In this document: piece after piece, positions 1 to 45,246 of the stretch | How positions within the stretch are numbered: position 1 is the first letter of the stretch | Layout of the letters: every line of letters starts with the position of its first letter | Source: a virus | Taxonomy: Duplodnaviria; Heunggongvirae; Uroviricota; Caudoviricetes | Virus record (IMG/VR): IMGVR_UViG_2711768010_000017 | Length of the DNA stretch: 45,246 bases | Reading direction: 5' to 3' (one strand) | The notes under the pieces: model-generated | What the model was told of the DNA's origin: nothing | Database searches by the model: none | The model's input: only the letters and a program-made list of their open reading frames with translations | Translations under genes and position numbers: made by a program

Positions 1-165
1 AAGAAATAGGGCTTCCACCTGGGAAGCCCTTTCTTTTTATAGTTCGGCTGTATGTAGGGTACAGCACGATGAATCTGTTAGAGGCGCAATAGTGACAGAT
101 TTGATTATCAATTCCTATTTTGTTCTAAGGATAAAACCTTAGGTTGTGATCATCCGCACAATCCC

Positions 166-408
166 TTAGTAACGCCAGCGGTCATAACGCTGATATTTCG
201 GCACTTTTGGTGCTTTAATCGCCTTAATAACCCACACCACCGCAATCGCCAGTAGTAACCACGGCAGCAACTTAATCATCAATGCCAGCATACCGCCGAG
301 GAACATAATGGCCGTCGCCACAACCAGCGCGGCGATAATGCCCAGCAACGAAACGCCGGTGACCATCAGCATGACAAAAAAGCCAATCACAAAAAGTAGT
401 TCCAGCAT
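166..408 (-). CDS. pspG: Phage shock protein G (small hydrophobic inner-membrane protein); the track ORF 166..618 is an upstream over-extension
   Basis: 80-aa very hydrophobic product MLELLFVIGFFVMLMVTGVSLLGII...KYQRYDRWRY from an internal ATG with GGGAGAG RBS; lies immediately downstream of dusA as in E. coli. Confidence 0.7.
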   Translation of the reverse strand: MLELLFVIGFFVMLMVTGVSLLGIIAALVVATAIMFLGGMLALMIKLLPWLLLAIAVVWVIKAIKAPKVPKYQRYDRWRY

Positions 409-443
409 GATGCTCTCCCAAATATGAAATCTCTTGCTGGCAT

Positions 444-459
444 TACAAGAATCATGCCA
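444..459 (-). promoter_or_regulatory. Candidate sigma54-type promoter for pspG (TGGCAT-N5-TTGTA on minus strand)
   Basis: Minus-strand TGGCAT gattc TTGTA about 35-50 bp upstream of the pspG ATG; one mismatch to the -12 consensus; psp genes are known to be sigma54 dependent. Confidence 0.2.
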
Positions 460-541
460 AAAATAATCTATTGATTTAACAGCAAAACGCCCCGCGACGG
501 TGCGCAGGGCGTGGTGAATTTGACTACTTTTTGGTGAAAAG

Positions 542-1579
542 TTAACGCTTATCCGCCACCAGTTTGAGCGCGTGTTCCAGCACATTAATGTCTGCACCCG
601 CTTTATGGGCATTTTCACTTAAATAACGCCGCCACTGCCGCGCGCCAGGAATACCCTGGAACAAGCCCAACATATGCCGGGTAATATGGCCGAGATACGT
701 CCCCTGGCTGAGTTCACGCTCAATGTACGGATACATGGCGCGCACTACCGCCACCGGATCGGCATCGGTATCCGAGGAACCAAAGATCTCCCGGTCTACC
801 GCCGCCAGAATACCCGGATTCTGATACGCCTCGCGCCCGACCATCACGCCATCCATATGTTGCAGGTGTGCTTTGGCCTCTTCCAGCGACTTGATACCAC
901 CGTTAATCGACATTGTCAGATGCGGAAAGTCACGCTTCAGTTGATACACACGCGGATAATCGAGTGGCGGGATTTCACGGTTTTCTTTCGGGCTTAACCC
1001 CGAAAGCCAGGCTTTACGTGCGTGGATGATAAACATCTCACACTCGCCTTTGCCGGAAACGGTGTTGATGAAATCGCAGAGAAATTCATAGCTGTCCTGG
1101 TCATCGATGCCAATACGCGTTTTCACCGTCACTGGAATCGACACCACATCGCGCATCGCTTTCACGCAGTCGGCAACCAGCTGCGCATTACCCATCAGAC
1201 ACGCACCAAACATGCCGTTCTGCACCCGGTCAGACGGGCAGCCGACATTCAGGTTGATCTCATCATATCCACGCGCTTCTGCCAGCTTCGCACACTGTGC
1301 CAGCGCCGCCGGATCGCTACCGCCGAGTTGCAACGCTACCGGATGTTCTTCTTCACTGTACGCCAGGTAATCACCTTTACCGTGAATAATCGCCCCTGTG
1401 GTCACCATTTCGGTATACAGCAACGTATTGCGGGAAAGCAGACGCAAGAAATAGCGGCAATGTCTGTCCGTCCAGTCGAGCATAGGAGCAATGCTAAACC
1501 GAGAACTCCAGTAAGCGCCAGTTTTTTCAGGCATCACGCTGGTTTGATTAGTTTTCTGTGTTTCAGGATTATCGTGCAT
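542..1579 (-). CDS. dusA: tRNA-dihydrouridine synthase A
   Basis: 345-aa ORF with conserved Dus core ([26 protein letters not shown]); the prophage integrase starts 88 bp beyond its 5-prime end. Confidence 0.9.
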
Positions 1580-1612
1580 TTTTGAACATTTCAGGCTATT
1601 TTTCTCGCGTTA

Positions 1613-1647
1613 GGTTCCCGCACAGGTTCCCACGCTTTATGGGAACC
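1613..1647. repeat. GGTTCCC direct repeats plus inverted copy (hairpin) in the dusA-int junction; candidate att/arm-type or promoter element
   Basis: ggttccc at 1613-1619 and 1625-1631, gggaacc at 1641-1647 forming a 7-bp stem with 9-nt loop. Confidence 0.3.
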
Positions 1648-1667
1648 CGAAATAACGAGGTCGTGTA

Positions 1668-2765
1668 ATGGCGTACTATAACATAGAGAAACGACTAAAA
1701 TCCGATGGCACACCACGCTATCGCTGTAATGTGATTATCAAAGAAAAAGGTGTTATCACTTACAGGGAAAGCAAAACATTCCCTAAACATGCTCATGCCA
1801 AAACATGGGGCGCACAGAAAGTGATGGAATTAGATCTATATGGCATTCCATCATCAAATGCTGTTGACGGACTTACAGTCCGTGACTTACTACACAAATA
1901 TTTAAATGACCCAAATGCCGGAGGTAAAGCAGGCCGTACTAAAAGATATGTGCTGGAACTGCTTATGGATAGTGACATCTCCGCGATCAAACTATCTGAA
2001 CTGACAGAAAATGACGTAATTGAACATTGCAGGCTAAGAAACAACGCTGGTGCAGGCCCAGCAACAGTCAGCCACGATGTTAGTTATCTTGGCAGTGTTC
2101 TGGATGCGGCAAAACCTGTATACGGAATCAATTACACATCAAACCCGGCGAAAAGCGCTCGTCCATATCTACTTAAACTCGGTTTGATTGGTAAATCAAA
2201 CCGTCGTAATCGTAGACCAGCATCTGATGAACTGAACATGCTCATTGAAGGCCTTCAACAACGATCTACTCATAAATGCTCAAAAATTCCGTTCGTTGAT
2301 ATCCTCAAATTTTCTGTGTGGTCCTGTATGCGAATCGGAGAAGTATGCCGGTTACGATGGGAAGATCTCGACCAGGAACAAAAATCTATACTAGTAAGAG
2401 ACAGGAAAGATCCACGTAAAAAGGAAGGCAACCATATGAAAGTTGCCTTGCTTGGGGAAGCCTGGGATATCGTCCAGCGACAACCCAAAAAATCAGAATT
2501 CATTTTTCCATATAACAGCACTTCTGTTACCGCAGGATTTCAGAGGGTAAGAAGCAAATTAGGTATTAAAGATCTGAGATACCATGATTTGCGTAGAGAA
2601 GGGGCAAGTCGCTTATTTGAGGCTGGTTTTAGTATTGAGGAAGTCGCTCAGGTTACAGGGCATCGTTCATTAAACGTGCTATGGCAGGTATATACCGAAC
2701 TGTATCCGAAATCTTTACATAATCGTTTTGAAGAACTCCAAAGGAGCAGAAATAAGACCTCTTGA
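1668..2765 (+). CDS. int: Tyrosine integrase of the dusA-targeting family
   Basis: 365-aa ORF with ATG preceded by GAGG RBS; C-terminal catalytic region HDLRREGASRLFEAGFSIEEVAQVTGHRSLNVLWQVY with R/H/R/Y-type signature; sits next to dusA 5-prime end. Confidence 0.85.
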   Translation: MAYYNIEKRLKSDGTPRYRCNVIIKEKGVITYRESKTFPKHAHAKTWGAQKVMELDLYGIPSSNAVDGLTVRDLLHKYLNDPNAGGKAGRTKRYVLELLMDSDISAIKLSELTENDVIEHCRLRNNAGAGPATVSHDVSYLGSVLDAAKPVYGINYTSNPAKSARPYLLKLGLIGKSNRRNRRPASDELNMLIEGLQQRSTHKCSKIPFVDILKFSVWSCMRIGEVCRLRWEDLDQEQKSILVRDRKDPRKKEGNHMKVALLGEAWDIVQRQPKKSEFIFPYNSTSVTAGFQRVRSKLGIKDLRYHDLRREGASRLFEAGFSIEEVAQVTGHRSLNVLWQVYTELYPKSLHNRFEELQRSRNKTS

Positions 2766-2767
2766 CA

Positions 2768-2783
2768 CTGTTTATCCATACAG
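2768..2783. promoter_or_regulatory. LexA (SOS) box 1: CTGT-N8-ACAG
   Basis: CTGTTTATCCATACAG directly after a TTGACA -35 hexamer (2762-2767), upstream of the dinI-like gene. Confidence 0.65.
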
Positions 2784-2795
2784 TTAAAAATAATA

Positions 2796-2811
2796 CTGTA
2801 TACAAATACAG
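2796..2811. promoter_or_regulatory. LexA (SOS) box 2: CTGT-N8-ACAG
   Basis: CTGTATACAAATACAG, 15 bp upstream of the dinI-like ATG at 2826; close to the E. coli LexA box consensus. Confidence 0.7.
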
Positions 2812-2825
2812 TGTAGGGGACTTTT

Positions 2826-3074
2826 ATGCGTATTGAAATCTGCATAGCCAAAGAAAAAATGACTAAAATGCCAACCGGTGCTGTGGATGCGTTAAAGGAA
2901 GAATTAACCCGACGCATCAGTAAACGTTATGACGATGTAGAAGTGATCGTAAAAGCCACCAGCAACGATGGCCTTTCTGTTACGCGCACCGCTGATAAAG
3001 ATTCAGCTAAAACTTTTGTTCAGGAGACTCTGAAAGATACCTGGGAGTCTGCTGACGAGTGGTTTGTTCATTAA
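2826..3074 (+). CDS. DinI-like SOS-response protein (prophage copy)
   Basis: 82-aa product [11 protein letters not shown]...[11 protein letters not shown] resembles E. coli DinI in length and conserved C-terminal TWESADxWF motif; preceded by tandem LexA boxes. Confidence 0.85.
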
Positions 3075-3105
3075 GTTCATCATCTCTGGACACCATTCAC
3101 TTGTA

Positions 3106-3135
3106 TTGACTTTAAGATCATTAAATTGTAATAAT
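3106..3135 (+). promoter_or_regulatory. Candidate sigma70 promoter for the membrane-protein/RT operon
   Basis: TTGACT (3106-3111), 18-bp spacer, AATAAT (3130-3135); predicted start near 3142. Confidence 0.35.
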
Positions 3136-3141
3136 TCAAAG

Positions 3142-3280
3142 GGATGGGGCAGGTTTTTCCTCTTGCGCATGCAAGGGCGGCTCTGATAATGAACAGTAAT
3201 ATTTTACTGTTGAGCTTATGCTCACTGATCCTGCCGGGCAGGATGTTCAACGGTTCCAATATATCCTGCCCCTTCCGCTT
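3142..3280 (+). ncRNA. Structured 5-prime leader or candidate RT-associated ncRNA (several stem-loops)
   Basis: GGGGCAGG (3145-3152) complementary to CCTGCCCC (3265-3272); local hairpins cttgc-gcat-gcaag (3162-3175), aacagtaa-tatt-ttactgtt (3192-3211), and perfect palindrome atcctgcc-g-ggcaggat (3228-3244). Confidence 0.25.
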
Positions 3281-3296
3281 TTAAAAAGGATCTTTT

Positions 3297-3848
3297 ATGC
3301 ATGACAATATTTGGTTTACATATAAAGCACGTATCCAAGCGCACCATCGACTAGAATGGCTTGAAAAACACTCTCAATTTATCCTCGTTTGGTATGCTAT
3401 ATTGAGTGCGGTACTTTCAATTGTAACGTTGCGATTTCCAAAGGTTCTAGGAGATAATACAGATGTCGTTGCGGCGATACTTTCAGTGGCTCTACTGGGT
3501 ATTTCTCTGATCGTATCTAACCTAGATTTTCGTGGTCGAGCAATAGCCATGAGAAGGAATTATATTGCACTACAGCGACTCTATTTTGACATTACCACCA
3601 GTCAACAGTTATCTCTTGAACAGAAAGAAAAATATTTTAATTTGCTCAATGAGGTTGAGAATCACCGTGACATAGATGATAAAATTTCAAGGGTAACTCA
3701 AGTTGGACTTAAGACGAGGATCCCCACACAAAAAGAAAAAATAATTGTTATTTTATGGATATTACTTCGAATATTTATTACTGCCGCACTTTATATACTC
3801 CCATTAATATATCTTTGGATTGACTATGACTGCAAGCAGAATTTTTAA
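3297..3848 (+). CDS. Membrane protein with three predicted TM helices; candidate effector partner of the downstream RT
   Basis: 183-aa ORF with AAGGA RBS; hydrophobic segments FILVWYAILSAVLSIVTL, VVAAILSVALLGISLIVSNL and C-terminal IIVILWILLRIFITAALYILPLIYLWI; AT-rich; overlaps RT start by 23 nt. Confidence 0.7.
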   Translation: MHDNIWFTYKARIQAHHRLEWLEKHSQFILVWYAILSAVLSIVTLRFPKVLGDNTDVVAAILSVALLGISLIVSNLDFRGRAIAMRRNYIALQRLYFDITTSQQLSLEQKEKYFNLLNEVENHRDIDDKISRVTQVGLKTRIPTQKEKIIVILWILLRIFITAALYILPLIYLWIDYDCKQNF

Positions 3849-5196
3849 AAAGTCATTCTCGAAAAAAAATCTTCTAAAAGTATACTCTGAAAAAATCAAA
3901 GAATCAGGAGCGATTGGCATAGATCGGATTCGCCCATCAAAACTTGATTTGACAATAAAAAATGAGATCACTTTCATTTTTGAAAAGGTTAATTCTGGCA
4001 ATTACAAATTTACAGCATATAAAGAAAAATTAATATCTAAAGGCGCTAACTCTACACCCAGACAGATTTCCATACCAACTGCTAGGGACAGAATTACTCT
4101 TAGAGCTCTCTGTGAATGCCTTACGGAAATATATCCTAAGTCCAGATTAAAACTACCACATACAGTAATTGACTCATTGAAAGAAGCATTAAACAACAGT
4201 CTATATGCTGAATATGCAAAAATAGATCTTAAAAGTTTCTATCCTTCAATTGAACATAAATTGATAATTAATGCAATAAAAAATAAAATTAGAAAAAAAG
4301 AAATTAGACAGTTAATAACATCATCATTAATCGTGCCTACTGTAAGTGGAACCACAGGAAGCAAAGGTATCCCTAATAATACCAGAGGAGTACCTCAGGG
4401 ATTAGCGATATCAAACATTTTAGCTGAAATATCACTATCTAATTTCGATGATGAAATCAATAAAATGCATGACATATGGTACATGCGATACGTTGATGAC
4501 ATTCTTATTTTAACACCAAAATATCAAGCAACAAAAATAGCTTCTCATATCATTGATAAGCTTCAATCATTAAATTTAAACCCACATCCATTAAATGAAG
4601 AGAACTCAAAATCCAAAGTAGGCAGCTTGGATGAAAGTTTCAACTTTTTGGGCTACCACATAAAAAATCGAGAATTATTGATAAAACATGAGAGCATTCT
4701 TAGATTTGAGTCATCCTTAGCAAAAATTTTTACTGCATATAGACACGCTCTACTACAAGCTAAAAATAAGCGCGATAAAGAACGAGCTGTTGCATATTGT
4801 CAGTGGAAACTAAATCTTAGAATTACGGGATGTGTGTTTGAAGGTAAACGATTGGGATGGGTATCGTACTTCTCACAAATAACGTCAACAGCTCAACTTC
4901 GAGCTGTTAATCATACGATCAATAATCTTATCCGCCGATTCGGCCTTTCATCAGAAATAAAACCAAAGTCTTTGATTAAAACTTTCTATGAACTCCGCAG
5001 GGGTAGAGCGGAGACTTTTAAATACATACCTAACTTTGACAATCTACATATATCTCAGAAACGAGAAATTGTTTCTATGTGGATAGGGAAAGAGAATGAA
5101 AAAAAACTTAGCAATAGTGAAATAGAGAGAAAATTTAAATTTAAAATTGCGAAATCAGTAAAAGAGCTTGAAGAGGACATTTCAGGGATATCATAG
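3826..5196 (+). CDS. Reverse transcriptase (defence-associated type, retron-like or UG/Abi-like; family unassigned)
   Basis: RT motifs in order: GIDRIR, RQISIPTARDRITLRAL, KIDLKSFYPSIEH, GVPQGLAISNILAEI, YMRYVDDILIL (YxDD), FNFLGYHI; about 200-aa C-terminal extension; first ATG at 3826 (track start 3820 is TTG). Confidence 0.85.
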   Translation: MTASRIFKKSFSKKNLLKVYSEKIKESGAIGIDRIRPSKLDLTIKNEITFIFEKVNSGNYKFTAYKEKLISKGANSTPRQISIPTARDRITLRALCECLTEIYPKSRLKLPHTVIDSLKEALNNSLYAEYAKIDLKSFYPSIEHKLIINAIKNKIRKKEIRQLITSSLIVPTVSGTTGSKGIPNNTRGVPQGLAISNILAEISLSNFDDEINKMHDIWYMRYVDDILILTPKYQATKIASHIIDKLQSLNLNPHPLNEENSKSKVGSLDESFNFLGYHIKNRELLIKHESILRFESSLAKIFTAYRHALLQAKNKRDKERAVAYCQWKLNLRITGCVFEGKRLGWVSYFSQITSTAQLRAVNHTINNLIRRFGLSSEIKPKSLIKTFYELRRGRAETFKYIPNFDNLHISQKREIVSMWIGKENEKKLSNSEIERKFKFKIAKSVKELEEDISGIS

Positions 5197-5260
5197 ATAT
5201 GTAATCCATTAAATCCTTTATATATAAAGCAATAAACACACTATTTAAATTCACAAATCA

Positions 5261-5294
5261 GCCGCAGTATCCTGCCATGACAAGTTGCTGCGGC
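5261..5294. terminator. GC-rich hairpin between RT stop and tfa stop (convergent terminator candidate)
   Basis: gccgcag (5261-5267) pairs with ctgcggc (5288-5294); loop contains TATCCTGCC. Confidence 0.3.
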
Positions 5295-5308
5295 ATATCA
5301 CAAAACGA

Positions 5309-5893
5309 TTACTCCATAACAGGGACCGCAGGCCACTCAATATCAGGTGCAGTTGATGTATCAACACGGTTCAGCAATACCCGATACTTTTTCCATGCTT
5401 CCAGCAACGAGATTTCTTCCTCCGTTGCAATTTCCAGATCTGCAGCATCCTGAAGCGGCGCAATATGCTCACTGGCTACCTGCATCAGGTTGTTTTTTGT
5501 TTCTTCCGCCTCCCGGATCCGGAACAGTTTTTCTGCTTCCGTATCCTTCACCCAGGCTGTGCCGTTCCACTTCTGAAACTCCCCTTCCGGGGATAACCAG
5601 GTAACATTTTCCGGTAACGGACCGAGTTCAGAAATAAATAACGCGTCCCCTGACGCTACGTCATAAACCGTTTTACCCCGATGGTCTTCAACGAGATGCC
5701 ACGATGCCTCATCACTGTTGAAAACAGCCACAAAGCCAGCCGGAATATCTGGCGGTGCAATATAGGTACTGTTTGCTGGCAGACCTGTATGAGGCGGAAT
5801 ATATGCGTCACCTTCACCAATAAATTCATTAGTTCCGGTCAGCAGATTATAAATTTTTATGGTCCGTGGTTGTTCACTCATTCTGAATGCCAT
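5309..5893 (-). CDS. tfa: Tail fiber assembly protein
   Basis: 194-aa product with Tfa-like N-terminus [24 protein letters not shown]; immediately downstream of the side tail fiber gene. Confidence 0.85.
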
Positions 5894-8800
5894 TATGCAA
5901 GCCTCACAATATAGTTAAATGCGATGTTTTTGACGGTGTTTTCCGCGTTACCCGCAGCGTTAACGGTGATGGTATGTCCATGTGAACCAATCGCAACGGA
6001 GTGCGTATGAGCACCAATACCGACAGTATGCGCGTGTGCACCTGCAGATGCTGCTGTGCCGGACAGTGAGTGGCTATGATTACCATCTGTACTGGTATTC
6101 GCTAACCACCCCGTAGACATACCTACTGAGCCTTGTACACCCCAGGTATTTTGACCTGAGCTTGTATAACCATATTGATAAGTATCTTTAAAAACACTGG
6201 GGTTAAATCGACGGCCATCTCTATGGCTGTGATTACCAGCTGCATTCGTGCTGCCACTTAAACTATGGGTATGCGCACCAGTGTTATTCGTGGATTTAGT
6301 GCCGTAATCAAACGACGATGTGGTTTTCGTCCCCAAATCCGTACTGGATGCGCTGGCGCTGTGGGTATGCGATTTAATGCCGTCCTGTTCCTGAGACAAT
6401 ACGGCCCGACCACTGGCAGGTTTGCCCTTAATCGTCCAGCCACGCATATCAGGGATCACACCTGACGGATAAACGGCTGCAAGTTTCGGGTAAGCAGATT
6501 TGTCAAAAGTCTGTCCCTGCATCAGGGCATAACCAGACGGAACGGTATCTGATGGCCACGGGATTGGTGCACCGACTGGGTAGCTTTCTGGTGGAAGATT
6601 TTTCGAGGTATAAACTTCTGCCCAGTCTTCCTCAAAACCATAACCGTCTCTTGAAGAACGGTAGAACAGACCACCATTTCTGTAATGCGCCTTCATCTGC
6701 AAGGTCCGGCAACTTCCGACTCCGGTATAGAAGTTAACCAGAATATAGCTGTTGCCAGAGCGGGTGACATTGTAAGCGCCTGATTCGGCATTCCATGGAA
6801 CGCCACCATCCGCATCGGCATATGTATCCGTTGCCCTTCTGGCAAAAGCAGCCACATGCGCGGCGGTTAAAGTAATATCTTTGGAACCATCAAACTCAAC
6901 ACCAGAAACCAGTCTTGGCGTTTGCAGCTTTGTTGCTGTCAATGCGTTACCGTTCAGACTTGCAGACAGTTTGGTTCCAATAACCAGTTCGCCGGTTGCG
7001 TTATCAATAACAAACGGTCTTAATGTATTCCAGCCACCATAAACATCACCTTGATTGGTAAGCAGCAGGTAAGTTTTAGCGCCATCATTACGCCATAATG
7101 CACCATACTCCCCACCTATCATTCGAATCTGATTACCACCACGCGCTACAATTTCGTCTGTGGCAAAAAGTTTTTTGCACGACAAGTTATCGTTAACGAT
7201 TAACGAATGAGACTCATAAAAACCACGCCCACTCTTAAAATCAAGGATAACGTCCGCCGCGATACATTCAGTCGCCGGATTTGTTGCCCCAAACTTATAG
7301 GTCGTATCATTAACAACGAGATCAGCACCAGGTGCGGATATTGACAGGCCATCTTCGAGAAACGCAAAAACAGGGAAAGCAGCGCCATCAACATAGAACA
7401 CAGAGCGCAAATCATCGCCCTTATTACTCATCATTATTGAGTGGATGGCTCGTTCATTGTTTTGATATTGCCAGAACATTCCATAAGCATAACGCCCCCT
7501 GTCAGTCCAGCCACCAGGCATAACAAATCCGTTAAACTCGCAGTTATTCATCGGATCGCCTGCGATTCGCGTTGCCGTGGTGATAATGACCCTTGATGCC
7601 AGTTCGCTTACTGAGCCAGCAGAACGCATAACAACAACAGGGTAATATTTTCCAGATGTTGCACCTGCAGGAGCGTTAACCCGCACATAACGCATACCAC
7701 GCTTATCAGCAAAGTCTGTTTTACTGACCGCGTTAATGTTGTTCAGGAAGCGTCCCTTATCGGGTATATCAGCGCCGTTCTGGTCTTTCTGCAGACGTTT
7801 CTCAGCATTGTCATTGGCTGCTTTTACTGCCTTTGGCGTTGCCGCCAGCGTTTCAGACGTGCTATTAGTCGCACTACTGAGCTGTACTATCCCCTTTTTC
7901 GTCGTGCTCGCATCCTCAAGCGCCACGGCGGATGCAATATCCTCTGCACGTTTTGCCGCTGTCTCGGCGCGCGTTGCCGCGGATTCCGCCGTACTTTTGC
8001 TCTGTGCTGCCGCCGTCGCACTGCCAGCAGCCTCTGTCGCCTTCGTGGATGCTGTCGTGGCGCTGCCCTTCGCTGCGGACGCTTGTCTGGTCGCCTCATC
8101 TTTTGAAGCAGACGCCGATGATGCCGATGACGCCGCCGAACTGGCGGACGATGCGGCAGCCGTTTTTGAGGATTCTGCGCTGGTCTCCGACGCTTTCGCG
8201 TTCGTCTCCGATGTCTTCGCTGCGGAAGCAGACCTCGCTGCTGCACTGGCCTGTTCAGTGGCTTCGCCAGCCTTCGTTGTGGCTGTTGAAGCGGACGATG
8301 CGGCGCTTTCTGCCGATTTTCCGGCGGCGCTAGCACTGGCTGAGGCCTGCCCGGCACTTGTTGACGCTGCACTGGCAGACGACGCAGCCGCTGTTTTTGA
8401 GCCTGCTGCTGCGGAGGCACTCTGTGCTGCTGCCGTTTCAGAGGACTTAGCGTTTGTCTCAGACGTCTTTGCCGCCTTCGCGGAATTTCCTGCCGCCGTT
8501 GCCGAGGAAGCGGCATTACTGGCGCTCGAAGCTGCGCTCGTTTCTGATAATTTTGCCGCCTCTTTTGAAGCCGACGCATCTCTGGCTGAGGTGGCTGCTT
8601 CTGACGCTTTCGTGGTCGCGGTGGATGCAGAAGTGGCAGCTGATTGTTGTGACGCTGCCGCATTCGTTTCTGACGTTTTCGCCGCACCGGCACTGGTGGC
8701 CGCCGCGCTTTTTGAGGACTCTGCAGCGGCAGCACTTTTTGATGCTTCAGTGGCCTTTGCTGATGCCGTTCCTGCGCTGGAAGACGCAGACTGAGCCGAC

Positions 8801-9291
8801 GAAGCGGCCTGTCCGGCTGACGTGCTGGCTGCTCGTGCTGAGCCTGCAGCATCAGTCGCACGGGTTGCCGCCTCACGGGCTGATGTGCTGGCATCGCTGG
8901 CTGATTTCTTCGCGGCTGCCGTGTTCTGTGCCACCGCGGACGCGTTACGCGCCACCTCTTCCACCATCAGTTCAAAGCGGCGCAGTGCCTCAGGACGGGC
9001 ATCATCCTCCGTCATGGCACCGAGAAAATCATTCAGCGTACCGGGTCGGGAATCTTCATACACGGTGATGGTCCCGGCATGTGACGGCGGGAATCCTTCC
9101 ACCAACAGAATAACGCTGTACTGACCGTACTCAACGTCCATGCTGTAACGCCCGGCTTCATCCGGATTTTCTGAGGCCAGCGTGTTCACCACCACCGTGG
9201 TGCTGTTACGTTTTGCTTTCAGCTGGATTGTGCAGTTCTGTACCGGTTTTCCTGTGCCGTCTTTCAGTACACCTGAAATCTTTACTGCCAT
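5893..9291 (-). CDS. stf: Side tail fiber protein with long Ala/Ser/Thr-rich repeat region and His-rich C-terminus
   Basis: N-terminus [26 protein letters not shown] as in lambda Stf (first ATG at 9291; track start 9297 is GTG); HxH repeats GAHTHS/GNHSHS near C-terminus. Confidence 0.9.
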
Positions 9292-9302
9292 ATTCACCCC
9301 AC

Positions 9303-9329
9303 AAAAAAGCCCGCCTGAACCGGCGGGCT
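9303..9329 (-). terminator. Rho-independent terminator downstream of lom
   Basis: 8-bp GC-rich stem agcccgcc/ggcgggct with 6-nt loop, followed on the minus strand by a run of six T. Confidence 0.6.
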
Positions 9330-9355
9330 GTCATAACACTGTGTTACCTGGCTAA

Positions 9356-10085
9356 TCAGAATTTATAACCGACACCCACGATGAAACCGTCAGTGCGCCA
9401 GTCGCCACTGCCGGAGCCTTCATAAGCAATATCAATGGCCACGGATTCGGTCGGGTTAAACTGCACGCCAGCTCCCCACGCCAGAGACGTGTTGCTGTGG
9501 CGACCGTCATCACTTCCGGTCAGCACATCGTGCGTTTTCCCCTTATTGTCAGTTACGCGGATATAATCCCCGGAAAAAGTCGACACACGGCTGTAAGCCA
9601 CACCCGCCATCGCATACGCGCTGAACCATTCATTCACGCGCACAGACGGCCCCGCCATCACGCTGAACCAGCGGTTACGAACGGAATCTTCATGCCAGCG
9701 GGTATCGCTGTAACGGGTCAGCTGGCGATTCTTGTCTCCTGCATAGCTGAATGACGTCACCANNNNNNNNNNNNNNNNNNNNNNNNNNNNNNNNNNNNNN
9801 NNNNNNNNNNNNNNNNNNNNNNNNNNNNNNNNNNNNNNNNNNNNNNNNNNNNNNNNNNNNNNNNNNNNNNNNNNNNNNNNNNNNNNNNNNNNNCCCCAGT
9901 GTGTCCGTAAACTCATAACGGTATTTCACGTTAATCCCGTTCAGATCATCACTGCCGGGAACGTTGGTCCGGGCATGAAGATACCCCGCGCTCAGCGTGG
10001 ACTGATGTTCAGACGCCCATGCAGGCGCACCGGATACGGCCAGACAAATGGCTGCGGACAAAATTGCTGCACAAACTTTACGCAT
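9356..10085 (-). CDS. lom: Lom/Ail/PagC-family outer membrane protein, interrupted by an assembly gap (N run 9763-9893)
   Basis: N-terminal signal peptide MRKVCAAILSAAICLAVSGAPAWA and C-terminal beta-barrel end GFIVGVGYKF; position between J and stf as in lambda. Confidence 0.7.
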
Positions 10086-10106
10086 AATTACCTCTCGCTT
10101 TTCTGC

Positions 10107-10133
10107 AATAAAAAAGGCGTCATTCCTGACGCC
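10107..10133 (-). terminator. Rho-independent terminator between J and lom
   Basis: Stem ggcgtca/tgacgcc with loop ttcc, followed on the minus strand by a T-rich run. Confidence 0.5.
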
Positions 10134-10155
10134 CTTTATTGGGGTTATAAATATT

Positions 10156-13100
10156 TCAACGAATACTGATGCCGGAAGCGGCTTTTTTGGTCACAATCAC
10201 CGTACAGTCGGTGATATTGCCTGCCCCCTGATTGCCTTTCTGGAAAATCTTAAACTCCAGAGTGACGCTTCCCCTGCCACTCGGCATATCAATAACTGCA
10301 CTGTAACTACCGGGAATGGCCCCTTTAGTTTCTCTGGATGCGATTAATACGCCGTTTTTGCGAACTTCAAAACCATAACCCGTGTATCGCGTGCCTCCTG
10401 GGTTATTTCCGCTCCCCGGATCGTCATACGCTATACCGTTAAAAATAATGGGCGGAATAATAATCTGGCGGTCAAAGTTATGATCATCGCTGATGGTGAC
10501 TGTAACCGTACCGTTTGGTGTTTCCGTGTTACCCCACGTACCGACTTTTTTCGGGAAGGCTTTTGATACAGCTTTAACGAAATCTCCTCTGACCTGGGTC
10601 GCCTCCAGCATGCCCTTAATCGTACAGTTCTGGTTAATCGTGACATTGTTGAGCGTCCCTGAATTTGCATTCACATTACCGCTGATATCCGCATTTTTAG
10701 CGGTCAGCTTTCCGTCTGGTGTCAGGGAAAATGCCGGCGGATTTCCACCGCTGGTAATGGTGGGAGCCGTCAGGCGTTTCAGGAACACGTCATTCATGAA
10801 TATCTGGTTGCCCTGCGCCACAAACATCGGCGTTTCATTCCCGTTTGCCGGGTCAATAAACGCGATACGGTTAGCGGCAACCAGAAACTGGCTCAGTTTG
10901 CCTTCCTCCGTGTCCTCCATGCTGAGGCCAATACCCGCGACATAATGTTTGCCGTCTTTGGTCTGCTCAATTTTGACGCCCCACATGGCATTCCACTTAT
11001 CGTTGGCGTCCTTCCACTCTTTCGAAAACTCCTCCAGTCTGCTGGCGTTATCCTCCGTCAGGTCGACTTTTTCCAGCAGCTCCTGGCCGAGATGGGATTC
11101 GGTTATCTGGCCTTTGAAAAAATCCAGGTAACCTTCCGCATCATCGCTCGCCCGACCGACAGCCTCCACGAATGCTGATTTGCCGACGGTGTTCACACTG
11201 CGGATATAAAAGTAATAATCATGGCCCGGCTTAATATTGATACTGGCGGCTATCCAGTACAGCCCCGTGCCAAGGTAGCGGGCTGTGGTTTCAACCTGCC
11301 TGATATCCGCAATCCGTTTTTCCGAGAACCAGAACTCAAACTGTACCGTCGGGTCATAAACCGCAAGATGCGGCGTGGCGGTTATCTGAAAATAGCCCGG
11401 CGTCAGCTCAATCCGCGACGGCGCTGCCGGTGCGGCAATCCGGAACGATACCGACGCCGGATCGCCCTGCTGCCCCCACGCATTTACTGCCCGGACTGTC
11501 AGCCTGTAGTTCCCCAGAGCCAGTTGTGTGAAGCGGTAAGTGGTTTCCGTCGTCCGGGCCGTGCTGACCAGCCGCTCACGGCCGTCATCCGCTGCCACGG
11601 TCAGGCGAAGCAGGAAGCTCACGCCCTTCACCACCTTCGGCGTGTCCCAGCGGGCCAGCACCTGGTATTCCCCGCTGTCTGCGGTGACTTCTGCGGTCAG
11701 GTGCTGCACCGCTGGCGGCGTGACACCATTTACCGTGCCGCTCTGGTCGCCGTCAAAGTGCGCCCCGTTATCCACGATGGCCTCTTTTTCCGGTACATGC
11801 TGCACGGCAGTGATGGCATACGTGCCGTCGTCGTTCTCACGGATACTCACGCAGCGGAACAGGCGCTGGCGCAGCGTCGGCAGCTTCAGCCCCCATACGC
11901 TGTATTCAGCAACGCCGTCAGGAACACGGCTCACTTTCACCTTCACGCCGTCGGTGACGGACTGAACCTCCACGCTGACCGGATTGCCACTTCCGTCAAC
12001 CAGGCTTATCAGCATGGTACCGGAGGATGGCAGCGTGATTTCACGGTCGAGCGTCAGCGTCCGGGTCTGGCTGTTTACCGCCAGCACGCGCCCGCCGGTG
12101 CGGATACCGGCATAGTCATCATCGCAGATTTCAATGACATCGCCCGGTACATGGCGAAGCCCTTCGGCACCCACGCTGAAGTCCACGGTCTGCGTTTCCA
12201 GCAGTTCTGTTTTAATCAGCCACAGCCCGGCGCGGTGTGCCTGCCCCCGGCTGGTACAGCCAAAAGCATCCATCTTCGTGACGTTACGACCGTAACGGGC
12301 AATGGCCTGCGTGTCCTCCACAAGCTCTGTCGCCGTCTCCCAGCCGTTATTCGGGTCAATCCAGTTCACCTCAACGGCATTATGGCGGTCCTTCAGGGCG
12401 CTGAAGCTGTAGCGGAACGGCGCACCATCATCCGGCATCACCACATTACTGCGGTTATAGGTCCACACCTTATCCGACGGTCGGTCCTGCACGAACGTCA
12501 GCGTCTGCCCGTTCCATACCGGCATACAGCGCATCGCCGAGCAGAAATCACTGAGCACATCCCACGCCTTGCGCTGTGTGGTCAGGTACGCATTACAGGT
12601 GATGCGCGGCTCCGTGCCGCCAAAACCGTCCGGCACCGACTGATCGCAATGCTGGCCGATGACATACAGCGCCCATTTGTCCACATCCGCCGCACCAAGA
12701 CGTTTCCCCATGCCGTAGCGCGGATGGGTCAGCATATCCCACAGACACCAGGCCATGTTGTTGCTGTATGCTGGCTTAAACGTTCCGTCCCAGATACCGC
12801 TGTATTGCCGCGTCTGCGGGTTATAGCTCGACGGCACCTGCAGAATGCGCCCGCGCAGATGATAATTACGGCTCACCTGCTGGCTGCCGAACTGCTCCGA
12901 ATCCACCTGCACGCCGACCAGTGCCGTGTTCGGGTAGCACTGTTTCACATCGATGATTTCGGTGTATGACGACCAGAGCGTTTTGTTCTGCAGCTGGTCT
13001 GTGGTGCTGTCTGGCGTCATCCTGCGCATCCGTATATTGAACGGGCGCGGCGGCAGGTTACCCACCACCACCGAGGCCAGATACTGCGAGGTGGTTTTGC

Positions 13101-13569
13101 CCTTAATGGTGATGTCTTTTTCCGTCACCCAGCCACCATTACGTTGTATCTGAACCAGCAGGCGGACTTCCGACGGATTCCTGTCCCCCTTTGAGGTGGT
13201 TTCCACCAGTGCCTGCACACCGAAGGTAAAGCGCAGACGGTCAATGTTTGCCGACGTGATGGTCCGGGTGATCGGCGTGTCGTATTTCACTTCCGTACCC
13301 AGTACCGTCTCGGAACCTGATGATTCAAATCCCTCCGGCGGTGTCTGTTCCTGCTCACCTGCCCGGAACACCACCGTGACACCAGAGATGTTGGTATTCC
13401 CCTCACTGTCCAGCACCGGTGTACTGTTCAGCAGCACGCTTTTTAATCCATCCACCGGACCTTCAACCGGCCCTTCGCTGATGGTATCGATCACACTCAG
13501 CAACTGCGTGGACTTCAGGTTGTCCTTTGCTTCGCGCGGGGTATGCCCCTTACTGCTGCCTTTACCCAT
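10156..13569 (-). CDS. Tail tip / host specificity protein J
   Basis: 1137-aa ORF, N-terminus [34 protein letters not shown] typical of lambda gpJ; downstream of I and K. Confidence 0.9.
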
Positions 13570-13629
13570 TCCTCACGCTCCATAAACGACAAAACCGCCC
13601 GGAGGCGGTTTCACATAAAACATTTTGCA

Positions 13630-14277
13630 TCAGCGACCAATCACCACAACCTGACCACCATCCCCTTCGTCTGCCGTGCTGATCTCCTGAGAAACCACAC
13701 GTGACCCCACGCGCATTTCACCGTACAGAACAGGCAGAACATTGCCCTGGGCAACCATGTTATCCAGTGAGGAGAAATAGGTGTTCTGTTTGCCGTTATC
13801 TGTACTGGCTGCCGTGGGCGTCCTGGCTTTCGGTGCCAGCATCTGCGCCACTCCGCCCAGGATCATACTGGCCCCTGCCGCATACATGCCCGATACAGCC
13901 GCGGCCCCCAGCCAGCCCACAGGGTTCCACCATGCCACCGCAATCAGCGCCGCCCCAAGCACCACCTGAAACACACCGCCACTTTTAGCTCCCGCCAGAC
14001 GCGGCACGATGTGGATCACGGCACCATTTGCCAGCGGCTCATTAAGACGGGCAGATAATTCATTTTCGCCTGCATCACGCCCGGCAATGCGCACCTGATA
14101 CCAGCCCTCATTCAGTTTCTGACGAAACGCCGGGATCTGCATGGCCAGCGCCCGGATGGCTTCGGACCCCGTTTTCACTCGAAGGTCGATGCGGCGGCCA
14201 AATCGTTGTAAATCCCCGTAAAGGCAGATGCGTGCCATGCCCGGTGACGCCAGAGGGAGTGTGTGCGTCGCTGCCAT
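13630..14277 (-). CDS. Tail assembly protein I
   Basis: MAATHTLPLASPGMARICLYGDLQRFGRRIDLRVKTG... and C-terminal SQEISTADEGDGGQVVVIGR match lambda gpI. Confidence 0.8.
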   Translation of the reverse strand: MAATHTLPLASPGMARICLYGDLQRFGRRIDLRVKTGSEAIRALAMQIPAFRQKLNEGWYQVRIAGRDAGENELSARLNEPLANGAVIHIVPRLAGAKSGGVFQVVLGAALIAVAWWNPVGWLGAAAVSGMYAAGASMILGGVAQMLAPKARTPTAASTDNGKQNTYFSSLDNMVAQGNVLPVLYGEMRVGSRVVSQEISTADEGDGGQVVVIGR

Positions 14278-14918
14278 TTGTCGGTATACCTCTCTCGTTT
14301 GCTCAGTTGTTCAGGAATATGGTGCAGCAGCTCGCCGTCACCACAGTAAATGGCGGCATGATTCGGCACCGATGAACCAAAACAGCACAGCAGCACATCG
14401 CCCGGCTGCGCCGCTGACAACGGCACCTGATACAGCCCTGTAGCCTCCAGATTATCCAGATAGAGATTCTGACCGTGACGCCACCAGTCATCCCCGCGAT
14501 GAAAATCCGGCATCTCAATCCCCGCCAGATGGTAAGCATCCCGGAACAGCGTGTAACAGTCCGTCACCCCGTGCTCAAAGCGCCGCCCGGTAAGATGTGG
14601 CACACAGCGGAACTTGTGAATCGCCCCCCGGCAGACCAGCCACCACGGCAAATCACTCTGCACCTGCAGCCGCCGGTCGGCCTCACTCAGCCAGGGCAGA
14701 CCACCGGGGTGGCTGTGGACCAGCGCCACAATCTCACCCTGCATCTCTGCCCGCAGCCAGTCCTCCGGCGACATCCGGAAATACTCCTCCGGCTCACCGG
14801 AGATATTCACGCAGGGAAAATATCTTTCCCCCTCCGGTGTTCTCACCACGAAGCCGCACGACTCCGCTGGCGCACATCGCCGGGCGTGCGCCAGAATCGC
14901 TGATTCTGTCTCTGTCAT
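14175..14918 (-). CDS. Tail assembly protein K (NlpC/P60-like and JAB-like motifs)
   Basis: 247-aa ORF with HSHP metal-binding-like motif and Cys/His peptidase-like residues; lambda gpK position between L and I. Confidence 0.8.
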   Translation of the reverse strand: MTETESAILAHARRCAPAESCGFVVRTPEGERYFPCVNISGEPEEYFRMSPEDWLRAEMQGEIVALVHSHPGGLPWLSEADRRLQVQSDLPWWLVCRGAIHKFRCVPHLTGRRFEHGVTDCYTLFRDAYHLAGIEMPDFHRGDDWWRHGQNLYLDNLEATGLYQVPLSAAQPGDVLLCCFGSSVPNHAAIYCGDGELLHHIPEQLSKRERYTDKWQRRTHSLWRHRAWHASAFTGIYNDLAAASTFE

Positions 14919-14923
14919 GGGAT

Positions 14924-15326
14924 TTACTGCGAAAGTTTGTTAATGGAAAGGAAGCCGCCAAAGTTGCCGACGTTATTGCGAAACTTACAGCCGCTCAGGC
15001 ATTTGCTGCATTTATCCTTCGTGATATCGGACGTCGGCTGATCATATTCATCCGCGACCGCCGGACCGTGATAACCGCACTCATCGCCGCGATAGGTCCA
15101 GGTGCAGGTGTTGGCCAGCATGATACGTCCCGGANCTCCCCTGAATGGGATACGGCTGATACTGTCGCCCCTGCCAGGTGACCGGCTCACCTTTTTCGTT
15201 CTGCTCATTACAGAAAAAATAACGTTCTCCACCGACCTCTGTCAGATCGATTTCCCAGAGCACCACCTGGGCTGACTGAGTGAGGCGTGTCGTCTCATGA
15301 TGTGTTTCCTGTGGAATATCCTGCAT
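14924..15326 (-). CDS. Minor tail protein L, apparently collapsed around an ambiguous base (n at 15135)
   Basis: Both ends match lambda gpL (MQDI.QET...PYPIQG and GRIMLANTCTWTYRGDECGY...GGFLSINKLSQ) but about 100 codons are missing at the n. Confidence 0.6.
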
Positions 15327-15335
15327 CAGAGACTC

Positions 15336-15665
15336 CTATGCCACGACCTGTTCAAAATCTGCCGTTATGGTTACCCACAACGCCCCCACGCTTGCCGACC
15401 ATTTACGACAAACCACCCTGATCGGCTTCCAGTCATAAGGTGGCGTCCACTGAAATGCGCGGACGCCACCGTGCCGTTCCAGAAAGGCTTTTAAAGATGG
15501 GTGTTCACATTTACGAACACGTATCGTCACGCTGTAAGTCGACAACTGGTTATTCAGTCCCGCCGCACGACGCTGTTCATAACCATCGCCCAGCTTCACT
15601 GTCACCACTTTCGGCTCTGATACCACATTCATATCCGGGCGCACTTTCCAGTGAAACGTCTCCAT
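15336..15665 (-). CDS. Minor tail protein M
   Basis: 109-aa product METFHWKVRPDMNVVSEPKVVTVKLGDGYEQRR similar to lambda gpM. Confidence 0.85.
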   Translation of the reverse strand: METFHWKVRPDMNVVSEPKVVTVKLGDGYEQRRAAGLNNQLSTYSVTIRVRKCEHPSLKAFLERHGGVRAFQWTPPYDWKPIRVVCRKWSASVGALWVTITADFEQVVA

Positions 15666-18600
15666 TACCGATATGCTCCACTTAACCGACCACCATCACG
15701 GGCCTGCTGTTGCATAAAGTCCGCTGCCGCTTTTTTCCCAAGGTCATAAACCACCTTCAGGGCAGCCGGACCTATCTGCCCGTTCGTGCCATCGTTATTG
15801 ATCTCGATGTTGTACTGCGGGGCAAACATCGCCATACCTGAACCACCAATATCCGCCACAACCCCCAGCTTACCGTCAGCACCACGACGCAGTGGCAGAA
15901 TGGCTTCAGGTCCCGCTTCCCCCATCACACCCGCGCCTTTTGCAAAAGCAAAAAACGTCGGACGGTTAACCACCGTGCCACTGTAACGACTCAAATCAGC
16001 AGACTGATAAATCCCCCCATTGGCATTCAGGGAAAGGCTGCTGAGATCAAATCCCAGTACACTGCCAATCCCTTTTATCGATTTCATCATGGTTGCCTGC
16101 GCCAGGATTTTCGCCATATCTGACAGCACAGAAGAGGTGAAGGATTTGAAATTGAGTTTGCCGGTAGTGACAAAAGTTGCCAGGCCATTTCCCATGTTGC
16201 TGAAGGCTGACGAGAACACCTGTTCTGCTGTTCCTGCCGTATTATCTGCATCCACGGTAAAATCCTGAAATGCACGCAGGACTCCGTTTTTCCAGTTACC
16301 CTGCACAACTTCAAGCTGTTGCCAGTAACGGCGATTCTCATTCAGTTGTCGGTTCAGGCTCTCCGTCAGCGCCTGCTCGGCCTTTCTGTAGTCATCCGTG
16401 TTATATGTTCCTTTCTGCTCACTATCCCGCCTCAACTGCTCCAGCTGTTGCTGGTATTTCTGGCGAAGACTCAGTTGTACCTGATATCGCTGCCGCTGCT
16501 GATCACCCATACCCACCGTGGCGATATCCAGGTCATGTTGCTGACGCTGAGCGCGCTCTTCTTCAGCCAGTTGACTGGTCAGCTGAATTGTTTTTTTCTT
16601 CAGCTCGTTGAGTGCCGTCTGTTTCTGAAGCTCCTGCTGTTTTACATCCAGCAGCGTCAGTGCCTGAATCAGTTCATCTTTACGGGCCAGCACACTCTTT
16701 TCATCTGCCGTCAGTTTTTTCCCGTCCAGGTCGCTGATGCGCTGCTGCAGAGCCAGAAGCTGTTTATGCGCTTCTGTCATCCTTTCCGTGGCAATGCCTG
16801 CTGACTGTCTGGCAGCAGCAATCTGTCCTTCCACCTGTGCCTGTTGCTGACTGTACTGCAGCAATAACCGGGTGGCCTCATCATTACGGGGTTCGCGTGT
16901 TTTTTTCTTACCGGATGCCAGGGCTTTCTCGTAACGTTCATTTTCACGTTGTATCGCCGCATCCCTGACAGCCTGATCGGCGTACTGCATGGAATTAATA
17001 CGCGCAATTTCACGCTGATGTCGTGCTGCTTCCGTTTCATTCATCCGGTTCAGTGCAGCATTTTCAGCATTACGGCGTTTCTGTTGCTCCTGATAATTCC
17101 GCTCTGCCTGCTCTTTTGCATCCTGCAAATCCTTCTGGCGTTTTTTCTCCTGAAGCTCGTTAAGACGCTGCTGATCGTACTCAACCTGAGAAGATGATGC
17201 CGTCCAGGGGAGTCTTTTCGCCCGCGACACTTTCTCCTGTAAAGCGGAAATCTGTTCATCCAGCGAGTCTTCACGACCAATATTCATGGCCGCATCCCAG
17301 AAACGACTCCATAAATCAGACAGATACTTCAGCGTACTGCCCAGCGCATTGAGGTTATTATCAATATCCGCAGTACGCCGACCGGTTTCCTCTGCCAGTG
17401 CAGACATGGCTATCCGTGCCGCATCACTGGACCGCCCCTGTTCCCCAAGGACGCGTATCTGCTCAAGCTGAGTGGCAGTAAGAAAATGCAGCTCATTGTC
17501 CAGAGCCTTCGCGGCATTTACAGGATCATCCTTCAGCCGCTTAAACTGATTTATGGTATCGCTGACCGACTGGCCAACCGATCGCTCCATCTGTGCGGCA
17601 GCTCTCGCCACCATACCGATATCGTTTCCACGAAATGCACCACTCCCCACCACCTGAGCCAGCGCACCGGCTGCAGCATGTTGCGTAATACCATTCCCGG
17701 AAATAGCACGACTGAGCGTCCACAGCTGCCCGGCAGTGACTCCGGCATAATGCCCCGTCAGCGACAACTGGCGGTTAAATTCTTCCCCCTCCTTCTGACC
17801 GTCATACCAGGCTTTACCCAGACCATAGACAGCCGCGGCAATACCGCCAATAACCCCGCCCAGCATCATGCCTTTCGGTGACATCAGTGTGTCTATCCAT
17901 CCGGCACGGTTAGCCAGCGTTATTCCGGACCCCCTCAGCGCCCCTAAATTGCCGCGGGCCAGTTCACCTATCAGAACGCCTATCTCCTGGCGGGCTGCTG
18001 CACTTTTCAGACCCAGCGAATGCGTGGCTTTTCCTGCCTGCTCCATTTTGCGGATATACACTTCTGCAGCACTGCTTACCCCCAGCTGGGCAGCCTTAGC
18101 ACGAAGCAACTCAGAAGATGAAAGATTCTGGCGGGTTGCCTGCTCTTTAAGCTGACGGATAAACGCCACTTTCTGTCGGGTAGCCTCTTCCTCAGCCTGT
18201 GTAAGAACACGGGTTTTCGCCGTAACCTCAGAAATCAGCGCCAGATAATCCTGCTGACCAATCCCGCCACTGTTTCTGGCCTGTCGGATCTGCTGCTGAA
18301 TACGCTGTAATTCCTGCAGCCCCGCACTGGCCTGTTTCACACTGTCAATCTGACGATAAAACGCAGCAGCCGCTTTATCCTGAGCCTCCGCCAGAGCCAT
18401 GGCCTGCGCCTGTTCCTCGCGCATTTTCTGGCTCAGTGCCTCCATGCGCTGGCGGGTTTTCTCCACCTCGCGGGACATGCGTTCATGAGCCTGTGCGTTC
18501 TTCTCCACCGTCTGCGCATGGACGGATGCGGCTGTTGCAGCCGAAGAAGCCGCCTGCGTTGTCTGCCGGGCGGCCTGAGTCTGACGCTCCATAAAACGCT

Positions 18601-18730
18601 GCATACGGGCAGAAGACCGTTCTGCATCGCTGGCTGCACCATTCAGAAGGTTTTTGATACGGGGAATTTCATTTTTAAACTCTGCCGCATCAATCCCCAA
18701 ATCAATGACCAGGTTGGCTATCTGGTCCAT
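15665..18730 (-). CDS. Tail tape measure protein H
   Basis: About 1020 aa, coiled-coil rich, C-terminal NNDGTNGQIGPAALK motif as in lambda gpH; first ATG (MDQIANLVIDLG) at 18730, track start 18760 is TTG. Confidence 0.9.
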   Translation of the reverse strand: MDQIANLVIDLGIDAAEFKNEIPRIKNLLNGAASDAERSSARMQRFMERQTQAARQTTQAASSAATAASVHAQTVEKNAQAHERMSREVEKTRQRMEALSQKMREEQAQAMALAEAQDKAAAAFYRQIDSVKQASAGLQELQRIQQQIRQARNSGGIGQQDYLALISEVTAKTRVLTQAEEEATRQKVAFIRQLKEQATRQNLSSSELLRAKAAQLGVSSAAEVYIRKMEQAGKATHSLGLKSAAARQEIGVLIGELARGNLGALRGSGITLANRAGWIDTLMSPKGMMLGGVIGGIAAAVYGLGKAWYDGQKEGEEFNRQLSLTGHYAGVTAGQLWTLSRAISGNGITQHAAAGALAQVVGSGAFRGNDIGMVARAAAQMERSVGQSVSDTINQFKRLKDDPVNAAKALDNELHFLTATQLEQIRVLGEQGRSSDAARIAMSALAEETGRRTADIDNNLNALGSTLKYLSDLWSRFWDAAMNIGREDSLDEQISALQEKVSRAKRLPWTASSSQVEYDQQRLNELQEKKRQKDLQDAKEQAERNYQEQQKRRNAENAALNRMNETEAARHQREIARINSMQYADQAVRDAAIQRENERYEKALASGKKKTREPRNDEATRLLLQYSQQQAQVEGQIAAARQSAGIATERMTEAHKQLLALQQRISDLDGKKLTADEKSVLARKDELIQALTLLDVKQQELQKQTALNELKKKTIQLTSQLAEEERAQRQQHDLDIATVGMGDQQRQRYQVQLSLRQKYQQQLEQLRRDSEQKGTYNTDDYRKAEQALTESLNRQLNENRRYWQQLEVVQGNWKNGVLRAFQDFTVDADNTAGTAEQVFSSAFSNMGNGLATFVTTGKLNFKSFTSSVLSDMAKILAQATMMKSIKGIGSVLGFDLSSLSLNANGGIYQSADLSRYSGTVVNRPTFFAFAKGAGVMGEAGPEAILPLRRGADGKLGVVADIGGSGMAMFAPQYNIEINNDGTNGQIGPAALKVVYDLGKKAAADFMQQQARDGGRLSGAYR

Positions 18731-19031
18731 AACGCACACCTCCGGAAATACCTTCCCCAAGATGCATCAGTTCTTCGTCCGTTCGCTCCGGTATCCCGTT
18801 CTCTTCCGGTAAAAGGCTGAAATCAGCCACCGCAGCATCACTGCTGCCGGACACCATTCTCACGATCAATGCCTTCAGCGAGGCAAACTGCGCATCCATC
18901 CACACATCACTGAAGCTCTGCATCCGGAAATAATCGCCCCACTGACCAAGCTCAGTGGCCGACATTTCCGACAGCATCCGCCGCCAGTCTGCCCGCCGGA
19001 ACTCCCGGGCAAGCCGCATGACAAACTGCAT
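18702..19031 (-). CDS. T-frame segment of the tail assembly chaperone (expected G-T fusion by -1 frameshift)
   Basis: ORF in the -1 frame relative to G, open across the G stop codon; lambda G/T arrangement. Confidence 0.55.
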   Translation of the reverse strand: MQFVMRLAREFRRADWRRMLSEMSATELGQWGDYFRMQSFSDVWMDAQFASLKALIVRMVSGSSDAAVADFSLLPEENGIPERTDEELMHLGEGISGGVRYGPDSQPGH

Positions 19032-19039
19032 TTCCCGCG

Positions 19040-19429
19040 TCAGGACTTTTCCGGCGTCAGCCCCTCATGCTCCAAATCCCCGGCATTATCAATGGCCCCC
19101 ATACCGCTCAGCGACAGAACCATCTCCGCCCCCGCACCCAGGGCATCATACGACCATGTTGTAATAACGGATGCGTAAAGCGTCTCAACATCCTGAGACT
19201 GTTCCGCATTCCACAGTGAGCGGGAAACCAGCCAGGCATTGATATCCATCCCCATCCGCAGAAAAGCAATCTGTCGTTCAGCCTCCGGCAGTTCTCCCTC
19301 CCCGGCATCAAACTTTGCCGTTCGCTGCTGAACAAACGTCAGATATTCAATTCTCTGCAGCCCGGACAGCTCACTGAGCACCACGGACTGTTTTTCATAA
19401 TTAAACGTGTCCTGTTTCAGAAACATCAT
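19040..19429 (-). CDS. Tail assembly chaperone G
   Basis: MMFLKQDTFNYEKQSVVLSELSGLQRIEYL similar to lambda gpG; GGTGGAGA RBS before ATG at 19429. Confidence 0.75.
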   Translation of the reverse strand: MMFLKQDTFNYEKQSVVLSELSGLQRIEYLTFVQQRTAKFDAGEGELPEAERQIAFLRMGMDINAWLVSRSLWNAEQSQDVETLYASVITTWSYDALGAGAEMVLSLSGMGAIDNAGDLEHEGLTPEKS

Positions 19430-19486
19430 GTTCTCCACCTGTAAAAAAGCCCCGAATAACCGGGGCAAATGATGAGTATCGTCCTG

Positions 19487-20230
19487 TTAACCTGCTGCGC
19501 TGACAGTCACCGTAGCCACTGCCACAAAATTCCCGTCAGCGGTCATGCCCACAATGCTGACACTGCCCTGCTTCACGCCTTTCACCGTGGCCACAAGCCC
19601 GTTCAGGGTCACCGTGGCAGTCTGTGGATCTGTCGAATGCACACTGATCGCTTTGTCACTGGCTCCGTCAGGTTTTACTGTAAAGGTCAGCGTGGTGGTT
19701 GCTCCCACTTTTACACTGGCAGATGCCGGTGCCACCGTCAGCCCGGTAACGCTCACTGTTTCAGTGCCTTCCTCTGCCAGATACGGACGCCCCACACCGC
19801 TGATTTTCACTGTGCGGGTCATCACGTCTTTTGAGGCAATGGTTTTACCCAGTGAACTCAGCCAGCCACGGAAAACATCAACAGTACCGTTGGGATATTT
19901 GATACGAAACGCGCAGACTTCACCGGAGTCGAACAACTGAACCAGTTTTTTCTGCCCGCTGTCACCCGGACGCCAGGCCAGCGTCGCCGAAGTATCACCA
20001 ACGGATTTCTGCCCCTGGGTTGTCGTTTTCCAGTCTGCATCTTCATCATCGAGATAAGTGTCATCTTCTGCATCAGCGGTCATTTCGCCAGGTTGCAGAT
20101 CCTTCACCATCGCAAGACGCAGCCAGTCAGTGTCCGATAAAGGGTTCGCAAACGCATCGCCCTTGCCGGTATACATCCAGAACGTCGTTCCCGCACCTTT
20201 CGTTTTTGCCAGTGGATTTGGTGTGGTCAT
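19487..20230 (-). CDS. Major tail protein V with C-terminal Ig-like domain
   Basis: MTTPNPLAKTKGAGTTFWMYTG... typical of lambda gpV; ATG at 20230 with AGGAGG RBS; Thr/Val-rich Ig-like C-terminus. Confidence 0.85.
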   Translation of the reverse strand: MTTPNPLAKTKGAGTTFWMYTGKGDAFANPLSDTDWLRLAMVKDLQPGEMTADAEDDTYLDDEDADWKTTTQGQKSVGDTSATLAWRPGDSGQKKLVQLFDSGEVCAFRIKYPNGTVDVFRGWLSSLGKTIASKDVMTRTVKISGVGRPYLAEEGTETVSVTGLTVAPASASVKVGATTTLTFTVKPDGASDKAISVHSTDPQTATVTLNGLVATVKGVKQGSVSIVGMTADGNFVAVATVTVSAAG

Positions 20231-20240
20231 TACCACCTCC

Positions 20241-20654
20241 TTAATTCGTGTACGTGATCTGGTACGTGATTTCCGCCATCGCCCAGGTGGCCATCTCATT
20301 ATCACGTTGATAGTTAAAACCGAGTGGGATCAGGGTGTCGATGAGTCCGGAAAGTGCTGGTACATCATTCAAGGCCGGGAAAATGGTGCTCTCCATCCAC
20401 ATATCCAGCTCTGAATCCGGTGCCTGTGCCCGGATGAAGACAGCAATATGCAGAACAGCCTGCCAGTCATCTTCATCCGTCATTTTTCCGGTGTACTGAG
20501 CATCACTCAGCCACACCGCCACGGCAGGCAGTTCCTGCGCATCAACAAATGCCGGAAGCCCGTCAAAAAACGTGGCGCTGTCTCCACACTGTTCCCGAAG
20601 GCGTGCCAGTACGACCTGGCGGATTTGTGTATGTCGGTTCATCGGGTCAGCCAT
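20241..20654 (-). CDS. Tail terminator protein U
   Basis: 137-aa product with GATFFDG...PAVAV...PDSELD.WMES motifs as in lambda gpU. Confidence 0.85.
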   Translation of the reverse strand: MADPMNRHTQIRQVVLARLREQCGDSATFFDGLPAFVDAQELPAVAVWLSDAQYTGKMTDEDDWQAVLHIAVFIRAQAPDSELDMWMESTIFPALNDVPALSGLIDTLIPLGFNYQRDNEMATWAMAEITYQITYTN

Positions 20655-21217
20655 AACCTCAGTTGTTGTTTCAGTGCATACCCCAGCTGTTTCGGCATTT
20701 CCGCAGCAATGATGCGGTCGCGGGCATCTTCAAATGCCTGTGTCAGCGGTCCGGACAGCGGGATTTTCACCACATCAATGGGGTAACGATTTTTGCCATC
20801 AATACGCCGCATCACATGCCAGCGACCATTCGCCAGTTGCTGAATAAACGCATCCCGGAAAAGATATTTACCCACCTTCAGCACACTGCCACGGTACTGC
20901 AGTTTTCCACCACGCCGGGCCAGTCTGACCCGGGCTGTCCCCAGCTTAATGGCGGGCAGATTGCCCCGGTTAACGCGGATCCTGGCCGTCATTTTTCCTG
21001 ACGGACTGGCTTTAAACACCCGGACACGCTGACGTACCAGTTTCAGGGGGATCCCTTTCACCTGGTTATCTCCCGCAACGGTATTCCCGGCAACCTGCCG
21101 GGTGGCAACCGAGACCGCTTTCTGTGCCACACGGTTTATCGCCCATGCGCTGGCCTGTGGCACCATACGGGTATCAAGGCTGTTCAGATTGCGGATGGCA
21201 TTCTCAAGCCCCTTCAT
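20639..21217 (-). CDS. Tail completion protein Z
   Basis: 192 aa, position and basic composition match lambda gpZ. Confidence 0.75.
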   Translation of the reverse strand: MKGLENAIRNLNSLDTRMVPQASAWAINRVAQKAVSVATRQVAGNTVAGDNQVKGIPLKLVRQRVRVFKASPSGKMTARIRVNRGNLPAIKLGTARVRLARRGGKLQYRGSVLKVGKYLFRDAFIQQLANGRWHVMRRIDGKNRYPIDVVKIPLSGPLTQAFEDARDRIIAAEMPKQLGYALKQQLRLWLTR

Positions 21218-21228
21218 CCCACACCTCT

Positions 21229-21504
21229 TTACTCAATAAAGATCATTGGCTTACCGTTAAAGCGTTCATGCCGTGTGACCGTCCATTGTTGTCCGTCATA
21301 AACAACGCGATCCCCGCGCCGTGGGCGGTATCCCGAAGAAAACACCACCAGAGAGACCGCAGGTCCGGACAGAGCATTCAGCTCTGCCAGTGTTTCTCCC
21401 GGGATCACAGTCATATCGACATCATTAATCGAGGCTGTCTTTCCCATCTTTCTGACCGTGATCGCATCCATACGCGCTGCCAGCCGGGAAAAGGGATCAG
21501 ACAT
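21229..21504 (-). CDS. Head-tail joining protein (FII-like)
   Basis: 91-aa ORF in FII position with C-terminal RRGDRVVYDGQQWTV resembling lambda gpFII. Confidence 0.65.
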   Translation of the reverse strand: MSDPFSRLAARMDAITVRKMGKTASINDVDMTVIPGETLAELNALSGPAVSLVVFSSGYRPRRGDRVVYDGQQWTVTRHERFNGKPMIFIE

Positions 21505-21820
21505 TGAGTTTTACCGGCACTTCTTCTGCACTGGTTCCGGCATCTGCCCAGACAACCCCGACCAGCGGATCAGAGCCGCTGTTAGTCAGCTGAACTTTTC
21601 CGGACTTCAGATAAACCTTCTTACCCGTTTTCATGTCATCCGTTTTCAGCTTAGGCAGCATAAACACACCTTCGGTCAGGCCGTCGCCTGTTTCACCCTG
21701 TGGAATATCGGTCAGTGCCACCGCAAAAACATCACCCACCTGCACCAGATCTCCGCTGCTGATGGCTGCACTGGCAACAATCGCCACCGTTTTTCCTTCT
21801 TCTACAAAATTCTTTGCCAT
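21497..21820 (-). CDS. Small head-associated protein (DUF2190-like, family from recollection)
   Basis: 108 aa from ATG at 21820 with GGAGA RBS; Gly/Val-rich; sits between capsid and FII. Confidence 0.45.
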   Translation of the reverse strand: MAKNFVEEGKTVAIVASAAISSGDLVQVGDVFAVALTDIPQGETGDGLTEGVFMLPKLKTDDMKTGKKVYLKSGKVQLTNSGSDPLVGVVWADAGTSAEEVPVKLNV

Positions 21821-21906
21821 AACTGTCTCCGCACAGCCCCGTTCAGGGGCTGATTTCAGGTACAAAAAAAGCCCTTACGGGCCATCAGAGTTGTTGTCTG
21901 CGACGT

Positions 21907-23865
21907 TTACGCCGTACATTTCACCAGACCGCGGTGATCAACTGGCGCGACACCGGCGTCAATACGCACTTTCGTTGTCACGCCATCCACACTGAAGCCC
22001 TCCATCTGATCAATATATGGCGTATCCACACCGTTGAGATAAGCCACTTCAATCGTATCGGAGCCTTTTGACGCAGCCAGGTAGAAGGTGGTCTGGCTGT
22101 TATCATCAAGACGAGGCTCTGCAATAACGGTCGCAAAATCTTTCACCGGGTTAATAATACCGGCGTTAATGTCGGCCCCCTTGACACTTGAGGAGCGAAT
22201 GACCTGGTTAGCAACAGACTCCATCGCCGTCGGTACCAGTACGAACGCAGGACGAATATTCAGATGACGCTCCCCCTCTTTCTGAACGCGCATCAACTGG
22301 CGGGCTTTATCCAGCGATGCCACGTCCATTGCAGCGCTATCCAGTACGTTTGCATGTTTCGCTTTATCGAACAGACTTACATTATCTGTGGAGATTTTCG
22401 GGTTAGACGTCAGAATGGCATAAACCAGATCGGCAATAGTGGATTTCGCCGCACGGCCCAGTTTCATCGGGACATCGGTCAGCATATTCAGATCATCATT
22501 GATAATGGCCTGACGGGTGATACTGAACAGCTCGCCATAGGTCGCCAGTGCAATAGTGGCCTGTTTATCTCCGGTGGTGACGTATTTATATTCCGCCCCT
22601 TCACGCACCTGACGCAGAGCACTGAAGCCCCCCATACCCACACGATGGGCAATTTTAAAATCAGACAACTGACCTTTCCGCGTCCACTGTTCATAGGTTT
22701 CAGGGGCATCTTCCCAGCCCTGCAGAATGGCTTTGTTCGCAACATCCAGCAGAATATTACCGAAGTCAGACGTACTGTGTGTGAACGCCGCACCGACCAT
22801 CTGCATCGGGTTATAACTGGAAACCCCAATACCCCGTTCAGTCAGTGACATACGGGCATATTCACGCAGGGTCATCCCGTTGTAGACATTATCACGTTCG
22901 GTTTTTTCAAATCCGGCACGCGCCATCAGCGCCTGGCGGATCCCGTCCCCCACAAAATTACCGTTTCCGGCATAAATATGAGCCGGGGTATTTTTATTGG
23001 ATGGCGTGGACTCGCGCCCCATCTCGTTCAACAGCTTTTCGCGGGCCTGCTCCAGCGAACATTCAGGATCGGCAAGACACTGAGCCTGCAGCGTCTGATA
23101 ACGCCCGCCAAACATGGCAAACAGATCATTAATACCGTTTACACGCGCTTTTTGCTCTGCCAGTACCTGCGCACGGATACTGTTTTCATCCACCACGGGT
23201 GCTGCTGCCTGCACTGGCGTCCGGGAGGCTGCAGGTTCATCATCCTGTACGCGTGGAGCACTGTTGCGTGGCGGAGTAATCATGTTTCGAATGGATTCCG
23301 GCATCTTTTTAAATTCCTCTGTACGTTTTGACTGAATACATGCCATTGCCTTAACGGCTGGCGTCACCTGATCAGCAAATCCCTGTGCCAGACATTCGGC
23401 ACCGGACATCCAGGTCTCATCCGCCAGCATGGCAGCAATTTCATCGGTGGTTTTCCCGGTTTTCTGTGCATAAGCGGGTAACAGAACCGCCTCAACCTTA
23501 TCGAGCAGGTCGGCATAGGTGCGCATGTCCTCCGCATCACCGCCCGTAAAGCCAAATGGTTTATGAATCATCATGAAGGTGTTTTCCGGCATAATGACCG
23601 GGTTTCCCACCATCGCAATGACCGACGCCATTGACGCCGCCACACCGTCGACATAAACGGTAATGGACGCACCATGTGTTTTCAGCGCATTAAAAATGGC
23701 GATGCCTTCAAAGACATCGCCACCCGGTGAATTAATATGGAGATTAATGTGGGTGATATCGCCCAGTGCATTCAGATCACTGATAAACTGCTTCGCTGTA
23801 ACACCCCAGAAACCAATCTCGTCATAAATATAAATATCCGCGTCACTCTGGTGACCAGCCTGCAT
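21907..23865 (-). CDS. Head maturation protease (ClpP-like) fused to major capsid protein (HK97-fold) in one reading frame
   Basis: N-terminal ClpP-like region (INSPGGDVFEGIAIFNAL, VAASMASVIAMVG), then scaffold-like linker and capsid-like C-terminal half without an intervening stop; ATG at 23865. Confidence 0.8.
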   Translation of the reverse strand: MQAGHQSDADIYIYDEIGFWGVTAKQFISDLNALGDITHINLHINSPGGDVFEGIAIFNALKTHGASITVYVDGVAASMASVIAMVGNPVIMPENTFMMIHKPFGFTGGDAEDMRTYADLLDKVEAVLLPAYAQKTGKTTDEIAAMLADETWMSGAECLAQGFADQVTPAVKAMACIQSKRTEEFKKMPESIRNMITPPRNSAPRVQDDEPAASRTPVQAAAPVVDENSIRAQVLAEQKARVNGINDLFAMFGGRYQTLQAQCLADPECSLEQAREKLLNEMGRESTPSNKNTPAHIYAGNGNFVGDGIRQALMARAGFEKTERDNVYNGMTLREYARMSLTERGIGVSSYNPMQMVGAAFTHSTSDFGNILLDVANKAILQGWEDAPETYEQWTRKGQLSDFKIAHRVGMGGFSALRQVREGAEYKYVTTGDKQATIALATYGELFSITRQAIINDDLNMLTDVPMKLGRAAKSTIADLVYAILTSNPKISTDNVSLFDKAKHANVLDSAAMDVASLDKARQLMRVQKEGERHLNIRPAFVLVPTAMESVANQVIRSSSVKGADINAGIINPVKDFATVIAEPRLDDNSQTTFYLAASKGSDTIEVAYLNGVDTPYIDQMEGFSVDGVTTKVRIDAGVAPVDHRGLVKCTA

Positions 23866-23878
23866 CCTGAACCAGGAA

Positions 23879-25387
23879 TTATTCTTCGGACTGGTCGTCG
23901 GTGTGCTGCGGCTCCTGTCGTTTCGTTGCGGCACTGCTGCCTCCTTTATCACTGGCCGGATCGGTATCAAATACCAGATCCAGCTTGCGGTTTTCATCAA
24001 TTTCGGCCTTGCGCCGACGTTTGACATCATCCGGATTACGACCACCTGCACGTACCCAGTCTGATTCTGTCGCCGCTCCACCACGAATCTGGATTTTCCA
24101 GGCCTCAGCCTCCTTAACAGGGTCAATCCACGGCATCACCGGTCCGGAATACACCGCGGTATACAGTGAAGAACGGTCAAGATCGCGGGGTAGCCTGATA
24201 ACACCGGATGCCACAGCCTGTTTCAGCCATGCACGATACATCGGGCGGGTGACGGCACCAATAAACCAGTCCTGCAGGATCAGGTAGCCATCAGTAGATT
24301 CAACCAGCTCCTGACGCTGGGCGCTGTAAGTGCCGTTATAGTTGCGCGCTGTACTGGAAAAACTCAGACGACTGCCCGCCGCCACGGCACGCAACTGACC
24401 ATTACGAAAAGTTTCAAGGTTAGGATTGGGGCGATCCGACTTCACCATTCCGATTTCTTCGCCGGGTTTCAGATCGTCGTAAATAATGCCTGGCTGAATG
24501 GTAAGCTCGCGTTCCTTATCCTTGCTGCCATTACCATCCGGTTCATAGCTCTGCCCGTCGCCTTTGCGGATGTACATCCCCAGAGCAGCGGCGATCCTTG
24601 CTGCAGTCAGCTCATAATCTTCATAATCTTTCAGGGCACTGAGGCGGATCAGCACACCGGACAACAAAGACGTCCCGCGCATCTGGTGCAGACGGCGAAC
24701 AAATTTAAGATGCAGCATTCGCTCTGCATCCACTTCTTTGGTTTCCATCTGCCGTCCGGATACGGGACGGCTTTTATACACCAGATATTTTTCGGGACGC
24801 CCCCAGTCATCAACAAACACGCCCTGATTCAGCCTGTTGCTCTCATCACTGGTCATGGGAATAAAGTCCGGCTCGAGCGCCTCCAGCCAGAAATGAACAC
24901 CGGCAGAAGGCGTCAGGCTGTTTATGCGCCCGGAAACCATCTGGGCAAACACCTCACCATCGCGCAGCCAGGTACGCAGCATCAGACGTTCCAGCATCGG
25001 ACGGGTAAACTGCCCGGTGACTTCCGGGCTGACAGACCATTCACTCCATCGGGTGCGAATCTCCGCAGCCAGGTCACGGGCAATGGCCCCATTGCGTAAT
25101 ACCGGATGTGGCTCGACAATAATCCCGTTTTTCCCCACCACCCGTTCTTCCAGCTTGTCAAATACACCAATAACCAGATCGTGGTTGTTATCAAGGTAAC
25201 GGGCCTGCTCACGTAACGACACGGCCCCGTACTGGCTTAACTGGTCGGCAGTTCGGTTTTCCCGCCGGCCTTTGTGTGTCCGCGTCGTTTTTACGGCCTC
25301 ATAAGCCTGGATCACCGCACGGGAACGCAGCCTTGCCGCTTTCCATCCTGGTGAAAAAACGCCAATCACATCATCAAGAATTGCCAT
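23879..25387 (-). CDS. Portal protein
   Basis: About 500 aa lambda-B-like portal; ATG at 25387 overlaps the stop of the upstream small gene (ATGA). Confidence 0.85.
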   Translation of the reverse strand: MAILDDVIGVFSPGWKAARLRSRAVIQAYEAVKTTRTHKGRRENRTADQLSQYGAVSLREQARYLDNNHDLVIGVFDKLEERVVGKNGIIVEPHPVLRNGAIARDLAAEIRTRWSEWSVSPEVTGQFTRPMLERLMLRTWLRDGEVFAQMVSGRINSLTPSAGVHFWLEALEPDFIPMTSDESNRLNQGVFVDDWGRPEKYLVYKSRPVSGRQMETKEVDAERMLHLKFVRRLHQMRGTSLLSGVLIRLSALKDYEDYELTAARIAAALGMYIRKGDGQSYEPDGNGSKDKERELTIQPGIIYDDLKPGEEIGMVKSDRPNPNLETFRNGQLRAVAAGSRLSFSSTARNYNGTYSAQRQELVESTDGYLILQDWFIGAVTRPMYRAWLKQAVASGVIRLPRDLDRSSLYTAVYSGPVMPWIDPVKEAEAWKIQIRGGAATESDWVRAGGRNPDDVKRRRKAEIDENRKLDLVFDTDPASDKGGSSAATKRQEPQHTDDQSEE

Positions 25388-25605
25388 CAGAACCTCGCCA
25401 GCCGGTACCCGGGATGCCCCCGTCGTCGTGTAATCAGAGCCGCAAGGCGGCGCTCCCACTCCTGCCGTCCCTGCCGGATCTCAGATAAGTTTTCCATGGT
25501 CATCTGCTGACCATTAAAGGTGACGGATTTTCCGTCCAGCACCGCCATTTCAGCTTCCGTATAACGCTGAATCATGGCTTCAATATCATTCTGGTTCATA
25601 ACCAT
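25387..25605 (-). CDS. Head-tail joining protein W-like
   Basis: 72 aa between terminase and portal ending ...TRRRGHPGYRLARF, resembling the lambda gpW C-terminus. Confidence 0.55.
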   Translation of the reverse strand: MVMNQNDIEAMIQRYTEAEMAVLDGKSVTFNGQQMTMENLSEIRQGRQEWERRLAALITRRRGHPGYRLARF

Positions 25606-27698
25606 CCTCCGGAAGTCAGCCAGGGGTTAACATCGTCAGTTACTGTTTTCTTCCGTTTTTGTTTTTTAACAGGCGTGGATACCGGTTCCGGTGAGGGTGA
25701 CGGTTCGGTACTGTCCGGGACACACTCCAGCCAGGTTTCCCGGCTCGCCCACTCCGGTGCATCCGGCCAGCGGATCTTTTCGTATCCATGCAGAATGACC
25801 AGAGCCTCGGCATACACCATCAGGTCAAAAGCTTCGTTGGCACCGCGACCCGGCTTACTCCATTTCCCGTCACTGCTCCGCTCTTCATACGTCAGTTCGT
25901 CGTAAAACCAGCTCCCCAGCCAGTCAGGGAAATGCACATAGCCGGGACCTGGCGAGTCACGCCATAACGCGTTATTCACCCGGTCTTTCAGTGCATCCGT
26001 CTGAAGAAGCCAGAGCGGCACATCACCTGCGGCCTGCGCCCGTCGGCCCGTTCGTCCGGTGTTATCAGGGAATGTACGGGTGATCAGTTTTGCGCGCCGG
26101 ATGCTGTCGCCCTTAAACAGGTAAATACGTTTACCAAGGCCATCACGACGGCAACGACGCCAGAATTTATAGGCATTATCAGTGACCCCGTCTTCACCGC
26201 CGGAGTCCACCGCCATTGCCATCAGTCGCATTTGTTGAGAAGGATCGGAGGCCAGCGGCCAGCTTTTATGAAAAACATCCGTCAGCAGGACATCCCAGTC
26301 TTCCGGATAGCTGGCCGGATCAATTCGCTGGCTCTCCCCGTCGCTGTCACCGCGCAATGACTGCGTGATGTTGTAACGATCAATAATCCAGCGTTCGCCA
26401 CGGCTGCCATAGCCCGTTACCTGAACCACAAAACGGCGATGACGTCCCGCCTGCACATCCACTGTCGCCACAAGGAAATTAACGCCATCCGGCACACTGC
26501 GGGAAGGAACTGGCTCTGCCCGCTGCTCAAGCAGTTCACTTTTTCGTTGCTCCATGCTGGCGCGGGGAAGATAAGGTAATCCCCAGTCGGTATTGATAAC
26601 CGTCTTGAGTGTTTCTTCACTTCCGGTTGTCTCGTATTCCTGTTCTGCAGTAAGCAGTTTGTAAACGAGTTGCGAGAGTGTCTGGTAAGCAGCTGCCGGA
26701 CCCTCCATCCAGAATGACGCAATACGTGAGCGTCGGGGATCACCATAACGACTGCCATCCGCATTGATGGATTCACCATCCCGCAACCAGACCCCACGTC
26801 CGTTCAGCTCACGTTTGTGTTCAGGCATAATCCGTCCTGAACAGGAAGGACACTGAATATAAGCCGCCTCACTTGCCAGCACGGGATCGGCAATATCACG
26901 GAAACCAGCAACCACATCGCCGCAGGGCTGAAAATACTCACCACAGTGTGGACAGGGCCAGTACCAGCGACGGCGATCGCCACGGTTATAGAGCGACAGT
27001 ATCCCCGTGGTTGGTGGAGCCTCATGCGGTGAAGTCCGTCGCCATTTCACATCCTTCACATCCCTGCCGGGGGAACTCTCCACAAGCGTCATACCACTGG
27101 ACATAAATGTTGTGGTACGTTTTGAGGCAAGAGAGAAAGCATCCCCCTCGCCATCAATATCTTCCGGAAAACGGTCATAATCCGTCAGCGCGACGCATTT
27201 ATAATCTGATGAGGACATGATATTGACTGACGGCCAGCCGATTTTCAGGTAGTTACCAGCAAGGAATGTTCTGTCATAAACGTTGTTGTCATTTTTGTTC
27301 GGACTCAGGCGACTGACCACTTCCGGGCTGACGCGAAACGTTCTGGCGAGTCGTTTTTTGGAGTGTTCGCGGGCTTTTTCCTCCGTCATCTGAATGATCA
27401 GCATATCAGCAGGATCGCAAATCACGTTGTAAATCACCCAGCCGTCAATCAGGCCGATAGTCTTGCCGGTTCGTGCCGGGCCAACAAATATCACTGCGTC
27501 GTATTCACGCGAGGCCAGGCAGTTCATCGGCTCAATAACATACGGTGCCACCAGCGGATCCCACGGGACTGAGTTCCCTGCCCCCATGGGCACCCGCATA
27601 TACTGAGCAACGGCATCAGCAACCCGCATTCGTCTCGGTGCGCGAAGGATATAACCTGAATCGGTTCGTGCTGCCTTTGCGGTTTCCTGATTCAGCAT
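25596..27698 (-). CDS. Terminase large subunit (lambda A-like)
   Basis: 700-aa ORF with ATPase-like motif VGPARTGKT and zinc-ribbon-like CPHC...CPSC; directly follows the small subunit. Confidence 0.9.
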   Translation of the reverse strand: MLNQETAKAARTDSGYILRAPRRMRVADAVAQYMRVPMGAGNSVPWDPLVAPYVIEPMNCLASREYDAVIFVGPARTGKTIGLIDGWVIYNVICDPADMLIIQMTEEKAREHSKKRLARTFRVSPEVVSRLSPNKNDNNVYDRTFLAGNYLKIGWPSVNIMSSSDYKCVALTDYDRFPEDIDGEGDAFSLASKRTTTFMSSGMTLVESSPGRDVKDVKWRRTSPHEAPPTTGILSLYNRGDRRRWYWPCPHCGEYFQPCGDVVAGFRDIADPVLASEAAYIQCPSCSGRIMPEHKRELNGRGVWLRDGESINADGSRYGDPRRSRIASFWMEGPAAAYQTLSQLVYKLLTAEQEYETTGSEETLKTVINTDWGLPYLPRASMEQRKSELLEQRAEPVPSRSVPDGVNFLVATVDVQAGRHRRFVVQVTGYGSRGERWIIDRYNITQSLRGDSDGESQRIDPASYPEDWDVLLTDVFHKSWPLASDPSQQMRLMAMAVDSGGEDGVTDNAYKFWRRCRRDGLGKRIYLFKGDSIRRAKLITRTFPDNTGRTGRRAQAAGDVPLWLLQTDALKDRVNNALWRDSPGPGYVHFPDWLGSWFYDELTYEERSSDGKWSKPGRGANEAFDLMVYAEALVILHGYEKIRWPDAPEWASRETWLECVPDSTEPSPSPEPVSTPVKKQKRKKTVTDDVNPWLTSGGWL

Positions 27699-28192
27699 TA
27701 CTCCTCCTGCTGTAATTCCTCCTCATCATCCGCACCTGCTTCAGTCACCCGCAGGGCTATCTGATCGCGCAGATCATCAATAATGGACTGAACACGGCTC
27801 ACAGCGGCAGGCTGCAGACCGCAGTCACGTTCCAGAATATCCGGTAATGTCTCCAGCACCTGCACGACCGCTTTTGCCCAGATGGCAAACTCCCGTCTGA
27901 CATCACTGGCCGGAATGAGTTGTGCCGTTTCCTGTTCGAACTTAAGACGCTCACGTTCAGACTGATACCAGGCTTTGCGCTCATGCGCGTCCATTTCGCC
28001 TTCTGCAACCGGCGGTGGCAATGCCAGAAATGCCGACACAATATCAACCACCCGATAAAGCTTGAGGTTGCTTTCATGCCCCCCTGCAACGGGTAGATTT
28101 TGCAGCCTTGCCGCAGCAGTCTGGCGATGTACACCTGACAGTGCCGCCAGTTGACTGATATTCAGCGTCAGATTTTTTAACTCTCGATCCAT
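27698..28192 (-). CDS. Terminase small subunit (Nu1-like)
   Basis: 164 aa, N-terminal HTH-like LNISQLAALSGVHRQTAAARL, acidic C-terminus; immediately upstream of TerL. Confidence 0.75.
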   Translation of the reverse strand: MDRELKNLTLNISQLAALSGVHRQTAAARLQNLPVAGGHESNLKLYRVVDIVSAFLALPPPVAEGEMDAHERKAWYQSERERLKFEQETAQLIPASDVRREFAIWAKAVVQVLETLPDILERDCGLQPAAVSRVQSIIDDLRDQIALRVTEAGADDEEELQQEE

Positions 28193-29007
28193 ACCCGCTC
28201 CAGAATGTTTTAAACATGCATCTCGCGAACAACTTTAGGCAAACGGTGTTAGTGATGAACAAAAAACAATCAAAATCGACACCATAAAAACAAAACCACT
28301 GTAATATCAATCTATTACAGTGGTGGTGATGACGAATGAAATTTCAAAAACTAGCCTTTTTCCGCGACGCTCCCGCCCCGTGGCAGGCCACTCCACCGGG
28401 AGGACCCGTCAGCCTGACAGACATGACGAACGTCTGATACAGCGCCTTGCATGAATGGCATCGGGATAATCCAGAAAGGAATAGCATCGTGCCCACAAGA
28501 ATCTGTGTGAGTATCCTGTTTCTTCCACCCCCGCACAGGACTGGCGAGCATGAGGGACAAACCCGCGAACCATAAACGCGGTAAAAACCCGGTGTGCATC
28601 GTTTTTGATTATTCCCGCACACTCTCGCAGAAGGAGTTCCCCGTCGGGCTACGGTCTCTGTTAATACGGGAATACGGCGACGATACAGCGCATGATGTGT
28701 CAGGCTTGAATACCTTTATCCGTTAAAAGGGATATCAGTTAAGTTATCCCGTGTAGGGTATAAGCCATTATCAAAGCCACTCTGTAGGGAGTGGCTTTTG
28801 TAATGGCAATAAAAAGCCCCGCGAATGCGAGGCTAAATCCAGGTATTTTTAATGACTGGCTCTTATTTCAACGCAGCCCCTTACCGCGCGCCAGATGCTC
28901 AACTTCAAGCATCAGCAATGAGATGTTTAATCTGGATTCACTCCAGAAGTGATCACCACCCTGTCTACAGAGCCAAATGTGAAGGATGATGAGTAAAATT
29001 ATCGCTA

Positions 29008-29490
29008 TCATCGAAGGCATTGCGTCCTGATATATTCCTGAAGCGTTCTCAGTGCTGTCTGGTCTCTGATGATTCCGTCCCGGATACCGAGAACGTTTCG
29101 TCCAGCAACTGGAGAGAGTTCGACGGTGGCATCATTGCCCATGCCGGAGGCGCTGGAGGTTTCGGCTGAGGATGGCACAGAGCATTTTCCTTTGACGAGC
29201 ACCCGACCACCATTATCAAGCTTGCGCCGAAGAGCATCATTTTCAGCTTTCGCATCAGCCAACTCCTTCGTGTATTTAGCATCGAGTACATCAGCAGCAC
29301 GCTGGCGTTGCTGCATGTCAGTAATGGTGGCGGTCGCCTGCTTCAGCTCACTGACTTTTTTATCACGCTGTTCTTTGTAGGCGATGGCGTTATCACGGTA
29401 ATGATTGACCGCCCACGACAGGCAGACGATGATGCAGATAACCAGAGCATAAATAATCGCGGCGACTCTGCTCACTGATCTATCCCCCAA
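29008..29490 (-). CDS. Spanin inner-membrane subunit (Rz-like)
   Basis: 160 aa with N-terminal TM helix and coiled-coil periplasmic domain; downstream of endolysin. Confidence 0.8.
29049..29255 (-). CDS. Spanin outer-membrane lipoprotein (Rz1-like), embedded in Rz in another frame
   Basis: [21 protein letters not shown] lipobox signal followed by a Pro-rich segment [16 protein letters not shown]. Confidence 0.6.
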
Positions 29491-30005
29491 CAGGCTAATG
29501 CGCTTTCCTGGTCACGACGAATAACCTGTCCATAGCAGTTATTTGAACGTATGCGGCAATCGCGCCCACCATCTTTTATCCACCAGCGAATCGCCTCGCA
29601 TGCACCTTTACGATCACCAGCATTCAGCCGCTTATAAAACGTCGACGGAAAACACTTACCGGGGCCAATGTTATAGGGACAAAATGACGCGATACCCGCT
29701 TTTTGTGGCTCGGTCAGTGGTACTTTAATATTGCGCTCCACCCATGCCAGCGCCTTATCACGCTCAATGGCGTTGACCTGGTCGCATTTTTCCTTCGACA
29801 GTTTCATACCGGGAAAAACGGGTTTTCCATCCACCATCGTGGCACCCCGACAGATGGTCCAGATGCCGGACCCATCGCGGTATGCCGTTGTGTGGTTACC
29901 TTCTTTTTCATCCAGAAACTGGTCGAGAATATCAGGCGCGGGCGCACCGACGGCAATCAGTGCCAGAACGGCAGCCGACAGGCCGTATCTGATTTTTGCG
30001 TTCAT
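29472..30005 (-). CDS. Endolysin (phage lysozyme with N-terminal signal-anchor-like segment)
   Basis: 177 aa; hydrophobic N-terminus [16 protein letters not shown] then lysozyme-like [20 protein letters not shown]. Confidence 0.85.
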
Positions 30006-30060
30006 GGATATTTATCAGGATTTATCGGTTTCTGCCCACGGACAGGTTTATCTGTTCCGG

Positions 30061-30484
30061 TCAGTGACTTAAGGTTGTGATTCCGGAGGAGTCTTCAGAG
30101 AACCAGTAATTCTTCCTGGTAGCTTTCCTTTGTAGGTTATCCAAACATTCTGCGNNNNNNNNNNNNNNNNNNNNNNNNNNNNNNNNNNNNNNNNNNNNNN
30201 NNNNNNNNNNNNNNNNNNNNNNNNNNNNNNNNNNNNNNNNNNNNNNNNNNNNNNNNNNNNNNNNNNNNNNNNNNNNNNNNNNNNNNNNNNNNNNNNNNNN
30301 NNNNNNNNNNNNNNNNNNNNNNNNNNNNNNNNNNNNNNNNNNNNNNNNNNNNNNNNNNNNNNNNNNNNNNNNNNNNNNNNNNNNNNNNNNNNNNNNNNNN
30401 NNNNNNNNNNNNAAACCAGTACCCGGCACTACCTGCTGAGGTGCCATAGGCGACACCCGTTGTTAACTTATCCATGGATTTCAT
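30061..30484 (-). CDS. Holin, split by assembly gap (N run 30155-30412); dual-start MKSM motif
   Basis: [25 protein letters not shown]-terminus with GAGGTGG RBS; only the 24-codon N-terminal piece and a C-terminal piece are resolved. Confidence 0.5.
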
Positions 30485-30551
30485 AACCCCACCTCGCAGA
30501 TGCGGGTGCTGTGTAATGGAAATAAAAAGGCCACCTGACGTGGCCACCAGA

Positions 30552-31604
30552 TTATTTCCCCACCAGCTCGTTTATCTCTTTCACTGTCTGATTAAACCGC
30601 TCTGACTCAAGCTCAACACCTAAGGCCCGACGCCCCAGCGCCATTGCTGCTTTTATTGTGGAACCGGATCCCATAAAAAAATCAGCAACCAGATCACCTG
30701 GTCGACTACTGGCATTGATTATTTGCCTGAGCATATCCGCCGGTTTCTCACACGGATGTTTCCCCGGGTAGAACTGAACGGGTTTATGCATCCAGACATC
30801 GGTATAAGGCACGGAGACTGATACGGAGAAATAGCGCCGGAGAGATTTAAACTCATCCAGCAATTCAGAATATTTACGATTCAGTGAATCATAAGATGCC
30901 ACCAGCTGGTGGTGTGGTTGTTCCAGTTGTTGTTCCTGAAACTTCTCTGCCGCTATACGGGAAAACAGTGCCTGTAACTTCCGATAGTCAGCCTCATTCG
31001 GCAACTGCCACTGACTGGCACCAAACCAGTGGGAAACCATATTTTTCTTACCTGTGGCTTCGGCAATTTGTTTTGCCGTTATACCCAGTTCGGCACGAGC
31101 ATCCCTGAAATACGATATCAGCGGTGCCATTATGTGCTGTTTGAGTTCCCTTTCTTTTGCCGCATAGCCGTCACTTTTGCCGCGATATGGCCCCTGGTAA
31201 TGTTCAGCAAACAGAACGCGCTCTGTGGCAGGAAAATATGCGCGCAGACTTTCTTTATTACACCCATTCCAACGTCCGGACGGCTTCGCCCAGATGATAT
31301 GGTTAAGCACGTTGAAACGTTCACGCATCATGATCTCAATATCAGATGCCAGGCGATGCCCACAGAACAGGTAAAGGCTTCCGGCAGGTTTCAACACCCG
31401 CCAGAACTGGGCCAGACAGTGGTCCAGCCACTTAAGGTAATCTTCGTCCCCTTTCCACTGATTGTCCCAACCGTTGGGTTTCACCTTGAAGTAAGGCGGA
31501 TCGGTAACAATCAGGTCAATGGAATCATCAGGCAGGGACTGAATAAAATGCAGGCAATCAGCGTTGATTAAATCAACACTGTTTATTTTTACAGTATTTT
31601 TCAT
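30552..31604 (-). CDS. DNA methyltransferase (N6-adenine/N4-cytosine, beta-class motif order)
   Basis: DLIVTDPPY near the N-terminus and FFMGSGST (FxGxG) near the C-terminus. Confidence 0.85.
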
Positions 31605-31754
31605 GGATCAGTAAGCGTAACTCTGGTAGGCTCACTCTGCTTTTGCGCTAAAGCAGTGGGCCGTGGTTCGCTTGTGACCAGTAAGCATGAGCGAATGGCT
31701 GGCAGGTGCTACCAACACCCACCAGCCGCCCATTTTCACAGCAGGAAACCGCCA

Positions 31755-31982
31755 TTACTGGCAGCGTCTGAATTTATTCCCGTACCCGCCGTTATCCTTC
31801 GCCAGACCCGCCAGAACTAACTGAGTCAGTATTAACTGGCACCGGGCTTCGCTTACTCCGGTAGTTCTCGTCATCATGCGTGGCGTTACCCACTTGTCAG
31901 CAGGTAAGAAATGAAGGACTGCGGCGGCGGTTTCTGTCATATCTTGCTGTTTTAGCATGTCTTTTTCCCTTCTGGTTAACAT
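31755..31982 (-). CDS. Small hypothetical protein (possible winged-helix regulator)
   Basis: 75-aa ORF between the lipoprotein moron and the methyltransferase; no confident family assignment. Confidence 0.3.
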   Translation of the reverse strand: MLTRREKDMLKQQDMTETAAAVLHFLPADKWVTPRMMTRTTGVSEARCQLILTQLVLAGLAKDNGGYGNKFRRCQ

Positions 31983-32077
31983 GACATACCAATAACTCTT
32001 GTCTAAAAAGCCAGCAAGATAAAAAGTCAGTATTCACGACCACCAGCGTGTTTACTGTACTGCACCAAGTTTACGGG

Positions 32078-32104
32078 TACAAAAAACCCGCTCAGTGGCG
32101 GGTT
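32078..32104 (-). terminator. Rho-independent terminator downstream of the lipoprotein gene
   Basis: cccgc-tcagtg-gcggg hairpin with A/T extension, followed on the minus strand by TTTTTTGT; near-identical copy at 32755-32783. Confidence 0.6.
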
Positions 32105-32181
32105 GCTATCACAGCTATATATTTACTTATTATGCCGTTACTAACATTTATCTTCGACATATAATCGAAAACAAGGTTTGC

Positions 32182-32598
32182 TTAAAACTCTGCTTTCATT
32201 TTATCCGGGAATTTTTTATTTGCAGCATAATAACTACCAAGTACATAAGCGTTCATTTGCTGCTCTACATCAACCCGACATGCCGCACTAGAACAAGCTC
32301 CACTGATAAGCCCAAAAGAACTCCCTTTAGCAGAGAGATCAGCTTTGATTTCCTCTACAGTGTTTTTCCCCATAGCAACTACACACCCTGTCACAATATA
32401 TCTAGCTTTCACATCATCCATGCTAAGGATAGTAGTTTTCGCAATTTTGCTGTATCCATCATTTTTATAAACATCCATGGCAAACGCACGGCAATCTGTA
32501 TAATACGGACTTGCTTTAACTTGCGAATACTCAGGTAATTTCATACCTGCACAACCAACTAAACAAAAACCTATCGCTGCTATTAATACCTTTTTCAT
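32182..32598 (-). CDS. Lipoprotein moron (function unknown)
   Basis: MKKVLIAAIGFCLVGCAG lipobox signal peptide; AT-rich gene flanked by duplicated terminator hairpins; alternative start at 32607. Confidence 0.7.
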   Translation of the reverse strand: MKKVLIAAIGFCLVGCAGMKLPEYSQVKASPYYTDCRAFAMDVYKNDGYSKIAKTTILSMDDVKARYIVTGCVVAMGKNTVEEIKADLSAKGSSFGLISGACSSAACRVDVEQQMNAYVLGSYYAANKKFPDKMKAEF

Positions 32599-32754
32599 TA
32601 CAGTCATAACCTAGAAGCATCATTGAAACTAATTTATTAAATAACCATCGAGTTTCTGGAATACAGACGTTAACCATCTCTCCAAAATCTAAAAGATAAT
32701 AAGAAAAAATGTTTAACGCACCAATCCATTTCATAGTTTCATGAGACATCAGGC

Positions 32755-32783
32755 ACAAAAAACCCGCTCAGCGGCGGGTTTTT
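32755..32783 (-). terminator. tR-prime-like terminator just downstream of Q (hairpin also has T-run on plus strand)
   Basis: acccgc-tcagcg-gcgggt hairpin flanked by A-run (plus 32755-32762) and T-run (32779-32783). Confidence 0.6.
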
Positions 32784-32886
32784 GACATTTACCAACGGTA
32801 GACATACAAGGCCCATCGTTGAGAAAATCTTATCCATATTTTTTGAAAAATGCAAGTATCACGTCGACATCTTCGGCGAAAATTAT

Positions 32887-33681
32887 CTATCTTGTCACTT
32901 TTCTCAATTGCGATTCAGCATACGCTTCTTCCTGCCAGCACTTTGTAACCAGTTTATTAATAACGTCTGCATATCCTTTGTACCACTGATAATCCGTCAG
33001 GTCCGGTACCAGTTTCTGGACATGATGCCGCGCCAGTGTGGTTGGTAAACGGCTAAACCGGTTGCCATTGCAACGCCCACAAATCTTATAAACAGGCACA
33101 CCATGAAGCCGGGTTCTTTTTTCATCCAGGACAATACCTTTACCCTTACACCCTCTGCACGCTGTGCTGACTTCTCCCTTACCATGGCAATGCTGACATA
33201 GTTCCTTCACCCACTCTTCCTTGATAACAGATTCCCCGCTTCTGGAGTGTTTCACCACTTCGCGCAATACATTATGAAATCCAGTACCAGCACAATGCTC
33301 ACAGCGAGCCTTACTTGCCGCAGACCTGGAATAATCAGCAAAGGCAAAATTCACAAGGTAAGGGATGATCTGTAACCGGGTTTCTTCACTCAATTTGTTC
33401 AATGTCGGGTTATCCAGTGCCATCGCGTAATTGAGCAGACCTTCAATCGCAAATTGAGGATCCTGAACACCAACTTTTGCCAGGAATAAGGCAAACCCAA
33501 GCGGTGCTTTCGACTGCACCATCCCCTGCGCAGCCATCACATCCGTAATCGTTAAACCACCTGAGCCTGTCGCCGGTGCGTCATCGCTCAATTTTGGAGA
33601 TTTTGGGGAGTAATATTTTGGTAAGGCTTCAAGGTTCATGCTCGTTCTCCACTTACGCCAATACGCCAATTGCCAGCGCAC
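32887..33681 (-). CDS. Late-gene antiterminator Q-like protein (zinc-binding)
   Basis: Cys-rich CEHCAGTG...CQHCHGKG...CRGCKGKG...CGRCNG; position immediately upstream of terminator and lysis genes; track start is GTG, alternative ATG at 33639. Confidence 0.65.
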   Translation of the reverse strand: MRWQLAYWRKWRTSMNLEALPKYYSPKSPKLSDDAPATGSGGLTITDVMAAQGMVQSKAPLGFALFLAKVGVQDPQFAIEGLLNYAMALDNPTLNKLSEETRLQIIPYLVNFAFADYSRSAASKARCEHCAGTGFHNVLREVVKHSRSGESVIKEEWVKELCQHCHGKGEVSTACRGCKGKGIVLDEKRTRLHGVPVYKICGRCNGNRFSRLPTTLARHHVQKLVPDLTDYQWYKGYADVINKLVTKCWQEEAYAESQLRKVTR

Positions 33682-34648
33682 GATCGATAAAACGAAATAT
33701 CAGCTCCAGCTGGGAGCCATACTTCTCTTCAAATGCCACGGTATCCGCATGCAGCTCGTCGTGATGCTTTCTGCACAAAGGCAACACAAAGAGGTCATGC
33801 GCTTTTGTACCCATTCCACCCTGACCGTGGCCTATCAGGTGGTGGGGATCATCAGCAGGCTTTCCACAACATGCACACGGCTGTGTCTTAACCCAGCGCG
33901 TGTACTTTTCATTAACCCAGCGGCGGCGTTTTGGGCGTAACATAAAAGACTCCGGCGACTCCGGATCCACTTTCAGCGCCAGCACCTTTTTTGCCTTATC
34001 CTGGATGATGCTGGTGGCAGGAACCGAAGGCACAAGGTCACTTTCCCGGGTGACAGACGGCACAACAGGCTTTGGTAATCTCAGTGCCTTACGGGCTGCA
34101 CTTTCCGGTAAGGCATCCGCCAGGTCATTACGAATCAGCCACCAGCACAGTTCCGGCATTGTCACAACGTGACTATCATCAAAACCGAGATCCCGACGCA
34201 CAACAGACAACACCCAGCGGGCACAGTTATCCGTTGCCATTGATTCCAGCCGTTCCGTGAACTGATCGCGCAGCTGGTTATCGCAGTGCCAGCACAGACG
34301 GATTGCGCCCGGAGCGTGTCGCATTGTGGTCATGTTCTCGCTGTGCCAGTCGGAATGAGGCCACTGGCAGCCTTTTTCACGAAGTAACCAGCTTTCAAGA
34401 CATTCCACGCCACCAGCACGACGGATCACTGCCTCATTGCGGAACACGGCCCGAACGGCAGGATCATCCGCCAGCGGTTGTGATGCCGCCGGAACGGCAC
34501 CACTGGCGAAAGATGAATAACGTTCCGGCTCAGGCTCCAGCAGAACACGCCCCTGCATAAACAGGGGCATCAGCTCTGAACCTGGCCTGAACAATACGAT
34601 CCCCATACGCGGGGCAATTTCAGGGGTCAGTAGTGCTCTCACGGTCAC
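33653..34648 (-). CDS. Nin-region protein with C-terminal Cys/His (HNH-like) motif, DUF968-like by recollection
   Basis: C-terminal CACCGKPADDPHHLIGHGQGG...CRKHHDELH; track start is GTG with GAGG RBS. Confidence 0.45.
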   Translation of the reverse strand: MTVRALLTPEIAPRMGIVLFRPGSELMPLFMQGRVLLEPEPERYSSFASGAVPAASQPLADDPAVRAVFRNEAVIRRAGGVECLESWLLREKGCQWPHSDWHSENMTTMRHAPGAIRLCWHCDNQLRDQFTERLESMATDNCARWVLSVVRRDLGFDDSHVVTMPELCWWLIRNDLADALPESAARKALRLPKPVVPSVTRESDLVPSVPATSIIQDKAKKVLALKVDPESPESFMLRPKRRRWVNEKYTRWVKTQPCACCGKPADDPHHLIGHGQGGMGTKAHDLFVLPLCRKHHDELHADTVAFEEKYGSQLELIFRFIDRALAIGVLA

Positions 34649-34649
34649 C

Positions 34650-35459
34650 TCAATGAACGGTATCGAGCAGCTTTAACAGCTCAGGGAATCGGGATTCGAA
34701 GAAATGCGGCTGCGTCTCGCGCGGATTTGCAGGACTGGTGATGTTCTTGCCGAACATGCAGCCTTTCGCCGTCAGCGACCAGAATTTTTTGATGTTGTTA
34801 ATCGCGGTACGGCTGTATCGTTCGCGTTGTTCAACGATCCCCAGCTTCACCATCTGGTGATATGCCTGATTAGCCGTCAGGCGGATACCATACTGCTTCA
34901 GCAGTGCACTCAGCGACAGCGTGGGGCGACTTGAGCCATCAGGCGCGTCAGCAGGAGCATCAATGGCATAGCGCGGTGCCAGATTCGGTAAGCCAACAGC
35001 CTCCTGAAGCTTCTGACAGGCTCCAAGCACTGATGAGTTAGACAGATTTAATTCCCGGCGCATAAAGTCCAGCAGGATCACGCCAGCCTGCATCTTGTCA
35101 GCAGCCTGTCCGGATAATTTTTCCGGTGCGCTGGTTACCATGTCGAAAGTACGGATCACCTTCAGATGGAATGACGGGCTGATCCACATTGCATAGGCAT
35201 ACACCAGTTCTTTGCAGACATACGTCCCCTGGTTATTTCCGCCATTAATGACGCTAACTGGTTGATTTTGTTCCAGAGGCGGAATTCCACCCTCGGTGAA
35301 AAGTTGTTCAATCAATTCACAGGTTTGCTTATTGGAGAGCCAGTATTTCGGGCGGTTTTTTTGTTCTCCCCCGGCTGCCCTGTGCAGATCGTTCAGGCTG
35401 TAACGCCCATAAGCATCACGACGAACTTCAATACCATCAATGACCATCAGATTATTCAT
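34650..35459 (-). CDS. KilA-N domain protein
   Basis: N-terminal MNNLMVIDGIEVRRDAYGRYSLNDLHRAAGG...KNRPKYWLSNKQT is KilA-N like; ATG at 35459 with strong AGAGGAGA RBS. Confidence 0.65.
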   Translation of the reverse strand: MNNLMVIDGIEVRRDAYGRYSLNDLHRAAGGEQKNRPKYWLSNKQTCELIEQLFTEGGIPPLEQNQPVSVINGGNNQGTYVCKELVYAYAMWISPSFHLKVIRTFDMVTSAPEKLSGQAADKMQAGVILLDFMRRELNLSNSSVLGACQKLQEAVGLPNLAPRYAIDAPADAPDGSSRPTLSLSALLKQYGIRLTANQAYHQMVKLGIVEQRERYSRTAINNIKKFWSLTAKGCMFGKNITSPANPRETQPHFFESRFPELLKLLDTVH

Positions 35460-35478
35460 ACTTCGTTTCTCCTCTTGA

Positions 35479-35868
35479 TCAGGCGGCTGCACCCGCCGGT
35501 TTCTCATACTTACTGATAGTGATCTCGACCTTCCCTTTCTGGATAACCGGTCCCCACTCCACCAGCATTCTTTTCACCTGGCTGTCGTCTTCCCACACCC
35601 CCGCGTGGGTCAGGGCGTCAAACAGCGCCTTGTTATAGTTGTCCAGATCGCGGATCCGGTTATCCGGAGGAAACAACACGATCTCCACTGAAGCAGGTGC
35701 CGACGTTGGTTTTGGCAGACGACGTAACTGCTCAACTATTGCTGCGCACGCCGCGCTCTGAAATTTTCGCCCCGCCGCGCTTATCAGGCTCTTACCAGCA
35801 AATGCCCCTTTGTTGGGGTGTCGCCAGTACGTGTTCACGCTGGGCGGGAAAGGCAGGATCAGCTTCAT
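35479..35868 (-). CDS. rusA: Holliday junction resolvase RusA
   Basis: 129 aa with RusA-like motifs (PPSVNTYWRHPNKG, DLDNYNKALFDALTHAGVWEDDSQV). Confidence 0.85.
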   Translation of the reverse strand: MKLILPFPPSVNTYWRHPNKGAFAGKSLISAAGRKFQSAACAAIVEQLRRLPKPTSAPASVEIVLFPPDNRIRDLDNYNKALFDALTHAGVWEDDSQVKRMLVEWGPVIQKGKVEITISKYEKPAGAAA

Positions 35869-36191
35869 ACTTTCAGGCCTCTCTCATGTAACCAGTGGGT
35901 TGCACGCAGCCTGGCGTTTTCCTCACCGGCAAGCAGTGAGCGGATAATCCCGACCGCCTCGCTGTCGTCGTCCTTCACCGCGGTATGAAGAGTGATACCC
36001 CGGGCCATGCCACGCTTTATCGTGATGACGCCTTTTTTCTCCAGTGCGCGAAGATGTTCCACCGCTGCATTCACTGAACGGTATCCCAGCATGGTTGCCA
36101 CCTCCTGATTGGTTGGCGGGAAGCCACGTTCTTTCTGGTAAGAAATCAGCATATCCAGCACCTGCTGCTGGCATTGAGTTAACGTCGTCAT
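35865..36191 (-). CDS. LexA N-terminal DNA-binding-domain homolog lacking the S24 peptidase domain
   Basis: LTQCQQQVLDMLISYQKERGFPPTNQEVATMLGYRSVNAAVEHLRALEKKGVITIKRGMARGITL aligns by eye with E. coli LexA residues about 3-70; only 108 aa. Confidence 0.7.
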   Translation of the reverse strand: MTTLTQCQQQVLDMLISYQKERGFPPTNQEVATMLGYRSVNAAVEHLRALEKKGVITIKRGMARGITLHTAVKDDDSEAVGIIRSLLAGEENARLRATHWLHERGLKV

Positions 36192-36841
36192 GCCGCCATC
36201 TCCCTGACCAGTTTTTCCGCCTGCTGGCGAACCTGCGCCAGAAACGCCTCACCACATGCCTCAAGTTCATCGCGCCCGATGTAGCTGATTGCCGGTCCCT
36301 TCCAGGTCTTGTCGAAAACAGCAATAGCACCAGCGAAGAAAGCGCCTGTCGGCACCTGCTTCTCGTCCTTCGGGATAAACCAGGCAGGCAGTTCAAAACC
36401 AATACGCCCGCGAATAAAAGCAATATGATCTGCATCTTCCGGCCACCACACTTCGCTGGTGGCAGCTTTGATCAGGAAAACATAGCGTCCGCCCTTATCA
36501 CGCATGGCACTGGCATGTTTCATGATGTAACGCATGCCGGTGATGTATTGCCCTTCATGCTGACTGGCGCGGCTGTACGGGGGATTACCAAAGGCAGCAC
36601 CTTTAAGCTCCGCAAGACGTTCAGACCAGTCATGCGCCAGCGCGTTGTCTTCCGCAGTGTAATAAGCGGCACATTTGGCGTTATCACCATCAGTGAACAG
36701 ATCCAGAACAAACGGGCCAAACAGGGTGTTAATTCCCCAGAAAATGTTATCCGGCGTGCGCCACTGATCGCCCACTTCCTTCAGTTCATGGGCTGGTTTG
36801 TTCCGCAGCTCCACCAGCGCCTGGCAATATTTATTACTCAT
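36188..36841 (-). CDS. Phage Dam-like N6-adenine DNA methyltransferase
   Basis: FGNPPYS (NPPY) motif; first ATG at 36841 (track start 36874 is GTG). Confidence 0.75.
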   Translation of the reverse strand: MSNKYCQALVELRNKPAHELKEVGDQWRTPDNIFWGINTLFGPFVLDLFTDGDNAKCAAYYTAEDNALAHDWSERLAELKGAAFGNPPYSRASQHEGQYITGMRYIMKHASAMRDKGGRYVFLIKAATSEVWWPEDADHIAFIRGRIGFELPAWFIPKDEKQVPTGAFFAGAIAVFDKTWKGPAISYIGRDELEACGEAFLAQVRQQAEKLVREMAA

Positions 36842-37329
36842 TAAGCCCCCACGTAATTCCCTGACAGATACCACTCTTCACCCGATGCAGCGCGCTTGCT
36901 GCTTTTCCGTAAGCACCGCTCACGACGCGCCAGAAAATTGTTTCGTTCTGGCTGGGAGTGGCTTTCACGGAATGCCGCCATCCACACCGTTGCAGCACGA
37001 CGGTATAAGCCCCTGGACTCCAGTTCTTCCGCCTGGCGGGTCAGGCACAAAATCACCCGGGGATCGTTAGTGCCGACATAGAAATTGCGCACAGGTCTGG
37101 TTTCACGAACTGGTTGTGGTTCCGGCTCCTGCGCTCTCTCAGTCAGGCGTGGGAAATGTCTGCGTGTATCTCCTTCATAACGGTGAGCCACACGCCCACT
37201 CTGACGTAACTTGCTTGCTGACTGCAGAACGCGCTGCCGTGAGTAACCTGCAAAAGCATCCGCAATGTCTCCGGAAGTACACCCCGGATGGGCTTCAATG
37301 AATTTCTGAACTTCATTCAAAAGACTCAT
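36841..37329 (-). CDS. Hypothetical early protein (PerC-like by recollection)
   Basis: 162 aa from ATG at 37329; central LESRGLYRRAATVWMAAFRE segment. Confidence 0.35.
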   Translation of the reverse strand: MSLLNEVQKFIEAHPGCTSGDIADAFAGYSRQRVLQSASKLRQSGRVAHRYEGDTRRHFPRLTERAQEPEPQPVRETRPVRNFYVGTNDPRVILCLTRQAEELESRGLYRRAATVWMAAFRESHSQPERNNFLARRERCLRKSSKRAASGEEWYLSGNYVGA

Positions 37330-37331
37330 GA

Positions 37332-38150
37332 TCACCCCCTGAATCCTGCCGGGATCTGGCTGTAGTCCACGTTGTCGTAACTGGCTTTGAAGTACGGGTC
37401 CTCGCGTCTGGCTGCAGATACCGCAGGAACTTCCCAGAATTCTTCGAAATGACGATCCGGACCAAAGAACGTGACAGCCTGTTTCACAAATTGTGTGCCG
37501 CTGTTACCCATCGCAGATACCCATCCCGCGTAGCGTTTCACACCTTCCAGCATGGTTTCGGGGTTTACTCCCTCATTCAAACGGGCTTTCCAGGCTTTGA
37601 AGGCTGCAGATTTTGAATTGCCACCAGCACGTTTGGGATATGCCAGCCATGCCTGCTCAAACTCCGGAGAGTATTCCGGTCGGTTTGAACGAACTCGCAC
37701 GGACTCATCAACTGATGCACCAACAGCTATTGGTTCATTGACTGGTTCTTTGACTGGTTCAAAAGAGTGACTGGTTCTGGGTGAATCTCCTGCACTACCC
37801 CCTGGTGCAACTCCTGCACTACCTGGTGAATTTGCTGCACCAGATAGTGAATTATTTGCACTACCCCCTAGTGAATCTCCTGCACCATCCAGATGAAGGA
37901 GATAGATATTACTTGAGTTACCTTTTTCACCTTTCCGGGTGACTTTTTTTACCAGCCCGGACTCACAAAGGGCCGCAATATGATTCATCACAGAACGTTT
38001 GCTAATTTCGCACTGGTCAGCAATATGCTGGTAGCTGGGCCAGCACTCACCCTGATCGCTGGCATTATCAGCCAGCTTGATCAGAACCAGTTTTCGCAAT
38101 GGATTACCCACTCGAATTTTCATCGCTTTAACCATCAGCTCCATACTCAT
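37332..38150 (-). CDS. Replication initiator (lambda O-like: N-terminal winged-helix, repeat-encoded linker)
   Basis: N-terminal LRKLVLIKLADNASDQGECWPSYQHIADQCEISKRSVMNHIAALCESGLVKK; linker GGSANNSLSGAANSPGSAGVAPGGSAGDSP encoded by DNA direct repeats. Confidence 0.55.
   Translation of the reverse strand: MSMELMVKAMKIRVGNPLRKLVLIKLADNASDQGECWPSYQHIADQCEISKRSVMNHIAALCESGLVKKVTRKGEKGNSSNIYLLHLDGAGDSLGGSANNSLSGAANSPGSAGVAPGGSAGDSPRTSHSFEPVKEPVNEPIAVGASVDESVRVRSNRPEYSPEFEQAWLAYPKRAGGNSKSAAFKAWKARLNEGVNPETMLEGVKRYAGWVSAMGNSGTQFVKQAVTFFGPDRHFEEFWEVPAVSAARREDPYFKASYDNVDYSQIPAGFRG
37741..37890. repeat. Iteron-like direct repeats inside the replication gene (candidate origin)
   Basis: Repeated units such as gtgaatctcctgcactaccc and actggttc recur 3-4 times within about 150 bp. 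Confidence 0.4.
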
Positions 38151-38383
38151 GCTGCACCTCCGAGATGCTTCATGTTTTTTCCGGAGCGAAAGGCTATAAG
38201 CGGCATACTGACGCGGTAATTACGGCCCAGCGGTTCACAAATCACCTTCTGGCATTCACGGTCAACCAGGCTAACACGTAGAACATGCCCTGCAGGCGTG
38301 GTGTACCACTGCCCAACTGTAGGAATTGATATTTTTTTACGCTGAAGCAAACGGCAAATATTGAGGATCAACGGATTAAGCAT
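38147..38383 (-). CDS. Hypothetical protein
   Basis: 78-aa ORF with ATG start, tightly packed between flanking genes. Confidence 0.35.
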   Translation of the reverse strand: MLNPLILNICRLLQRKKISIPTVGQWYTTPAGHVLRVSLVDRECQKVICEPLGRNYRVSMPLIAFRSGKNMKHLGGAA

Positions 38384-39212
38384 GACGATGCCCTCCGCTG
38401 ATATTCAGGAGACGGTGAATATGAAAATTAGCCTTATCCGCCAGACGAATACGTTCAGCTTGCAAGTTAAGAAGGGTTTCTACCAGAACCTGATGTGCCT
38501 GCGGATCCGAAAGAGTTACCTTGCGCAGAGCACGTAGTGCAGTTGTTACATAACTGAGTTTATGTAAGTCTTCATCATTCAGACGAGTGAGGGCTGGGAC
38601 AGTAGCCATGATGGCAGCCTCCTTGATCGGTGAAATACTTCCACCACCGGAAACGCCAATTTCGCTGGTGGTGAACTGAACGGGGTTGGCGTAACCGGTG
38701 ATCAAGGAAACCGGCGCATCTTTCGATGCCCCCGCCCAGCCCACCATAACTTTGATGTGAGCAAATGCGGACGATAAAAAAGACGCTGGCGCGTCATATA
38801 TCGCCTTGATCAATTCCAGGACGCCAATCCCGGCACCCGCTTTATAAGGTGCCTGAACAGTGTAACGTCCCGGAATGGCAGAATCAATGTGCTGGTGGTC
38901 CTTCACACTCAACAAAATCACGCCTGAATTTCCACAAAGGACTAAAGCACTCATGCGGGTAGTCTTTGCGAAGATAGATAACGCGCTGTGTTTCTGGCTC
39001 CCAACGAATAACATGAACATAAAGTCCTCTTCCGTCACGAAACCAGCGGTTAAGTTCCTGCACAACTCGCCCCCCACAGTCAGGTAAAGTTCTCTGTGGT
39101 TACTTACAGCCAGGTGATTTGGTAATCTGCATTCATGCCGTAACAACAGGTGTTCAGCGACGCTGACCACCAGCTGTTGCGACAAACGGTTATTTGCCGT
39201 TAAACTGTTCAT
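38376..39212 (-). CDS. Hypothetical early-region protein, no recognisable motif
   Basis: 278-aa ORF with ATG start overlapping the neighbouring gene ends; no Walker A motif. Confidence 0.5.
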   Translation of the reverse strand: MNSLTANNRLSQQLVVSVAEHLLLRHECRLPNHLAVSNHRELYLTVGGELCRNLTAGFVTEEDFMFMLFVGSQKHSALSIFAKTTRMSALVLCGNSGVILLSVKDHQHIDSAIPGRYTVQAPYKAGAGIGVLELIKAIYDAPASFLSSAFAHIKVMVGWAGASKDAPVSLITGYANPVQFTTSEIGVSGGGSISPIKEAAIMATVPALTRLNDEDLHKLSYVTTALRALRKVTLSDPQAHQVLVETLLNLQAERIRLADKANFHIHRLLNISGGHRHA

Positions 39213-39772
39213 GCGTTAGTTTCTCCACAGACACAAAACGCCACGACGCCCGGAGCTGCACACTCGCGGGCGTCACTCTTTTCTGGAGCGCAAAAGATTT
39301 TGTAGACCAGTGCTGCATGCTCCTGGAGCTTCGAAATTGACAGATACAACTCATCATTAATTGCTGTCTGCTCGTGTGGCTCCACTACCCCATCTTCGAT
39401 TGCCGAACGAATCTGCTTTGAGTAACTCCCGATCTGTTCGATGACTTCCAGCAGGCGCTGGTTTATATCGGCGTTCTCTACTTCCTCAATTTCAGGAAGC
39501 GATACAAACACCCCACCAGCAGACTGTGCGACAGCATCCGCAATGTAGTGAGTGCCAGCCGCGCGCTGTAAAATCATTGCCCATCCCAGCGGGAAAATCT
39601 GATCGCCATCTGCACGAAGGCGGTTGAATAAAGCGTTCTCTGTTACATCCAGCCACTCAGCAGCTTCAGCGTAACCCCCCGGCAACGCCGCGATAGTTTT
39701 TCTGACAGCTTTCACGTACCACTCAGGCTGTTTTTCTACTTTCCAGTGATGCTTACCCACGGTTAGCCTCAT
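39209..39772 (-). CDS. Hypothetical early regulatory protein (CII/YdaT-like position)
   Basis: 187-aa ORF directly downstream of cro; ATG start; acidic central region. Confidence 0.45.
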   Translation of the reverse strand: MRLTVGKHHWKVEKQPEWYVKAVRKTIAALPGGYAEAAEWLDVTENALFNRLRADGDQIFPLGWAMILQRAAGTHYIADAVAQSAGGVFVSLPEIEEVENADINQRLLEVIEQIGSYSKQIRSAIEDGVVEPHEQTAINDELYLSISKLQEHAALVYKIFCAPEKSDARECAAPGVVAFCVCGETNA

Positions 39773-39803
39773 CGTTCTGTGGTTAAAAATTGAAGGTGTT
39801 CTG

Positions 39804-40004
39804 TTAATCTTTCGGATAGATATCCGGTCTTAAGTCAGATTTCGTAATTGCACCTGACGTGCATTGCTCAAGTTTTTTAGCCAGCACAAAACTGGCTTTT
39901 TTATAACCATTGAAAACCAGCCGTAAGTAGCCTGGTGTTGAGCCAACTTTTCCGGCCAACTCACCCTGCTGTTCTTTGGTTAAAGAGTCCCAATACGCTT
40001 TCAT
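39804..40004 (-). CDS. Cro-like HTH regulator
   Basis: 66-aa product MKAYWDSLTKEQQGELAGKVGSTPGYLRLVFNGYKKASFVLAKKLEQ...; divergent from cI across a 90-bp operator region. Confidence 0.65.
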   Translation of the reverse strand: MKAYWDSLTKEQQGELAGKVGSTPGYLRLVFNGYKKASFVLAKKLEQCTSGAITKSDLRPDIYPKD

Positions 40005-40094
40005 ACAATATGTACCTCCGGTATACATATTACATGATTGAGATGAACCTTCAAGATACTTGTACCTTATCGGTACAAAGGTTTTAATTTCTTT
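40005..40094. promoter_or_regulatory. Immunity operator/promoter region (OR-like) with TGTACC-type palindromic sites
   Basis: atgtacctccggtatacat and cttgtaccttatcggtacaag palindromes between divergent cro and cI. Confidence 0.5.
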
Positions 40095-40769
40095 ATGAAA
40101 ACAGTCCATGACATCCGGCGGTCTAACGCCAGAAAACTGAGAGATGGTGTTGGCGGGAATTCTTCCTTTGCCACCATGATTGATCGCGAGCCAACCCAGA
40201 CCAGCAGGTTTATGGGAGATGGTGCAACTAAAAATATCGGTGACAGCATGGCACGGCACATCGAAAAATGTTTCGACCTGCCTGTCGGATGGCTTGATCA
40301 AGAACACCAGACAACGAACATCACAAAAAAACCTGACGTTTCAATCACTAACAAACAAATAACGTTAGTCCCTGTCATATCATGGGTACAGGCCGGAGCA
40401 TGGAAAGAAGTTGGCTATTCTGAGGTTGATTTGAGCACAGCAGAAACTTATCCCTGCCCTGTACCCTGTGGCGAAATGACTTATATCTTGCGGGTGATTG
40501 GTGATTCAATGATTGATGAGTACCGCCCGGGAGACATGATTTTTGTTGATCCTGAAGTCCCTGCCTGCCACGGTGACGACGTTATTGCATTGATGCACGA
40601 TACAGGCGAAACCACCTTCAAGCGGTTGATAGAAGATGGAACACAGCGTTATCTCAAAGCATTAAACCCAAACTGGCCTGAGCCTTACATTAAGATTAAC
40701 GGTAATTGCTCTATAATTGGTACAGTGATTTTCTCAGGAAAACCAAGAAGATACATAATAAAGGCCTAA
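40095..40769 (+). CDS. CI-type repressor (HTH plus S24 LexA-like autopeptidase domain)
   Basis: 224 aa; N-terminal HTH-like region ending LPVGWLD, C-terminal S24 motifs (VIGDSMIDEY, GDMIFVDP). Confidence 0.85.
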   Translation: MKTVHDIRRSNARKLRDGVGGNSSFATMIDREPTQTSRFMGDGATKNIGDSMARHIEKCFDLPVGWLDQEHQTTNITKKPDVSITNKQITLVPVISWVQAGAWKEVGYSEVDLSTAETYPCPVPCGEMTYILRVIGDSMIDEYRPGDMIFVDPEVPACHGDDVIALMHDTGETTFKRLIEDGTQRYLKALNPNWPEPYIKINGNCSIIGTVIFSGKPRRYIIKA

Positions 40770-40781
40770 TCAATATTTATA

Positions 40782-40804
40782 ACCTGCTTCGGCAGGTTTT
40801 TTTA
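40782..40804 (+). terminator. Rho-independent terminator after cI
   Basis: acctgc-ttcg-gcaggt hairpin followed by TTTTTTTAT. Confidence 0.6.
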
Positions 40805-40807
40805 TAC

Positions 40808-40836
40808 TTGACAATGTACCTTTGGGATACATAATG
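40808..40836 (+). promoter_or_regulatory. PL-like early-left promoter with overlapping operator
   Basis: TTGACA (40808-40813), 16-17 bp spacer containing atgtacctttgggatacat (operator-like), then CATAAT. Confidence 0.45.
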
Positions 40837-41273
40837 TATCTAAAAGAAACACAGCACAGGCAAGATTAAACAAAATTTGGTTGTAACACGGCGTATGGCA
40901 CATGCGTCGTTAGCGGTCTGGGGACGTTAAAGGGGACAATCCACTCCTTGCTCGGGCAAACAAACCAGGTAGCCGGAATGTGCAAGTCAATGATGATGCT
41001 GATAAGACGCCTAACCAGCGTGGCGATTCGGTTTGACGCCTGGGAAGAGACCAGGGTGCAACGATGAGGACATTTATGGAACCGCGACAAAGTGTGGTGC
41101 CGTAACTGGCTAAGTGCTCTCAGCGTTGTGGTGAATGCGCAGGCTGATGCGCGAAAGACATTGCAGCTAATGCGGAAAAGAGCTGTTCGGCGGGGCAATT
41201 AAACGCCCGTGAGAGTCTGAAATAACCGCAAGCCGGAGATCAGCACCGGTCACCACAACAGCCACTGCTTTGG

Positions 41274-41318
41274 CGGTACCAGTTTGTACACTTGCTTCCG
41301 GCTGGTACCGCTCTTTTT
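41274..41318 (+). terminator. Terminator-like hairpin in the early-left leader
   Basis: 9-bp perfect stem cggtaccag/ctggtaccg with 19-nt loop, followed by CTCTTTTTA. Confidence 0.4.
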
Positions 41319-41407
41319 ACAAAACAGAGAAGAGCATCACCGGACGACGGGCTCATAACCAAATCCATCCGGGCGGCTGCCACCGCAGGTGTTCTTCTCT
41401 GTTTTGT
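41319..41407 (+). other. Long inverted repeat (15-bp perfect arms, about 59-nt loop) in the early-left leader
   Basis: acaaaacagagaaga (41319-41333) and tcttctctgttttgt (41393-41407). Confidence 0.4.
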
Positions 41408-41455
41408 GGAGAAACCAACCGACCTTGCAGGGTCGATATGATTAGGAGCAGCAAA

Positions 41456-41818
41456 ATGGCTAGCGAACGCAGTACTGATGTGCAGGCATTTATTGGGGAG
41501 CTGGACGGCGGCGTATTTGAAACCAAAATCGGCGCAGTTCTCAGTGAAGTCGCTTCCGGTGTGATGAACACGAAAACCAAAGGTAAGGTCTCACTCAACC
41601 TGGAAATCGAACCATTTGATGAGAACCGTGTGAAAATCAAACACAAACTCTCATATGTTCGCCCGACTAACCGCGGGAAAATTTCCGAAGAAGACACCAC
41701 CGAAACGCCGATGTATGTCAATCGCGGTGGTCGCCTGACTATTCTGCAGGAAGACCAGGGACAATTACTGACTCTTGCCGGTGAACCTGACGGAAAACTC
41801 CGCGCAGCAGGTCATTAA
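41456..41818 (+). CDS. Hypothetical early-left protein (YfdP-like by recollection)
   Basis: 120-aa ORF from ATG with AGGAG RBS 7 nt upstream; track ORF 41270..41818 is an over-extension. Confidence 0.5.
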   Translation: MASERSTDVQAFIGELDGGVFETKIGAVLSEVASGVMNTKTKGKVSLNLEIEPFDENRVKIKHKLSYVRPTNRGKISEEDTTETPMYVNRGGRLTILQEDQGQLLTLAGEPDGKLRAAGH

Positions 41819-41883
41819 TATCGTTCTTAATTAACCGATTATTTATCTCATCACTGAATATCTTTATATAGTGAGGACTTATT

Positions 41884-42708
41884 ATGTCTCAGAACTTAGA
41901 CGCAACCGCAATTAATCAAATCCATGCCCTTATTTCTGCTCAGGGTGTTAATGAAATTATCAGTAAGATTGGTGCCGATGCTGTGGCATTGCCTGAGAAT
42001 TTCCGCATTCATGATCTGGAAAAATTAAATTTAAATCGTTTCCGTTTCCGTGGTGCGCTTTCCACTGCCAGCATCGATGACTTTACTCGTTATTCTAAAG
42101 ATCTTGCAGATGAAGGCACCCGCTGCTTTATCGATGCTGATAATATGCGTGCCGTCAGTGTTCTTAACCTGGGTACTATTGATGAACCAGGTCACGCAGA
42201 TAACACCGCCACTCTCAAACTGAAAAAGACAGCTCCGTTCTCTGCTCTGTTGTCTGTTAATGGCGAGCGTAACTCCCAGAAGTCACTGGCAGAATGGATT
42301 GAAGACTGGGCCGACTACCTTGTGGGCTTTGATGCTAATGGTGACGCCATTCAGGCAACCAAAGCGGCTGCGGCGATCCGTAAAATCACAATTGAAGCGA
42401 ACCAGACCGCTGATTTTGAAGATAATGACTTCAGCGGCAAACGCTCCCTGATGGAGTCTGTCGAAGCGAAGACCAAAGACATTATGCCAGTGGCATTTGA
42501 ATTTAAATGCGTTCCGTTTGAAGGTCTGAAAGAACGTCCGTTTAAATTACGCCTCAGCATTATCACTGGCGATCGTCCTGTACTGGTTCTGCGCATTATT
42601 CAGCTGGAAGCGGTACAGGAAGAAATGGCTAACGAATTTCGTGATCTGCTTGTTGAGAAATTCAAAGACAGCAAAGTAGAAACCTTTATTGGTACTTTCA
42701 CCGCCTGA
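41884..42708 (+). CDS. Hypothetical prophage protein (DUF2303/YfdQ-like by recollection)
   Basis: 274-aa ORF with GAGGA RBS; no catalytic motif recognised. Confidence 0.55.
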
Positions 42709-42884
42709 TTTCATTACTGCAAATGCCCCTGCGGGGGCATTTACGGAAGCGATAATTTTAACTATTGCCGCCCCTATAAAGAACCATTAAACAATAACGT
42801 GACGTAGCTATTGATAGTAAATGAAGCACTTGCAAAATAATTGCATTGCGTATATATACACACATGTGTTGTATTACAGCGATA

Positions 42885-43679
42885 ATGGTAAAGCAAATGA
42901 TTAACTCTGAAGCAATTGAGCAACTAATGTGGCTATGGTCCTTATTTGACATTAAATTCTTATCTATTCTTGCCGCTGCCTTCACTATATATTTTGGCGT
43001 GCAAAAAATATCAAAAAAGGTGACAGTGTCGTATTCAGCAAATGCAAGTAGAATATATGACATGCATATATCAACCATAATCCTGAATAATAAAAGAGAT
43101 AATGCAATTGCTATATCTTCAATCAATATGGAGGTTGAAGGTAAAGGGATACTACAAGTTATTAAATTTGACTCCCCTCTTCTTTTAAAGAACTATGATT
43201 CTTTAAAAGTTGAACCACCAAAATTTAGCAGCCTTTACAATAATGATGGCGTAGTTAAGTTAGATATTTCTGATAAGTTTCATTTTTATATAATCACGAC
43301 ATCTGGAGATGAAATTAAATGTATTTCTGAAAATAAATATGTAGCACCAAACATGGAAAACAAAATAGCTACAGACATAAGAAAATTTAATGGCATTGTC
43401 TTAACAAACAGAATGTCTTATATTTTTTTCTATGCAAATGACAACGGAGAGAAATACTGCATAATAGATGTTTCATTGTTCATAAATGGTGACAACCCAT
43501 TTCATTTTAATTTTTTAAAAGAAGATGAATTAAGAGATTTTTCTAGCATCCTTATTAGTTACGGATATCACCAACAGTTTAAAAGTTATGCATTGTTTAA
43601 AATAGACAACCATCTTGCTCCTTCTTTGGTTTTAAATAAATCAATGATAGAAAATAATATTATTGAAATGAATAAGTAA
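42885..43679 (+). CDS. AT-rich N-terminally membrane-anchored protein (candidate exclusion/abortive-infection moron)
   Basis: About 264 aa from first ATG; N-terminal TM helix LMWLWSLFDIKFLSILAAAFTIYFGV; strongly AT-rich compared with flanks. Confidence 0.55.
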   Translation: MVKQMINSEAIEQLMWLWSLFDIKFLSILAAAFTIYFGVQKISKKVTVSYSANASRIYDMHISTIILNNKRDNAIAISSINMEVEGKGILQVIKFDSPLLLKNYDSLKVEPPKFSSLYNNDGVVKLDISDKFHFYIITTSGDEIKCISENKYVAPNMENKIATDIRKFNGIVLTNRMSYIFFYANDNGEKYCIIDVSLFINGDNPFHFNFLKEDELRDFSSILISYGYHQQFKSYALFKIDNHLAPSLVLNKSMIENNIIEMNK

Positions 43680-43715
43680 CTCACCGGGTGCAGCCGGTTA
43701 TGATGGAGAAATGAT

Positions 43716-43997
43716 ATGAATACCTTGTTTTTACTGATGGCTGAATTCAATACCCCAAACATTGAACTCTCAGCAGTTAGTCAAAAATACTTTGGTATGA
43801 GTCCAGCCACAGCAGAAGCAAAAGCAAACGCTTGTAAGTTGCCTGTACCTACATATCGCATCGGTACATCACAAAAAGCAAAACGTTGCATCAATATTCA
43901 GGATCTTGCGGAATACATAGACAAAAGACGAGAAGAAGGACGTATCGAGTGGGAACAGGTCAGAACAGGCAAACAGAAGGGCAAAGAACATCACTAA
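43716..43997 (+). CDS. Small DNA-binding regulator (PrtN/pyocin-activator-like by recollection)
   Basis: 93-aa ORF with GGAG RBS; basic C-terminus; followed by a terminator. Confidence 0.45.
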   Translation: MNTLFLLMAEFNTPNIELSAVSQKYFGMSPATAEAKANACKLPVPTYRIGTSQKAKRCINIQDLAEYIDKRREEGRIEWEQVRTGKQKGKEHH

Positions 43998-44025
43998 AGA
44001 AAAAACCCGCCTAAAGGCGGGTTTT
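43998..44025. terminator. Bidirectional rho-independent terminator between convergent transcription units
   Basis: cccgcc-taaa-ggcggg hairpin flanked by A-run and T-run. Confidence 0.65.
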
Positions 44026-44044
44026 CAAAAAGCACCAGCTATGA

Positions 44045-44218
44045 TCATGCTGCTTTGCGACGACGAAGCTTACCCTGCTGCTCTTTACCAGAGACAGTAG
44101 CGTGAGTGAACGCATTAGGAGCAGCCTTCATCAGAACTTCAACAGCAGCACCCATACCTGCGAATGCTTTCATTGTGTCGAACTTAACCTGTGGCTTGGT
44201 TGCTTTTTGATCTTCCAT
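44045..44218 (-). CDS. Small basic protein (57 aa), below the ORF-track length cutoff
   Basis: ATG with GGAG RBS 7 nt upstream; product MEDQKATKPQVKFDTMKAFAGMGAAVEVLMKAAPNAFTHATVSGKEQQGKLRRRKAA. Confidence 0.4.
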   Translation of the reverse strand: MEDQKATKPQVKFDTMKAFAGMGAAVEVLMKAAPNAFTHATVSGKEQQGKLRRRKAA

Positions 44219-44257
44219 AGAAAACTCCAGAAGCTATACCGAAACAATTCCTGTTGT

Positions 44258-44677
44258 TTACTCATCATCAATAGATGATACGCAATATTTATTTTTAAAT
44301 TTAAGGTTCTTTGGCGTAACTTCATCAGATATATCAAAACCGTCCAGAATTCTATTGAATGTAGCTTCTGGCATATCATCATGAACGGAAATCTCACCCG
44401 ATCGCTGCTTTCTAACCATGTTATCCACTCGCCAAATTATAGCTTCAGCGTAAACAACATAACTTGGATGCTTGATAAAGCGATGATCACCAGAATTCAA
44501 GACGCAAGACGGATCGTGGGGGACACCATCCTTGATACTAGAAATATTAACAACTAAAACACAATAACAATCGTTAACGGGGTAATAAACAGGATCATTA
44601 CAAATCACATGAAGATGATTGCATGGCCCAGTTGGGGCAAGCACAGTTCCTTTCCTGTATGGCTGATAATCCGTCAT
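44258..44677 (-). CDS. Hypothetical 139-aa protein, candidate toxin partner of the upstream Panacea-like protein
   Basis: ATG overlaps the stop of the upstream gene (ATGA); Cys/His-rich segment CNHLHVICNDPVYYPVNDCYC; no recognisable family. Confidence 0.5.
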   Translation of the reverse strand: MTDYQPYRKGTVLAPTGPCNHLHVICNDPVYYPVNDCYCVLVVNISSIKDGVPHDPSCVLNSGDHRFIKHPSYVVYAEAIIWRVDNMVRKQRSGEISVHDDMPEATFNRILDGFDISDEVTPKNLKFKNKYCVSSIDDE

Positions 44678-45246
44678 GATAATTGCAAAGAAAATTCCTT
44701 AAGTTTCTGAGATTCTTCCATTTTGCCAATTATACGATTAGCCTCATCCTCGCTTTTACCCTCACTGATCAGCATTTCTTTCAGGTCTATAGGCTTACGA
44801 GAATTGCCAGGATTGTGCCACTCTGGACAAACGCTTTCTAAATGCGTCATGTTTGCGAGATCAAATCGGTTCATATGCCCATACAGAGAATAGATTTCAT
44901 CTAAAATCCGGATATCTGCACGGCTCAACTCATCAAAGACCTCGTCTGCATCCATTTCCCTCGGATCTGAACGCAACAACACATCATGCCCGTTCGTCTC
45001 TATCAGGTTGTACCAGTAGTCACCAATACCTTCAGCCTTACCACGAATCAAGTTCAGCGTATTCGACATGACTGGACCAAATTTCATAGAGTAAAGGCTA
45101 TCTTCGCCGATCATCCTGCCATGCTTCAAAATCGACTTGCGGTTAGACAGATAGAGCAGCTTCATCAATTTCAGATATGCCATGCGCCCACCTCGCTTAA
45201 GAAGTAGGTATGCAGCCATTTGAGCTACTTTTTCTTCGCAAAACAT
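44674..45246 (-). CDS. Panacea/DUF4065-like (SocA-like) protein, candidate antitoxin; 5-prime end at window edge
   Basis: MAYLKLMKLLYLSNRKSILKHGRMIGEDSLYSMKFGPVMSN resembles the Panacea antitoxin domain signature as recalled; ORF reaches the window boundary. Confidence 0.55.
   Translation of the reverse strand: MFCEEKVAQMAAYLLLKRGGRMAYLKLMKLLYLSNRKSILKHGRMIGEDSLYSMKFGPVMSNTLNLIRGKAEGIGDYWYNLIETNGHDVLLRSDPREMDADEVFDELSRADIRILDEIYSLYGHMNRFDLANMTHLESVCPEWHNPGNSRKPIDLKEMLISEGKSEDEANRIIGKMEESQKLKEFSLQLS

Follow-up and report, generated by a model that had tools for sequence, protein, structure and literature searches.

A prophage attachment junction within Escherichia coli dusA: a phage-borne gene start and putative arm-type integrase sites

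Farrugia et al. (2015) defined the dusA-associated integrases, reported that the elements carrying them replace the dusA 5' end, and named phage mEp460 as one carrier (PMC4482086). Phage 1720a-02 (Phi-stx2dact) integrates 100 bp into dusA at a seven-base core, which leaves int next to attL and an in-frame phage dusA' open reading frame (Balasubramanian et al. 2019; PMC6328086). The dusA-specific element IMEVchUSA3 provides a promoter and a new DusA N terminus, and RdfN, a homologue of PrtN, acts as the recombination directionality factor (RDF; excision factor) of a dusA-specific element (Durand et al. 2021; PMC8409611).

The DNA analyzed here is a stretch of 45,246 bp, referred to as the window. 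Its left end is E. coli chromosome with pspG followed by dusA, whose product matches NCBIfam DusA models (E values of 1e-168 to 6.5e-175), and next to dusA is the tyrosine integrase gene int (Table 1). Downstream of int are, in order, a DinI-like gene and a SLATT and reverse-transcriptase gene pair, followed by lambdoid prophage genes for tail, head, lysis, replication, and immunity, and the window ends at the start codon of a Panacea-domain gene. We consider it about 90% probable that a dusA-specific tyrosine integrase has integrated a lambdoid prophage of about 44 kb, whose attL end is seen here, and that the dusA 5' end has thereby been replaced.

Phage 1720a-02 is among the systems most like this one. 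The integrase (Int) is 99.2% identical to that of 1720a-02 and 98.1% identical to that of mEp460. As in 1720a-02, int adjoins attL and points away from it, the insertion falls roughly 100 bp inside dusA, TCCAGTCGAGCAT.GGAGC contains the core, and dusA' is in frame with the host gene. Unlike 1720a-02, the prophage has no stx genes in the stretch examined, and it carries SLATT and UG17 reverse-transcriptase cargo after the DinI-like gene, which 1720a-02 does not. There is no essential difference from the family of Farrugia et al., with which the window shares a tyrosine recombinase next to the dusA 5' end, a semiconserved att repeat in a conserved region of dusA, and replacement of a dusA 5' end that includes the first beta-strand. 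Elements of the IMEVchUSA3 and SGI1-like type also integrate in the dusA 5' end, supply a new N terminus of equal length, and encode a PrtN-family RDF. However, IMEVchUSA3 is a mobilisable island, whereas the element in the window is a phage, and promoter activity has been measured for IMEVchUSA3. Over 35 residues the new IMEVchUSA3 N terminus shares 61% identity with native DusA; in the window 20 of the first 30 residues match.

The central phenomenon is thus already known for essentially this integrase, because it has been published for near-identical integrases (PMC6328086, PMC4482086, PMC8409611). The 1720a-02 paper does not describe arm-type sites (PMC6328086), and Farrugia et al. do not mention them (PMC4482086). 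No description of arm-type sites of dusA-specific integrases was found in the literature searched, coverage of which was incomplete and does not prove novelty. The arm-site layout set out below is a modest refinement; candidate arm-type sites and a candidate specificity residue are the one addition to published work in the literature searched, and the system itself is not of a new kind.

Table 1. Window coordinates of features at the dusA-int junction and at the distal end of the prophage
Feature	Position	Strand	Remarks
dusA, chimeric coding sequence	542-1579	minus	345-aa open reading frame; core to stop codon host, codons 1-32 phage
Segment TCCAGTCGAGCATAGGAGC containing the core	1471-1489		
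attL core TCGAGCAT, 8 bp	1476-1483		three- and four-way att alignments
Phage-supplied dusA' 5' segment, codons 1-32	1484-1579	minus	also the inner P' arm of attP
dusA start codon	1577-1579	minus	complement of these positions
Divergent int/dusA' spacer, outer P' arm	1580-1667		88 bp, wholly phage DNA
TATTTTT box (AAAAATA on the dusA strand)	1597-1603		18-24 nt upstream of the dusA' ATG
GGTTCCC, first copy	1613-1619	plus	
GGTTCCC, second copy	1625-1631	plus	
GGTTCCC, third copy (as GGGAACC)	1641-1647	minus	
Putative arm-type Int site P'1, AGGTTCCC	1612-1619	plus	position and 12-bp spacing kept in other species, whose motifs differ
Putative arm-type Int site P'2, AGGTTCCC	1624-1631	plus	tandem 8-mer statistics across species
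Putative arm-type Int site P'3, inverted, GGGAACCC (minus strand: GGGTTCCC)	1641-1648	minus	symmetry with P'2 kept
Inverted repeat GGTTCCCA/TGGGAACC	1625-1632/1640-1647		8 bp, 7-nt loop
int Shine-Dalgarno sequence GAGG	1657-1660		
int, dusA-specific tyrosine integrase	1668-2765	plus	365 aa; ATG 1668-1670
PrtN-family open reading frame, 93 aa	43716-43997	plus	Pfam PF11112, E 3e-23; attR end of the prophage

The phage-host boundary within dusA

Alignment with the unoccupied locus of strain K-12 located the transition from host to phage DNA. Window positions 1 to 1483 were 99.3% identical to K-12, with 10 mismatches, all of them silent within dusA. The first 32 codons of dusA (96 nt) had 18 differences from K-12 (81% identity), corresponding to 10 nonsynonymous and 4 synonymous codon changes, and the remaining 942 nt of the gene had 10 differences, all silent. 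Beyond the dusA start codon the sequence was unrelated to the region upstream of dusA in K-12. Divergence from K-12 rises from 1% to 19% exactly at the core. The DusA protein has 10 substitutions relative to that of K-12, all in residues 3 to 30, and is identical from residue 31 onward. The alignment breakpoint and the identity from residue 31 therefore place the phage-host boundary inside dusA and not in the spacer between int and dusA.

A preliminary description, made from the letters of the window, had put the junction at positions 1540 to 1700. The GGTTCCC repeats that it reported are in that interval, but the recombination junction is at the attL core, and everything from position 1484 to beyond 1700 is phage DNA. 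Its proposal that the DusA N terminus derives from the prophage was correct as to origin, but the alignment with K-12 extends the phage-derived part from about 20 codons to 32. The N-terminal peptide that it quoted agreed with the translation, and its placing of the int ATG 88 bp beyond the dusA start, with transcription in the opposite direction, was exact. It had also named the comparison that would count against replacement, namely an N terminus identical to that of prophage-free strains with the junction outside the coding region; in the alignment with K-12, 10 of the first 30 DusA residues differ, and the junction is within the coding region.

The core TCGAGCAT covers dusA codons M33 and L34 and the first two bases of D35. 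Strand exchange must occur within it because it is the only block identical across attL, attR, attB, and attP. The surrounding segment TCCAGTCGAGCATAGGAGC is one base off the published attB of phage 1720a-02 in C. rodentium (PMC6328086). The attL site encodes the conserved DusA segment APMLDWTD, and the phage dusA' keeps RFSIAPM, the first beta-strand, apart from a single conservative substitution (I30, as against V30 in K-12).

Neither a second att core nor a K-12-type dusA 5' end was found within the 45,246-bp window. The attR core was instead read from near-identical genomes because it is about 255 bp beyond the window end. Strain A14 is 100% identical to the window over its last 4.2 kb, and 254 bp past the position of the window end it has a 105-bp pseudogene annotated as "tRNA-dihydrouridine synthase, partial." This pseudogene is a K-12-type dusA 5' end that reaches the same TCGAGCAT. 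In A14, dusA and int are arranged alike and the two cores are about 44.4 kb apart, but A14 is distinct from the source strain, its left end being 99.6% identical to the window and its prophage about 408 bp longer. Strain AR434 was rejected as a source for attR: its junction is a 100% match, but it could not be used because its element is much shorter. Among 5,426 complete E. coli genomes, int adjoins dusA (attL) in 742, or about 14%, and 663 show the matching attR junction. Where a genome is unoccupied, its similarity to the attR probe begins exactly at the core. The copy of the dusA 5' segment that had been predicted for the other prophage end thus exists in A14, and its junction recurs in those 663 genomes.

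The free phage supplies the fourth site of the set. In mEp460, attP is just upstream of int and equals the left side of attR, TCGAGCAT, and the right side of attL. The 96-nt dusA' segment and the complete spacer are both part of this attP, each with one substitution relative to the window (G1580 in the window and A in mEp460 for the dusA' segment; C1636 in the window and T in mEp460 for the spacer). The presence of dusA' in the mEp460 attP directly confirms that the replacement 5' end is phage-borne. The attP core is bordered by the inverted repeat TCCTAT/ATAGGA, which from its position likely represents the core-type sites.

A different origin for the divergent 5' end can be imagined, in which it is an allelic variant or a local recombination patch and the prophage merely sits upstream of an intact gene. 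Further natural dusA 5' alleles do occur in E. coli, for example in strain ZJ3920; a second dusA remnant near zur in K-12, a possible source of the ZJ3920-type allele, was looked for and not found. However, the divergent 96 nt and all of the sequence upstream of it are present on the genome of the free phage mEp460, the K-12-type dusA 5' end survives as a remnant at attR, and the jump in divergence falls exactly at the core. The ordinary-allele reading is refuted by these three observations, and we give it practically no weight. For annotation, this means that dusA in the lysogen should be treated as a host-phage chimera in which codons 1 to 32 and the promoter region derive from the phage, and that the short pseudogene at the distal prophage end, labeled "tRNA-dihydrouridine synthase, partial," is the original dusA start in its displaced position.

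GGTTCCC repeats in both arms of attP

The preliminary description had pointed out direct GGTTCCC repeats and an inverted GGTTCCC/GGGAACC pair, which are present where it placed them. There are three copies of GGTTCCC on both strands of the window, with 4.7 expected by chance; the count is not unusual, but the clustering of all three within 35 bp is. They fill the center of the spacer, 21 to 56 bp before the int ATG. In the P arm of attP, a part of attR after integration, are GGTTCCC and GGCTCCC, 11 bp apart and about 45 to 55 bp from the core. The AGGTTCCC-like copies thus number five, two of them in the P arm and the other three in the P' arm. The first P-arm copy is exactly where similarity among different phages starts, which is what the boundary of an att module should look like.

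The repeats were compared with those of phages of Yersinia, Morganella, Pseudoalteromonas, and Salinivibrio, whose integrases are 55 to 69% identical. Each phage has a repeat motif of its own: AGGTTCCC in the E. coli phage, CAGCACCCC in the Yersinia phage, AGGACACC in the Morganella phage, AGTCACCC in the Pseudoalteromonas phage, and AGTCTCCC in the Salinivibrio phage. All five have two direct copies 11 to 12 bp apart before int and two copies in the opposite arm. An inverted copy after the direct pair is clear in the E. coli, Yersinia, and Morganella phages and degenerate in those of Pseudoalteromonas and Salinivibrio.

A scan of viral contigs for diverse relatives returned near-identical E. 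coli elements only. A species-dereplicated scan, with one genome per species, yielded 78 usable loci with integrase identities of 52 to 99%, in 55 of which the APMLDWTD segment of dusA is encoded divergently about 160 to 190 nt upstream of int. Exact tandem 8-mers with a spacing of 11 to 12 bp were present in the 120 bp before int at 45 of the 78 loci, versus 23 of 2,723 control windows, and a tandem pair together with an inverted copy was present at 23 loci versus 1 control. Across loci the first copy is at a median of 55 bp before the int ATG, the same as in the window. When 18 Enterobacterales elements were aligned, likeness within an element was 92% for the direct pair and 83% for the inverted pair, and likeness between species was 73%. 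In the inverted pair of these elements, five of nine pairs were changed on both sides and 83% of cells pair, a level reached in 0 of 500 shuffles.

These results suggest that the GGTTCCC words are putative arm-type sites for the N-terminal domain of Int, a reading that we consider probable. The idea had been raised in the preliminary description and gains support from a layout that is kept across species with lineage-specific motifs. The conservation of the layout while the motif differs between lineages points to arm-type integrase sites rather than to an RNA hairpin.

The hairpin deserves consideration because the compensatory changes in the inverted pair fit a hairpin and inverted protein-binding sites alike. 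If GGTTCCCA and TGGGAACC acted as nucleic acid, they might fold into a cruciform, or into a stem-loop in the int or dusA leader that governs translation or stability. The 8-bp stem does exist, its symmetry is maintained through compensatory changes in the 18 Enterobacterales elements, and it ends 9 nt before the int Shine-Dalgarno sequence. However, the folding energy of the spacer is near that of shuffled sequence (z of -0.6 to -1.45), which weakens the case for an RNA structure. Examined for stability, a T-run, and an Rfam match, the spacer stem did not have the properties of an intrinsic terminator or a structured RNA. No T-run follows the stem, which is thus not a terminator, and Rfam gave no relevant match, only a chance match to a miRNA inside int. 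The inverted copy has decayed in several species in which the tandem pair is intact, a loss that argues against the hairpin. Furthermore, a direct copy of the motif lies 12 bp upstream, and the other arm of attP has two more. Because these direct and P-arm copies covary as well, protein binding is the only explanation that accounts for all of the copies; a hairpin does not. A nucleic acid hairpin is therefore an unlikely explanation, and putative arm-type sites are the preferred one.

The integrase and a proposed recombination scheme

Residues 187 to 346 of Int match Pfam PF00589 (E 8e-21). Among 74 homologues there is no variation at R222, H332, and Y342 and almost none at H306 and R309; R222, H306, R309, and H332 would be the catalytic tetrad and Y342 the tyrosine nucleophile. 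In tyrosine recombinase type, position of int, att repeat, replacement of the dusA 5' end, and relatedness, Int agrees with the dusA-specific integrase (DAI) family. An AlphaFold2 model of Int (mean pLDDT, 86.9) has three domains: an N-terminal one (residues 2 to 58), joined through a flexible linker to those for core binding and catalysis. The N-terminal domain is modeled as three strands and a helix (pLDDT, 92). Fold searches with this domain alone were not discriminating; full-length lambda Int aligned with Int over 375 columns at about 17% identity.

Lambda attP contains five arm sites, P1 and P2 in one arm and P'1 to P'3 in the other. The dusA phage resembles this arrangement in that Int has three predicted domains and that five repeats, distinct in sequence from the core, are split two and three between the arms. 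It differs in that int is transcribed away from attP, whereas lambda int is transcribed toward it, in that the P' arm holds a fragment of a protein-coding gene, and in that the RDF would be of the PrtN type and encoded on the other side of attP.

In the scheme that we propose, Int bound to core-type sites would exchange strands of attP and attB within TCGAGCAT. Next to its core the attP has diverged dusA codons 1 to 32 and the sequence upstream of them, and integration therefore restores a full-length dusA in frame at attL and leaves the original 5' end behind at attR. The dusA' segment has a dual role, first as the inner P' arm of attP and then, after integration, as the new start of dusA. 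The N-terminal domains of Int would bridge the arm-type copies to the core, as in lambda, and so aid assembly of the recombination complex. Excision would require the PrtN-family factor encoded at the opposite end of the prophage; by analogy with RdfN, the open reading frame at 43716-43997 is a probable RDF. This open reading frame and the predicted attP in free phage genomes are indirect signs of such excision. The sequence comparisons show where the breakpoint is, where each segment came from, how attP, attL, attR, and attB relate, and that the repeat layout is conserved. Others have shown, in near-identical or related elements, that integration is site specific, that the rebuilt dusA is expressed, and what part the RDF plays.

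The residue of Int at position 30, the start of the third strand of the N-terminal domain, varies with motif class: all 21 elements whose motif has a CACC center carry Tyr there, all 4 with TACA carry His, and those with GTTC or GCTC carry Ile or Val. The link is no more than suggestive, as it is confounded by shared ancestry. The candidate arm-type sites and the candidate specificity residue could help in using or retargeting dusA-specific integrases.

Promoter signals and possible regulation of the rebuilt dusA

The spacer presumably holds the promoters of both int and dusA. A promoter and terminator scan of positions 1380 to 1800 returned no sites, with no match to the sigma-70 consensus for dusA or int, and manual reading of the spacer found weak hexamers only. 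Farrugia et al. described putative -10 and -35 elements after integration (PMC4482086), whereas nothing in the region scanned here passed the criteria. The suggestion in the preliminary description that the repeats form part of a new dusA promoter was therefore not borne out by a sigma-70-like match in the region scanned. Because no sigma-70-like promoter was found, the expectation that the rebuilt dusA is expressed in the lysogen rests on analogy with IMEVchUSA3.

The repeats might instead be mainly operators, at which Int or another phage regulator would control the divergent promoters of int and dusA', with no architectural role in recombination. Their location in the center of the 88 bp separating the start codons would suit operators, and a related element has been shown to provide a dusA promoter. 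However, promoter-like hexamers were not found in the spacer, and the two P-arm copies end up about 44 kb away at attR, where in that orientation they adjoin no gene start. The start of similarity between phages exactly at the first P-arm copy likewise resembles the edge of an att module rather than an operator region. We regard a purely operator function as improbable, marginally more so than the hairpin, and retain putative arm-type sites as the preferred reading. The copies may also affect transcription of int and dusA' because they sit between the divergent starts.

A more far-reaching version of the arm-site reading, which we offer tentatively and think rather doubtful, is that the five AGGTTCCC-type repeats are arm sites with a variable center recognized by the N-terminal domain, residue 30 being a candidate for what sets the specificity, and that occupancy by Int might make autoregulation of int and expression of the rebuilt dusA depend on the prophage's recombination state. 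Binding of Int to GGTTCCC, and any regulatory effect of it, would here be deduced from the pattern of the repeats. If true, Int occupancy would tie the expression of a host tRNA modification gene to the recombination state of a prophage.

The TATTTTT box is the sole strongly conserved noncoding block among the 18 aligned Enterobacterales elements. TATTTT (1597-1602) is invariant in all 18, and the seventh position, T, is about 70% conserved. Judging from its composition and position, the box could be a -10 element or a DNA-bending site.

Conserved elements and edge of the att module

The stretch separating the dusA' start from the putative arm-type repeats contains a TATTTTT box whose first six bases were unchanged in 18 of 18 aligned Enterobacterales elements and whose seventh base, T, was mostly conserved among them. 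Across species, residue 30 of the integrase covaried with the four bases at the center of the repeat motif (mutual information of 1.51 of 1.84 bits, uncorrected for phylogeny). Residue 30 is a candidate specificity determinant.

When attP/attR regions were compared between phages (mEp460, the A14 prophage, and strain ESBL 15), similarity started exactly at the first GGTTCCC copy of the P arm (from 2239 onwards in L005 and from 13441 onwards in L004, two of the att-region loci). A mosaic boundary thereby coincides with the border of the att module.

A variant dusA allele in E. coli

A 331-amino-acid dusA allele was found in about one-fifth of complete E. coli genomes. When the region from strain ZJ3920 (L007, 3141-3400) was compared with the unoccupied K-12 locus (L001, 2641-4380), similarity to the K-12 allele ended directly past the att core. 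Beyond that point K-12 has approximately 1.7 kb, which comprises the dusA 5' end and the yjbLM DUF2713 pseudogene, whereas ZJ3920 has 133 bp. A search for a second dusA remnant near zur in K-12 found none. The ZJ3920-type allele may be left over from an old 5'-end replacement that was mediated by an integrase.

Cargo and probable cargo genes of the prophage

By PADLOC assignment, two overlapping genes encode a defense-associated reverse transcriptase pair, situated as cargo with the int and DinI-like genes on one side and the tail fiber genes on the other. Phages mEp460 and 1720a-02 lack this pair at the corresponding position, in contrast to the window prophage. At the right end, three ORFs separate a PrtN-family gene from the attR end. 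These look like inserted cargo because the corresponding PrtN-like ORF of Yersinia phage YeP1 directly abuts attP.

Positions of the features discussed, in window coordinates
Feature	Position	Strand	Remarks
TATTTTT box	1597-1603		TATTTT, 1597-1602
Int residues 1-30	1668-1760		
SLATT_5 protein	3297-3848		Two-transmembrane; PADLOC RTasSLATT, E 1.5e-56
Reverse transcriptase	3820-5196		458 aa; PADLOC RT_UG17, E 1e-158
Three ORFs	44050-45246	minus	
Panacea-domain protein	44674-45246	minus	SocA-like antitoxin; one of the three ORFs

Follow-up and report, generated by a model that had tools for sequence, protein, structure and literature searches.

Background

Homologues of dinI are carried by the Gifsy prophages, in which a LexA box is required for their response to mitomycin C (PMC3121763), nalidixic acid induces them 4.6- to 23-fold (PMC8072944), and a one-base change in the -10 element of the dinI promoter abolishes Gifsy-1 production (PMC5322425). 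Non-polar deletions of the homologues in Gifsy-1 and Gifsy-3 were reported, with data not shown there, not to alter induction significantly; the phages so tested have non-cleavable repressors (PMC3121763). For phage 186, the sequence record annotates the p95 promoter as dependent on SOS, assigns it a putative LexA site, gives tum expression as repressed by LexA, and also lists truncated, DinI-like products of Tum said to 'modulate SOS induction'. DinI can inhibit coprotease activity, the cleavage of UmuD and of LexA being inhibited differentially, and more than one LexA box per promoter makes for tighter repression and later induction. Structural work has identified L13, L21, E24, E69, W71, D76, W77 and F78 as the residues of DinI that contact RecA, and has described how RecA filaments become longer and more stable under the action of DinI (PMC9926225).

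The subject of this report is a dinI-like gene near the start of a 45,246-nucleotide stretch of caudoviral DNA (IMG/VR record IMGVR_UViG_2711768010_000017), hereafter the window. Literature searches on the E. coli cassette to which this gene belongs yielded only annotations, one speculation, namely that a DinI copy tunes the induction threshold of Stx2a phages (PMC8456039), and one array study, in which the dinI-like gene c0943 fell along with sulA, dinI, umuD and recN (PMC2817434).

Results and discussion

Architecture of the cassette promoter

The gene and its promoter form a self-contained cassette of 316 bp on the forward strand (2759-3074), with the -35 hexamer at one end and the stop codon at the other. 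Homology between the mobile copies begins at about 2759, about 3 nt 5' of the -35 hexamer TTGACA (2762-2767), which contains the stop codon of the integrase gene (TGA, 2763-2765) and directly abuts the first of two predicted LexA boxes. Box 1, CACTGTTTATCCATACAGTT (2766-2785, core 2768-2783), occupies the entire spacer between this hexamer and the probable -10 hexamer AAAAAT (2786-2791), a sequence-based assignment; a promoter scan paired the two hexamers across an 18-nt spacer with 10/12 matches, and diverged relatives have TAAAAT or AAATAT aligned with the -10. Box 2, TACTGTATACAAATACAGTG (2794-2813, core 2796-2811), lies 2 nt past the -10 and spans the expected transcription start, placed by sequence at about 2797-2800, together with the early 5' UTR. 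A Shine-Dalgarno element, AGGGGA (2815-2820), is situated 5 nt 5' of the ATG at 2826. The original prediction of two CTGT-N8-ACAG boxes between TTGACA and the ATG of a dinI-like gene was recovered by motif search at the same coordinates. By their position, the operators overlap the predicted promoter and start site in such a way that bound LexA would exclude RNA polymerase. A Rfam scan of 2500-5400 returned nothing related to the cassette, the only signals being a sub-threshold partial match to IS009 and a chance miRNA hit.

The CTGT-N8-ACAG motif occurs four times in the window against an expectation of 0.56, a count reached in none of 100 shuffles. When compared to the 20-mer consensus TACTGTATATATATACAGTA, box 1 agrees at 15 and box 2 at 17 of the 20 positions. 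We further scored both with a home-built measure resembling the heterology index, derived from a set of 20 operators of E. coli, which is approximate and whose values are only relative. On this scale box 2 (2.95) adjoins sulA and box 1 (5.09) falls between uvrA and recN2, which on this approximate index places both within the range of proven operators; sites scoring below 6 number only three in the window and were not encountered in 40 shuffles.

Conservation among relatives

Our first search of viral contigs with the protein retrieved 80 loci, all with 99-100% identity, and the diverged relatives were obtained by re-querying with diverged homologues. A search of genome contigs with the protein returned only four loci, all near-identical. 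Among 59 distinct cassettes, defined by upstream region and protein, 44 display two LexA-like boxes, 13 a single box and two none. The mean minority count is 2.5 in the CTG...CAG arms versus 8.2 inside the boxes and 9.8 between them. The arrangement TTGACA-box-TTAAA(A/T)AT-box is retained in relatives with only 56-72% protein identity (L164, L173-L177), in which the box sequences differ from those in the window and are still consensus-like. The boxes are spaced 28 bp apart here and between 24 and 29 bp apart in relatives, a variation that argues against cooperativity specific to one face of the helix. In the lineages of the Stx phages and BP-4795, box 1 has decayed, with CTGG in one arm or CAAC replacing ACAG; hence, the tandem arrangement is not essential. 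This loss could be taken to mean that the boxes are chance matches or functionless relics, a reading that we find hardly credible, as the shuffles never gave two such strong sites 28 bp apart, conservation of the arms contrasts with variation at the positions next to them, the architecture has outlasted divergence of the box sequences themselves, and the boxes are placed exactly with respect to the -35, the -10 and the predicted start site. Taken together, these observations support the presence of two strong predicted LexA operators within a sigma-70 promoter.

The DinI-like protein and the prophage repressor

The ORF at 2826-3074 (forward strand) codes for a protein of 82 residues that matches the Pfam DinI family PF06183 with 70.9 bits, where the cut-off is 24.2 (E 1e-19), shares 46% identity with E. 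coli DinI (BLASTP E 2e-21) and matches the DinI structures 1GHH and 7YWA in the PDB (E 4e-13). Alignment to DinI indicates that, of the residues contacting RecA, L21, E24, W71, W77 and F78 are identical and the remaining three are conservatively substituted (L13M, E69D and D76E). These comparisons support the protein as a genuine member of the DinI family with its RecA-contact residues retained, in agreement with the family originally assigned to the gene. It scores only 73 bits against the cut-off of 111 of the NCBIfam DinI equivalog model NF007893, and is therefore a paralogue, with an activity that could differ from that of DinI, rather than an equivalog of host dinI; RefSeq names it 'DinI-like family protein'.

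The window also codes for a cI repressor (40095-40769, forward strand), for which an S24 autopeptidase domain had been foreseen. We detected the Peptidase_S24 domain along with a lambda-like QAG cleavage motif, the serine in GDSM and the lysine in TFKRL, which by sequence make this a lambda-type self-cleaving repressor. We propose that cI is the competitor of the DinI-like protein for the groove in activated RecA filaments (RecA*).

The presence of a cleavable repressor bears on whether the cassette could be an antirepressor module under LexA control, like Tum or Gifsy GfoA, whose product would inactivate the phage repressor by binding it. Such a function is suggested by the alignment of the window protein to residues 70-141 of Tum (30% identity), by phrog_189, which covers both proteins, and by the Gifsy dinI homologue, which opens a LexA-controlled antirepressor operon (PMC3121763). 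However, the 82-residue protein consists of the DinI domain only, without the N-terminal half of Tum, and in PSP3 antirepressor activity resides in a separate, non-DinI gene (PMC3121763). Moreover, no gfoA- or irsA-like ORF is found 3' of the gene, the homology of the cassette stopping at its stop codon, and a phage with a cleavable S24 repressor does not need an antirepressor. We consider an antirepressor role very improbable and reject it on account of the alignment confined to Tum 70-141, the missing gfoA/irsA ORF and the cleavable cI.

A proposed late brake on RecA-dependent cleavage

Since LexA control has been proven for Gifsy P(dinI-gfoA) and is annotated for 186 p95, we infer that LexA likewise represses the cassette promoter, which is probably DNA-damage-inducible. 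The explanation that best accounts for the whole, and which we hold to be quite likely, is that of an SOS-inducible prophage moron that is blocked by LexA and encodes a RecA-binding DinI paralogue. In the uninduced lysogen, two LexA dimers would sit on the near-consensus sigma-70 promoter TTGACA-18-AAAAAT, one in the spacer between -35 and -10 and the other across the start site. With both dimers bound, transcription of the dinI-like gene would stay shut until DNA damage strongly depletes LexA, and two strong operators should confer tighter repression and later induction than host dinI has. The DinI-like protein would then bind in the activated RecA filament's groove, as does host DinI, and would occupy a site on RecA* that is also needed by cI and UmuD; the cryo-EM study of Gao et al. 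makes such competition between DinI and cI mechanistically reasonable. The outcome would be a late-SOS brake on the cleavage of slow substrates, under which cI-type prophages would have a higher or delayed induction threshold and the processing of UmuD would be limited. It is plausible that a phage copy of DinI tunes the induction threshold in one direction or the other. The sign of the effect is ambiguous because DinI both stabilises filaments and can inhibit coprotease activity, and the braking direction is thus offered tentatively, at slightly less than even confidence.

The opposite direction would make the DinI-like protein a commitment device that promotes induction: by stabilising RecA* and opposing RecX it would prolong the SOS signal, such that in severe damage the cleavage of cI runs to completion. 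The lengthening and stabilisation of filaments by DinI (PMC9926225) speaks for this, and strong tandem operators, which would confine expression to severe damage, fit commitment as well. Nevertheless, as DinI lies in the very parts of the groove required by cI, high levels of it should compete with cI, and the Gifsy dinI deletions were without effect on induction; we deem a promoting role rather unlikely.

The lack of effect of those deletions also favours a moron that benefits the host, plays no part in the phage's own switch and is kept since its lysogens are fitter, the extra dosage of DinI restraining the processing of UmuD, mutagenesis under SOS or the activity of RecA. The genomic distribution of the cassette has a bearing on this. 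Of 5,426 complete genomes of E. coli, 1,810 contain it, with up to seven copies per genome, and it is also present in many lambdoid and Stx phages. In many unrelated prophages with various integration sites it occupies the moron region, which has int/att on one side and the tail fibres on the other. Its autonomy, its copy number and its recurrence in this region favour a benefit to the host. Against it, the host already possesses dinI, and some prophages have frameshifted or truncated copies of the cassette, so selection is not uniform. We judge a purely host-directed role to be on the unlikely side.

Linkage to a DRT10 defence system

Downstream (3') of the cassette lies a known defence system, DRT10, comprising an ncRNA, a SLATT protein and a reverse transcriptase of the UG17 type (PADLOC: RT_UG17, E 1e-158; RTasSLATT, E 1.5e-56). 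The spacer upstream of SLATT is predicted to fold into a long stem with four hairpins (z -3.1), compensatory changes in this fold are seen in a diverged locus (L274), and the ncRNA fits the published description (PMC12632851).

This arrangement raises the question of whether the main job of the cassette promoter is SOS-responsive read-through into DRT10. In four of the four genomic contexts inspected, DRT10 of this subtype follows on the same strand after a spacer of 222 bp from the stop codon of the dinI-like gene, and the block is present in 188 genomes. A scan for intrinsic terminators in 3074-3297 was negative, while the DRT10-free cassette of mEp460 has a hairpin and T-run, recognised by eye, about 70 nt past its stop codon; the negative scan is itself weak, since it missed the mEp460 element. 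Against read-through, the spacer has a promoter of its own (TTGACT-18-AATAAT, 3106-3135), which is kept in L274, a 68%-identical DRT10 locus without an upstream dinI. Further, at some loci the dinI in front of DRT10 is truncated, frameshifted or replaced, the DRT10 papers make no mention of SOS control, and the DRT10 block is missing from about 90% of cassette-bearing genomes (1,810 versus 188 genomes). Read-through as the main job of the promoter is accordingly improbable, and obligatory coupling we reject in view of L274, which has no upstream dinI, and of the loci elsewhere with a broken or replaced one.

Quite improbable, too, is the related proposal that the dinI-like promoter and DRT10 form a functional unit, in which SOS transcripts would run through the ncRNA, SLATT and reverse transcriptase genes and the DinI paralogue would modulate RecA*. 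Were it true, DNA damage or prophage induction would raise reverse-transcriptase defence by DRT10, and modulation of RecA* would be relevant, DRT10 activity depending on single-stranded DNA metabolism (SbcB).

Conclusions

What we report is chiefly an operator annotation for a very common cassette, of a type expected for SOS-regulated prophage genes. Its interest lies in that induction thresholds of prophages control the release of toxin phages, Stx phages included, as well as what becomes of lysogens exposed to DNA-damaging antibiotics. Carried by one in three sequenced E. coli, and often more than once, a DinI paralogue could shift the availability of RecA* for cI, LexA and UmuD. If expressed only at deep depletion of LexA, it could affect induction hierarchies in polylysogens, and those Stx-phage lineages that lack the first operator may express the gene earlier.

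The cassette belongs to a known kind, from whose described members it differs by its tandem operators and by having no antirepressor partner. As with P(dinI-gfoA) of Gifsy-1, -2 and -3 (PMC3121763), a prophage-borne DinI homologue (44% identity) is encoded directly 3' of a sigma-70 promoter with a consensus LexA box near the ATG. In the Gifsy type, however, a single box stands 18-19 nt from the ATG, with terminators upstream, whereas here there are two boxes; the Gifsy gene, located in the nin region between Q and the genes for replication, heads an operon with the antirepressor gene gfoA/gftA and irsA, whereas the present one stands alone in a cassette at the end with int and the tail fibres; and the Gifsy repressors are non-cleavable, unlike the cI encoded here. 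The p95-tum unit of 186, a P2-like phage with a non-cleavable CI, likewise has an annotated LexA-repressed promoter that drives a protein with a DinI-like domain; but its Tum protein, of 146 residues, includes at the N-terminus an antirepressor half that the window protein lacks, and p95 has, in place of two LexA boxes, just one, which overlaps the -10. Host dinI of E. coli (PDB 1GHH/7YWA) shares family, length and an upstream LexA-type operator with the gene in the window, but has one operator as against two on a mobile 316-bp cassette, and on our approximate index box 2 is stronger than the host dinI box (2.95 vs 4.57). Finally, the use of several LexA boxes in one promoter recalls lexA, recN and the colicin genes; yet the colicin boxes overlap and the lexA boxes are phased two turns apart, whereas those of the cassette do neither, their positions following the geometry of the promoter.

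Tandem LexA-type operators upstream of the dinI-like gene

The promoter region reads tcTTGACA followed, in order, by CTGTTTATCCATACAG, TTAAAAATAATA, CTGTATACAAATACAG and TGTAGGGGACTTTTATG. A motif search recovered both CTGT-N8-ACAG boxes of the original prediction, at 2768-2783 (box 1) and 2796-2811 (box 2), and the -35 hexamer it had placed upstream of them, TTGACA, lies at 2762-2767. In a promoter scan this hexamer pairs with AAAAAT (2786-2791; 10/12 matches) across an 18-nt spacer that is filled exactly by box 1, while box 2 starts 2 nt 3' of the -10 element, overlying the predicted transcription start, and is followed by AGGGGA (2815-2820), which would serve the ATG at 2826 well as a ribosome-binding site. 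The 45-kb window holds four CTGT-N8-ACAG matches against 0.56 expected, a number reached in none of 100 shuffles. On a heterology-type index, in which lower scores denote stronger sites and which is approximate and built from 20 E. coli operators, box 2 scores 2.95, adjoining sulA, and box 1 scores 5.09, close to uvrA and recN2. Scores below 6 are confined to three sites in the window (box 1, box 2 and 31577), and none arose in 40 shuffles.

The third of these sites (31577-31596, - strand, TACTGTAAAAATAAACAGTG; approximate index 5.3, unmatched in the shuffles) lies downstream of the Q antiterminator gene, within codons 3-9 of an ORF (30552-31604, -) for a phage N6/N4 DNA methylase. It may be coincidental, or it may serve LexA as an operator or roadblock for the methylase.

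Using diverged homologues as queries, we collected 59 distinct cassettes of the 81-82-aa type, comprising promoter and dinI-like gene; two LexA-like sites are present in 44 of these and one in 13, and 2 lack any. Aligning 48 distinct promoters gave a mean minority count of 2.5 at the 16 arm positions (CTGT/ACAG), as against 8.2 in the box interiors and 9.8 at other promoter/UTR positions. In relatives with 56-72% protein identity (loci L164 and L173-L177) the order TTGACA-box-TTAAA(A/T)AT-box-SD is preserved, with boxes that are changed in sequence yet consensus-like, e.g. CACTGTATAAATAACCAGTT, as predicted by selection for LexA binding at both positions. The shuffles and this conservation pattern rule out a chance origin; the boxes were correctly observed and are non-random. 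Their centre-to-centre spacing is mostly 28 bp (range 24-29 bp in the 59 cassettes), and their positions seem to be set by promoter geometry rather than helical phasing between dimers. Sequence and comparison point to a strong promoter that LexA-type operators would occlude at two places, and the proposal that LexA controls the dinI-like gene is very likely right.

Box 1 has been lost in the Stx-phage and BP-4795 lineages (CTGT to CTGG, or ACAG to CAAC), where box 2 is weaker. Such decay was seen at L091, L099, L105-L106, L112-L114 and L191 (Stx, BP-4795 and related loci), one variant being without a recognisable box. In toxin phages of this type, a lower SOS level than in the mEp460 type may suffice for expression of the DinI-like gene. 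A second, Gifsy-type class codes for 77 aa in the nin region, followed by an antirepressor gene and irsA; each of the six examples examined has only one box, 15-19 nt away from the ATG.

The DinI-like protein and its prophage

The dinI-like assignment was borne out by a Pfam DinI match (E 1e-19) to the 82-aa product of the ORF at 2826-3074, which also matches phrog_189 ('RecA filament binding protein DinI') and the solved DinI structures 1GHH and 7YWA (E 4e-13). Its identity is 46% to E. coli DinI and 44% to the Gifsy-1 homologue. Its score against the NCBIfam host-DinI equivalog, 73 bits, is below the cut-off of 111, which fits its RefSeq name 'DinI-like family protein'. In DinI, L13, L21, W71, W77 and F78 form a pocket for RecA F203, and E24, E69 and D76 face RecA K232/R243/K245 (Gao et al. 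2023, PMC9926225). In the alignment to the DinI structures, five of these residues are identical and three conservatively replaced (L13M, E69D, D76E); by sequence and comparison, the protein is a DinI paralogue whose RecA-binding surface is intact.

The window represents a lambdoid E. coli prophage that resembles mEp460 and is inserted at dusA (542-1579, -). The dusA-type tyrosine integrase gene (1668-2765, +) overlaps the dinI-like cassette (2759-3074, +): its TGA (2763-2765) sits within the -35 hexamer, so that the mobile cassette provides the integrase stop codon. No terminator was found between the two genes, and int transcripts would therefore run into the predicted LexA-bound operators. 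The S24 repressor invoked in the original prediction is likewise present: the ORF at 40095-40769 contains a Peptidase_S24 domain. Its product aligns with the C-terminal domain of lambda cI and retains the cleavage motif VQAGAW, the serine in GDSM and the lysine in TFKRL. The index scan found no strong LexA-like site in the immunity region, which fits induction via cI self-cleavage.

Runs of N (masked or undetermined bases) at 9763-9893, 15135 and 30155-30412 break the tail and lysis regions, making ORF calls across them unreliable. The side tail fibre gene (5893-9297, -) adjoins a tail fibre assembly gene (5309-5893, -), whose 3' end bears a partial match to Rfam IS009 (5352-5400, -; model positions 151-199; 41.8 bits, E 1e-7), well under the gathering score of 117.

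A modular cassette and its DRT10 neighbour

Megablast with 2600-3300 as the query matched the cassette in 1,810 of 5,426 complete E. coli genomes, with as many as seven places in a single genome. In prophages other than the mEp460 type it spans query positions 158-163 to 475 (window 2757-2762 to 3074), starting at the -35 hexamer and ending with the stop codon. The limits are identical in phages such as cdtI, 2H10, CP-1639 and many Stx1/Stx2 phages, and the neighbours vary on both sides (among them integrase, att sites, nleC, autotransporter and tail fibre genes). The cassette is thus modular and very common. The mEp460 layout, the commonest, has a GC-rich hairpin and T-run about 70 nt past the stop codon; the mEp460 record, as deposited, marks the promoter but no LexA boxes. 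Among the predicted viral contigs of IMG/VR, many (L010, L012, L026 and others) start precisely at the dinI-like ATG or at the -35, 60-61 nt further upstream. Boundary callers for prophages tend to cut at the cassette, and the promoter and operators are lost from the predicted prophage.

Directly past the dinI-like stop codon lies a DRT10 defence system (3075-5196, +; PADLOC and literature), comprising a 222-bp spacer (3075-3296), a SLATT gene (SLATT_5; 3297-3848, +) and a UG17 reverse transcriptase gene (3820-5196, +). Within the spacer lie a promoter of its own (TTGACT-18-AATAAT, 3106-3135; promoter scan) and a structured ncRNA at about 3141-3280, in which a long outer stem, GGGGCAGG/CCTGCCCC, bears four hairpins (z -3.1), a fold agreeing with the published DRT10 ncRNA (PMC12632851). 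The structure is retained at L274, a locus that is 68% identical but has no dinI upstream, and at least three of its hairpins show compensatory changes. This DRT10 subtype occurs in 188 E. coli genomes, and in all four contexts inspected it directly follows the dinI-like stop codon, at times that of a truncated or frameshifted copy. As a terminator scan found none between 3074 and 3297, read-through from the SOS promoter is possible, though not required.

Functional implications and relation to known systems

Going by the homologues and general knowledge of the SOS response, the dinI-like gene would be off in the lysogen. Having two operators, one of which scores as stronger on the approximate index than the host dinI box, it would need deeper LexA depletion than host dinI and would then rise sharply. 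The resulting late-SOS burst of DinI-like protein would compete with slow substrates, e.g. cI and UmuD. We favour such a brake or threshold function in prophage induction as plausible; it is the idea of the original prediction and is not new, having also been voiced in PMC8456039. DinI also stabilises filaments, and it is possible that the protein promotes induction instead. Counting against a brake, Gifsy dinI deletions showed no induction phenotype (Lemire et al. 2011, PMC3121763). The Gifsy phages, however, do not rely on repressor cleavage.

LexA control of prophage DinI homologues is of a known kind, shown for Gifsy and annotated for 186. The Gifsy homologues have a LexA box upstream, and when this region is replaced the response to mitomycin C disappears. 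The LexA-controlled operon begins with dinI and has the antirepressor as its second gene (Lemire et al. 2011, PMC3121763). Nalidixic acid induces them 4.6- to 23-fold (Mérida-Floriano et al. 2021, PMC8072944), and a -10 SNP in the dinI promoter silences Gifsy-1 (Owen et al. 2017, PMC5322425). According to the annotation of its record, phage 186 has an SOS-dependent promoter, p95, with a putative LexA site, LexA-repressed tum expression, and truncated DinI-like products that 'modulate SOS induction'; the C-terminal half of Tum is DinI-like. An antirepressor role for the 82-aa protein is unlikely: it lacks the Tum N-terminal half, no gfoA- or irsA-like genes follow its gene, and the prophage has a cleavable repressor. 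Compared with these systems, the cassette stands alone, has tandem operators and resides in phages with a cleavable cI. It adds to the LexA-controlled prophage dinI genes a further member, which is very widespread and whose promoter is a tandem-operator variant.

Follow-up and report, generated by a model that had tools for sequence, protein, structure and literature searches.

Mestre et al. (2022; PMC9226505) reported the pairing of a UG17 reverse transcriptase (RT) with a SLATT membrane protein, and the system has since been named DRT10 and dissected experimentally (PMC12632851; 10.64898/2026.04.29.721553; 10.64898/2026.06.29.735271). In DRT10, the RT synthesizes tandem-repeat DNA on a short RNA template and acts in concert with the membrane protein; phage defense that depends on the RT active site, on SLATT and on the ncRNA has been shown for the Eco1 to Eco3 and E3659 representatives (PMC12632851; 10.64898/2026.04.29.721553). 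Eco3DRT10 of Escherichia coli 703491 (RT OKX54664) has been characterized both biochemically and by cryo-EM (Tang et al., 2025, PMC12632851; Ramirez et al., 2026, 10.64898/2026.06.29.735271).

Related mechanisms of repeat synthesis are known both among the Class 2 UG/Abi RT defense systems and beyond them. DRT9 (UG28) and DRT3 (UG3 and UG8) likewise make repetitive cDNA on an ncRNA template, and their ncRNA architectures are reportedly related to that of DRT10. DRT9 also shares protein priming with DRT10; it differs, however, in synthesizing poly-dA off a poly-U template, primed by a Tyr in a hexamer, while the product of DRT3 is poly(dTdG). Telomerase (TERT and telomerase RNA) resembles DRT10 in its repeat-addition processivity, its short internal RNA template, its realignment sequence and its stem-defined 5' boundary (PMC12632851). 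In contrast to DRT10, it is much larger and extends chromosome ends from a DNA primer, whereas DRT10 is protein-primed, employs two RT monomers per ncRNA and serves phage defense.

The locus considered here lies in a stretch of 45,246 nucleotides of viral DNA (IMG/VR record IMGVR_UViG_2711768010_000017), referred to below as the window. With high confidence, it is a complete Eco3DRT10-type DRT10 system, carried as a 2.16-kb cargo cassette by a lambdoid prophage whose integration site in E. coli is dusA. The cassette is an ordinary natural copy of a system that is already known. Its RT differs from the available excerpt of the Eco3DRT10 RT OKX54664 at 8 of 397 comparable residues, corresponding to a protein approximately 98% identical. 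The Eco3-type locus L018 encodes an RT identical to that excerpt; compared with L018, the window differs at 10 of 456 RT residues and at 3 of 137 ncRNA positions. Both the window and Eco3DRT10 have the order ncRNA, SLATT and overlapping RT, an RT of 456 aa ending in Ser, and a 137-nt ncRNA with the same five stem-loops and numbering. They also share G86, G104, the linkers U105-U106 and A120-U123, C116 and the RT residues R371, K385 and Y388, but differ in two template bases and in one ncRNA substitution in SL2. As judged from the aligned sequences, every residue and nucleotide reported to be essential in Eco3DRT10 is in place in the window. The preliminary description of this DNA had regarded the RT as unclassified and the gene pair as a potential new variant; neither view stands, given the full-length match to the named UG17 group and the close identity to an experimentally studied DRT10.

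Two further members of the family are Eco1DRT10 and the UG17-A system of Escherichia sp. E3659 (Sanchez-Nieto et al., 2026, 10.64898/2026.04.29.721553), which have in common with the window the three-part logic, the tandem-repeat cDNA and the need for RT, ncRNA and SLATT. The overlapping SLATT-RT arrangement, likewise found in the window, is the predominant architecture according to the same study. These two systems differ from the window in having ncRNAs with six stem-loops (143 nt in E3659) rather than five, and their repeats are 8 nt (AATCGTGT) in Eco1 and 7 nt (AGTAATA) in E3659. The priming residue is a Tyr in Eco1DRT10 as opposed to a Ser in the window, and both the dependence on SbcB and the SSB-like trigger were demonstrated in E3659 rather than in the Eco3 type.

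The RT gene occupies positions 3826 to 5196 on the plus strand. The PADLOC model RT_UG17 matches its product over model positions 1-429 of 429 (E=1.1e-158, 526.6 bits), with Drt3a as runner-up at 130 bits and Drt9 at 69 bits. The protein measures 456 aa when translated from the ATG at 3826, the start chosen in the RefSeq annotation, and 458 aa from the TTG at 3820; the same two-residue TTG misannotation was corrected by the authors of the Eco3DRT10 study, according to the supplement of PMC12632851. All six RT motifs quoted in the preliminary description are present, starting at residues 31, 79, 132, 188, 219 and 272, and the catalytic YVDD is intact (residues 222-225, nt 4489-4500), as are R371, K385 and Y388. 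The protein ends in ...KELEEDISGIS, and its terminal Ser falls within the motif ELEEDI..S in 15 of 15 sequences (the window and 14 homologues). By homology to Eco3DRT10, in which priming was demonstrated to occur at S456 (PMC12632851), the Ser456 encoded by the codon at 5191-5193 (plus strand) is the predicted protein-priming residue.

The partner gene (3297-3848, plus strand) overlaps the RT gene by 23 nt in a different frame; both open reading frames were correctly placed in the preliminary description. It encodes a 183-aa SLATT_5 membrane effector, recognized by the PADLOC model RTasSLATT (E=1.5e-56), by Pfam SLATT_5 (1.3e-28, 100 bits against a cut-off of 29.5) and by NCBIfam SLATT_5 (8.5e-40, 136 bits against a cut-off of 60). 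An initial guess that the protein might be SLATT-like was thus well founded, and the general logic already proposed, in which prophage cargo combines a defense-type RT and a membrane effector, holds as well. The expected topology, with two N-terminal helices, a charged region and a third helix, agrees with a Kyte-Doolittle scan, which places hydrophobic segments at residues ~27-47, ~56-76 and ~148-172 and a charged stretch between the second and the third. The SLATT protein differs from that of L018 at 4 of 183 residues, and from that of L017, a locus with the template allele of the window, at 20 of 183. The idea that SLATT divergence tracks the template allele was rejected on these grounds, as the 20 changes occur with the same template and the 4 changes with the Eco3 template.

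The third essential component, an ncRNA at 3142-3278 (plus strand), was missing from the preliminary description. It is predicted to be 137 nt long and to form five stem-loops, on the basis of its fold, the published numbering and covariation. The basal stem SL1 pairs 3142-3153 with 3265-3276, and is followed by SL2 (3160-3177), SL3 (3192-3211), SL4 (3212-3223) and SL5 (3228-3244), with Loop A at 3178-3191 and Loop B at 3245-3264. Folding gives a minimum free energy (MFE) of -57.2 kcal/mol (z = -4.58), a stability reached by 0 of 200 shuffled sequences. With position 1 set at 3142, the published landmarks U43, G44, G86, G104, U105-U106, C107 and G111, and likewise C116, A117, U119 and A120-U123, land exactly (PMC12632851; 10.64898/2026.06.29.735271). 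Because Rfam 15 holds no family for this ncRNA, a covariance model, R1, was built from three E. coli alleles, taking as its structure the MFE fold minus two weak helices that pair Loop A with Loop B. Upstream of SLATT, R1 finds full-length matches in 14 loci of other genera (Xenorhabdus, Photorhabdus, Buttiauxella, Pseudomonas and Stutzerimonas), with E values from 1e-28 to 2e-15. In an alignment that is fitted to R1 and hence favors its structure, 96.7% of base-pair cells are paired, whereas sliding the partners leaves 47-56% paired; double-sided (compensatory) changes occur at 18 of 37 pairs. All homologues share the YVDD, the SLATT-RT overlap and a gap of 15-26 nt between ncRNA and SLATT.

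Upstream of the ncRNA, a putative sigma-70-like promoter spans 3106-3135 on the plus strand. It begins at 3106, the start coordinate given in the preliminary description, with the first base of a -35-like hexamer, TTGACT, followed by an 18-nt spacer and a TG-extended AATAAT; the consensus scan gives 10 of 12 matches in addition to the TG, and the -10 element ends 6 nt upstream of the ncRNA 5' end. A -10-like TAnAAT or TAGAAT is equally spaced upstream of the ncRNA in 14 of 14 loci of other genera. We infer that 3106-3135 acts as the ncRNA promoter, and independent transcription of the ncRNA has been reported for a different DRT10 homologue (10.64898/2026.04.29.721553).

The predicted template, identified by alignment with that of Eco3DRT10, lies in Loop B at 3248-3260 on the plus strand and follows an A-B-A' pattern, with CAACGGUUC as A-B (3248-3256) and CAAU as A' (3257-3260). 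Three nucleotides past SL5, ncRNA positions 107-119 thus show the pattern CAA(C)-GGUUC-CAA(U). A (CAAC) and A' (CAAU) share three identical bases and a G-U-compatible fourth, and in Eco3 the minimum for the A/A' repeat is approximately 3 nt (PMC12632851). The Eco3DRT10 template, CAAUGAUUC|CAAU, which is also present in L018 and L024, aligns column for column with that of the window, the sole differences being at ncRNA positions 110 (C in the window, U in Eco3) and 112 (G in the window, A in Eco3). Reverse-complementing the Eco3 template gives GAATCATTG, the published cDNA motif (PMC12632851). The window carries CAACGGUUC|CAAU instead, and therefore its predicted cDNA repeat is 5'-GAACCGTTG-3', not GAATCATTG. 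For detecting such a repeat, (CAACGGTTC)4 would be the Southern probe sequence. The cDNA 3' end, GTTG, would re-pair with CAAU by forming one G-U pair in addition to three Watson-Crick pairs. The A112G substitution also opens a second register, GUUC-AACG-GUUC, with a period of 8 (CGTTGAAC), which could in principle lower precision; in Eco1DRT10, precision is lowered by a cryptic site.

Neither CAACGGUUC nor GAACCGTTG was found in the searched portion of the supplement of Tang et al. Among E. coli, judging by sequence counts, CAACGGUUC is the commoner allele and differs from the laboratory-studied Eco3 allele CAAUGAUUC: when 30 genomes were sampled evenly, 24 had it, and across 3239-3290 the sequence of 75 of the 188 carriers is identical to the window. 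The Xenorhabdus template is the same as that of the window, and the core CAACGG recurs in most Pseudomonas loci and in one Photorhabdus locus, which argues for purifying selection. That the natural polymorphism between CAACGGUUC and CAAUGAUUC is functionally meaningful, and not neutral, seems unlikely. If it were, the repeat sequence or the 8-nt register of G112 could alter cDNA yield or precision, sensitivity to SbcB or the threshold of SLATT activation; the phage range would then be altered, and what a telomerase-like enzyme makes would be undergoing diversification by prophages.

The distribution of this template also bears on whether the window holds a decayed or inactive DRT10 copy, in which repeat synthesis or defense has been lost through the 10 substitutions in the RT, the 4 in SLATT and the mismatch between A and A'. 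We consider this improbable to a high degree. The fourth bases of A and A' are indeed unlike, the B segment is one base off the tested Eco3 template, and some E. coli copies of the cassette are visibly interrupted by IS2 (hits H18-H20). However, both open reading frames of the window are intact and retain YVDD, R371, K385, Y388 and S456, its template is the one prevailing in E. coli and shared, wholly or in its core, by Xenorhabdus, by most Pseudomonas loci and by one Photorhabdus locus, and changes of the fourth base and of the B segment were tolerated in the part of the published mutagenesis available (PMC12632851).

The reading as an intact DRT10 also has to be weighed against the possibility that the RT belongs to a mobile or other retroelement, such as a group II intron, a retron or a diversity-generating retroelement, and not to a defense system. 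The closest solved structures in a PDB sequence search with the RT are group II intron RTs (E = 4e-14), although this search returned no DRT10 RT and no SLATT relative at all; the group II intron RT/maturase model TIGR04416 reaches 144 bits, below its cut-off of 300, and the retron St85 RT model 58 bits, below its cut-off of 235. In contrast, the UG17 match covers the full length at 526 bits, far above all other RT models, the partner is a SLATT protein and the upstream RNA matches the DRT10 model. Furthermore, a search of 2700-5400 with Rfam detects neither group II intron RNA nor a retron msr/msd at E <= 1, and the same interval contains no long direct repeats of the TR/VR type. A mobile or other retroelement is therefore almost certainly not what the locus contains; group II intron and diversity-generating retroelement were the families that the preliminary description had named as overturning its reading. 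There is similarly next to no chance that the RT and SLATT act with no ncRNA template and that 3142-3278 is merely a dinI terminator or SLATT mRNA leader, for although its GC-rich SL1 followed by UUUU (3279-3282) resembles an intrinsic terminator and it sits between dinI and SLATT, prophages with dinI but without DRT10 have no such element, which is therefore part of the cassette and not of dinI, its five-helix architecture covaries across genera, and in Eco3DRT10 the RT binds and copies the ncRNA, whose deletion, or the scrambling of any stem-loop, abolishes or severely reduces defense (PMC12632851).

The cassette as a whole extends from 3075 to 5229 on the plus strand, and comprises the promoter, ncRNA, SLATT, RT and a tail of 33 nt. 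Its borders are defined by comparison with related prophages that do not carry it: the homology of two such 'empty' prophages (L021 and L023) to the window ends at 3074, the dinI stop, and restarts at 5230, with merely 35 bp at the place of the cassette. A search with dinI, which matched 1735 E. coli records, likewise gave a match ending at query base 265 (window position 3074) in most of the 24 rows sampled. The pair is flanked on one side by the DinI-like gene (2826-3074; Pfam DinI 1.1e-19) and on the other by a tail-fiber assembly gene on the minus strand (5309-5893; Caudo_TAP 4.6e-44), with the integrase gene and dusA adjoining the region. The location first proposed, between dinI-like and tail-fiber genes, is thereby confirmed, as is the AT-richness of the pair: GC content is 33.7% in 3297-5196, compared with 49.7% over the window in its entirety, 42-43% in int and dinI, and 47.9% in the tail-fiber assembly gene. 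The notion of a cargo slot also proved correct. In related prophages, the same position is empty or holds T3SS effectors or a ydfK/recombinase module, and the site directly after the dinI-like gene is a variable cargo slot of lambdoid prophages.

Of 5426 complete E. coli genomes, 188 (~3.5%) carry the cassette. The prophages that contain it occupy at least three integration sites, and it was seen only in chromosomal prophages; a distant blastn search of the GenBank phage collection with the cassette gave no match. Two neighboring genes were considered as further components of the system. The dinI gene was rejected, being 92-98% identical in prophages without the cassette. The integrase was rejected as well, and in published systems deletion of the associated tyrosine recombinase had no effect (PMC12632851). 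Long near-identical direct repeats are lacking in 2700-5400, where the best pair measures 34 nt at 71% identity; this pair (3296-3329 and 5198-5231) was rejected as an insertion scar and looks like chance AT-rich similarity.

The likely mode of action can be transferred by homology from the studies on the approximately 98% identical Eco3DRT10, in which RT-dependent, protein-linked tandem-repeat single-stranded DNA has been shown (PMC12632851); for the allele of the window itself, it is inferred. One ncRNA would be bound by two RT monomers, of which the monomer at Loop B would prime DNA synthesis with its own C-terminal Ser456 hydroxyl, opposite C116. The template would then be copied as far as C107, where the SL5 anchor, with R371 contacting G104, would halt copying. 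The nascent DNA would unpair and re-pair with A' (C116-U119), and the cycle would repeat, presumably yielding kilobase-long single-stranded tandem-repeat DNA covalently linked to the RT. Defense would require SLATT and the ncRNA as well as RT activity. [quoted passage not shown] On the activation step, the findings of two laboratories conflict, one seeing more cDNA upon infection and the other less; the end point is most likely SLATT-mediated membrane damage and abortive infection.

The locus adds small points to this family, namely the commoner template allele, sharp cassette borders and the prevalence in E. coli, and leaves the known picture unchanged. Its wider interest is that of DRT10 itself, a compact, protein-primed enzyme that adds repeats as telomerase does and is a proposed bacterial relative of it.

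Profile searches of both proteins, which the preliminary description had proposed as a check, place the pair in a named family. The RT matches the PADLOC model RT_UG17 across the whole model (E=1.1e-158, 526.6 bits), with Drt3a second-best at 130 bits, while the small protein matches RTasSLATT (E=1.5e-56) and is a SLATT_5 protein in Pfam and NCBIfam, in both cases over the curated cut-offs. Mestre et al. (2022; PMC9226505) described the UG17 RTs as tightly associated with SLATT proteins, and the system was named DRT10 and characterized in 2025-2026 (PMC12632851; 10.64898/2026.04.29.721553; 10.64898/2026.06.29.735271). Tang et al. reported anti-phage defense by three E. coli UG17 operons, which depends on the RT active site, on SLATT and on an ncRNA encoded 5' of the SLATT gene, and a kilobase-long, protein-primed, tandem-repeat ssDNA product templated by an A-B-A' element in this ncRNA (PMC12632851). 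The identical three-part requirement was described in another homologue by Sanchez-Nieto et al., who also found that SbcB suppresses toxicity and that a phage SSB-like protein triggers the system (10.64898/2026.04.29.721553), and cryo-EM structures revealed two RT monomers per ncRNA, with the template borders set by SL5 and SL1 (Ramirez et al.; 10.64898/2026.06.29.735271). The cassette thus belongs to DRT10 of the Eco3 type, a known system with a characterized mechanism; the earlier reading of a defense RT carried as cargo with a membrane partner was correct in spirit, but its suggestion of a new variant does not hold. A group II intron, retron or DGR reading of the RT, the first and last of which had been named as results that would speak against defense, was rejected: the RT scores under the family cut-offs, Rfam finds no RNA family matching a group II intron or retron near it, and a direct-repeat search found no TR/VR pair nearby.

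The two overlapping ORFs reported previously are both present in the ORF listing, namely the 183-aa SLATT gene (3297-3848, +) and the RT gene (+), which starts at TTG 3820 (458 aa) or ATG 3826 (456 aa), stops at 5196 and overlaps SLATT by 23 nt in a different frame. All six RT motifs quoted from the sequence are found, with YVDD at residues 222-225, and a hydropathy scan recovers the three helices of the membrane protein as hydrophobic segments at approximately 27-47, 56-76 and 148-172. The pair is AT-rich as described, with 33.7% GC compared to 49.7% in the whole window and 42-48% in the flanking phage genes.

Upstream of the cassette lie dusA (542-1579, -), a tyrosine integrase gene (1668-2765) and a DinI-like gene (2826-3074), and downstream the tail-fiber assembly, tail fiber, Lom and J genes of a lambdoid prophage (-). 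Homology to two empty prophages (L021 and L023), in which the corresponding slot holds 35 bp, ends at 3074 and restarts at 5230, which delimits the cargo as a discrete block of 2155 bp, in agreement with the cargo slot proposed earlier. A closely related dinI-like gene occurs in 1725 genomes, homology stopping at its stop codon in most sampled matches, and the position directly 3' of this codon is a variable cargo slot of E. coli lambdoid prophages, occupied in O157:H7 (L020) by the T3SS effectors EspM2 and EspW and in the prophage locus L022 by a ynaM/ydfK/recombinase module. Neither neighbor was retained as part of the system: dinI is present with or without the cassette, and recombinase deletion had no effect in published work (PMC12632851). 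Cassette carriers comprise 188 of 5426 complete E. coli genomes, chromosomal in every case and with 96-100% nucleotide identity; the lambdoid prophages concerned are located at dusA (the window and L001), prfC (L017, L018 and L024) and yecD (L019). In the more divergent carriers L017 (prfC) and L019 (yecD), the upstream DinI-like gene (3734-3953 in both loci) is annotated as frameshifted, although SLATT and RT are intact. Some E. coli genomes (H18-H20, e.g., NZ_CP082087.1) have the cassette split by an IS2 element, consistent with sporadic inactivation of a DRT10 that may be toxic.

Several further features of the prophage were observed. Immediately right of the cassette, the tail-fiber assembly gene (5309-5893, -) contains a full-length Rfam IS009 sRNA match (5352-5550, -; 223.6 bits, gathering score 117). 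The adjoining tail fiber gene (5893-9297, -; 1134 aa) encodes in its N-terminal half a long Ala/Ser/Thr-rich low-complexity region (window 7800-9200, 59-63% GC), whose length varies among otherwise near-identical prophages, the gene measuring 3024 nt in L001. In the early region, matches to a C4 antisense RNA (82 bits) and, beside it, the Hfq-binding RNA isrK (64 bits) occupy 38664-38852 (-), an arrangement that resembles a P1/P7-type antirepressor control leader. At the far end, the gene of a protein with a Panacea/SocA antitoxin domain (44674-45246, -; Pfam 1.8e-18) shares 4 nt with the 139-aa ORF downstream of it (44258-44677, -), for which neither Pfam nor PADLOC gave a match, and the two may be a PanA-type toxin-antitoxin pair. 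A type II-like methyltransferase (30552-31604, -; PADLOC MTase_II 3.3e-152) and an N6-adenine methyltransferase (about 36188-36874, -), for which no partner nuclease was seen, are probably anti-restriction or orphan enzymes.

The third DRT10 component, the ncRNA, was absent from the preliminary description and is present at 3142-3278. Between dinI and SLATT lie 222 nt, which contain a promoter-like site (3106-3135; TTGACT, an 18-nt spacer and a TG-extended AATAAT) and, 3' of it, this 137-nt element, which folds into a GC-rich closing stem and four stem-loops (-57.2 kcal/mol, z = -4.58; 0/200 shuffles fold equally well). With position 1 at 3142, all landmarks used in the DRT10 papers match the expected base: U43 and G44 (Loop A), G86 and G104 (the Hoogsteen pair at the SL5 base), U105-U106 (5' linker), C107 (template 5' edge), G111, C116 (priming start), A117, U119 and A120-U123 (3' linker). 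The identification has support beyond the fold, because E. coli K_EC180 (L018) and IHE3034 (L024) carry GTTCAATGATTCCAAT at the template site, within which the published cDNA motif GAATCATTG is found as its reverse complement.

A covariance model built from three E. coli alleles gave one full-length match (E 1e-28 to 2e-15) in each of 14 homologous loci recovered via the RT protein from Xenorhabdus, Photorhabdus, Buttiauxella, Pseudomonas and Stutzerimonas. The RTs of these loci share 57-83% identity with that of the window, retain YVDD and invariably have a terminal Ser following ELEEDI..; in each locus 15-26 nt separate the ncRNA match from the SLATT gene downstream, which in turn overlaps that of the RT, and a -10-like element stands at a fixed distance upstream of the ncRNA in all 14 loci. 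In the alignment, which was fitted to the model and is thereby biased in favor of structure, 96.7% of base-pair cells hold standard pairs versus 47-56% with partners slid by 1-3 columns, a large margin nonetheless. Both-sided changes occur in 18 of 37 pairs, and no shuffle matched the covariation score.

The window copy is, by sequence, a close allele of the laboratory-studied Eco3DRT10, whose RT is given in the supplement of Tang et al. as OKX54664 (PMC12632851). According to the same supplement, this record has two extra N-terminal residues from a misannotated start, so that S458 of the record is S456 of the paper, an ambiguity equal to the TTG/ATG choice of the window RT. The supplement prints 397 residues of this RT; the window RT differs from them at 8 positions, while the RTs of K_EC180 and IHE3034 are identical to the excerpt; compared to K_EC180, the window differs at 10/456 RT and 4/183 SLATT residues. 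The authors' DRT10 locus table, as included in that supplement, contains near-identical E. coli RT and SLATT sequences (PMC12632851).

What distinguishes the window from the laboratory Eco3DRT10 is a natural two-base template polymorphism: its template loop reads GUU-CAACGGUUC-CAAU-AUAU, with CAACGGUUC in place of CAAUGAUUC in GUU-CAAUGAUUC-CAAU-AUAU. By the published mechanism, synthesis would start opposite C116 and stop at C107, from which a cDNA repeat of GAACCGTTG is predicted. Three Watson-Crick pairs and one G-U pair would let the 3' end of this repeat, GTTG, re-pair with A' (CAAU). Tang et al. report that fourth-base changes of A or A' and changes throughout B are tolerated, and that about 3 bases of A-A' identity are enough (PMC12632851). 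G112 makes a second register possible, GUUC-AACG-GUUC with a period of 8; the 9-nt repeat is much the more likely, because the SL5-anchored boundary (Ramirez et al.; 10.64898/2026.06.29.735271) speaks for C107 remaining the position at which synthesis ends.

Of the 188 E. coli carriers, 75 match the window exactly over 3239-3290, and in an even sample of 30 genomes CAACGGUUC is found in 24 and the Eco3 template in 6. The Xenorhabdus template equals that of the window, and its CAACGG core is common to most Pseudomonas loci and one Photorhabdus locus. This makes the window allele the more common of the two and probably also the older. Since its ORFs are intact, every residue shown to be essential is conserved and its template is widely distributed, we argue that the DRT10 of the window is a working allele, a prediction made at the sequence level.

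Follow-up and report, generated by a model that had tools for sequence, protein, structure and literature searches.

The plus-strand stretch 3142-3278 of a viral DNA segment of 45,246 nucleotides (the window, i.e. the whole stretch of DNA analyzed) was identified by sequence comparison, with high confidence, as the noncoding RNA (ncRNA) of a DRT10 anti-phage system (UG17, Eco3-like) that forms a cargo module in a dusA-integrated prophage. Its position, its fold, the A-B-A' pattern of its template loop, its homology, and the residues of its partner reverse transcriptase (RT) all correspond to those of an Eco3-like DRT10 ncRNA. The element is a rediscovery, since it has already been described; the only new point relative to the published work is a small one, namely a natural template allele with a concrete predicted product.

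UG17 systems have been named DRT10, and their RT was found by RIP-seq to bind a 137-nt ncRNA located just upstream of the SLATT gene, the ncRNA, SLATT, and the RT each being required for defense (Tang et al. 2025, PMC12632851). The RT synthesizes protein-primed, tandem-repeat single-stranded DNA from a short template in the loop that follows SL5, using an A-B-A' arrangement and a telomerase-like cycle (PMC12632851), and Eco3DRT10 produces precise 9-nt repeats (Tang et al. 2025, PMC12632851). An independent study of another UG17-A system arrived at the same conclusions (Sanchez-Nieto et al. 2026, bioRxiv 10.64898/2026.04.29.721553); that work added SbcB and a phage SSB-like trigger to the picture and reported rescue by the ncRNA supplied in trans, with regard to ncRNA accumulation. 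Cryo-EM revealed a single pseudo-symmetric ncRNA bound by two RTs (Ramirez et al. 2026, bioRxiv 10.64898/2026.06.29.735271), with template boundaries set by the distance from the SL5 and SL1 anchors, and Loop A of Eco3DRT10 being copied by the second RT monomer into a short abortive cDNA. ncRNA expression, RT binding, templating, and the requirement for defense are known only for Eco1, Eco2, and Eco3DRT10, for E3659, and for six other homologs, while the link from cDNA to SLATT activation is, in the literature, a proposed model only.

Results

Partner genes and prophage setting

The two genes downstream of the RNA are intact and encode a SLATT_5 effector and a UG17 RT (Table 1), with the ncRNA directly upstream on the same strand, which identifies the locus as a DRT10 system. 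The RT scored 526 bits on RT_UG17, the next best models being Drt3a and other UG models with far lower scores. It contains the YVDD motif, R371, K385, Y388, and the C-terminal S456, all of which were invariant in 23 homologs, and it shows the same TTG/ATG start ambiguity as the Eco3DRT10 RT, which Tang et al. corrected. The original prediction had considered the order ncRNA, effector, RT to be unusual; it is in fact the canonical and predominant arrangement of DRT10, which three preprints from 2025-2026 describe as a tripartite system in the order ncRNA, SLATT, RT (PMC12632851; 10.64898/2026.04.29.721553; 10.64898/2026.06.29.735271).

On the other side of the module are genes of the integrase end of the prophage, and past the RT gene there are prophage tail-fiber genes on the opposite strand; taken together, these neighbors place the module as defense cargo at the integrase end. 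A promoter-like site (TTGACA at 2762) overlaps with the LexA box that precedes the dinI-like gene (CTGTATACAAATACAG within TACTGTATACAAATACAGT, approximately 2796-2815). Because this box lies just upstream, SOS regulation of the dinI-like gene, the neighbor of the DRT10 module, is probable. Farther along the window, the tail-fiber assembly gene at 5309-5893 (-) contains a full-length match to the Rfam family IS009 (RF02111; 5352-5550, minus strand, 223.6 bits, E = 6e-56). Runs of N occupy 9763-9893, 15135, and 30155-30412.

Table 1 Features of the DRT10 locus and its surroundings in the window
Feature	Position	Strand	Remarks
dusA	542-1579	-	assigned from the identical layout in E. coli AR434
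Tyrosine integrase gene	1668-2765		upstream of the module
dinI-like gene	2826-3074		immediately upstream of the module, behind a canonical LexA box
Putative ncRNA promoter (sigma-70 type)	3106-3135	+	-35 TTGACT (3106-3111), 18-nt spacer, extended -10 TGtAATAAT (3127-3135)
Predicted DRT10 (UG17) ncRNA, Eco3DRT10 ncRNA allele	3142-3278	+	137 nt; identity, fold z-score, covariation over 36 homologs
SL1, 5' arm	3142-3153	+	closing stem, partner 3265-3276; 9/11 pairs changed on both sides, 95.5% of cells paired
SL2	3160-3177	+	CTCTTGC / GCAAGGG, loop GCAT; 3/7 pairs changed on both sides, 96.8% of cells paired
Loop A region	3178-3191	+	identical to Eco3; U43 = 3184, G44 = 3185 (Eco3 numbering)
SL3	3192-3211	+	AACAGTAA / TTACTGTT, 25% GC; 4/8 pairs changed on both sides, 99.2% of cells paired
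SL4	3212-3223	+	GAGC / GCTC; 2/4 pairs changed on both sides, 92% of cells paired
SL5	3228-3244	+	perfect 17-nt palindrome ATCCTGCCgGGCAGGAT; 3 pairs changed on both sides, 99.1% of cells paired
Loop B (template loop)	3245-3264	+	positions map one-to-one to Eco3 numbering
Loop B, G104	3245	+	
Loop B, 5' linker	3246-3247	+	UU
Loop B, template A-B	3248-3256	+	CAAC-GGUUC
Loop B, alignment site A'	3257-3260	+	CAAU
Loop B, 3' linker	3261-3264	+	AUAU
SL1, 3' arm	3265-3276	+	repeat partner of 3142-3153
SLATT_5 effector gene	3297-3848	+	183 aa, two TM; PADLOC RTasSLATT 1.5e-56, Pfam SLATT_5 1.3e-28
UG17 / DRT10 RT gene	3826-5196	+	456 aa from ATG 3826, overlaps the SLATT stop; PADLOC RT_UG17 1.1e-158

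Promoter and transcript ends

The promoter matched the consensus at 10 of 12 positions in a consensus scan, with the TG extension, and ends 7 nt before G3142; its position puts the presumed transcription start at about this base. Enterobacterales homologs have a -35/-10 pair, with the -35 element TTGACT conserved, whose distance from the SL1 base is constant, and Pseudomonas homologs have a -10 element (TAGAAT/TAAGAT) at the same distance. The 3' end of the RNA is only 18 nt from the SLATT ATG, and no separate plus-strand promoter was found by scanning between 3135 and 3297; the mRNA of the SLATT-RT operon therefore probably starts at the ncRNA promoter and runs through the structure.

Fold of the RNA

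The 137-nt stretch folded at -57.2 kcal/mol, compared to -38.9 +/- 4.0 kcal/mol for dinucleotide shuffles (z = -4.58; none of 200 shuffles was as good), into a 12-bp closing stem and four internal hairpins. The long-range repeat GGGGCAGG (3146-3153) / CCTGCCCC (3265-3272) was present and could be extended to 12-nt arms, GGATGGGGCAGG (3142-3153) and CCTGCCCCTTCC (3265-3276), which are 92% complementary. The 45-kb window contained only seven perfect hairpins (six distinct sites) with a stem of 8 bp or more and a loop no longer than 4 nt, and two of them are in this stretch. The GC contents of SL1 (75%) and SL3 (25%) match the published values. The structured leader with long-range and local inverted repeats that had been proposed for 3142-3280 was thus confirmed, its repeats and hairpins being located; the 3' end of the RNA is placed at about 3278 and not at the ATG at 3297. 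The minus strand folded with z = -4.89, so folding of the single sequence, which gives z of about -4.6 to -4.9 on either strand, cannot call the strand.

In the minimum free energy (MFE) fold, an additional helix pairs Loop A (3179-3185; GG..CUG) with Loop B (3251-3257), involving template bases (CGG..CC) that differ from Eco3. This helix was rejected: it is not in the Eco3 MFE fold, both loops occupy RT active sites in the published cryo-EM structures, and its bases are too conserved for covariation testing. A thermodynamic artefact is the probable explanation; were the helix real, the free RNA of this allele could sequester its template by means of it. A small open reading frame at 3144-3284 (46 aa) was also rejected as a gene because homologs carry indels of 1, 2, and 4 nt in the hairpin loops.

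Covariation across homologous loci

Homologous loci were gathered via the RT from IMG/VR and GTDB genomes and anchored on the conserved motif AGGGYGG...CTRAYAA. The resulting 36 distinct sequences, from Escherichia, Xenorhabdus, Buttiauxella, Photorhabdus, Pseudomonas, Stutzerimonas, Stenotrophomonas, Bordetella, and IMG/VR viral contigs, were aligned with MAFFT, and the structure tested on this alignment consisted of the five helices (38 pairs) of the window's own fold. Standard pairs filled 96.7% of 1,244 cells, compared to 48-58% when the 3' partners were slid by 1-3 columns. Changes on both sides were seen at 21 of the 38 pairs (124 cells), and none of 500 shuffles reached such values. RNAalifold independently recovered four of the five helices (SL1, SL2, SL3, and SL5). 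The folding and covariance analysis that the original prediction had suggested as a check hence came out in its favor, the pairing being kept, with covariation, in the 36 homologs.

The alignment contained 113 G-U cells versus 18 A-C cells, and pairing was 96.7% on the plus strand and 89.1% on the minus strand; the excess of G-U over A-C indicates that the structure is that of a plus-strand RNA and not a DNA palindrome. One U-G pair in SL2 is invariant among the homologs, which likewise marks the plus strand. In SL5, the sequence and the loop length vary (ATCCTGCTTAGCAGGGT, ATCCCTTCGGGAT, ATCCCATTAGGGAT) while pairing is kept, and Loop A is strongly conserved (GGGCGGYUCUGAUAA).

Comparison with Eco3DRT10

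The Eco3DRT10 plasmid and ncRNA sequences were taken from the supplement of Ramirez et al. 2026 (bioRxiv 10.64898/2026.06.29.735271), and the sequence of its RT, OKX54664, from that of Tang et al. 2025 (PMC12632851). In a base-by-base comparison, the window RNA and the Eco3DRT10 ncRNA were of equal length and identical at 134 of 137 positions, with no indels. The three differences are U25C (3166), U110C (3251), and A112G (3253), the first giving a C-G pair at the top of SL2 where Eco3 has U-G. From the promoter to early SLATT, nine differences were counted in the 399 nt compared, and the RT differed from OKX54664 at 8 of 399 compared residues (~98% identical). The published landmarks map exactly onto the window: U43/G44 to 3184/3185, G86 to 3227, G104 to 3245, U105-U106 to 3246-3247, C107 to 3248, C116 to 3257, and A120-U123 to 3261-3264. 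Eco3DRT10 (E. coli 703491) and the window have in common the five stem-loops, Loop A, the G86/G104 anchors, the linkers, A' (CAAU), the promoter, the spacing to the SLATT ATG, and the RT residues S456, R371, K385, and Y388. The gene identities, this near-identity to the Eco3DRT10 ncRNA, and the covariation together support the earlier reading of the stretch as a template ncRNA of the RT.

Template loop and predicted repeat of this allele

The sequence CAA-CGGUUC-CAA begins 4 nt past SL5, and the pattern (U)CAA-B-(U)CAA was found at the same offset in 35 of the 36 homologs, with B variable. The extensions of A and A' covary among the homologs (CAAU/CAAU, CAAA/CAAA, UCAAAU/UCAAAU). The 9-nt template is CAACGGUUC in the window versus CAAUGAUUC in Eco3, two of the three differences between the RNAs falling inside it; from these two substitutions, the repeat unit predicted for this allele is 5'-GAACCGTTG-3' in place of GAATCATTG in Eco3. 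The match between A and A' is only 3 nt here and 4 nt in Eco3. A 3-nt match is the minimum reported to be generally sufficient, and mutations at the fourth A/A' base are tolerated (Tang et al. 2025, PMC12632851). Given the 3-nt match, the processivity of this allele could be lower than that of Eco3.

Among the fetched loci (duplicate contig copies included), the window's CGG allele was counted 22 times and Eco3's TGA allele 5 times, and CAACGG is also the form found in other genera. The window allele being the commoner one and shared with other genera, the Eco3 template looks like a derived variant.

Distribution and related loci

Of 5,426 complete E. coli genomes, 188 contained the region, in every case on the chromosome and with 95-100% identity; no feature is annotated under it. 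A search of 2500-6000 against Rfam 15 (E <= 10) returned no family for the region of the RNA, where matches were only chance-level eukaryotic ones, that of 3142-3278 being to MEG8 (E = 2.2, 15 bits versus a gathering score of 70). Deposited phage genomes shared only the dinI part, and none of these records carried the DRT10 module. In the window, as in E. coli AR434, the prophage integrase adjoins dusA; in ETEC-2265 and 510016, the dinI-ncRNA-SLATT-RT cassette adjoins prfC with no integrase annotated between them. The cassette is thus located at at least two chromosomal sites.

Several related loci were altered or truncated. In E. coli 510016 (L077, 3222-4550), the DRT10 locus has the Eco3-type template allele and is intact apart from an IS1A insertion in the SLATT gene, which is a natural inactivation of the presumed toxic effector. 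In two IMG/VR contigs (L025 and L031), whose loci otherwise show 97-98% identity, stop codons break the RT frame beginning near residue 160; the cause may be a frameshift, decay of the copy, or a sequencing error. In four other IMG/VR contigs (L003, L010, L016, and L030), the contig boundary falls exactly at the SLATT start codon, and the predicted prophage ends exclude the ncRNA and its promoter.

Discussion

By homology to Eco3DRT10, we considered that the RNA of the window should function similarly. It would be transcribed from the promoter at 3106-3135, starting at about G3142, and a single RNA would scaffold two RT monomers. The monomer at Loop B would begin protein-primed synthesis (Ser456) opposite C116 (3257) and copy back to C107 (3248), where the SL5 anchor (G86/G104, RT R371), being a set distance away, would stop it, SL5 thus acting as the putative template boundary element. 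The 3' end of the cDNA would then re-anneal to A' (CAAU, 3257-3260) and the cycle would repeat, leading to kilobase-long single-stranded tandem repeats; the monomer at Loop A would make only a short abortive product. In this allele, realignment is expected to involve three Watson-Crick pairs and one dG-rU wobble, as A (CAAC) and A' (CAAU) differ at the fourth base.

Even if the RNA is that of DRT10, the template might be read in another register, in which GUUC at 3245-3248 would be A, AACG would be B, and GUUC at 3253-3256 would be A', giving an 8-nt repeat (CGTTGAAC) or a mixed, imprecise product. The GUUC...GUUC repeat is 4 nt long and thus longer than the 3-nt CAA...CAA of this allele, and imprecise repeat addition from cryptic re-annealing sites has been documented in Eco1DRT10 (PMC12632851). 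However, such a register needs G104-U106 to be copied, and these boundary bases are identical in the window and in Eco3, where C107 forms the 5' boundary, the SL5 anchor holds G104 locked, and the linker U105-U106 is not copied, its length and not its sequence setting the boundary (10.64898/2026.06.29.735271). Eco3 moreover contains a similar UUC...UUC 8-nt register and yet makes precise 9-nt repeats, and the Pseudomonas homologs lack the GUUC register but have UCAA...UCAA. We therefore regard both the 8-nt register and a mixed product as improbable.

Other explanations deny the template role itself. That the region is mainly a cis-regulatory 5' leader (an attenuator or processing site) limiting a toxic SLATT-RT operon would agree with the short distance to the SLATT ATG, with the single promoter upstream, and with a GC-rich SL1 followed by a U-rich run (CCGCUUUU); however, a scan found no terminator-like site after the RNA, and a leader leaves unexplained both the conserved A-B-A' pattern with its conserved loops and the published RT binding and templating by an RNA identical at 134 of 137 positions. 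A purely regulatory leader is thus very unlikely, although a cis-regulatory role in addition to the template role could exist. The original prediction had also allowed for a protein-binding operator, and a perfect 17-bp palindrome near a promoter, immediately downstream of a presumably LexA-regulated dinI gene, might suggest a phage or SOS-type repressor that binds the palindrome and inverted repeats as DNA operators. Yet the palindrome is ~90 nt downstream of the promoter, the G-U pairs favor a plus-strand RNA, and SL5 stays paired in the homologs but varies in sequence and loop length, which argues against an operator; in the published system, SL5 inversions that keep pairing retain defense while shuffling of SL5 abolishes function (10.64898/2026.06.29.735271). 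The operator reading was not supported and is highly improbable. A retron msr-msd, whose a1/a2 stem would be the long-range repeat, has hardly any credibility: there is a superficial likeness to the window RNA, retron RNAs also being structured, located beside a defense RT, and closed by terminal inverted repeats enclosing hairpins, and homologous RTs are called 'retron-type' in several database records. However, retron RTs belong to another clade, no retron RT model was among the 25 best matches listed for this UG17 RT, and no curated retron RNA family matched the region at E <= 10, only the chance-level match being returned. The homologous system yields protein-primed tandem repeats and not RNA-linked msDNA (PMC12632851), DRT10 having neither 2'-OH branch priming nor msDNA.

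The UG17-A ncRNA of Escherichia sp. E3659 (~143 nt; 10.64898/2026.04.29.721553) occurs in the same ncRNA-SLATT-RT order, is closed like the window's RNA by a basal SL1, which is needed for stability in E3659, and has a template loop in which two short direct repeats (ACU...ACU) flank the copied segment; it differs in sequence, in its template (ACUUAUUACU), and in its 7-nt AGTAATA repeat. DRT9 (UG28) and DRT2 (UG2) are, like DRT10, Class 2 UG RTs with an upstream structured ncRNA bearing a template, and the DRT9 ncRNA fold was reported to be similar to that of DRT10 (PMC12632851). DRT9, however, copies a conserved poly-U template into poly-dA, whereas Loop B of the window (GUUCAACGGUUCCAAUAUAU) has no U tract, and the window's RT gave 6.6e-20 on Drt9 compared to 1.1e-158 on UG17; DRT2 builds a gene by rolling-circle copying, and neither system has a SLATT effector in such an arrangement. 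Telomerase RNA works like that of DRT10 in that its template is short and internal, with an alignment segment (A') downstream of it and a structured boundary element on the 5' side (PMC12632851), but telomerase extends a chromosome end whereas DRT10 is protein-primed and uses two RTs per RNA, and no homology of the RNAs is claimed.

Near-identical E. coli DRT10 systems carry different templates, with two of the three RNA substitutions falling there, so the sequence of the repeat DNA itself might be under diversifying or tuning selection. We advance this idea only tentatively and consider it doubtful, the alternative being a template under no constraint. If such selection were operating, it could alter how SbcB, phage SSB-like triggers, or the SLATT effector handle the product, or it could alter processivity through the mismatch at the fourth A/A' base.

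The main value of the finding is one of annotation, as the RNA occurs without annotation in E. coli genomes. Reading of the raw sequence alone recovered, in a nearly base-exact manner, an RNA whose definition had needed RIP-seq, and the allele adds a natural template variant to a telomerase-like bacterial RT system.

What the first reader, a model, noticed from the sequence alone, without database searches (positions are those of the whole stretch)
30552..36841. Two distinct DNA methyltransferases in one prophage
A beta-class enzyme (DPPY then FxGxG; 30552-31604) next to the lysis genes and a phage Dam-like enzyme (NPPY; 36188-36841) in the nin-like region. Neither has an adjacent restriction endonuclease candidate, which suggests orphan methyltransferases used for anti-restriction or epigenetic control.
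Basis: partly seen in the sequence, partly recalled or inferred. Interest (0 to 1): 0.4.

Follow-up and report, generated by a model that had tools for sequence, protein, structure and literature searches.

The report
Two known orphan prophage DNA methyltransferases
A lambda-like E. coli prophage carries two stand-alone adenine methylases: a close relative of the non-specific enzyme M.EcoGII among its late genes, and a small phage 'Dam' among its early genes. This pairing is common and already sequenced many times, but the first gene always comes with a small winged-helix gene and a conserved structured RNA leader that matched no Rfam family and turned up in no paper I could search.

Summary
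Both genes are real, intact and at exactly the stated coordinates on the minus strand.

**MT1 (30552-31604, 350 aa)** is a beta-class PF01555 enzyme, with DPPY before FxGxG.
- It is 100% identical to the phage cdtI protein.
- It is 81% identical to M.EcoGII, the characterised non-specific adenine methyltransferase that is silent in lysogens.
- It is 89% identical to the tested ancestral reconstruction Anc291.
- It lies between antiterminator Q and the lysis genes, with an intrinsic terminator-like site immediately downstream, so it is very probably a Q-dependent late gene.

**MT2 (36188-36841, 217 aa)** is a PF05869/TIGR01712 phage N-6-adenine methyltransferase with an NPPY motif.
- It is translationally coupled inside the early nin-like operon.
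- It is an optional cassette, present in 48 of 64 related loci.
- Its GATC specificity is inferred only from distant relatives (31-42% identity).

No restriction-enzyme candidate is adjacent to either gene. The 6.3-kb segment occurs in 306 of 5,426 complete E. coli genomes and in many sequenced phages, so the finding is already known and ordinary.

**Extra observation:** MT1 is invariably preceded by a 67-75 aa winged-helix ORF and a ~130-nt leader with four hairpins. The leader is under purifying selection, shows covariation and has no Rfam match. It may be a control module for a toxic enzyme.

The parts
30552..31604 (-). MT1: beta-class N6-adenine methyltransferase of the M.EcoGII family (350 aa)
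   Evidence: PF01555 at E 2e-42. PADLOC MTase_II at 505 bits. 81% identity to M.EcoGII and 89% to Anc291. 100% aa identity to the phage cdtI protein.
31491..31502 (-). MT1 catalytic motif IV, DPPY (aa 35-38)
   Evidence: Read from the sequence and found by the motif scan.
30663..30677 (-). MT1 AdoMet-binding motif I, FxGxG (FMGSG, aa 310-314)
   Evidence: Read from the sequence. It lies C-terminal to DPPY, which is the beta-class order.
30520..30545 (-). Intrinsic terminator-like hairpin plus T-run between MT1 and the holin gene
   Evidence: Terminator scan. The same feature is annotated as a terminator in phages Ayreon and SfV.
31605..31734 (-). Conserved structured leader: a closing helix plus four hairpins, ending about 8 nt before the MT1 ATG. 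There is no Shine-Dalgarno sequence, and GATC is conserved at 31606-31609.
   Evidence: MFE -65.3 kcal/mol, z -3.55. No Rfam match at E<=1. Found in 48 species, with an MT1 homologue starting 129-135 nt downstream in 45 of them. Pair counts and covariation beat both controls. Leader identity is 0.87 against 0.54 at third codon positions.
31755..31982 (-). orf75: a small winged-helix protein, phrog_331. The conserved start gives 67 aa (31755-31958). It always lies about 150 nt upstream of MT1.
   Evidence: PHROG hit. Present in 78 of 80 related loci at a fixed distance. All 27 cross-checkable phage records have an MT1 homologue downstream. AF2 pLDDT 84 with a winged-helix fold.
32078..32104 (-). 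Intrinsic terminator-like site after the low-GC lipoprotein moron, upstream of the orf75-MT1 cassette
   Evidence: Terminator scan. SfV has an annotated terminator between Q and orf47.
32887..33681 (-). Antitermination protein Q, which defines the start of the late operon that contains MT1
   Evidence: PF03589 at E 7e-54 and phrog_127.
36188..36841 (-). MT2: small phage N-6-adenine methyltransferase (PF05869/TIGR01712, 217 aa). Its start and stop form ATGA overlaps with the neighbouring genes.
   Evidence: Family hits. 100% aa identity to phage PhiR40_1. RefSeq WP_000066917.1 in an identical segment. Cassette present in 48 and absent in 16 related loci.
36575..36586 (-). MT2 catalytic motif NPPY (aa 86-89)
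   Evidence: Motif scan. Invariant in alignments with M.EcoVT2Dam and the staphylococcal phage 80 Dam/PamA-type protein.
36841..37335 (-). PerC-like (YfdN) gene immediately upstream of MT2; not a nuclease
   Evidence: PF06069 and RefSeq annotation.
35865..36191 (-). Protein with only a LexA DNA-binding domain, immediately downstream of MT2; not a nuclease
   Evidence: PF01726 at E 2e-19.

Best explanation
The window holds a lambdoid E. coli prophage with two unrelated, stand-alone N6-adenine methyltransferases expressed at different stages of lytic growth.

**MT1** is a member of the M.EcoGII family. These are beta-class enzymes that methylate adenine in any sequence context.
- It sits in the Q-dependent late transcript between Q and the lysis cassette, with a terminator-like site immediately downstream and another further upstream beyond orf75.
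- It is therefore silent in the lysogen. (Its position is shown; its expression timing is inferred from that position and from published data on homologues.)
- It is made only shortly before packaging, when its toxicity no longer matters.
- The likely consequence is heavily m6A-modified progeny DNA that resists many adenine-methylation-sensitive restriction systems in the next host. (Inferred.)

**MT2** is a small PF05869/TIGR01712 phage 'Dam'.
- It is translationally coupled within the early nin-like operon as an optional 650-nt cassette.
- It most likely methylates GATC on replicating phage DNA. (Inferred from distant characterised relatives.)

Neither enzyme is part of a restriction-modification system.

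MT1 belongs to a conserved three-part cassette: a winged-helix ORF, a ~130-nt structured RNA leader and the MTase gene. This suggests dedicated post-transcriptional or transcriptional control of a toxic enzyme. (Hypothesis.)
For: **Identity of MT1**
- Strong family hits.
- 81% identity over the full length to M.EcoGII, using the sequence from PMC11551740 Suppl. Table S1.
- 89% identity to Anc291.
- M.EcoGII is non-specific on DNA (PMC5778455). All the ancestral reconstructions methylated DNA. On RNA, M.EcoGII, Anc291 and SUPREM showed no motif.
- 81% identity to the phage 1720a-02 MTase, which the M.EcoGII paper names as a close relative.

**Silence in lysogens and toxicity of homologues**
- PMC5778455, PMC4659465 and PMC12707154.

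**Late-operon position**
- Q, then [moron plus terminator], orf75, MT1, terminator, holin.
- SfV and 1720a-02 have the same order. In 1720a-02 and phiP27, stx2 lies directly downstream.

**Identity of MT2**
- Family hits.
- NPPY and flanking motifs are conserved with M.EcoVT2Dam (GATC, cited in PMC6602927). They are also conserved with a 141-aa staphylococcal phage Dam that matches PamA's published features (DpnI sensitivity, PMC12435837).

**Orphan status**
- All neighbours are assigned to non-nuclease families, and PADLOC shows no restriction partner.

**Purifying selection on MT1**
- Identity is 0.89 at codon positions 1+2 against 0.54 at position 3.

**Prevalence**
-.
Against: - No activity was or could be measured here.
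- MT1 differs from M.EcoGII at 19% of positions, including in the putative target-recognition region, so retained non-specificity is an extrapolation. It is bracketed by tested proteins, but not proven.
- MT2 is only 31-42% identical to the characterised GATC enzymes. It is not M.EcoGV, which is an MT-A70 protein. Its AlphaFold model failed with pLDDT 38.7. Its specificity is therefore the weakest link.
- GATC is neither depleted nor enriched in the prophage: 126 observed against 135 expected.
- The anti-restriction role of M.EcoGII-type enzymes is itself an inference in the literature, not a demonstrated phage phenotype.
- The late promoter PR' was not located by the simple promoter scan.
Confidence: 0.8

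Rival explanations
1. MT1 is a sequence-specific orphan Type II methyltransferase that marks the host genome in the lysogen and acts as an epigenetic regulator.
For: It matches generic Type II MTase models. RefSeq sometimes names it 'site-specific DNA-methyltransferase'. About a quarter of residues 161-240, which overlap the published TRD of M.EcoGII, differ from M.EcoGII.
Against: It is 81% identical to M.EcoGII and 89% to Anc291. M.EcoGII is non-specific on DNA, and M.EcoGII, Anc291 and SUPREM showed no motif on RNA. Homologues M.EcoGI, M.EcoGII and M.EcoMV give no methylation signal in lysogens, M.EcoMV is judged inactive by RT-PCR, and M.EcoGII is toxic when expressed. The gene lies in the late operon with terminator-like sites downstream and further upstream.
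Confidence: 0.07
2. One or both enzymes act mainly on RNA (rRNA or mRNA) rather than DNA. This would resemble the Stx-prophage MT-A70 enzyme M.EcoPA8orf6770P, which needs a small partner protein. In this reading orf75 would be MT1's partner subunit.
For: A prophage 'DNA adenine MTase' turned out to be a 16S rRNA methyltransferase when bound to a small partner (PMC10810198). M.EcoGII methylates RNA in vitro. A small conserved ORF always precedes MT1.
Against: That enzyme belongs to a different family (MT-A70, DPPW), and no such motif exists in the window. M.EcoGII alone methylates DNA about 90-fold faster than RNA: V0 11.1 against 0.12 (PMC11551740 Table S3). It needs no partner for up to 99% DNA methylation in vitro and more than 85% in vivo. 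PF05869 relatives give GATC methylation on DNA.
Confidence: 0.06
3. MT2 is not an anti-restriction or GATC enzyme. Instead it has a different or relaxed specificity, or it serves phage DNA metabolism (replication, mismatch-repair avoidance or packaging control) in the way P1 Dmt does.
For: It is only 31-42% identical to the characterised GATC members and has a 10-aa insertion and a longer C-terminus. Host Dam already makes GATC methylation in E. coli. MT2 is embedded among recombination and replication genes (RusA, replication protein). It is dispensable, being absent from 16 of 64 related loci. P1 needs its own Dam for packaging (PMC12707154).
Against: It scores well above the cutoff of the TIGR01712 equivalog model. 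GATC specificity is shared by family members as distant as staphylococcal PamA and E. coli VT2 Dam.
Confidence: 0.25
4. One or both genes are decaying, non-functional prophage cargo.
For: Many E. coli prophages are defective. No activity has been shown for these exact alleles.
Against: Both ORFs are full length with intact catalytic and AdoMet motifs. They are identical or nearly identical to genes of plaque-forming phages such as cdtI, mEp460, Ayreon and PhiR40_1. MT1 shows strong purifying selection across 44 species.
Confidence: 0.03

Closest known systems
M.EcoGII / M.EcoGI (E. coli O104:H4 C227-11 prophages; non-specific adenine MTases, beta class)
   Same: Nearly the same length (350 against 349 aa), the same motif order (DPPY ... 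FxGxG) and 81% identity over the whole protein. It is prophage-borne and lies between Q and the lysis or stx genes, as in phage 1720a-02, which the M.EcoGII paper cites.
   Different: 19% of residues differ. The window allele belongs to the cdtI/mEp460/SfV-orf48 sub-branch, which is closer to the reconstructed Anc291 (89%). Its activity has not been measured.
M.EcoVT2Dam (VT2-Sakai orf32), S. aureus PamA and phage T1 Dam: small phage Dam enzymes of PF05869
   Same: Same Pfam family. WxTP, F-LD, NA-C, NPPY and GR-F motifs are shared. All are orphans in the early or nin-like region of a temperate phage. The characterised members give GATC methylation.
   Different: Identity is only 31-32% to VT2 Dam and 42% to the PamA-type protein. 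MT2 is longer (217 aa against 175 and 141) with an internal insertion and a C-terminal helix. Its specificity is untested. It has no PDB relative by sequence.
Phage Mu com-mom (a toxic adenine-modifying enzyme under dedicated control)
   Same: MT1 is an adenine-modifying, broad anti-restriction enzyme that is silent in the lysogen and toxic. It is preceded by a small gene and a structured leader, and its start codon lacks a Shine-Dalgarno sequence. An Aeromonas phage homologue of MT1 has a 'Com-like translational regulator' annotated at the same place (H235).
   Different: orf75 is a winged-helix protein, not a Com zinc finger. The enzyme is a methyltransferase, not Mom. No regulatory interaction has been shown, and the predicted fold does not obviously sequester the AUG.
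M.EcoPA8orf6770P / M.EcoGV (the MT-A70 prophage methyltransferase of Stx phages)
   Same: It is another 'DNA adenine methylase' annotated in lambdoid prophages, and it can co-occur with the two families found here.
   Different: It belongs to a different family (DPPW, MT-A70), has a different position (early-left operon) and acts on 16S rRNA with a partner. No such gene is present in this window.

Membership tests
Beta-class N6/N4 amino-methyltransferases (Pfam PF01555) | Profile match above the curated threshold | tested here: met
   145.9 bits against a cutoff of 26.7, covering profile positions 1-220 of 221.
Beta-class N6/N4 amino-methyltransferases (Pfam PF01555) | Motif order: catalytic (D/N/S)PP(Y/F) N-terminal, then TRD, then AdoMet FxGxG C-terminal | tested here: met
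   DPPY at aa 35-38 and FMGSG at aa 310-314.
M.EcoGII family (non-specific adenine MTases of enterobacterial prophages) | Full-length close sequence similarity to M.EcoGII or M.EcoGI | tested here: met
   81% identity over 349 aligned positions. The reference sequence comes from an OCR'd supplement, so the true value may be slightly higher. Identity to Anc291 is 89%.
M.EcoGII family (non-specific adenine MTases of enterobacterial prophages) | Methylates adenine in any sequence context | not testable with these tools
   This needs expression in a methylation-free host followed by LC-MS, SMRT or nanopore analysis.
M.EcoGII family (non-specific adenine MTases of enterobacterial prophages) | Prophage location, silent in the lysogen | tested here: inconclusive
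   The location is met: a lambdoid prophage late operon with terminator-like sites downstream and further upstream. Silence cannot be tested from sequence.
M.EcoGII family (non-specific adenine MTases of enterobacterial prophages) | Four-helix-bundle TRD (residues about 160-237 in the published AlphaFold model) | not tested
The region aligns without gaps to M.EcoGII.
Phage N-6-adenine-methyltransferase (Pfam PF05869 / NCBIfam TIGR01712) | Profile match above the curated thresholds | tested here: met
   PF05869 at 156 bits against 28.1. TIGR01712 equivalog at 255.6 bits against 97.05, covering the full profile.
Phage N-6-adenine-methyltransferase (Pfam PF05869 / NCBIfam TIGR01712) | Catalytic NPPY and the family's conserved N-terminal motifs | tested here: met
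   N86-P-P-Y89, W27-x-T-P30 and F44-x-L-D47 are invariant against VT2 Dam and the phage 80 Dam.
Phage N-6-adenine-methyltransferase (Pfam PF05869 / NCBIfam TIGR01712) | GATC specificity | not testable with these tools
   Inferred only from relatives at 31-42% identity.
Type II restriction-modification system | A cognate restriction endonuclease gene adjacent to the methyltransferase | tested here: not met
   MT1's neighbours are orf75 (winged helix) and the holin. MT2's neighbours are a PerC-like gene and a LexA-DNA-binding-domain gene. There are no PADLOC restriction-enzyme hits. The nearest nuclease-like genes, RusA and the DUF968 HNH gene, are common lambdoid genes, and they are present in related loci that lack MT2.
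com-mom-type control module (small regulator + RNA leader + toxic DNA-modification gene) | Small regulator gene and structured leader directly upstream of the modification gene | tested here: met
   orf75 is present in 78 of 80 loci. The leader is conserved in 48 species with covariation.
com-mom-type control module (small regulator + RNA leader + toxic DNA-modification gene) | The regulator is a Com-type zinc finger that binds the leader and activates translation | tested here: not met
   orf75 is predicted to be a winged-helix domain with no zinc-finger motif. Binding and activation cannot be tested here. The resemblance is therefore functional at most, not membership.

The most novel reading that the evidence does not exclude
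The M.EcoGII-type gene is not a lone moron. It is the last part of a conserved, undescribed three-part cassette: a 67-aa winged-helix protein, a ~130-nt four-hairpin RNA leader and the methyltransferase gene. The leader has no Rfam family, and the MTase start codon has no Shine-Dalgarno sequence. In this reading the leader, possibly bound by the winged-helix protein, gates synthesis of a toxic, genome-wide adenine methylase to the last minutes of lytic growth. That would be a functional analogue of Mu com-mom built from unrelated parts. The invariant GATC just 5' of the start codon could even couple this control to Dam or MT2 methylation.
Probability: 0.4. Interest if true: 0.5.

Novelty: already known. 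Interest (0 to 1): 0.2.

Why it matters
The two genes themselves add nothing new. Identical proteins are already in RefSeq and in sequenced phages. MT1's family includes a commercial reagent (EcoGII methyltransferase, per my own knowledge rather than a tool result).

The evaluation has two practical values.

- **Annotation.** The gene RefSeq labels 'DNA-methyltransferase' or 'site-specific DNA-methyltransferase' can be labelled as an M.EcoGII-type, probably non-specific, late-expressed enzyme. Lysogen methylomes will not reveal it.
- **A testable lead.** The conserved winged-helix gene and RNA leader in front of every M.EcoGII-type gene may explain how phages keep this toxic enzyme silent. That question is relevant to phage anti-restriction biology and to anyone expressing EcoGII-like enzymes.

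Tried and rejected
1. **Solved structures.** MT1 has only distant beta-class relatives (RsrI, CcrM and others). MT2 has none.
2. **AlphaFold model of MT2.** I used a 16-sequence alignment in which all homologues were at least 76% identical. The model failed with mean pLDDT 38.7, so I discarded it and ran no fold search.
3. **Equating MT2 with named C227-11/STEC enzymes.** M.EcoVT2Dam is the same family but only 31% identical. M.EcoGV turned out to be the MT-A70 enzyme, not this family. Fang et al. 2012 is not held in the library.
4. **The Gong et al. rRNA-methyltransferase story.** I considered it for these genes and rejected it: different family, and no DPPW motif in the window.
5. **Rfam scan of 30400-33000 at E<=1.** Only three sub-threshold chance-level hits, none on the leader.
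6. **RNAalifold on the MAFFT alignments.** It recovered only part of the leader structure, because loop indels misalign the 3' arms. I used per-hairpin folding, explicit pair counting and covariance-model re-alignment instead.
7. **Simple sigma-70 scan.** It did not locate PR' or a promoter for MT1.
8. **GATC frequency in the prophage.** Uninformative: 126 observed against 135 expected.
9. **Literature search for the leader sequence.** No paper found.
10. **Supplement of the M.EcoGII paper.** Not held.
11. **One Python regex** failed on the first attempt and I rewrote it.

Full report
**1. Observation**

The region is transcribed on the minus strand.

- The first ORF matches Pfam PF01555 N6_N4_Mtase (E 2.2e-42). 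The second matches PF05869 'Dam' (E 9.7e-46).
- NCBIfam assigns the second to the equivalog TIGR01712, 'phage N-6-adenine-methyltransferase' (255.6 bits, cutoff 97).
- PHROGs and PADLOC agree with both assignments.
- In MT1, DPPY (aa 35-38) precedes FxGxG (aa 310-314), which is the beta-class order. MT2 has NPPY at aa 86-89.
- A six-frame scan shows these are the only two (D/N/S)PP(Y/F/W/H) motifs in long open frames in the whole 45-kb window. There is therefore no third methyltransferase and no MT-A70 (DPPW) gene.

**2. Context**

The window is a lambdoid E. coli prophage.
- It has terminase and tail genes at 5.3-28.2 kb, and a holin/YdfR/lysozyme/Rz lysis cassette at 29.0-30.5 kb. The holin is partly masked by Ns at 30155-30412.
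- MT1 follows. Next come a small ORF, a low-GC lipoprotein moron and Q.
- After Q come a DUF968 HNH gene, KilA-N, RusA, a LexA-DNA-binding-domain protein, MT2, a PerC-like gene, replication genes, a CI-like repressor and an integrase.
- E. coli strain A14 has a 100% identical 6.3-kb segment. RefSeq annotates it with the same two CDS, as 'DNA-methyltransferase' and 'phage N-6-adenine-methyltransferase'.

None of the neighbours is a restriction-endonuclease candidate, and PADLOC finds only the two MTases.

**3. What MT1 is**

At the DNA level MT1 is 97-99% identical to genes of phages Ayreon, cdtI, mEp460 and SfV (orf48). At the protein level it is 100% identical to the cdtI protein.

[quoted passage not shown] According to PMC5778455, M.EcoGII:
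- is 349 aa and beta class;
- is encoded on a prophage of E. coli O104:H4 C227-11;
- is not expressed in the lysogen and is deleterious when expressed constitutively.

I took the M.EcoGII sequence from Supplementary Table S1 of PMC11551740 (machine-read, so it has a few OCR errors).
- MT1 is 81% identical to it over the full length.
- MT1 is 89% identical to the reconstructed ancestor Anc291.
- MT1 is 81% identical to the phage 1720a-02 enzyme, which the M.EcoGII authors name as a close relative.
- M.EcoGII is non-specific on DNA. All the ancestral reconstructions methylated DNA. On RNA, M.EcoGII, Anc291 and the deeper ancestor SUPREM showed no discernible motif. MT1 is thus bracketed by enzymes that behave non-specifically.
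- Other studies treat 93-99% homologues as 'non-specific, inactive in the lysogen' (PMC6602927; PMC4659465).

I conclude with high confidence that MT1 is an M.EcoGII-family enzyme. Non-specificity of this exact allele remains inferred.

**4. How MT1 is probably used**

MT1 lies between Q and the lysis genes on the same strand.
- A terminator-like hairpin with a T-run follows it at 30520-30545. Another lies upstream at 32078-32104.
- In SfV the authors annotated the order Q, terminator, orf47, orf48 (the MT1 homologue), terminator, S-R-Rz.
- In 1720a-02 and phiP27 the stx2 genes, which are classic PR'/Q-dependent late genes, lie directly downstream of the MT1 homologue.

This placement explains the published silence in lysogens. 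It fits the accepted idea that the enzyme is switched on only when the prophage enters lytic growth, so that progeny DNA is protected against many restriction systems (PMC5778455; PMC12707154). The position is shown. The timing and the anti-restriction role are inferred.

**5. What MT2 is**

MT2 is 100% identical to the phage PhiR40_1 protein. It is 97-99% identical at the DNA level to genes in cdtI, 1720a-02, and Stx2a and Stx2c phages.

It belongs to the small phage Dam family, but only distantly to the characterised members.
- It is 31-32% identical to M.EcoVT2Dam (VT2-Sakai orf32, 175 aa, also PF05869). That enzyme is reported to target GATC (PMC6602927 citing Radlinska & Bujnicki 2001).
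- It is 42% identical to the 141-aa Dam of staphylococcal phage 80. That protein matches the published features of PamA (141 aa, NPPY at 64-67, C-terminal Q). PamA makes DNA DpnI-sensitive (PMC12435837).
- The WxTP, F-LD, NA-C, NPPY and GR-F motifs are invariant among the three proteins.
- MT2 is not M.EcoGV, which is the MT-A70 enzyme studied by Gong et al..

GATC is therefore the best guess for MT2, at roughly 70%, but it is only an inference.

MT2's start and stop codons overlap its neighbours as ATGA, so it is translationally coupled within the early operon. Among 80 close relatives of the MT1 locus in IMG/VR, 48 have PerC-MT2-LexA-like. In 16, PerC abuts the LexA-like gene directly, exactly 650 nt shorter. 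MT2 is thus an optional cassette.

**6. Prevalence and novelty**

- More than 600 viral contigs encode near-identical MT1.
- At least 80% of the 6.3-kb segment is present in 306 of 5,426 complete E. coli genomes, and parts of it in 3,818.
- The two-methyltransferase layout occurs in cdtI, mEp460_4F5, PhiR40_1, 1720a-02, Stx2c phages and others.

The finding is already known and ordinary.

That check was a lysogen-versus-cured methylome, to be refuted by 'no new motif'.
- MT1's family has no motif and is silent in lysogens.
- MT2's likely product is masked by host Dam.

**7. What I noticed beyond the finding: the small ORF**

A small ORF precedes MT1 by about 150 nt at 31755-31982. The conserved start gives 67 aa, at 31755-31958.
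- It is present in 78 of the 80 IMG/VR loci. One of the two exceptions has only 58 nt of upstream flank.
- In the phage collection, all 27 records that can be cross-checked have its homologue 145-190 nt upstream of an MT1 homologue.
- This holds even where the small protein is only about 50% identical, as in SfV orf47/orf48, phiP27, Hafnia yong2, Providencia PSTRCR_117lys and Klebsiella Kp4866-6.
- It has no Pfam family above threshold. It gives only weak MarR/TrmB/DnaD-N hits.
- AlphaFold2 gives a confident winged-helix fold (pLDDT 84), with only generic winged-helix matches in the PDB.
- Its third helix, RCQLILTQL, is invariant across the family.

**8. What I noticed beyond the finding: the leader**

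The ~130 nt between this ORF and the MT1 ATG (31605-31734) fold unusually well: -65.3 kcal/mol, z -3.55, with 0 of 200 shuffles folding as well. The opposite strand folds less well, at z -2.40. The region has no Rfam match at E<=1.

*Distribution.* A pattern from its first hairpin occurs in 48 species representatives, mostly Enterobacterales. In 45 of these an MT1 homologue of 58-93% identity starts 129-135 nt downstream. Two of the other three are cut by the locus end. All six loci that were found through protein similarity rather than through the motif also have the leader.

*Structure.* The proposed structure is a closing helix (UGGGC/GCCCA) plus four hairpins.
- Every sequence variant of each hairpin folds.
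- On the unfitted MAFFT alignment, 82% of cells pair, against 31-51% when partners are slid by one to three columns.
- The covariation score is 0.115, against 0.067 or less for the slid controls, and 0 of 500 shuffles reach it.
- After covariance-model re-alignment, 84% of cells pair and the score is 0.124.
- The second hairpin's outer stem has compensatory changes at 4 of its 6 pairs. One pair reads CG:24, AU:12, UA:6, UG:4.
- G-U wobble pairs are abundant, which argues for RNA on the sense strand rather than a DNA palindrome.

*Selection.* Leader identity to the window averages 0.87. That equals codon positions 1+2 of MT1 (0.89) and is far above third positions (0.54), in all 44 comparisons.

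*Caveats.*
- The motif search fixes about 20% of the leader positions.
- The sequences are related to one another.
- The structure was derived from one member of the set.

*Other features.* The MT1 start has no Shine-Dalgarno sequence, and GATC is conserved immediately 5' of the ATG.

Taken together, these features suggest a dedicated control cassette for a toxic enzyme. It would be analogous to Mu com-mom in logic, but not homologous to it. This is a hypothesis, not a result.

**9. Verdict**

Orphan status is supported and anti-restriction is plausible. Lysogen epigenetics is unlikely for MT1, and the proposed test is unsound.
- The feature is already known.
- Interest is low for the finding as stated. 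There is a moderate side lead in the winged-helix, leader and MTase cassette.

Noticed in passing
window 31605-31982 (minus strand): A conserved cassette lies upstream of MT1. It consists of a 67-75 aa winged-helix ORF (phrog_331, no Pfam family) and a ~130-nt four-hairpin RNA leader. The leader has no Rfam match. It is found in 48 species, nearly always 129-135 nt before an M.EcoGII-type gene. It is under purifying selection and shows compensatory base changes.
   Followed up: yes
window 31606-31609: A GATC site immediately 5' of the MT1 start codon is invariant or nearly so across 49 leaders (GATCYATG), and the start codon has no Shine-Dalgarno sequence. This may link MT1 expression to Dam or MT2 methylation, or it may be coincidence.
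   Followed up: no
window 36188-36841: MT2 is a clean optional cassette. In related loci PerC-MT2-LexA-like occurs 48 times, and PerC directly abutting LexA-like occurs 16 times, exactly 650 nt shorter. ATGA start/stop overlaps are present at the junctions.
   Followed up: partly
window 3297-5196 (plus strand), next to the integrase at 1668-2765: A low-GC (33-37%) two-gene defence island lies between the integrase and the tail-fibre genes. It encodes an RT-associated SLATT protein (183 aa) followed by a UG17-class defence reverse transcriptase (458 aa; PADLOC RT_UG17, E 1e-158).
   Followed up: partly
window 32182-32607 (minus strand): A low-GC (38%) 141-aa predicted lipoprotein moron (phrog_4748) with its own strong terminator lies between Q and the orf75-MT1 cassette. 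It is present in only 10 of 80 related loci.
   Followed up: partly
window 30155-30412, 9763-9893, 15135: There are runs of N (masked sequence). The first removes most of the holin (essD-like) gene and part of the YdfR-family gene just downstream of MT1. The identical E. coli A14 segment shows what is hidden.
   Followed up: partly
window 35865-36191 (minus strand): A 108-aa protein consists only of a LexA-type DNA-binding domain, with no peptidase domain. It is translationally coupled downstream of MT2 and conserved in nearly all related loci. Its function is unknown.
   Followed up: no
L102 and other loci; Aeromonas phage phiARM81ld (H235): More distant MT1 homologues (N15, PY54, phiKO2, Vibrio and Aeromonas phages; 48-60% identity) gave no orf75 homologue in the tblastn search of the phage collection. 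One of them has a 'Com-like translational regulator' annotated at the equivalent position. This hints that different small regulators may have been recruited to the same enzyme family.
   Followed up: no

What the first reader, a model, noticed from the sequence alone, without database searches (positions are those of the whole stretch)
32078..32790. Lipoprotein moron bracketed by two near-identical terminator hairpins between Q and the lysis genes
A lipobox-bearing gene (MKKVLIAAIGFCLVGCAG) in an AT-rich segment sits between two copies of acaaaaaacccgctcag(t/c)ggcgggtt (32081-32104 and 32755-32783), both oriented as terminators for leftward transcription. This is the architecture of a moron inserted by recombination at the tR-prime terminator, leaving a duplicated terminator. 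The protein does not resemble Bor.
Basis: seen in the sequence. Interest (0 to 1): 0.5.

Follow-up and report, generated by a model that had tools for sequence, protein, structure and literature searches.

The report
Lipoprotein moron between duplicated phage terminators
A small AT-rich accessory gene for a membrane-anchored lipoprotein of unknown function sits just after a lambda-like prophage's late-gene switch, flanked by two copies of one transcription terminator; it is a textbook phage "moron" that related phages carry or lack, not a new kind of element.

Summary
A 29-nt direct repeat (27/29 identical; none expected by chance) at 32076-32104 and 32752-32780 forms two intrinsic-terminator hairpins for leftward transcription. 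They bracket a 141-aa lipobox ORF (32182-32607, minus strand) in a 36% GC segment; the window is 50% GC.

Phages SfV and vB_EcoM-720R4 and 186 complete E. coli genomes have one terminator and no insert, as an exact 676/677-bp indel. The insert is in 215 of 5,426 E. coli genomes, phages mEp460 and Ayreon, and Stx2c and Stx2k phages.

The upstream copy is the tR' equivalent. It lies about 40-65 nt after a lambda-like pR' (TTGCAT-17-TAAGAT, then AACGATGGG).

Three refinements:
- The terminator-gene-terminator layout is old. A 75%-identical Salmonella cassette has it behind an unrelated Q.
- The repeats also drive loss. One viral contig matches this prophage but lacks the cassette and carries a chimeric terminator.
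- This hairpin class is common in enterobacterial phages, so hairpin identity alone is weak evidence of duplication.

The gene is under strong purifying selection (dN/dS about 0.1). Its family is tiny and matches no known family or fold, so its function is unknown. Verdict: an ordinary, well-built moron.

The parts
32887..33639 (-). Late antiterminator Q gene (250 aa as annotated in RefSeq relatives; the longest ORF runs to 33681)
   Evidence: Pfam PF03589 Antitermination protein Q, E 7e-54, plus a DnaJ-type zinc finger. Annotated ydfT/antitermination protein Q in 100%-identical genomes.
32815..32855 (-). Late promoter pR' equivalent: -35 TTGCAT 32855-32850, 17-nt spacer, -10 TAAGAT 32832-32827, then tttctc and AACGATGGG from 32820 (sigma-70-dependent pause element and start region)
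   Evidence: Direct comparison with lambda pR': TTGACT-17-TAAATT-tgactc-AACGATGGG. The role of AACGAT as pause element is from established lambda literature (my knowledge). Not tested experimentally here.
32752..32784 (-). Upstream terminator copy (T_up, tR' equivalent): hairpin 32780-32761, T-run 32762-32757, tail GTGCC 32756-32752. In this haplotype the stem extends to 10 bp (32758-32767 / 32774-32783) and is T-flanked on both strands.
   Evidence: (D2, I20). It lies about 40-65 nt downstream of the inferred pR' start.
32696..32724 (-). Candidate cassette promoter: -35 TTGGTG 32724-32719, 17-nt spacer, -10 TATTAT 32701-32696
   Evidence: Read. The Salmonella cassette has TTGGTA-18-TATCAT at the homologous position. 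The whole 158-nt leader aligns far better than shuffles (z 7.5) although synonymous sites are saturated. Weak -35; not flagged by the consensus scan.
32182..32607 (-). Lipoprotein gene, 141 aa (possibly starting at ATG 32598, MKKVL...). Lipobox LVG|C with Cys19, Ala at +2. Four further invariant Cys (39, 75, 105, 110).
   Evidence: invariant columns; dN/dS 0.08-0.2; phrog_4748, unknown function; helical model, pLDDT 79.
32105..32181 (-). AT-rich 77-nt spacer between the stop codon and the downstream terminator. Absent from the Salmonella cassette, where the terminator follows the stop directly.
32076..32104 (-). Downstream terminator copy (T_down): hairpin 32104-32085, T-run 32086-32081, tail GTACC 32080-32076
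   Evidence: (listed as terminator-like, 7 pairs, 5 GC).
31755..31982 (-). First gene after the cassette (75-aa ORF; 67 aa in RefSeq). Together with T_down and its tail it forms the downstream module that is also found behind other Q types.
   Evidence: phrog_331. Called a TrmB-family regulator in the Stx2k phage record. Found after the same terminator behind several Q types.
30552..31604 (-). DNA methyltransferase, followed by the holin (partly masked by N 30155-30412) and lysozyme (29472-30005): the late genes that T_down shields from cassette transcription
   Evidence: PF01555; annotation; N-run.

Best explanation
This is a classical lambdoid moron: a 676-bp AT-rich accessory transcription unit lodged directly behind the late promoter and its terminator.

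How it most likely works:
1. In the lysogen, pR' fires constitutively, and its roughly 60-nt transcript stops at the upstream hairpin (tR' equivalent).
2. The cassette's own sigma-70 promoter (TTGGTG-17-TATTAT, start near 32690) then makes a monocistronic mRNA with a leader of about 85 nt.
3. The downstream hairpin stops that mRNA, so cassette transcription cannot run into orf75, the methylase, the holin and the lysozyme. Any promoter-bearing insert at this position needs such a stop to be tolerated.
4. After induction, Q-modified RNA polymerase reads through both hairpins. The gene is then also expressed as the first late gene.
5. The product is exported, lipid-modified at Cys19 and, having Ala at +2, sorted to the outer membrane. 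There a helical domain with probably two disulfides faces the periplasm and acts on the envelope. An exclusion or host-fitness role is likeliest, but the target is unknown.

The two terminators are true duplicates of a unit of at least 29-40 nt (hairpin, T-run and tail). They serve as homology for recombination, so the cassette is repeatedly lost, and exchanged, between otherwise near-identical phages.

Shown here: the anatomy, the indel polymorphism, purifying selection and the family distribution. Inferred: promoter activity, termination, lipidation and localisation, and function.
For: - Repeat and hairpins.
- Exact empty site in SfV, 720R4 and many contigs. Frequencies are 215 genomes filled and 186 empty.
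- pR' is collinear with lambda pR', including AACGATGGG.
- Foreign composition, 0.357 against 0.50 GC.
- Real gene: dN/dS is 0.08-0.2 with saturated synonymous sites. The lipobox Gly-Cys and four more Cys are invariant.
- Autonomy: homologues sit in three other genomic settings. One follows a divergently oriented vapBC pair in the early-left region, so it must be transcribed on its own. Others are on a Buttiauxella plasmid and in Serratia.
- Promoter: the -35/-10 pair and the leader are conserved between the E. coli and Salmonella cassettes.
- True and old duplication: the Salmonella cassette has the same T_up hairpin, and all four tails fit the consensus GTRYCYG(T)AAAC. Its flanking DUF968 (61%) and methylase remnant (72%) have diverged about as much as the lipoprotein (75%), while its Q is unrelated.
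- Recombination at the repeat: both upstream haplotypes occur filled and empty. L031 is 100% identical to the window over 2,939 nt upstream. Its two alignments to the window overlap by exactly the 29-nt repeat. Its single terminator has the T_up loop and tail joined to the T_down flank.
Against: - No expression data were found for this gene. The only published transcript from an mEp460-type prophage that I found, sRNA-17, maps elsewhere in the window.
- The candidate -35 matches only 3 of 6 positions. The consensus scan finds no minus-strand promoter in 32608-32750.
- Function is unsupported by homology. There is no Pfam, NCBIfam or PADLOC hit, the PHROG is of unknown function, and no fold match is informative.
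- Gain versus loss cannot be settled for most empty sites.
- The hairpin itself is a common type, and C(A/G)CTGA is its commonest loop (13 of 120 sampled contigs). Part of the similarity between the two copies could therefore be convergent.
Confidence: 0.72

Rival explanations
1. It is a late gene, not an autonomous moron. It has no working promoter of its own and is expressed only when Q-modified polymerase reads through T_up. The lipoprotein then serves the lytic cycle, for example by masking a receptor so that progeny are not lost on debris, or by modulating envelope breakdown.
For: It is the first gene downstream of pR'/tR' and is co-oriented with the late operon. The consensus scan finds no promoter in the leader. 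In the Stx2k phage it lies on the pR'-to-stx2 path.
Against: The -35/-10 pair and leader are conserved across saturated divergence. A dedicated terminator immediately after the gene has no purpose for a gene made only by terminator-resistant polymerase. Homologues occur outside late operons, one after a divergent vapBC pair. Functional isolated phages lack the gene (SfV, 720R4).
Confidence: 0.18
2. There was no duplication. The cassette brought its own terminator, which merely belongs to the same very common hairpin class as the resident tR'. The insertion itself was illegitimate.
For: The stem AACCCGC/GCGGGTT with a T-run is widespread in viral contigs, with more than 60 different loops. C(A/G)CTGA is the commonest loop and sits in at least 25 unrelated flanking contexts. 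In orthologous contexts the loop drifts by single steps.
Against: Identity continues past the hairpin into the tail: 27/29 in E. coli, and 18/23 including the tail GTAYCYGAAAC in Salmonella. The indel boundaries coincide exactly with the repeat. Chimeric single terminators exist.
Confidence: 0.08
3. The hairpins are the ends or recombination sites of a mobile element (MITE or IS200/IS605-like, or an integron-type attC cassette) moved by a dedicated recombinase.
For: The gene is bracketed by hairpin-forming repeats. The same hairpin is found at many unrelated sites.
Against: No transposase or integron integrase lies in or next to the cassette. The repeats are direct 20-nt terminator hairpins with T-runs, not attC-like sites of 57 nt or more or subterminal IS hairpins. 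In E. coli the cassette is always behind this one Q type. Its homologues elsewhere lack the hairpins.
Confidence: 0.02

Closest known systems
Morons of lambdoid phages as defined for HK97/HK022 (Juhala et al. 2000; reviewed in 'The moron comes of age', PMC3594210)
   Same: An extra transcription unit present in some and absent from closely related genomes at a precise boundary. It has deviant base composition and its own terminator, probably its own promoter, and is dispensable for lytic growth.
   Different: Here the terminator after the gene is a copy of the resident tR', so the unit is bracketed by direct repeats. Those repeats also mediate its loss. I found no description of this detail in the literature searches.
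Lambda bor (Bor outer-membrane lipoprotein, serum resistance); Cor of phi80/N15 and Llp of T5 (receptor-blocking lipoproteins)
   Same: A small prophage-encoded lipoprotein with a type II signal peptide, near the late/lysis region, and a plausible lysogenic-conversion or exclusion factor.
   Different: No sequence or family relationship: no Pfam, NCBIfam or PADLOC hit. The predicted fold is an all-helical bundle with four conserved Cys. The position differs as well: between tR' and the holin, in the late-operon direction. The gene travels with Q rather than with tail genes, which argues against blocking the phage's own receptor.
Accessory genes between Q/pR'-tR' and the lysis cassette: stx in Stx phages; cspB/cspF in Qin and nmpC in DLP12 (the last two from my knowledge)
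   Same: The same hot spot for cargo, and the same logic of Q-dependent read-through on induction. In phiSTEC1575-Stx2k this cassette lies between Q and stx2k.
   Different: Different cargo. A single small gene with tight insulation on both sides.
Lambda pR' - 6S RNA - tR'
   Same: Promoter architecture and the AACGATGGG initial transcribed sequence are collinear. A constitutive short transcript ends at a hairpin before the late genes.
   Different: The short RNA would be about 60 nt rather than 194 nt. The Q protein belongs to another Pfam family (PF03589, with a zinc finger).

Membership tests
Moron (Hendrix/Juhala sense) | Present/absent between closely related phage genomes with a precise boundary | tested here: met
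   Exact 676/677-bp indel against SfV, 720R4 and L031. 215 filled and 186 empty E. coli genomes.
Moron (Hendrix/Juhala sense) | Base composition unlike the surrounding genome | tested here: met
   GC 0.357 against 0.47-0.50 in the flanks.
Moron (Hendrix/Juhala sense) | Own factor-independent terminator downstream of the gene | tested here: met
   T_down hairpin plus T-run. Termination activity itself was not assayed.
Moron (Hendrix/Juhala sense) | Own promoter, with expression from the repressed prophage | tested here: inconclusive
   TTGGTG-17-TATTAT is conserved as TTGGTA-18-TATCAT in Salmonella, and the leader is conserved (z 7.5). The -35 is weak, the scan does not flag it, and no transcript data were found.
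Moron (Hendrix/Juhala sense) | Not required for the lytic cycle | tested here: met
   The isolated phages SfV and vB_EcoM-720R4 lack it. This is inference from their existence as phage isolates.
Bacterial lipoprotein (signal peptidase II substrate) | Positively charged N-region, hydrophobic core, and a lipobox [LVI][ASTVI][GAS]C | tested here: met
   MTVMKKVLIAAIGFCLVG|CAG. Gly18 and Cys19 are invariant across eight family members, with LVGC, IVGC, MVGC, MAGC or STGC at the box. This is a rule-based reading; no SignalP-type tool was available.
Bacterial lipoprotein (signal peptidase II substrate) | Lipid modification and Lol-dependent outer-membrane sorting (no Asp at +2) | not testable with these tools
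   Residue +2 is Ala (Ser in one member), which predicts the outer membrane by the +2 rule. This needs globomycin, palmitate-labelling and fractionation experiments.
Bor family (lambda Bor/Iss) | Match to the Bor family profile | tested here: not met
   No Pfam family at E <= 0.01. NCBIfam gave only a sub-threshold unrelated match (E 0.12, 12.6 bits against a 137-bit cut-off).
Known anti-phage defence or exclusion proteins (PADLOC models; Cor/Llp-type lipoproteins) | Sequence or fold similarity to a described exclusion or defence protein | tested here: not met
Intrinsic (rho-independent) terminator | GC-rich stem-loop followed directly by a U-run on the transcribed strand | tested here: met
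   Both copies. Ayreon's depositors annotate both as terminators, and SfV's depositors annotate its single copy.
Lambda-type late promoter pR' with promoter-proximal pause | -35 and -10 with a 17-nt spacer, then a -10-like AACGAT at the start of the transcript, just downstream of Q | tested here: met
   Side-by-side reading of window 32855-32812 and lambda 44,54x-44,60x. Pausing and Q loading were not assayed.
Integron cassette / transposable element | Associated recombinase, and attC-type or terminal-inverted-repeat ends | tested here: not met
   No integrase or transposase gene in or beside the cassette. The ends are direct 29-nt repeats of a terminator.

The most novel reading that the evidence does not exclude
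The duplicated terminators may be more than insulation. They could be a recombinase-independent cassette-exchange device: short, functionally constrained hairpins shared by many late-region modules provide the homology by which promoter-gene-terminator units are gained, swapped behind unrelated Q genes, and precisely shed. The cargo (phrog_4748) would then be a new class of disulfide-bonded, helical outer-membrane lipoprotein with a defined envelope target, for example a superinfection-exclusion or anti-lysis factor. It is sometimes paired with a second 99-aa lipoprotein (phrog_7666).
Probability: 0.15. Interest if true: 0.55.

Novelty: new member of a known kind. Interest (0 to 1): 0.3.

Why it matters
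The cassette is carried by about 4% of complete E. coli genomes. Carriers include ST131 JJ1886, O157:H7 and O111 strains, and Stx2c and Stx2k phages. In the Stx2k phage it lies on the transcription path from pR' to the toxin genes.

It is an unusually clean natural example of how an accessory gene can be placed next to lysis genes without killing the lysogen: one terminator in front and a copy of it behind. It also shows how such repeats make the cargo easy to lose.

The protein belongs to a very small, strongly constrained, uncharacterised family restricted to Enterobacterales prophages and plasmids. It is a cheap candidate for a lysogenic-conversion or exclusion screen. None of this changes how phage biology is understood.

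Tried and rejected
- Function by homology failed. Pfam, NCBIfam, PADLOC and PHROGs gave nothing useful. A profile search of PDB sequences gave only chance-level hits.
- Deeper family search found little: 9 clusters in 5.8 billion sequences and 8 representatives in 1.84 billion. Only three Serratia loci appear among 185,579 species genomes.
- Portable-terminator idea. The exact 24-nt hairpin occurs in more than 120 viral contigs and at least 25 unrelated contexts. The control scan shows that the stem class is common and has many loops, and that loops drift within orthologous sites. I therefore do not claim the hairpin is mobile.
- Rfam gave nothing above threshold. A weak STnc130 match (26 bits against a 55-bit threshold) rests on the terminator alone.
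- Published sRNA-17 of an mEp460-type prophage looked like possible expression evidence, but it maps to about 41.3 kb, not to the cassette. RS218 is not in the genome collection.
- The small ORFs annotated upstream of the lipoprotein gene in Ayreon, PhiR47_1 and the Stx2k phage (34-37 aa; a 75-aa reading frame here, 32531-32758) vary in length among 98-99% identical sequences and are closed in Salmonella. I reject them as genes.
- The second lipoprotein found after homologues in L241 and L008 is absent from the window, and the 77-nt spacer is not a remnant of it.

Full report
**What is in the sequence**

All phage genes in 29-36 kb run leftward, on the minus strand. In order they are:
- a DUF968/HNH-like gene (33653-34648);
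- the antiterminator Q (32887-33639; PF03589 plus a zinc finger);
- the 141-aa ORF under study (32182-32607);
- a 75-aa ORF (31755-31982);
- a DNA methyltransferase (30552-31604);
- a holin, partly masked by N;
- a lysozyme (29472-30005).

The repeat finder reports a 29-nt direct repeat at 32076-32104 and 32752-32780 with 27/29 identity. With up to three mismatches these are the only two copies in the window, and shuffles give none. On the transcribed strand each copy reads AACCCGCC(A/G)CTGAGCGGGTTTTTTGT(A/G)CC: a GC-rich hairpin with a six-T run. The RNA folds at -12 and -14 kcal/mol. The scan lists the downstream copy as a terminator. The depositors of phage Ayreon annotated both copies as terminators. 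The segment between the copies has 35.7% GC, against 50% for the window.

**The upstream copy is tR'**

Just after the Q stop codon the minus strand reads TTGCAT-17 nt-TAAGAT-tttctc-AACGATGGG (32855-32812). Lambda pR' reads TTGACT-17 nt-TAAATT-tgactc-AACGATGGG. From established lambda work (my knowledge), AACGAT is the -10-like element at the start of the transcript. It causes the sigma-70-dependent pause at which Q loads. The upstream hairpin lies about 40-65 nt after this start. It is therefore the terminator of the short constitutive late-promoter RNA, about 60 nt here against 194 nt in lambda.

**Related phages with and without the insert**

The 2.1-kb region is 98-100% identical in many E. 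coli chromosomes and in phages mEp460, Ayreon, fifteen Stx2c phages, PhiR47_1 and phiSTEC1575-Stx2k. SfV and vB_EcoM-720R4 have the same Q, pR', 75-aa ORF and methylase but a single hairpin. The alignment shows an exact 676/677-bp indel bounded by the repeat. The insert alone is in 215 of 5,426 complete E. coli genomes, always on chromosomes. A 154-nt probe across the empty junction is matched over at least 80% of its length in 186 genomes. More than a thousand further genomes carry only the half with the hairpin and the downstream side. The hairpin and its tail therefore belong to the downstream module, which is combined with several Q types. In PhiR47_1 the mosaic joint lies about 40 nt past T_down and leads into tRNA genes. 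In the Stx2k phage the cassette lies between Q and the tRNA-stx2k block.

**Age and direction**

A Salmonella enterica prophage (L007) and a second contig (L240) carry a 73-75% identical lipoprotein gene in the same place. There the Q is a non-homologous protein (PF06530/DUF1133; no tblastn hit with this Q). Their cassettes are also bracketed:
- upstream, AAGCCCGCCACTGAGCGGGTTTTTTTGTACCTGAAAC;
- downstream, AAAACCCGCATTGCGCGGGTTTTTGTATCCGAAAC.

Homology with the window runs without a break from the upstream hairpin through its tail and the leader into the gene. All four tails fit GTRYCYG(T)AAAC, so the repeated unit originally covered the hairpin, the T-run and at least 11 nt of tail. Synonymous sites between the two genes are saturated (pS 0.68). 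The flanking DUF968 (61%) and a 110-aa methylase remnant after the Salmonella T_down (72%) have diverged to a similar degree. The terminator-gene-terminator layout therefore predates this split. It is not a recent insertion scar.

Within E. coli, two haplotypes of the 15 nt just upstream of the hairpin each occur both filled and empty. That requires crossovers in or at the hairpin, or repeated loss.

Contig L031 is the clearest case. It is 100% identical to the window over the 2,939 nt upstream and 99.6% over the next 1.7 kb downstream. Its two alignments to the window overlap by exactly the 29-nt repeat. Its single terminator has the T_up loop (G) and tail (GTGCC) fused to the T_down flank (CGTAAAC). 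A single unequal or intramolecular crossover within the repeat explains this. Gain would need two crossovers, one of them within a 2-nt interval. Other empty sites combine the seven-T run of T_up with the T_down tail, and the SfV type keeps the T_up loop and 11 of 12 tail bases.

For any given lineage, though, the direction may be loss.

**How much weight the hairpin identity carries**

The exact 24-nt hairpin occurs in more than 120 viral contigs and at least 25 unrelated flanking contexts. These include sites between baseplate genes of unrelated myovirus-type contigs. I checked whether this marks a mobile unit.

It returned more than 60 different loops. C(A/G)CTGA was the commonest at 13 of 120 contigs, followed by near neighbours such as CATTGA and CATCGA. 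In clearly orthologous contexts the loop differs by single steps.

This is a common, functionally constrained terminator class. I do not claim mobility. The case for a true duplication here rests on the tails and the precise indel.

**The gene and its product**

The ORF is real. dN/dS against six homologues is 0.08-0.2. Gly18-Cys19 of the lipobox, four further cysteines (39, 75, 105, 110) and some 50 other positions are invariant.

The N-terminus (MKK, a hydrophobic core, then LVG|C) is a type II signal peptide by rule. Ala at +2 predicts outer-membrane sorting. Two disulfides fit a periplasmic location.

The family is tiny: 9 clusters among 5.8 billion sequences and 8 representatives among 1.84 billion. 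It occurs in Escherichia, Salmonella, Serratia and a Buttiauxella plasmid.

Homologues also sit elsewhere. One follows a divergent vapBC pair in the early-left region of Rac-like prophages. Others lie directly upstream of a second conserved 99-aa lipoprotein (phrog_7666). None of these has the hairpins.

No family library, PDB sequence profile or fold search gives a functional lead. The model (pLDDT 79) is a helical bundle.

In E. coli the cassette is linked to Q, not to tail genes, and occurs in phages with different virion modules. That argues against masking the phage's own receptor.

**Promoter**

The consensus scan finds no minus-strand promoter in the leader. However, TTGGTG-17-TATTAT (32724-32696) aligns with TTGGTA-18-TATCAT in Salmonella. 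The 158-nt leader as a whole aligns far better than shuffled sequence (score 87 against 17 +/- 9, z 7.5), despite saturated synonymous divergence. The ORFs annotated in this leader in some phage records are not conserved.

I take an internal promoter as likely, at about 70%, but unproven. No transcript data were found. The published sRNA-17 of an mEp460-type prophage maps to about 41.3 kb.

**Conclusion**

The finding is a well-formed lambdoid moron at the classic cargo site behind pR'-tR'. A copy of tR' insulates it from the lysis genes. It is polymorphic through recombination at that repeat, and it encodes an uncharacterised, strongly constrained lipoprotein.

It is a new member of a known kind. 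Interest is modest, at 0.3.

Noticed in passing
window 41282-41311 (-) and neighbouring ~200 nt: The published ArcA-regulated sRNA-17 of E. coli K1 RS218 (PMC7719688; 193 nt, mapped by RACE and Northern blot in an mEp460-type prophage) matches here exactly over its first 30 nt. The site is in the early-left region near yfdP, not in the cassette.
   Followed up: partly
IMG/VR loci L013-L132 (e.g. L016, L022, L039, L083, L094): The exact hairpin AACCCGCC(A/G)CTGAGCGGGTTTTTT occurs in more than 120 viral contigs and at least 25 unrelated contexts, with sharp boundaries. It lies behind at least three Q types and between baseplate-like genes. L094 has two copies 1,428 nt apart around a 338-aa structural gene. 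The control scan shows a common stem class with drifting loops, so it is probably a constrained terminator type rather than a mobile unit.
   Followed up: partly
window 32040-32075 (conserved block after T_down): About 40 nt after the downstream terminator (GTAAACACGCTGGTGG on the minus strand) is conserved even where both flanks change (PhiR47_1, L044; a diverged copy in L062, L075, L105). It often marks the mosaic joint. Its function is unknown.
   Followed up: no
L241 751-1050; L008 5446-5745: In two other settings the lipoprotein gene is followed directly by a second conserved 99-aa lipoprotein gene (lipobox LSAC/LSGC; phrog_7666, unknown function; the two copies are 76% identical). This suggests an ancestral two-lipoprotein operon. 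The partner is absent from the window.
   Followed up: partly
window 32752-32784: In this haplotype the bases upstream of the tR' hairpin are CAAAAA, which extends the stem to 10 bp and puts T-runs on both strands (potentially bidirectional). The commoner SfV/Ayreon haplotype has TTTAAG there and is one-directional.
   Followed up: no
L006 (phiSTEC1575-Stx2k) 376-3913: In the Stx2k phage the order is Q, T_up, lipoprotein, T_down, 75-aa ORF, an HTH gene, three tRNAs, then stx2kAB. Late transcripts must therefore pass both terminators of this cassette to reach the toxin genes.
   Followed up: no
window 9763-9893, 15135, 30155-30412: Runs of N (masked sequence). The third removes most of the holin gene between the methylase and the lysozyme.
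   Followed up: no
L007 5479-5808: The Salmonella prophage keeps only the last 110 codons of the methylase (72% identical), directly after its T_down. A deletion has therefore removed the 75-aa ORF and the 5' two-thirds of the methylase, starting near the terminator.
   Followed up: partly
window 31977-32113 (+): A sub-threshold Rfam match to sRNA STnc130 (26 bits against a 55-bit gathering score). Most of the aligned identity lies in the terminator hairpin, so it is probably not meaningful.
   Followed up: yes
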